Positions 1 through 64,000 of a DNA stretch of 64,000 nucleotides are shown piece after piece. The first letter of the stretch is position 1. Every line of letters begins with the position of its first letter. This stretch comes from Macrostomum hystrix. Its lineage: Eukaryota; Animalia; Platyhelminthes. The notes below the pieces were generated by a model. That model saw only the letters and a program-made list of their open reading frames with translations. It was not told the DNA's origin and ran no database searches. Position numbers and translations under genes: made by a program. The stretch is from assembly GCA_950097015.1 (NCBI GenBank), contig CATNEN010000034.1:4464001-4528000 (forward strand). The letters are read 5' to 3'.

Positions 1-1727
1 TGGAGGCATTGAAATAGTTGCAGTTTGGCATAGCACAGAGGGCTTGTATTGTACACCGGCGCTTTAGTGAGGCAAACAAACAGGTGCATTTCAGGTGAAA
101 ATTTCTCATAAAAAATTATGTGAACCATAGGCGTTGCTGTCAGTTATGGTGAGTCGGAAAGCTCGTGCCACCAGTTTTCTTATCCCTCACTAACTTTCAA
201 TTCTTTATTTAAAGTCTTGCTCATTTAGAAAAAGTGTTAAATTTTCCTTTTAATGTATACTTAATTAGAAAGCCTACATATGGAAAGTGCGTTGCAACAT
301 TTCATCCGCCTCTGCCAAAGGAAAATGCTGCCAGATCATGACAAAAACTGTTCTAAACTCCAATAGTTTGCTTTATTGACTCGAAGTAACATTTTCGCTG
401 GCGTTTATGGCGATGTCGATGATCATAATCAGCTTAAGGTCAAGCCTCTTTAAAACTTCGTAGCACAACAAAAGATTTGAAAGAAAAGATGAAATTGGAG
501 CTATTAACTTCCGGTTGAAAGCTGGCTTCTGTCATAGGCAGGTTTAGATTGTTTATCCATGTCATCGGGTCTGATGGGCAGTGGATCAACAACTGTTAAT
601 GCGGCGCAGTATAAACAAAATCTTATAAATCTCTGCTAAATAGTAGGAGCTCTGGAAAACTATTAGCAAATTTTTCATCTGATTAAAGCGCTGACTTGCT
701 TGGTACAGCACAATGCGATCTCATATCAGTTGCAGTTTATTATTGCTGCCCAAGAGACAAACGAACCCGCTAGTTATGGACCAATGGTACAAGACTGGCA
801 GTTTATTACCCACGCGCGCTTCTCAGCATGAAATAATAATAATTTTAAAATTCAGCTGCTCAGCGCGGAAGTGTCCAAGCAGTCTGTTTTGAATTTCTGA
901 GGCTTATATAGTGCCGTTGGTAGCATAATTCCCATATTTTTGCTGTCCTAAGGGATATTGAATTGAGCTCCCCCTGGAAGCATTGCTAGTTGAGCCCACA
1001 CAGCAGCTGCAGTTGGGTGAGGTATTCTGTGGCTGCAAACTGCAGAGAGGGAATAAAGAGATAAGGTTGGGAGACATTAGCTGCTTCCTATTGACAAGCA
1101 TAGCCAGACTAGACACGGAGTCTATACTCCGAGTCTATGAAGCTTCTAGTCGGAGAGCGCAGGACACAAAGTGTCATGTCTGCCTGTTGCTGCGCAGAAG
1201 GTGCCCGTATCGTTTAAGTTCTCTTGAAAACAAAATTCGCTTCGTTCACCAAACTCTGCGCTTGCCAACTGGCGCAATGAATAAAAAATTCTCTTATGAT
1301 CTTTCAAAATGAGTTAAAGCAAGACCCGTGCTGAGAAGAGACTTCAGCAGCAGCAGCAGCAGCAGCTGAAAAGTGGATCTTCCCCCAAAACTGTCAAGTT
1401 AATTCTCGAAGCTCTAGATACTAGCAACTGCATTATCCTGAAGGTGATCGATTTAACAACCTCGCTTTGGACTTGGGCTTACGCTAGTGTGTGCAGACTT
1501 CTCTTCCGATTTCTGCTGTTGAGAACGCCATAAGGAAGACTCAAAATATTAGCCTTCCTAGCTTAACAAAAGCGCAGACGATCGACCAACCACCAGCATG
1601 TTTTTGCCAAAGCCGAAGCATACAGTATAAAGTATATAGAATGAGCCGCTATATTTTAATAAATAGAGTTTCTCAGAAACATTTTAAACCATGAATTCAA
1701 AGCGATTGATCTAAAACTGTTTTCCTT

Positions 1728-3058
1728 GTGTGTGCTCCAATATCTCAGATATTGAATATTGAATGCTGTGTGAGCTCCAATATCTAATGATGCGTGTGCT
1801 CCAATATCTAATGATGCGTGTGCTCCAATATCTAATGATGTGTGTGCTCCAATATCTCAGATATTGAATATTGAATGCTGTGTGAGCTCCAATATCTAAT
1901 GATGTGTGTGCTCCAATATCTAATGATGTGTGTGCTCCAATATCTAATGATGTGTGTGCTCCAATATCTAATGATGTGTGTGCTCCAATATCTAATGATG
2001 TGTGTGCTCCAATATCTAATGATGTGTGTGCTCCAATATCTAATGATGTGTGTGCTCCAATATCTAATGATGTGTGTGCTCCAATATCTAATGATGTGTG
2101 TGCTCCAATATCTAATGATGTGTGTGCTCCAATATCTAATGATGTGTGTGCTCCAATATCTAATGATGTGTGTGCTCCAATATCTAATGATGTGTGTGCT
2201 CCAATATCTAATGATGTGTGTGCTCCAATATCTAATGATGTGTGTGCTCCAATATCTAATGATGTGTGTGCTCCAATATCTAATGATGTGTGTGCTCCAA
2301 TATCTAATGATGTGTGTGCTCCAATATCTAATGATGTGTGTGCTCCAATATCTAATGATGTGTGTGCTCCAATATCTAATGATGTGTGTGCTCCAATATC
2401 TAATGATGTGTGTGCTCCAATATCTAATGATGTGTGTGCTCCAATATCTAATGATGTGTGTGCTCCAATATCTAATGATGTGTGTGCTCCAATATCTAAT
2501 GATCTGTGTGCTCCAATATCTAATGATGTGTGTGCTCCAATATCTAATGATGTGTGTGCTCCAATATCTAATGATCTGTGTGCTCCAATATCTAATGATG
2601 TGTGTGCTCCAATATCTAATGATGTGTGTGCTCCAATATCTAATGATGTGTGTGCTCCAATATCTAATGATGTGTGTGCTCCAATATCTAATGATGTGTG
2701 TGCTCCAATATCTAATGATGTGTGTGCTCCAATATCTAATGATGTGTGTGCTCCAATATCTAATGATGTGTGTGCTCCAATATCTAATGATGCGTGTGCT
2801 CCAATATCTAATGATGCGTGTGCTCCAATATCTAATGATGTGTGTGCTCCAATATCTAATGATGCGTGTGCTCCAATATCTAATGATGTGTGTGCTCCAA
2901 TATCTAATGATGCGTGTGCTCCAATATCTAATGATGCGTGTGCTCCAATATCTAATGATGTGTGTGCTCCAATATCTAATGATGTGTGTGCTCCAATATC
3001 TAATGATGCGTGTGCTCCAATATCTAATGATGTGTGTGCTCCAATATCTAATGATGCG
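1728..3058. repeat. 24-bp minisatellite (GTGTGTGCTCCAATATCTAATGAT)n, roughly 50 copies
   Basis: Directly visible tandem array. The long ORFs 1875-3071 and 1904-3088 are 8-aa periodic translations of it. Confidence 0.97.
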
Positions 3059-4558
3059 TACTTTGATTTAAAAAATGTTTTCCTTTAATCTGTCCGATCA
3101 TAAACGATCTATATTATTTTGGTTTAAAAAAAGAGTGTTTTAGCAATATCCTCGTCAATGTCAGCAAACCGCTGCAATTAGAGCTCTATTTTTGTACTAA
3201 ACTAAACCTAAATCCATGATAATCTGTTGCAACTGAAGCAATAGCCGATTTCCTGTTTGAAGATTAAACTTTAGAATAATTGGTTCCCAATGGAATCGGA
3301 ACTGAACGATTTCCGTTAAGAGAATGTTGGTGACTGCAAGAATTCCCGGCACAATGGAACAGGATGTAGCGATGCATCAGTCCCGCACTGCAATAGGAAC
3401 TTTCACATTCTGTGTCCTCGATTTCTAGCTTAATAACAAAGATTTGTACTCAAATTTGGCACGAATTGCCGAGAAAATTTTAATGCTTACTTGAATACGC
3501 ACTCATACGCACTGTTAGTAGTGTCACGTTTAGGCAAGGAAATCTACTGATTTTGTCCAAGCAATCTGTACACAAGATAGTGCAGTTGATAGGGCAGTTG
3601 ATAAAAATTCTAAACTAGAAAAAGGCCTTAAGTTTAGTTGGGATAACAAGCAAGCACATTATTTATGACTTTATAGTACTCAAACCAACTAGAATATACT
3701 CCTAAATTATGGTCACTAGCTTTAGTAGCACCAACAATCGACACGAAGGGTTAGAAAAAAGACAGACCTACAATGTAGGAAACTTGTAGGAATGTACCTT
3801 TGAACCTGTCGAGAATCTAAGAATCTAAGACCATCATTTTGCATAACTACGAGTATCTACTGATTTGCACATTTGTTGTATGTCGTAAGAAACTTTCAGA
3901 AGCAACGTGCCCAATGTACAAGTGCAGGAACGGCCTTTCCAAAAAATGAAAATACATTTTCCGTGTCTACGGAACAAATGCCATTAAAATAATTTCAAAC
4001 AAGAGCTTAGAATAATGTCTAGTACATGTTGCAATACAAATGCTTCATGAAACTCGCTGCAATCTAGAATGCTGTCATTCCTGTAGCTATTTTTAGACTG
4101 CGTGGACCAAGCTGGGGTGGGGGATAAGGACCCGATGCACATTCATGCCAGTTTAAAGCAATGTACACTCCCTGTACACAACTCCCAGGTGTGTTCCTTG
4201 CTTACAAGATTGCTTTACAATGGACCAATTTCATCTCAATTTCGTCATTCAGAGAGAGATCCCCATGCAGCGTTGCCATTGATGACCAAAGTTGAACAAC
4301 TCGTGAAGACAAACCAATGACCGACACGTTGCATTGCGGGGCGTGAATCATGCGATTGCACAACTTGAAGCAAAGACTCCCATTGTGCAGTGCAGTGCAT
4401 GGCAGAGCATAAATTGAAGAGACGGCAGTGCCATCCGAATTAAAAGCAGCCAAACTAGACTCAAACAAAGAGACTGAAGGCATCAGCGAATACGCGTGAA
4501 GTGGAAAATTCAAACCTCCCACAACTCAGATAATCTAAGACACCGCAAACGGAGCACA

Positions 4559-6319
4559 ATGGTTCGCGGACGAGGAGCTTTTCGAGGTCGAGGCGGACGC
4601 GGCGGCCGAGGACGCGGTGGCGGACGAGGCGGCGGTCGAGGCGGAGGCCGCGCTGCGGGCCGTCAGCAGCAGCCGGCGGAGGACGAGTGGGCCGTCGGGA
4701 AGGTGACGGATGCGGACGAGGCGCTGGACATTGCGGCAGACAGTAGCGCATTCTTCCTGGGCGTGACCAGCTTTGAGCAGCACACGCGAGCTCAGAGCAG
4801 CAACCGGACTCGATACGCTGCGGCCATCGCCGTGCTCACCAAGTCCGGAGTCGAGATCAACCAGAACGCCCGGGTTCGCGCCCTGGCGGCGGCCTGGGCC
4901 CGCGGCGATCCGGTCCTGGCCTCCGGACTGCTCAAGCTTCGAGGCAGCTTCGGAGTCGCCGAGGTTCTGAAGGCGGCCACCATGCTGGACTCCGGCCGGA
5001 AGATCCGCGAGTGGGAGAAGCGACTGGCCAAGGCGCAGAGCCAGCCAGGCGGAGCCAAGAAGAAGCTTGTCAGCAAAGTCAAGTACAACATTGACAACCT
5101 GTCGGCCATTCGGCCGGCTCAGGGCTCGGCCAGCGGCGCCTTCTGCCGACATGTGCAGCGCTGGGTGCGCAGCTTCTCTGCAGCCGAGCTCGAGTACTTT
5201 GCTCTGCACATGTCCAAGGACCCGTGGAAGAAGCTGGCCGACATTTGCCACCTGAACCCGACAACGGACTTCCCCGCAGCGCCCTGGTTCCTGCCGTTCT
5301 GCTTCGGCGCCGAGGCTCCGGACGGGACGCTGGCCAAGCAGTGCAGCGTCATCACTCCGGAGAACGTGAACGAGATCCTGGCAGATCGAGCGCTGCCCTT
5401 CTCCGAGATTCGCCGCTTCCTCGCCCACATGACCAACGAGACGAAGGCGCGGGTGGTGCGCAACGACGACCGAGTCGACCGCGGCATCTGGTGGTACGAG
5501 GACGTCAAGTGTTCCGAGGTCGATGCAGCCATCGAAGAGCGGCTGCGCAACGGCGAGCGAGTCACCCTCACCTACGGCAAGCTGATGGAGCGCCTGCTGC
5601 TCTTCTCCGGCATGTCGCCCGTGCCCAGCTTCTACCAGCTGCTCATTCCCGCCGCTGAGCAGAAGCTCCAGGAGACCTCTCTCAACCTGGATTCTCCCGT
5701 GGTGGTCATCGGCGACGCGTCCTCCTCCATGGGCGTGGCCATCAGGACCGCCACCATCATCTCCTCGCTGCTGTCTGCCATCATCAAGTGCGACCTCGTC
5801 TTTTTCAACACCAACTCCTGGCGACCCGAGGCCAGTCCCCGCACCATCGAGGAGGTGCTGAGTCTCGCCCGCAGCACCAGCGCCTCCGGCTGCACCGCCC
5901 ACGCCGCCGCTCTGCACCCCTACTACGAGCGCAAGGAGCTCGTCAAGACCTTCATCGTGGTCACCGACGAGGAGGAGAACACCGACTTCAAGGGCACCCG
6001 GTTCTTCCCGCTCTTCGAGCTCTATTGCCAGGAGGTGTTCAACGCCAAGCTCGTCTTCGTCTCCTTCCTCAGGCAGCAGCACGCCAAGGGCCAGATGGTG
6101 AGCGAGGCTGCGAGGCGAGGACTCAGCGTCCAGCAGTTTGTGCTCAACGGCAGCCGGCCCGACCTCAACAAGCTGGACAGCATCCTGGGCCGCCTGGGCG
6201 TCCAGTGCGACACCTTCGAGGACGAGGTGCGCAAGATGACTGACCGCATCAGCTCCGAGGGCCTCCACGAGGTTCTCGGCCAGCTGTTTAGCAGCGACTC
6301 CGCCTTCGACGAGCTGTGA
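4559..6319 (+). CDS. RGG-rich + TROVE-like + vWA (Ro60/TEP1-type) putative RNA-binding protein, copy A (586 aa, intronless)
   Basis: The ATG at 4559 starts a GC-rich ORF with an N-terminal RG/RGG tract. The C-terminal vWA fold has MIDAS residues DASSS, the T of SGCT and the D of VTDEEEN, the same layout as the Ro60 vWA (DVSASM...GGT...FTDNE). KKLADICHLNP and LPFSEIRR recall TEP1 TROVE motifs. Family assigned by eye, no database search. Confidence 0.75.
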   Translation: MVRGRGAFRGRGGRGGRGRGGGRGGGRGGGRAAGRQQQPAEDEWAVGKVTDADEALDIAADSSAFFLGVTSFEQHTRAQSSNRTRYAAAIAVLTKSGVEINQNARVRALAAAWARGDPVLASGLLKLRGSFGVAEVLKAATMLDSGRKIREWEKRLAKAQSQPGGAKKKLVSKVKYNIDNLSAIRPAQGSASGAFCRHVQRWVRSFSAAELEYFALHMSKDPWKKLADICHLNPTTDFPAAPWFLPFCFGAEAPDGTLAKQCSVITPENVNEILADRALPFSEIRRFLAHMTNETKARVVRNDDRVDRGIWWYEDVKCSEVDAAIEERLRNGERVTLTYGKLMERLLLFSGMSPVPSFYQLLIPAAEQKLQETSLNLDSPVVVIGDASSSMGVAIRTATIISSLLSAIIKCDLVFFNTNSWRPEASPRTIEEVLSLARSTSASGCTAHAAALHPYYERKELVKTFIVVTDEEENTDFKGTRFFPLFELYCQEVFNAKLVFVSFLRQQHAKGQMVSEAARRGLSVQQFVLNGSRPDLNKLDSILGRLGVQCDTFEDEVRKMTDRISSEGLHEVLGQLFSSDSAFDEL

Positions 6320-6775
6320 CTTCAGCACCGGTCTGAGCTGGCTGGAATTGCTGCTGCATCTACTTGAATGCAGTCTTTTAGCACAATTCTGTGTACAGAA
6401 AGGAAACTGTGGTGTTTTTTATGTTCAATTCAAAAGATTTATTCGTTTTTTGTATAGTGATTTTCTATCAGAATGCTATCTTTTTTGCTTTCCTCTAATC
6501 AGAATCCCCCATGCGAATGGTTATTATACGTATTCCACGTTGTACTCAAGGACCACTAGTAGTTAGTATTAGTCCTCCTTACTACTGTTTAGAAGTCCTT
6601 GTTTGTATTTTACCGGAGATATTTTACTTGCATAGTTACACTCCTGTGTACTTTCGCGTAACGAAGACCAAGTTAAGCTGAGCTTCAGGTGTGAAATTGT
6701 ACACAACAAATGCTTGAGCAGAAGAGAAGATTAAAGAACAGAGCAAAACAAGACAGAACAGAACAGAATAGAGCA

Positions 6776-9070
6776 TGTTGAGTTTCACAAGCTCAAACTC
6801 AAGATATGTTAGGGATAGACGAATAGACGTCTTAGACGAATACACAAAGCTTCGTTCGTCATTTTTGTCCGGTTCCGTGGCCGTGCTGTATGACGCTAGT
6901 CACTTGCCAAAACACTCTCACCCTTCATCGAAATCTCGCCATTCTTGGGAATTGTGCCAGGTTGCCTGGTACTCGATTTGCCGATCCAGTCCAGTGCGGA
7001 TTTGACGTTTAAACAGCCACTCGGCCGGTGCGACCTTGGTTGCCGCATGCGGTGTCGCCCTGTACCTCAGCAGGAACTCGGCCAGCACCTGGTCCAGGCA
7101 TTTTTCACCGTTGTAGTTCGTGTCACTCTTTACATTTGTTCATCACACTTACTTTAAGAAAGTCTTGTAATTTACTGGATGCACACAGGGACACGAGCTG
7201 CAGGAGTATCTCAGGGCATGCAAATTTTTTTCGCAAATCTTTAACAGTAGAAAAAGCGCGCCATTAAAGACGTTGAGAGATATTCAACGATTCCGCCGGG
7301 GTGTCTGGTGCCAAAAACTACCAATATAGGCATAGTTTTTCTGCTCACAAAATTTTATCATGTAGCAGGATCGGCTACCATTGTTGACTATTTTGGATTA
7401 ATTTGATTGTAAACTTTTCTTTTTGAACCAATACGGATTCGCCATCGATGCTTATACAGAGCAATGATACTTGTCCATGTCACCAAGGTCTCCGTTTAGA
7501 ATCGCTGAATATCTCGACGATGATCACGTCGGACGGCTTTGAAAGTTTGTTCACCATACAGGGCGAAACACTTTGGTCCAAATGGTGGACTTTGACGACA
7601 ATCAATCATTCGGTTTTGGATTAATGATATCCTAAAGTCTATGAGCAATATTTGCCAGGGTTCTTATCGTCGCCCCGAAGACAATCGATAGAGCTTCCTT
7701 GTCAATTTGAGCCTAGTTCGTCTCGCTGATAGTCAAGGTTCTGCTGGCGTAGCAAATCTGGTGCCCTATTGCATCAGGAAAAGTGCGATTAATGACTGCT
7801 CCCAGTGCAGAGGAGCTATCGCAGGACAACACAGGACCCGACAAATGTTTTTTTTGGGTCGTAGTAAGTTAGACCCAGTGGTGATGTCAGTCTTTTCTGT
7901 ACAGCACGAAAAGATTGCTCAAATTCTGACGATCAATTAAATTTAAAGTCCTTACACAGGAGCTGGTTTAATGGGTGGAACACTGAGGTCAGGTCAGCCA
8001 GGAACTTGGAGTCATATTGGACCACCTTGATAAGTGATGGACCTCGGAGACATTAGTCAGATGTGGGGCATCCAGAATTGCCTTGACCTTGTCTCAAGAT
8101 TTATGCAGCCTATCTTTATCGATAACGTGTCCCGATTTCATAAATGAGCATTTTGCCGGGTTTAAAGTCAATCCATGCACACGGAATCGCTGGAGGACTT
8201 GTCTTAAGCTTTTCAGGGTGTAACTGCTTATCGGCGCTCTTGATTAGTGCATCATCTCTGTAGCAGACAGTGCGGTGATGCATATTCGCACATTAGGGTT
8301 CGAGTCTTGCACCTGTGGCACTTCGCTTAACTTTGATCAGCTATTTCTAACGCTTGTGCCATGACAATTTGAAAAGCGCTTCGAAAGTGCAATCAGCTTC
8401 TTTTTCCTGTAGCAACCGCTTCTGGATCTGGGCGTCCGCCAGTCCACATTTACACCACACTTCCAGGCACGAAAGCAGACACAGAAATTGCGATACAGCA
8501 GAAATCGAGCATAAGGAGGGCACTGTCTATGGCACAGAAAGGATATATTTGGCACCACGCTGCGCGAGAGAGACAAAGCTGGGCAACACTCGGGTGCCAG
8601 CCGAAATACAACTCAGCTCAAGGCGGCGGGGTGGGTGTCTGGGGTGGGTGTTTACACCCAATCAGCGAGCGCCGATTGGACGCAACAGATCGGTCCCGCA
8701 GCATGTCACCTAAGTAGCTATCAAACTTCTCAAATAAGCCAGAAGGTCTGCCCTGCTTTCTCCGTCGCGCTGAGTAATCCTGAGTAATCCATTGGCCTGT
8801 TCGAATCGTTCAATGTACGGCTGCTAATCCTCTGGATTTGCCGTGTCGAATGCTTCGACGGCTTTCTAAATCCTCGTCACCAATGTTGAGTTTCAGGAAC
8901 TCAAACATCTAAATATAAGTTAGGGAAAATACTTCCATAATAGCTCGCCCAAAGCGAAGCCAGCGCGGTCCTTATATTTGTAACCGATTTGCCATGTGAT
9001 TATATAAAATAGACTGGTATTGCTAACACAAGTGCCACAGACAGATAATACACAGCAGAACAGAACAAAA
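6776..9070 (-). mobile_element. Decayed, internally deleted Ty3/Gypsy LTR retrotransposon
   Basis: On the minus strand: PBS-like TGGTGACGAGGA at 8882-8871 after an LTR-like end (...CTCAACA), gag remnants (VEAFDTANPED*QPYIERFEQ; LGDMLRDR; CGLADAQIQKRLLQE), RT/RNase H remnants (CYRDDALI at ~8265-8242; VLQRFRVHGLTL; GHVIDKD..DKVKAILDAP; ICYASRTL; QIDKEALSIVFG) and an integrase C-terminus (LAEFLLRYRATPHAATKVAPAEWLFKRQIRT at ~7090-7000). Many stops and frameshifts. TGTTGAGTTTCA occurs at both 6776 and 8884. The right boundary is approximate. Confidence 0.85.
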
Positions 9071-9073
9071 CAG

Positions 9074-9697
9074 ATGAAGGATGGATGATGGATTATAGAT
9101 GATGGATGATGGAGGATGGACGATGGATATAATGCAGGATGGATGAAGGATGATGGATCATGGATCATGGATAATGCAGGATGGATGAAGGATTATGGAT
9201 GATGATTGATGAATAATGCAGGATGGATAAAGGATGATGGATGACTGATGATGGATGATGGATGATGGATAATGCAGGATGGATGAAGGATGATGGATGA
9301 TAATTGATGGATAATGCAGGATGGATGAAGGATGATGGATGATGGATGATGGATAATGCAGGATGGATGAAGGATGATGGATGATGGATGATGGATAATG
9401 CAGGATGGATGAAGGATGATGGATGATGGATGATGGATAATGCAGGATGGATGAAGGATGATGGATGATAATTGATGGATAATGCAGGATGGATGAAGGA
9501 TGATGAATGATGGATCATGGATAATGCAGGGTGGATGAAGGATGATGGATGATAATTGATGGATAATGCTGGATGGATGATGGATGATGGATGATAATTG
9601 ATGAATAATGCTGGATGGATGATTGATGATGGATGGTCTATGATGGGTGATTTATGATTGATGATGGATGATGGATGATGGATGATGGATGATGGAT
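9074..9697. repeat. Compound (GATG/GGAT)-rich microsatellite/minisatellite
   Basis: Directly visible GATGGATGAT/ATAATGCAGGATGGATGAAG repeats. Confidence 0.93.
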
Positions 9698-10264
9698 ATG
9701 GAGGCGGTACTCTGGATGCTTTTATAATCCAAGAGTCTGGAGTTCAAATTTAAGCCATTGAGCAACTATTTCTGTGCTTAAACAAAACGCTAAGATCTCC
9801 ATCAGGCTTGATTCCTAATTAGGCTGTACTTGTTGCTCTACTGAATTAGCATTTGCATATCAATCAGCAATCAGTAACCGTCAGTCATGCAAGACCGATG
9901 ACAGGTGTCAGGTGTCAATGACTCATTCATGCTTCAGAAGTATCAGATATTTAAGTTACTACAGATAATAGACAAATTTAAAATTGACTGACATATATTT
10001 CTATTCATATATATATATTTTTTAGTAAAACAGAATCGTGTTATGAGATACAAGAGACCGAAATAAGCTCCTGTAAAGGCGAAATCACTGCAGACTACAA
10101 AAATGAAGAAACATTTCTAGGCAAGAATATGTCAATCCTGAAGATAACTATAAAAATGATTCAGAAAAAAGGCTACAATTGAGACTGCTTCGTGAAGTAG
10201 AAAATTATCATGCGCGCAGCAACCGAATAGAAGTTTTAAAGAAACACTGAGACCGGTGCTGAAG

Positions 10265-11995
10265 TCACAGCTCGTCGAAGGCGGAGTCGCTGCTAAACAG
10301 CTGGCCGAGAACCTCGTGGAGGCCCTCGGAGCTGATGCGGTCAGTCATCTTGCGCACCTCGTCCTCGAAGGTGTCGCACTGGACGCCCAGGCGGCCCAGG
10401 ATGCTGTCCAGCTTGTTGAGGTCGGGCCGGCTGCCGTTGAGCACAAACTGCTGGACGCTGAGTCCTCGCCTCGCAGCCTCGCTCACCATCTGGCCCTTGG
10501 CGTGCTGCTGCCTGAGGAAGGAGACGAAGACGAGCTTGGCGTTGAACACCTCCTGGCAATAGAGCTCGAAGAGCGGGAAGAACCGGGTGCCCTTGAAGTC
10601 GGTGTTCTCCTCCTCGTCGGTGACCACGATGAAGGTCTTGACGAGCTCCTTGCGCTCGTAGTAGGGGTGCAGAGCGGCGGCGTGGGCGGTGCAGCCGGAG
10701 GCGCTGGTGCTGCGGGCGAGACTCAGCACCTCCTCGATGGTGCGGGGACTGGCCTCGGGTCGCCAGGAGTTGGTGTTGAAAAAGACGAGGTCGCACTTGA
10801 TGATGGCAGACAGCAGCGAGGAGATGATGGTGGCGGTCCTGATGGCCACGCCCATGGAGGAGGACGCGTCGCCGATGACCACCACGGGAGACTCCAGGTT
10901 GAGAGAGGTCTCCTGGAGCTTCTGCTCAGCGGCGGGAATGAGCAGCTGGTAGAAGCTGGGCACGGGCGACATGCCGGAGAAGAGCAGCAGGCGCTCCATC
11001 AGCTTGCCGTAGGTGAGGGTGACTCGCTCGCCGTTGCGCAGCCGCTCTTCGATGGCTGCATCGACCTCGGAACACTTGACGTCCTCGTACCACCAGATGC
11101 CGCGGTCGACTCGGTCGTCGTTGCGCACCACCCGCGCCTTCGTCTCGTTGGTCATGTGGGCGAGGAAGCGGCGAATCTCGGAGAAGGGCAGCGCTCGATC
11201 TGCCAGGATCTCGTTCACGTTCTCCGGAGTGATGACGCTGCACTGCTTGGCCAGCGTCCCGTCCGGAGCCTCGGCGCCGAAGCAGAACGGCAGGAACCAG
11301 GGCGCTGCGGGGAAGTCCGTTGTCGGGTTCAGGTGGCAAATGTCGGCCAGCTTCTTCCACGGGTCCTTGGACATGTGCAGAGCAAAGTACTCGAGCTCGG
11401 CTGCAGAGAAGCTGCGCACCCAGCGCTGCACATGTCGGCAGAAGGCGCCGCTGGCCGAGCCCTGAGCCGGCCGAATGGCCGACAGGTTGTCAATGTTGTA
11501 CTTGACTTTGCTGACAAGCTTCTTCTTGGCTCCGCCTGGCTGGCTCTGCGCCTTGGCCAGTCGCTTCTCCCACTCGCGGATCTTCCGGCCGGAGTCCAGC
11601 ATGGTGGCCGCCTTCAGAACCTCGGCGACTCCGAAGCTGCCTCGAAGCTTGAGCAGTCCGGAGGCCAGGGCCGGATCGCCGCGGGCCCAGGCCGCCGCCA
11701 GGGCGCGAACCCGGGCGTTCTGGTTGATCTCGACTCCGGACTTGGTGAGCACGGCGATGGCCGCAGCGTATCGAGTCCGGTTGCTGCTCTGAGCTCGCGT
11801 GTGCTGCTCAAAGCTGGTCACGCCCAGGAAGAATGCGCTACTGTCTGCCGCAATGTCCAGCGCCTCGTCCGCATCCGTCACCTTCCCGACGGCCCACTCG
11901 TCCTCCGCCGGCTGCTGCTGACGGCCCGCAGCGCGGCCTCCGCCTCGACCGCCGCGTCCGCCTCGACCTCGAAAAGCTCCTCGTCCGCGAACCAT
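10265..11995 (-). CDS. RGG-rich + TROVE-like + vWA protein, copy B (576 aa, intronless), inverted near-identical duplicate of 4559-6319
   Basis: ATG at 11995, TGA at 10265. Identical to copy A except a 30-nt in-frame deletion in the RGG tract and two missense changes (DPVL>DPAL, NLDS>NLES). Confidence 0.75.
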   Translation of the reverse strand: MVRGRGAFRGRGGRGGRGGGRAAGRQQQPAEDEWAVGKVTDADEALDIAADSSAFFLGVTSFEQHTRAQSSNRTRYAAAIAVLTKSGVEINQNARVRALAAAWARGDPALASGLLKLRGSFGVAEVLKAATMLDSGRKIREWEKRLAKAQSQPGGAKKKLVSKVKYNIDNLSAIRPAQGSASGAFCRHVQRWVRSFSAAELEYFALHMSKDPWKKLADICHLNPTTDFPAAPWFLPFCFGAEAPDGTLAKQCSVITPENVNEILADRALPFSEIRRFLAHMTNETKARVVRNDDRVDRGIWWYEDVKCSEVDAAIEERLRNGERVTLTYGKLMERLLLFSGMSPVPSFYQLLIPAAEQKLQETSLNLESPVVVIGDASSSMGVAIRTATIISSLLSAIIKCDLVFFNTNSWRPEASPRTIEEVLSLARSTSASGCTAHAAALHPYYERKELVKTFIVVTDEEENTDFKGTRFFPLFELYCQEVFNAKLVFVSFLRQQHAKGQMVSEAARRGLSVQQFVLNGSRPDLNKLDSILGRLGVQCDTFEDEVRKMTDRISSEGLHEVLGQLFSSDSAFDEL

Positions 11996-12733
11996 TGTGC
12001 TCCGTTTGCTCTCTGGTCTGTGAGCCAATTGTAATTAAAGCTTAGATGAGTTTCCCTGTTAGTTTTAGAGCAGCTTTTCATGGGATTGCACTAGTCAAAG
12101 ACGATTTTGCAATGTTGTAAACTTCTTGCAACATCTTGTGCAATAACTGAAATTGTACTCACAAGTGCACAATAGATTTTTCACTTCATTCCATGTTCTA
12201 CTCCTGCTTTCTCACCCTTTCTTGCCCTGTACATATAGATGGAAACAAGAGAAGACGCGCTGTTCACAAATATATTCGTCCCTCAATGCAGTATTTTTTG
12301 GTTGCCATGCAGCGAGCGCACACGTAACTGTACTGCTAAGTTGTGGCCCACTTTCTGTCCCTGTTTCATTGATCGGCCCTTTTGTCCGAGGAAAACCTGA
12401 GCTGTCGCTGGCGATAGAATTGCTTAAAAAGTTTCGCTTAAAAGTTCGTTAATTAGGTTGACAGTATAGAAAGACGTCTTTTAAAGTTAGTTCAAGGCAA
12501 AAAGTTTTGCGAAAAGTTATGATGGACCTCCGTGGTCTCTCCCCAGGGGGGAATAGTGTGGTCTTTCTACCGTTAAAACAGAAGTGACTGACAACGTTCT
12601 CGGCATCTACTGTTAATGTCCTCTTTAATGTCGGTACTGTAATGTAATGTAATGTAATGTAAGTACTTGTAATATAGGTAAAATATGAAAAACGGTCGAG
12701 AAAATGTTCTTTTGGTATTTATCGTGCTTAATT

Positions 12734-13192
12734 TCATTTACAACTCAGAGTAGCATCGCCTGAAGAGGCGACTGAGCCGTGGTCGCTGACAGCTTGTGGG
12801 GCGGTGTCATCCTCATCAGCGCTGGCTTCAGCGGCCTCAAATGCCGCAATTATTCGCCTGGCCCTGGCCACATCTTGTCTCTTGGTAGCCAGAACCCTGG
12901 CCTCTCTGCCGCTCACGAGCAGCTGCACCTGTTTCGCCGCCTCAGCTGATTCGCTTTTTCGCACAATGGACGCTCCCACTAGAAATATGAGCGTCAGAGC
13001 GTACAGCAGCATCATGGCCATTACGTAACCACTGGCGCCAAGGGATTGCTCCGGAGATGACGGCGGGGTCGACGTCGTGTCCAACTGAGCGACCAGAAAA
13101 CGCAGCGCCTGTTGGACGAGCTTCCGTTCTCGGTCCAACTGCCGGATCTGATAGCCCTCCAGGAGGCTGGTGACGTTTCTAACCGGAGGCAT
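12734..13192 (-). CDS. Small single-pass membrane protein (152 aa), KCNE/MiRP-like topology
   Basis: AAAAATG start context and an upstream acceptor-like TTCAG. N-terminal sequon N-V-T, no signal peptide, one TM (YVMAMMLLYALTLIFLVGASIV) followed by RK. Family assignment is weak and by eye. Confidence 0.55.
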   Translation of the reverse strand: MPPVRNVTSLLEGYQIRQLDRERKLVQQALRFLVAQLDTTSTPPSSPEQSLGASGYVMAMMLLYALTLIFLVGASIVRKSESAEAAKQVQLLVSGREARVLATKRQDVARARRIIAAFEAAEASADEDDTAPQAVSDHGSVASSGDATLSCK

Positions 13193-14878
13193 TTTTTGGC
13201 TCCTGAAGTCGTCTGGAAAAGGAATGTGAAATTTGGAATGCTAATCATTTGGTGACACTTGAGTCGCATCCAGCGAGGAGGCAATTTTGCCCGTTCCGTT
13301 GACTGCTGCGCACTGAGTACGCATGCACAGTCACACAGATGTGTACATCTGTCGTAGCTTTCTTATCGTCACTCACTCCCCAATGGCAATGGGCCATTAA
13401 GTATTGAGTGTTTATGAAATTCGATTATGACTCTAAGACAAAAGACTTTGGGTGAGCCATAGAAATCTAGATTTAGGATAAACGAAGGTCAAAAATGGTC
13501 ATTTACTTTTAGTTACGGCCATAGACAATACTATCACTGCGATCGTTGTTGGGTTTTTTCCGCTGAATTCAACTTGTGTCCCGAGGCCATAGACATCTAC
13601 ACGGTCATAAATGAGCTCTGAAACGATGCTAGTTGTACATCTGTACATATGGTAGTATTCTGCTGTTCCATAGACATGGGAGCTAAAAAAGAGAACTTTT
13701 TTCGAGCAGTTTTAAATACCATGGTGTCCTTGCCTCTTGTAGTTGATCTTCAACATAGAATAGACCATCTGTTTATCCAAAGCGAGCGTTTAACAATTAG
13801 CGGTAACTAATTGGCCAAACGTTAATTAAACTCGTTATTCGCTACTTACCAAACAAGCTTGTTAGTCGATTTGCTAGTTTGGAAGAAGCCAAAATTGTCT
13901 TGTTAAAAAACTACCAGATACCTTGAATGCCTATAGTTTATAAATTCAAAATTTATATTGAGATTTTGCGATACCTTATTTCATTTTTATTTTTTATTTA
14001 AACAGTCACATTTGCAGTGAATTGTTTCAATTAATTTTTTCAATTCCAGTCCGTATGCCTCTTCAAATCCTTCCAGCACTTGGCGAGAAAAAAATTAATC
14101 AACAAAGAGTGAGCAAGAATGATTTTTTTTACCGAAACAGCAAATGAAATATGCCGGCCTGAAGGTTTTGAAAATTGTTTCTTGTATGCATGGAAATTTT
14201 CTCGTTTTTTGGCGTGCTACATACAGAAAATTAGTAAAAATTACTTTAATCAACATACGTACGGAATGATGCAAGGTGTAAGGAGATATTTAAAAAAGAC
14301 AAGCAAGATGCTTAACACACTACTGCGGGTAAGAATGTGAGTAGAGTTGTACGAGTCATTATATATACAAGTAAAATAATAAATATGTTTGACAATTAAA
14401 AAGCACTTTGGGGAATACACCCCAAAAACACGTTGCTTAGCTTAGCAACCAGTAAAATATTTCCAACATAGAATATTGGACACAAATTATAAAAAATTAC
14501 AATTTATATAGGATTTATTCATACGAACAGAGGAATGTATGAAAAAATCACAAAGCTATAAATTGTTAACTCAGACAACGCAAAACGATAGCTTCGCAAT
14601 TTGGAATTAGAGAAGAGTAAAAATAAACACACTAAGGATTAAATGTACATTCATAAGTGTACATCGCTTCTATTTTTAGATAGCAAAGGCGGGTGATTCA
14701 TCCTATGGTTTTCTACCCCAACTAGACAGCCACCCCAATTTATAGCCAGTCTATTTTTAGACATTCGATTTTACGAAACCAATATAGATCAAGTTAGAGC
14801 AAATTTTCGACCATAAGCTCTTCTGAAAATGTATAAACTATTATAGATGCTAATTTAATTATGTTTAATTTCGAAAGC

Positions 14879-17800
14879 CTAAATCCAGCGCAGAAGAGCG
14901 GCAGCCAGGCAGACAGACAGCAGGCTAATCAGGGCACTAGGCCTGCTAACGATGGCAGACAAAGTCTCGAGGCTATTACCGAAGCACAGCGGACCCTGGC
15001 ACACCTCCTCATTAGCCAGTGTTAGAACAGCGGCATCTACGCCATATTTGTTCTTAGCCACGCAGGTGTAATTGCCCAGATGAATAGATCGCAGCGGTTT
15101 AATGCGGAGCGAATAGAAGAACTCGTACACCTGCGTGCCGGCCGCGCCCTGGCTGCGAAGGCGCTCAACAGTGTACGGGAATTCGTTCTTGATCACCTGA
15201 CTGTCTGGCAGCGGCTGGTCCGGCTTTGGCACCACCGTGCCTTTGTAGAAGGTCACTTCCGGATCCGGGAAGCCGGTTGAGATGCACTCGAGAGTCATTT
15301 CAAAATTTCTGTCGGGGGCCTAAAATGGGCGGATGTGATTTTTTAATCGAAAAGATACAATGTAATTTTCTTGATTTTATTAAATCAATTTGTTTTAAAA
15401 TGGACCAGACCCTTGTAATAAAATCAAATAATTAAGGATTAGGGTTGTGTAGTCTCCGTCATAGCCCAATGATCCTGAGACACTGAGGGAGTTGGTCATA
15501 GCCCAATGACACTGAGGGAGTTGGTCATAGCCCAATGACACTGAGGAGTTGGTCATAGCCCAATGACACTGAGGGAGTTGGTCATAGCCCAATGACACTG
15601 AGGAGTTGGTCATAGCCCAATGACACTGAGGGAGTTGGTCATAGCCCAATGACACTGGGGGAGTTGGTCAAAGCCCAATGACACTGAGGAGTTGGTCATA
15701 GCCCAATGACACTGAGGGAGTTGGTCATAGCCCAATGACAATGAGGGAGTTGGTCAAAGCCCAATGACACTGAGGGAGTTGGTCAAAGCCCAATGACACT
15801 GAGGGAGTTGGTCATAGCCCAATGACACTGAGGGAGTTGGTCATAGCCCAATGACACTGAGGGAGTTGGTCATAGCCCAATGACAATGAGGGAGTTGGTC
15901 AAAGCCCAATGACACTGAGGGAGTTGGTCATAGCCCAATGACACTGAGGGAGTTGGTCATAGCCCAATGACACTGAGGGAGTTGGTCAAAGCCCAATGAC
16001 ACTGAGGAGTTGGTCATAGCCCAATGACACTGAGGGAGTTGGTCATAGCCCAATGACACTGAGGGAGTTGGTCATAGCCTAATGACACTGAGGGAGTTGG
16101 TCATAGCCCAATGACACTGAGGGAGGTGGTCATAGCCCAATGACACTGAGGGAGTTGGTCATAGCCCAATGACACTGAGGGAGTTGGTCAAAGCCCAATG
16201 ACAATGAGGGAGTTGGTCATAGCCCAATGACAATGAGGGAGTTGGTCAAAGCCCAATGACACTGAGGGAGTTGGTCATAGCCCAATGACACTGAGGGAGT
16301 TGGTCATAGCCCAATGACACTGAGGGAGGTGGTCATAGCCCAATGACACTGAGGGAGTTGGTCATAGCCCAATGACAATGAGGGAGTTGGTCATAGCCCA
16401 ATGACACTGAGGGAGTTGGTCATAGCCCAATGACACTGAGGGAGTTGGTCATAGCCCAAAGACACTGAGGGAGTTGGTCATAGCCCAATGACACTGAGGG
16501 AGTTGGTCATAGCCCAATGACACTGAGGGAGTTGGTCATAGCCCAATGACACTGAGGGAGTTGGTCATAGCCCAAAGACACTGAGGGAGTTGGTCATAGC
16601 CCAATGACACTGAGGGAGTTGGTCAAAGCCCAATGACACTGAGGGAGTTGGTCATAGCCCAAAGACACTGAGGGAGTTGGTCATATAGCCCAATGACACT
16701 GAGGGAGGTGGTCATAGCCCAATGACAGTGAGGGAGTTGGTCATATAGCCCAATGACACTGAGGGAGTTGGTCATAGCCCAATGACACTGAGGAGTTGGT
16801 CATATAGCCCAATGACACTGAGGGAGGTGGTCATAGCCCAATGACACTGAGGGAGTTGGTCATAGCCCAATGACACTGAGGGAGTTGGTCATAGCCCAAT
16901 GACACTGAGGGAGGTGGTCATAGCCCAATGACACTGAGGGAGTTGGTCATAGCCCAATGACACTGAGGGAGTTGGTCATAGCCCAATGACACTGAGGGAG
17001 TTGGTCATAGCCCAATGACCAAGATCATTGATATAAAAGATTCTTTGCTACTTTAGTATAGCTACCTGAATGATACTAAAGAGCTTTAGTAGAGCTTAAA
17101 CAGCCGGCAATGGCCCAAATATCCGCTCACCTGCAAGTACAGGTTGTGCAACCGGGCACCGCGAATGCTAGGCGCATAGTTGACATCGATGCGAACATCA
17201 TGCTTAGCACCGTATCCAACATTATTATTGGCAAAGCAGCGGTAAACTCCACGATCGTATCTAGTGACATTCACGAGCGTCACTTCGCTCTGGTAAACGC
17301 GCTGCGGCCGACCCGGAATATTCAAAGGCTGGCCGTTGGCTCGAATCCAGCTGATGTGGGCTGGCGGCTCCGAGGTGGCACTGCATCTCAAGGTGACGTT
17401 GGAACCCTCCTCCACAACCTTGGATGAAGTTGGCCAAATATATTTTAGATTAATAGAAAATGAATGAATGGCGAATCCAAATTGGTTCATCATGAAATAG
17501 TCAAAAATGAAAGCCTGGTTAGATGATGAAGTTTTGTGAGCAGAAAAAATATGCCTATATTGGTGGTTTTTGCCACCAAGACACACTGGCTAGAATCGTT
17601 GAATATCTCGACTTTTCCAAGGAGATTGAGAATCGAACCCTTGACCTTTCTGTATTCCTGTAGCCTAGCCTAGCTTAGCAATGAAACATACAATATAAAA
17701 ACTAAAAAAATGAATAACCTGATTGTTGGTGACCTCAGCCGGGTTAATAAATGGCTCTCTGGGCACAATGAGAATAGCTACAACCTCTGGCGAGTCAGCT

Positions 17801-19616
17801 GGCGAACCGGGCACATTGATGCGGCATTTATAGTTGGCTGCGTCCAGATTGGTCAGGCGGCGAATGATGAGGGTGAATGTGAGCAAATCCGTGTAGCCCA
17901 TGTCAGGAATGAACACTGTGCGGCCTGGCCTGCTGCGCACCTCATACTTGACCATGTCACCCTGCAGTATGGGATTCTGTTCCGTGATCTTTGTGCCAGC
18001 GCTGATGGCCTTGTCACTCTGTCCCGGAATCAGCCTGTACCATTGCACACGCTCGGGCGGATTGTCAAACAAAGCCACAGTGCAGTTTAGTGTGGCCGTA
18101 CTGTCTATGGGCCGAACCTCGGTGACAATGTTCTCAACAATGGCCGGCCTAATGCTGACAACTGTGGAATGTGTTTAAAAGGCTGGATTTTAAGTTCCTT
18201 CAACCAAAGAAGTTTTGATGGTTTCAGTATGCTCAGCACAATAAGTAGTTAATTCTATAATCTTACTGGTATACCTCAGGATTTGAGTTCATATACATAT
18301 TGTTACACACTATATTATTACAGCAAGATATACAAACTCATGGCAATTTACCTTAGCTAATTACTAAGCTAATTAACTTTCAAATAATTAAAGAACAATT
18401 GTAAGAATACATCAAATCGTTAATAATCAAGGGCTTTGATACAAAAATAAAGATATATACCTTGTATGTTAAACTTCACTTAGTTAAATAAACCATTACA
18501 AAGTGTGACTCTTGGCATATGGAACCCTTTGTAGCTTAGTGACAAAAATATACAGAATAAGTAATATTAGTAGAAATATCTAAAATGCAGAATTAGTATC
18601 ATATATATTATGTATCAAATATATTTCTTGACAAAGCAAACATGGCCTATTTAGATGCAAAATTTGTGCTTATTATTAGCTATTATTTATTATTATTATT
18701 ATTAAGCTAGAATGATGCTAATGCTGGTAGCAACCCACTTGACAGCTATGTGAACTGAAGCATAGCAGATTTAAGTGTCTTTTTAAGGAAGAAAAATCGT
18801 TCCAGTGTAGTTGGACCACCAACATTTAAATAGGGAATCTGATGCTCAAACCACTTGGCTAAAACACCCTTAATCTCAAACAGAGACATAGATGGAAACT
18901 AATGACTATATTATTGTTCTTTTTTGTTAAATATAATACTCATTTCAAAGCTAAATGACCATTTGCAAGTTTTTGTAGTTAATATACTGTTATAGCACAA
19001 TCATTCCAAAAAGCTATTAAAGAGCTTAACCATTAATAAAAGACAAATGCTTTTAGGAAACAAATGTATTGCTATATAATGCTACAGTTTTTCAGATCCC
19101 ATATCTTTCATTATGTGGGTATTATTATTACTAATATATATCACTTTTATAATGTGACATATACTAATTCTTAAATATCTCTTCACTTTATATTATTATA
19201 ATTTGTTTATATCGATTTTAAATGGCCAAACCCCTATCCCATAGTATGTAACCCATAGCAAGTAACCCATCATAGACACAAACCCAGTAGTAGAATTTCC
19301 TGAATTTACATACTTGTTTTATGAAAAGGCTGGATATTTAGAAAATGTGCAACATGGTAAAGCCTTGATGAAAAAAACAAAAAACAAAAAAAATTAAACA
19401 TACAAAATTTATTTTATACAATATCAATAACCTAAAACTAGATTAGCATGTCGACATGTTTTAAGTATTAGAGCACCAACAGTAGCTAAACTAAAAGCCA
19501 AGCTTAGGACAAAATATAAATGTTTCATGCAACTAAGAAATATAAAACTGCTTACCTTGTGGGAAAAAATATATTAAGGAAATTAGGGCCAGAAAAAATA
19601 TCGCTTTGACTGCCAT
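14879..19616 (-). CDS. GPI-anchored three-Ig-domain cell adhesion protein (lachesin/IgLON/DIP-like), 4 exons, 410 aa
   Basis: Exons 19616-19556 (signal peptide MAVKAIFFLALISLIYFFPQ, donor GTAAGC), 18161-17719 (Ig1), 17418-17131 (Ig2, ...DRGVYRCFANNNVG) and 15319-14879 (Ig3, ...HLGNYTCVAKNKYG, then a hydrophobic GPI-type tail). All junctions are GT-AG with matching phases; total 1233 nt. Confidence 0.88.
15470..17018. repeat. 29-bp minisatellite (GGTCATAGCCCAATGACACTGAGGGAGTT)n filling the last intron of the Ig gene
   Basis: Directly visible tandem array, roughly 50 copies. Confidence 0.96.
17520..17660 (-). mobile_element. tRNA-derived SINE-like repeat (family with a GTCGAGATATTCAACGATTCT...TGGTGGCAAAAACCACCA body)
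   Basis: B-box-like GGGTTCGATTC precedes a body that is also present at ~7272-7360 (+) and ~62197-62262 (+). Confidence 0.6.
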
Positions 19617-20965
19617 TTTAATTTTGAATACAAGTATTATTTGTGATGGTTACAAAACGCCGAAGTTACAGCCTACTTCCTTAAAACTGTTCGTGGAAAA
19701 ATATATATTTAAGTCTGAATAGGAAGTAGGCTAAAGGACTACAGAAAGCACATAGTATTGAAAGAAAACTGTTAAAAATACAAAGGGCATACAATATTTA
19801 GTGCTCGAATAAAAAACAAATTTATATAGTATTTTGAAGGCTTGATAAATTTGTTAAAAACATGTGCTTTCTAGAAAAGCATTTTTGATTGTCGAGAAAT
19901 ATCGTGTCCACGTCCCGGCAACACAGTCTCAACAACTGCCTGAAACAAGTGAGCCTGAGTTCATTGTCCAGGGGCTCAGATAGGAGCATGGAGCGCACAG
20001 AGCAAAATATGGCCTAGGCCAGTCTTGTCACCTCACGATAATTTTTAACGATGAAAAAAACTCATAATTTTTTTTTCAGTTTAAACAGGCTTGGATTATT
20101 TTCATAATTACTTAAGTAAAGTTTTTGGGCAACGGTGGCACATCTAGAGAGGGGATAGCTGCCCTATGCCACTGTTGTTATAATTTTTAGGGCCTACTGT
20201 AGCAGCTACAAATTTGCCTGATTTACCTTAAGTTGTTAGCTGTAGGATAGTCAACAATCTAATCTGTTTCAATTTCAAGTACAAATAGGAAGATAGAGTT
20301 CTACATGATTTCAAATTTGCAATTTATCTTTGGTCACTATTTGCCTAGCCTTAAACACTGTACTCATTCCTATAGATGCCTATAGCCTTTGGGAACAACT
20401 GCCCTGTGGCTCTACCTTAATGTGTTGATTTGCTTGCTGCTTTGTATGTTGAGCATATGCCTTAAGCATATACGGTATCTATATGCATGTGTGCTCAGGA
20501 GTCAGCAAAATGGGCAGAATTGCCTCCTTGCTGGCTGCGGGTCTAGTGTCACTTAATGTTGTGTCATTGCCTGCAGCCCTCCTGCAATTATTATTATTAT
20601 TATTGTTATTATTGCTGCTATGTATAAAAATGTATGTATAAAAAAATATATAGTCTATATGGCTATTTTTATCAGATTTATCAGTCATCAATGTATCTTG
20701 AAGGTAGATTATTGCAGATTAAAGGTGGGTCTTATGTCTTAAGTGGAATATTGTTTAATACAGATTAACAATTTATCTATTTTTTCATTTAATTATTAAA
20801 TGCATAAACAAAAAAATATAACTGTATCAATTACAATAGATTATGATAGAGTTAGTCAGCATGATTTTTTGGTTCCATGATTTTTTGATGCTATGCTATA
20901 GCTAGAATCTACAAAAGCATTAAATTTGCTTATCTAAACTTCAGTTGGCAAACATACCTTAGTAA

Positions 20966-21481
20966 ATGGCCAGCACAGCACAACAGCAACCAGCCCTAGT
21001 GCAATTAACTGAACCAGATACAGAAGCCTGGGTAGGATCAGAATGCCTTGGCACTGGCCTTCTAAACATTAACGAAACCTGCTTAACCTGGTCTGGCCCC
21101 GAGCGCCAGTTTGCACTGCCCTACTCAACCATCTATGCTCACGCCCTGGCTAAAACTGGCTCTGGCTGCGCTTCCGGCCGGCCGCATCTGCTTCTAATGG
21201 CTCTGGTTGACGGCTCGGACAGTCCAGAAGAGGTTCGATTGTGTCCGCAGTCAGCAGACAGACTTCAGGCAATGTTCGATGCTGTGTCTCATTGTCAGAC
21301 TATGTTAGCCTCTAGCGATAATGGCGACGATTTCTATGGCGAGGATTTGAATGGCGAAGAGGATAACGAAGACGAAGAAGAGGGCCCAGATTTCGATCAC
21401 CTGCTAGTTGGAGGCGGTGGCGGCAATGGCGATTCCGCAGATCAGCCAATGGACACTGATCAGTTCGAAGATGCGCAGTGA
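20966..21481 (+). CDS. CLNS1A: Methylosome subunit pICln (chloride conductance regulatory protein ICln), intronless, 171 aa
   Basis: Motifs GTGLLNINETCLTW, LPYSTIYAHAL, EVRLCP..LQAMFDAVSHCQ, an acidic tract and a terminal DQFEDA match the ICln family layout. Confidence 0.85.
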   Translation: MASTAQQQPALVQLTEPDTEAWVGSECLGTGLLNINETCLTWSGPERQFALPYSTIYAHALAKTGSGCASGRPHLLLMALVDGSDSPEEVRLCPQSADRLQAMFDAVSHCQTMLASSDNGDDFYGEDLNGEEDNEDEEEGPDFDHLLVGGGGGNGDSADQPMDTDQFEDAQ

Positions 21482-21629
21482 TCAATACTATATACTTCTC
21501 ATAGTAGGCATTTCTGAGTGTTTGAGTCCAACTCTCCGGTGTCCAAATTTATTTTTTGCATCTAACTTAACTCATCTCGGTAATCTCTACTGCTTTTTGG
21601 TCGACCTCGCCCTGTTGGGATTCTAATGG

Positions 21630-22225
21630 TCATTAGAATCCTTGGTCATTACCCTTATCCCCATACGATTCGGGTTGGTCATTACCCTATCCTCTTAGGA
21701 TTCTGGTTGGTCATTACCCCTATCCTCCTAGGATTCTGGTTGGTCATTACCTCTATCCCAATACGATTCTGGTTGGTCATTACCCCAATCCCCTTAGGAT
21801 TCTGGTTGGTCATCACCCCTATCCCCATACGATTCTAGTTGGTCATTACCCCTATCCTCATACGATTCTAGTTGGTCATAACCCCTATCCCCATACGATT
21901 CTAGTTGGTCATTACCCCTATCCCCATACTATTCTAGTTGGTCATTACCCCTATCCCCATACGATTCTGGTTGGTCATTACCCCTATCCCCATAGGATTC
22001 TGGTTGGTCATTACCCCTATCCCAATACGATTCTAGTTGGTCATTACCCCTATCCCCATAGGATTCTGGTTGGTCATTACCCCTATCCCCATAGGATTCT
22101 GGTTGGTCATTACCCCTATCCCCATACGATTCTGGTTGGTCATTACCCTTATCCCCATAGGATTCTGGTTGGTCATTACCCTTATCCCCATAAGATTCTG
22201 GTTGGTCATTACCCCTATCCCCATA
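21630..22225. repeat. 33-bp minisatellite (GGTCATTACCCCTATCCCCATAGGATTCTGGTT)n
   Basis: Directly visible, about 18 copies. Confidence 0.95.
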
Positions 22226-23711
22226 GGATTCTGTTTCTCATCTCTGCGAAATACATGCTGGTTAAGTATCATCGTACAAGGTAGTAAATATATTTGAGAA
22301 TATTATGCATATTTTCCCTAAAATTAGGGTTTCAAATGAATCATTAGTACTATCCTTGCAGTGACTTAAAAAAATCTTTTCTCTAGACGATTCCTTAATT
22401 TAAAAAAAGAAGTAATAAGAACAAACTAAACATTAAGTTCAATCGTCAATGAAAAACAAATATTATGTACTGAGAGGTACAGTGTATAGTATAGAAGGAA
22501 TATATTTAGTCTATTGAATCGGCTAGACACGCACAAAACTAGAAGCAAATTTTGTAGCAAATGAGAGTGACATTGATAGTGAGAGACGGCAGTGTTTCAT
22601 GGAGTCTTTCCATATTTTAATAGATTTTATAACAAAAAACTGAAGCAGCATACATTTAATATGTACTAAAAAGTAATCGCTTAATGCAGGTATACTATAT
22701 ACACGCAGACACTGACTATTTTAGGGCAGAATTCCGATTGCACTTAATTGTAATGCCTGGACAAACCCTGTTATTTGAAACAAAGAGGAAATTGTGCTTA
22801 TTTGTTTAGTCCGACAACACGAGATTCAAATGTAGCAAAATTTATGAAACTTTAATTATACGCGTAAAGCACATTAAGACTTCAATAGACCATTTGGGAT
22901 AACTTCAGAATAACAAAGCAGAAAAAGTTTGCAATTATTGCACAAACAAACAAAACAAGCTATAAAATGAAAACAATGATTAATTAATGAGATGTACTTT
23001 TATGTCGCCTATTTATTCACCCGTGCATTAATAATTAGCAATTCAATTTGTGCATTTTCTAGCTTATTATAAGCAAAGAAAAAATAGTTTTTAGATAAAT
23101 TTTAAATCGAGGCGTGCGAAATGGCATCAGATGTGAGAAATTAGTATCCGCAATGAAGATAAACCTAGTTTAGCATGTAATCATCTCCCATAGCTGATTT
23201 AGGCTCGCCCGAATCGGGGAGCGAGGAAGTAGGCGAGGCGTTTCGATTACTTGAAGTAGTATAAATATAAGCAGTTGGAGAACAATTTATGCACACAACA
23301 AGAATCATTCTTGCATTTAAATACATACGCTTCTACTGATTGCCATTGCAAATACATTGCTTTACAAAGCGTCGATTGCTTTGAAAAAGAGGGAAAACAA
23401 ATTTAAATTATTCCTAACCAACAATGTGAAAATTAATGAGTTTATCTGATTTGGCATGGTATAATGTTAAACTAATATCAGAATAATCATTTATAGAGAA
23501 GCCAGGAAATATTGTTATAAAAAACTGGGCACAGAAAAGCAAAGAACCATTTTTACTAATCGTTGAACACTTGCTTATCACGCTACTCACAAGTAGCCAG
23601 TTTGTGCATCAGAGATCAAATAGTTGCATCTGGATTTCATTAGCTCTGTTACAATGAATAGAAAATAGTATCACCAATTATTCGATGGGCAGAATTCGTA
23701 CAGTTGTTTTA

Positions 23712-63962
<40,251 letters not shown>

Positions 63963-64000
63963 CTGCAGGTGAAGGAGAGAGAGAGTGAGGTGGGTGCTGT

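Follow-up and report, generated by a model that had tools for sequence, protein, structure and literature searches.

In Drosophila, hpRNA endo-siRNA loci consist of a long inverted repeat and a spacer loop, with arms that are non-coding copies of the target gene and belong to one transcription unit. Inverted pairs of genes are known from the same genus: according to the account in PMC3924832, Amy-p and Amy-d are linked palindromic paralogs a few kilobases apart (Hickey et al. 1991; Shibata & Yamazaki 1995) for which shared polymorphism, together with comparison across several species, has proven gene conversion, and the palindromic pairs Hsp70Aa/Ab and Hsp70Ba/Bb provide a further precedent for conversion (Bettencourt & Feder 2002, as cited there).

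Here we describe a pair of Ro60-like genes in Macrostomum hystrix, located in a window of 64,000 nt (the whole stretch of DNA that was analyzed). The pair resembles Amy in consisting of two linked, inverted paralogs a few kilobases apart, and the Drosophila Hsp70 pairs in being intronless, inverted, and near-identical. It differs from Amy in its flatworm host and gene family, in its convergent (tail to tail) orientation, and in the kind of comparison available, which covers a single genome here and provided proof from several species there. The boundaries of the near-identical block, 14 nt and 15-18 nt from the ends of the open reading frame (ORF), are unusually tight and, to our knowledge, among the tightest such cases. 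With hpRNA loci the pair shares a long inverted repeat and a spacer "loop"; in contrast to those loci, each of its arms carries an intact ORF with a 5' region of its own, and a joint transcript of the two would be hypothetical.

Architecture of the twin genes

The original prediction described an inverted duplication with reverse-complementary arms, and both a repeat search and a gapped alignment recovered it, with the following components:

4545-6337, + strand: arm A, the near-identity block, 1793 nt (repeat search, alignment)
10247-12009, - strand: arm B, the reverse-complementary counterpart of A, 1763 nt (repeat search, gapped alignment)
4559-6319, + strand: gene copy A, intronless ORF of 586 aa (ORF translation)
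10265-11995, - strand, ATG side at 11995: gene copy B, intronless ORF of 576 aa (ORF translation)
4599-4628, + strand: 30-nt segment found in copy A only, a slippage-type indel in an RGG-coding, microsatellite-like stretch (alignment)
6338-10246, no strand: spacer between the convergent genes, 3909 nt, with arm-adjacent parts that are unique genome-wide (repeat search, genome search)

The repeat search reported the inverted arms as 4613-6337 / 10247-11971 (1725 nt, 99%) together with 4545-4622 / 11932-12009, and gapped alignment gave a single block pairing 4545-6337 with 12009-10247, in which 1763 nt are aligned at 99.8% identity and synonymous sites are as conserved as the rest. A search of the published M. 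hystrix assembly found these two copies only. As had been claimed, identity begins 14 nt 5' of the ATG (4559 in copy A) and is perfect to 15 nt past the TGA; allowing one mismatch moves the 3' edge to 18 nt. Beyond the block, a forced alignment drops immediately to 40-60% identity, which is the noise level, and the sequences on either side of each copy occur once in the genome and cannot be aligned with one another.

Within the block we find the differences that had been listed, two missense substitutions and the 30-nt RGG indel, along with one further substitution after the stop. The first missense difference (T4914 in copy A, C11670 in copy B) gives V119 in copy A and A119 in copy B; the second (T5692 and G10892, respectively) gives D378 in copy A and E378 in copy B, the latter being the family consensus residue. 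The non-coding substitution (G6335 / C10249) lies 16 nt past the stop. Direct repeats of GCGGCGG (4599-4605 and 4629-4635) bound the indel, and copy B is without 10 RGG-region residues that are present in copy A. Alignment of the coding sequences thus contains two substitutions and one indel, none of them synonymous, in line with the expectation of no synonymous differences; with so small a number of substitutions, dN/dS is uninformative here. Of the four differences, two sit at most 85 nt from a block edge (p ~0.05), a placement that would be expected if conversion tracts seldom extended to the edges.

Origin of the coding-block identity

The structure of the pair, its sharp boundaries, its copy number, and its lack of retrocopy and transposon hallmarks are observed directly; the identity of the coding block is probably due to ectopic (non-allelic) gene conversion between the inverted paralogs, confined to that block, which is the best available explanation and the part of the predicted conversion scenario that stands. 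A break in one copy would be mended with the other, at a distance of 3.9 kb, as template, and strand invasion and heteroduplex could not extend past the point where the loci cease to be alike. The selectively constrained coding block and a few adjoining bases would stay similar enough for conversion, while promoters, UTRs, and spacer would drift and transposon insertions would accumulate. Because only three substitutions and one slippage indel separate the copies, the latest near-whole-block conversion would have been recent. An old age for the pair, and recurrent conversion, are what we infer. A literature search on gene conversion in Macrostomum returned nothing relevant. We also considered whether high GC3 might mark biased gene conversion, but it is non-diagnostic, at 0.85 for the twin gene versus 0.84-0.91 for actin and Hsp70; canonical Ro60 in this genome has a GC3 of 0.66.

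The spacer had been predicted to hold a decayed Gypsy element, and collinear minus-strand matches to an intact Gypsy-type pol at another genomic locus (domains RT_RNaseH, Integrase_H2C2, and rve) bear this out, at 8132-7674 (30% amino acid identity, E 1e-10) and at 7097-6984 (58%, E 2e-8). The spacer contains:

6984-8132, - strand: heavily decayed Ty3/Gypsy-type pol remnant with many stops, retaining an RNase H region and an integrase C-terminal region
7277-7620, no strand: interspersed repeat of ~345 nt inside the pol remnant span, with at least 40 copies genome-wide at 75-80% identity (genome search)
9080-9702, no strand: minisatellite with a 14-nt sub-unit and 42- and 126-nt periods, found at other loci too

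Transposon capture was rejected as an origin of the pair: the immediate flanks are unique genome-wide, and the repeat search returned no terminal repeats.

The other part of the predicted scenario, in which faint flank similarity served as evidence that the pair is old, is not confirmed, as this similarity is not robustly above chance by shuffles, by a real-sequence null, by blastn, or by tblastn. In local alignments using three scoring schemes and six flank lengths, p ranged from 0.03 to 0.9 against mono- and dinucleotide shuffles, varying with length and scoring, and from 0.015 to 0.6 against an empirical null built from unrelated stretches of the window itself; neither blastn (word-7) nor tblastn with pieces of flank ORFs gave a match. 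Since flank homology is not robust, an ancient duplication including the flanks is hypothetical. The best single flank piece lies upstream of the genes, where the features are:

4427-4450, + strand: upstream block on the copy A side, 109-132 nt before ATG A (alignment)
12070-12092, - strand: its counterpart on the copy B side, 75-97 nt before ATG B (pattern search)
12737-13192, - strand (the strand of copy B): small ORF of 152 aa with no Pfam match, outside the repeat

The upstream block (4427-4450 / 12092-12070) spans 23-24 nt, of which ~19 bases match (p 0.02-0.06), and its composite pattern has no other occurrence in the 220-Mb genome; it may represent a faint remnant of homology or else a cis-element common to the two copies. 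The 152-aa ORF ends ~740 nt 5' of the copy B ATG and is possibly the upstream neighbor of that copy. Together with an Ig-domain gene it marks the right side of the locus, while the left side is marked by a 24-nt minisatellite and unique DNA.

A lack of significant flank homology (by shuffles, blastn, and tblastn), the presence of only two copies in the genome, and their very low divergence would also fit a very recent DNA-level duplication, in which template switching or replication-based copying placed a 1.8-kb ORF segment in inverted orientation 3.9 kb away, so that identity would reflect youth with no conversion at all. We consider this unlikely: both breakpoints would have to fall by chance no more than 14-18 nt from where the ORF starts and stops, the new copy would come without its own promoter, no microhomology or target-site duplication is seen at the junctions, and the weak upstream block common to both copies is not part of the identical segment.

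Block boundaries that mirror a mature, possibly trans-spliced, mRNA could instead reflect an RNA-mediated origin, with one gene being a retrocopy of the other's mRNA or with cDNA serving as the conversion template. Neither copy has an intron, in a genome with a mean of 5 per gene, SL trans-splicing affects ~20% of M. hystrix genes (PMC10468722 for both figures), and an AG lies 19-22 nt 5' of each ATG. These AGs, however, do not match the published [T/C]TNCAG acceptor motif, so to place a trans-splice acceptor at the block boundary is speculation, and the junction sequences show no poly(A) tract, spliced-leader remnant, or target-site duplication. Identity stops 15-18 nt past the stop, yet the 400 nt downstream of either stop contain no AATAAA and only weaker variant hexamers. 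A processed retrocopy in the strict sense was rejected, as the junctions show neither an A-run nor direct repeats and no canonical poly(A) signal is nearby, and we regard an RNA route in general as very improbable.

It is hardly credible that the pair is an artefact of assembly or polishing, whether from a single real copy or from diverged copies homogenized by read mis-mapping. Polishing of the assembly used long as well as short reads (PMC10468722), and paralogs can be blurred when reads map to more than one place; however, the copies lie 3.9 kb apart in a contig of several megabases, each has unique flanks that differ from those of the other, and copy-specific differences are kept. A fold-back would have duplicated the flanks as well, polishing could not create a sharp ORF-bounded identity block, and the Merqury QV is 42.8 (PMC10468722).

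The convergent orientation of the genes, their near-perfect arms, and the lack of a canonical AATAAA within 400 nt 3' of either stop allow one further reading, in which transcription through the spacer would yield a ~1.75-kb hairpin RNA feeding an endo-siRNA pathway against the gene itself. Such read-through would have to span 3.9 kb containing variant poly(A) hexamers, and gene conversion accounts for the identity without any RNA role, leaving this reading improbable. Likewise improbable is a broader scenario in which the ORF-precise palindrome would be more than a by-product of conversion: the two identical ORFs would fold into a long hairpin with a transposon-bearing loop, and the locus would both encode a Ro60-like RNA-surveillance protein and yield endo-siRNAs that auto-regulate it, or else conversion would be templated by mature mRNA or cDNA. 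That the pair might place one protein under two regulatory programs is, at this stage, an idea suggested by the sequence.

Inverted pairs elsewhere in the genome

Ectopic gene conversion, our preferred explanation for the twin genes, may have acted on other genes of M. hystrix, where further multi-copy genes, inverted or dispersed, also show high-identity blocks with limits. An inverted pair of intronless Hsp70 genes (C33:3867893-3869704 / 3871449-3873260) is 99.6% identical over 2.8 kb, and an actin pair on C1 is 99.0% identical over 1.5 kb. The Hsp70 pair differs from the Ro60-like pair in that its identity runs ~350 nt 5' and ~500 nt 3' of the ORF, whereas that of the Ro60-like pair stops at the ORF; the promoters of the Hsp70 pair would therefore have been homogenized along with the genes. 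In dispersed M. hystrix Hsp70 copies, identity ends at the stop codon. Taken with the twin genes, the Hsp70 and actin pairs suggest that inverted paralogs in this genome commonly undergo ectopic conversion. The twin genes themselves are probably a clean new flatworm example of a known process, coding-region-limited concerted evolution, and in that respect are of modest interest. Were conversion indeed common, it would bear on the dating of paralogs and on orthology calls in Macrostomum.

A Ro60-like protein family with an RGG tail

The product of the twin genes had been labeled an RGG-TROVE-vWA protein, a description that agrees with its predicted fold (by Foldseek and VIA) and finds no counterpart at the level of Pfam sequence models (by hmmscan and a PF05731 search). 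The regions of the copy A protein are:

residues 1-53: RGG/RG-rich N-terminal tail, disordered
residues ~60-372: helical TROVE-like domain
residues ~380-550: vWA domain with MIDAS D386-x-S388-x-S390

Using the AF2 model (pLDDT 83, pTM 0.73) as a query, the best 11 Foldseek matches are all Ro60/Rsr/TROVE (E 4e-9 to 1e-6), and VIA aligns 408-430 residues with Ro60/Rsr structures at Z 15.1-16.5 and an rmsd of 4.6-7.9 Å. The predicted fold is shared with Ro60/Rsr (PDB 1yvp, 2nvo, 9nen, 9kop, 9l5y) over ~415 residues, comprising the helical domain and the vWA domain, and the MIDAS residues are kept: the motif (DxSxS...T...D) is intact, with D386, S388, S390, T464, T469, and D470 invariant across 28 homologues. 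At the same time, sequence identity between Ro60/Rsr and the twin-gene protein is only 9-15%. The protein has no Pfam match at E<=1 by hmmscan, TROVE (PF05731) included, and a genome-wide PF05731 search returned two other loci only, on C33 and C38, where the canonical TROVE genes of the same genome reside separately from the twin genes. Single-sequence searches of Pfam, NCBIfam, PHROGs, and PDB gave RGG low-complexity matches only, apart from a weak match to phrog_850 "RNA-binding protein" (E 0.06), and a 28-sequence profile run against PDB matched the RGG tail and nothing else.

Homologues with 45-51% identity are found across marine invertebrates, with the best database match at 51%, and the family is conserved in echinoderms, molluscs, amphioxus, hemichordates, annelids, and rotifers. 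We note in passing that Haliotis rufescens carries two paralogs of this family (P0022, P0057). In contrast to Ro60, the family has a conserved N-terminal RGG/RG tail, and a literature search returned no paper naming both the TROVE domain and RGG. The twin genes belong to an uncharacterized Ro60-like family, putatively of RNA-binding type and distinct from canonical Ro60, and this combination of a Ro60 fold with an RGG tail may prove a more useful lead than the duplication itself.

An inverted pair of Ro60-like genes

Two convergent Ro60-like genes, copy A and copy B, lie in near-identical inverted arms that a repeat search places 3909 nt apart. The repeat search reports the arms in two parts, which gapped alignment joins into a single block (4545-6337 vs 12009-10247), confirming the inverted arms of the original prediction.

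Arms, gene copies and differences between them (window positions)
4613-6337 / 10247-11971: inverted arms, main part, 1725 nt, 99% complementary (repeat search)
4545-4622 / 11932-12009: inverted arms, second part (repeat search)
4559-6319, + strand: ORF of copy A, 586 aa
11995-10265, - strand: ORF of copy B, 576 aa
4599-4628: 30-nt indel, present in copy A only, flanked by direct GCGGCGG repeats (4599-4605 and 4629-4635)
T4914/C11670: missense substitution, V119 in copy A, A in copy B
T5692/G10892: missense substitution, D378 in copy A, E in copy B
G6335/C10249: substitution 16 nt past the stop codon

The predicted tight fit of the arms to the reading frame also held: identity runs from 14 nt upstream of the ATG to 15 nt past the TGA (perfect), or 18 nt with one mismatch, and 50-nt windows of a forced alignment, at 1.00 within the block, fall to 0.4-0.6 directly beyond it. 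Both copies are intronless, and both coding substitutions are missense, although two events carry no statistical weight.

The M. hystrix assembly (Wiberg et al. 2023, PMC10468722, Table 1) has 42 contigs totalling 220,453,370 bases; it was built with canu from PacBio reads of an inbred line, purged of haplotigs and polished, with a Merqury QV of 42.8 (PMC10468722). DNA and protein searches of all 220,453,370 bases find exactly two copies of the gene, both in the window, which is C34:4464001-4528000; the sole further DNA match is a 60-nt one to the RGG-coding stretch, on a different contig. It is very unlikely that the arms are an assembly artefact, as the copies have distinct unique flanks, retain copy-specific differences and sit deep within a large contig.

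GC3 is 0.85 in the Ro60-like gene, compared with 0.5-0.77 in its window neighbours, 0.66 in canonical Ro60 and 0.84-0.91 in actin and Hsp70 genes. With actin and Hsp70 genes at the same level, this value may be due to codon bias linked to expression no less than to GC-biased conversion; the long antisense ORFs are its by-product. Spliced-leader (SL) trans-splicing affects about 20% of M. hystrix genes (PMC10468722). Each ATG is preceded at 19-22 nt by an AG; neither AG matches [T/C]TNCAG, a trans-splice acceptor motif known from M. lignano.

Flanks, spacer and neighbourhood

Similarity beyond the arms had been the key argument for an old pair, and on closer comparison it was not consistently stronger than chance. 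Local alignments of the 5' and 3' flanks (lengths of 40-600 nt, three scoring schemes) gave p values of 0.03-0.9 against shuffles. With a null distribution drawn from actual non-repetitive sequence of the window, flanks of 150 nt gave p values of 0.02 (5') and 0.03-0.04 (3'), and other lengths 0.1-0.6; the 3' signal is mostly lost under composition-preserving shuffling. Searches with flank pieces, outward and inward, by blastn (word 7) and tblastn returned no match. The best candidate is a stretch of 23-24 nt that both genes carry upstream (4427-4450 / 12092-12070): about 19 bases match, and its pattern is found nowhere else in the genome. This stretch could be either a homology relic or a common cis-element. 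Homology of the flanks is thus unproven.

Spacer features and the ORF upstream of copy B
6338-10246: spacer, with three repeat-derived features
8132-7674, - strand: decayed pol remnant, part 1, 30% aa identity, E 1e-10 to an intact Ty3/Gypsy-type ORF
7097-6984, - strand: decayed pol remnant, part 2, 58% aa identity, E 2e-8, collinear with part 1
7277-7620: interspersed repeat of about 345 nt, at least 40 copies at 75-80% identity
9080-9702: minisatellite
Ending about 740 nt upstream of copy B, same strand: ORF of 152 aa

The intact ORF to which the pol remnant aligns is multi-copy elsewhere in the genome and encodes RT_RNaseH, Integrase_H2C2 and rve, a Ty3/Gypsy-type set; the two collinear matches bear out the decayed Gypsy element expected in the spacer. 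DNA bordering all four arm ends is single-copy in the genome, and inspection of the arm junctions showed neither terminal inverted repeats nor target-site duplications nor A-tails. Its distance from copy B puts the 152-aa ORF inside the 1-kb limit applied to operons in M. lignano, which at most hints that copies A and B could be driven differently.

The surrounding window contains several further features. About 1.5 kb upstream of copy A, a 24-nt minisatellite (1755-3056; 54.6 copies, 96% match) yields spurious 400-aa ORFs in several frames. Adjoining copy B are three exons with immunoglobulin domains (14882-18174, - strand; Ig_3, I-set, ig), apparently of one Ig-superfamily adhesion-type gene. 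A SINE- or MITE-like interspersed element of about 128 nt (13244-13371) has 554 first-look candidates genome-wide, and the 40 of these that were scored show 75-79% identity. Farther away, a 1013-aa open frame (51271-54309, + strand) with DUF1759, aspartyl protease and RT matches represents a BEL/Pao-type retroelement with long strand-skewed tandem repeats on either side (49.8-50.8 kb and 54.3-55.8 kb), and several kilobases of strongly GC-skewed, protein-like tandem repeats, open in many frames, occupy 25200-34300 and 58900-61200.

Origin of the ORF-bounded identity

As judged from sequence, a retrocopy is excluded: poly(A) and target-site duplications are both absent, and identity ends 15-18 nt past the stop codon even though the 400 nt downstream of each copy contain no AATAAA. 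A recent DNA-level duplication of the ORF only would account for the identity, but requires one breakpoint at each end of the ORF, no more than 14-18 nt away, and would leave the new copy without a promoter; we know of no mechanism giving such a duplication.

The best reading of the pair, and a reasonably probable one, is ectopic gene conversion confined to the coding block. Conversion between linked inverted paralogs would proceed only where the partners still resemble each other, and ORF-bounded identity would follow because only the constrained coding block keeps that resemblance. Two weaker observations fit conversion. One is the position of the differences, two of the four lying at most 85 nt from a block edge (p about 0.05). 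The other is that the same genome holds further bounded high-identity blocks. An intronless Hsp70 pair (C33:3867893-3869704, - strand, and 3871449-3873260, + strand) is divergent and inverted, 1.7 kb apart, with 99.6% identity over 2.8 kb that continues past the ORF for about 350 nt on the 5' side and about 500 nt on the 3' side; in two more, dispersed Hsp70 copies on this contig, at 4.23 and 4.64 Mb, identity of about 98% (98.2%) stops at the stop codon. An inverted actin pair (C1:24078231-24079226, - strand, and 24102486-24103481, + strand), 23 kb apart, is 99.0% identical over 1.5 kb. Separately, two actin loci on different contigs (C10:159137-160117 and C41:507236-508216) share 99.6% over most of the 4 kb fetched for each and 97.7% in the last 0.44 kb; they may stem from a segmental duplication, or one may be a leftover haplotig.

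The original interpretation, an old pair kept alike by conversion, is therefore supported in part, with conversion limited to the coding block as the best reading, but its appeal to residual flank homology is unproven; we infer that the pair is old. Its further proposals are hypothetical: a read-through hairpin that would give rise to siRNAs, which is improbable, and one protein that would come under two regulatory programs.

Family and fold of the Ro60-like protein

Pfam, NCBIfam and PHROGs gave no significant match for the protein, the best being a weak one to phrog_850 'RNA-binding protein' (E 0.06, residues 382-502). A word search found 213 homologues, the best of them 45-51% identical across about 90% of the length, with nothing above 51% in the protein search; these come from brittle stars, sea urchins, gastropods, bivalves, amphioxus, hemichordates, nemerteans, annelids, bdelloid rotifers and metagenome contigs, and all are annotated 'uncharacterized', a few with UniRef names of TROVE- or VWFA-domain-containing protein. 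Across an alignment of 28 homologues, the N-terminal RG/RGG tail is conserved, a MIDAS-type motif (D386, S388, S390, T464, T469, D470) is invariant, and the family has E where copy A has D378, so that copy B carries the consensus residue. The same alignment was the input for an AlphaFold2 model (mean pLDDT 83, pTM 0.73).

Regions of the AlphaFold2 model
Residues 1-53: disordered tail
Residues 60-372: all-helical region
Residues 380-550: alpha/beta domain

In a Foldseek search of the PDB, the first eleven matches are Ro60/Rsr/TROVE structures (1yvp, 2nvo, 9nen, 9kop, 9l5y and others; E 4e-9 to 1e-6) with alignments of about 510-550 columns, and isolated vWA domains rank next. In VIA-align, Ro60 entries reach Z of 15.1-16.5 (408-430 residues aligned, rmsd 4.6-7.9 Å), and entries with a vWA domain alone reach about 13.8 across about 170 residues. 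The proposed RGG-TROVE-vWA architecture thus finds support in fold and motif and none at the level of sequence families, since the Pfam TROVE profile, run genome-wide, has no match at either copy. Its only matches are at C33:3754775-3757652 and C38:33569430-33570648, which are canonical Ro60- or TEP1-type genes separate from the RGG Ro60-like pair and bring the TROVE-fold genes of the flatworm to at least three.

Haliotis rufescens carries two paralogs of the family (P0022, P0057) with almost consecutive LOC numbers on one chromosome-scale contig, so that linked duplicates of the gene may recur in other phyla. The M. hystrix pair adds one more case to a familiar class of loci, and the uncharacterised RGG Ro60-like protein that it encodes is a worthwhile side lead.
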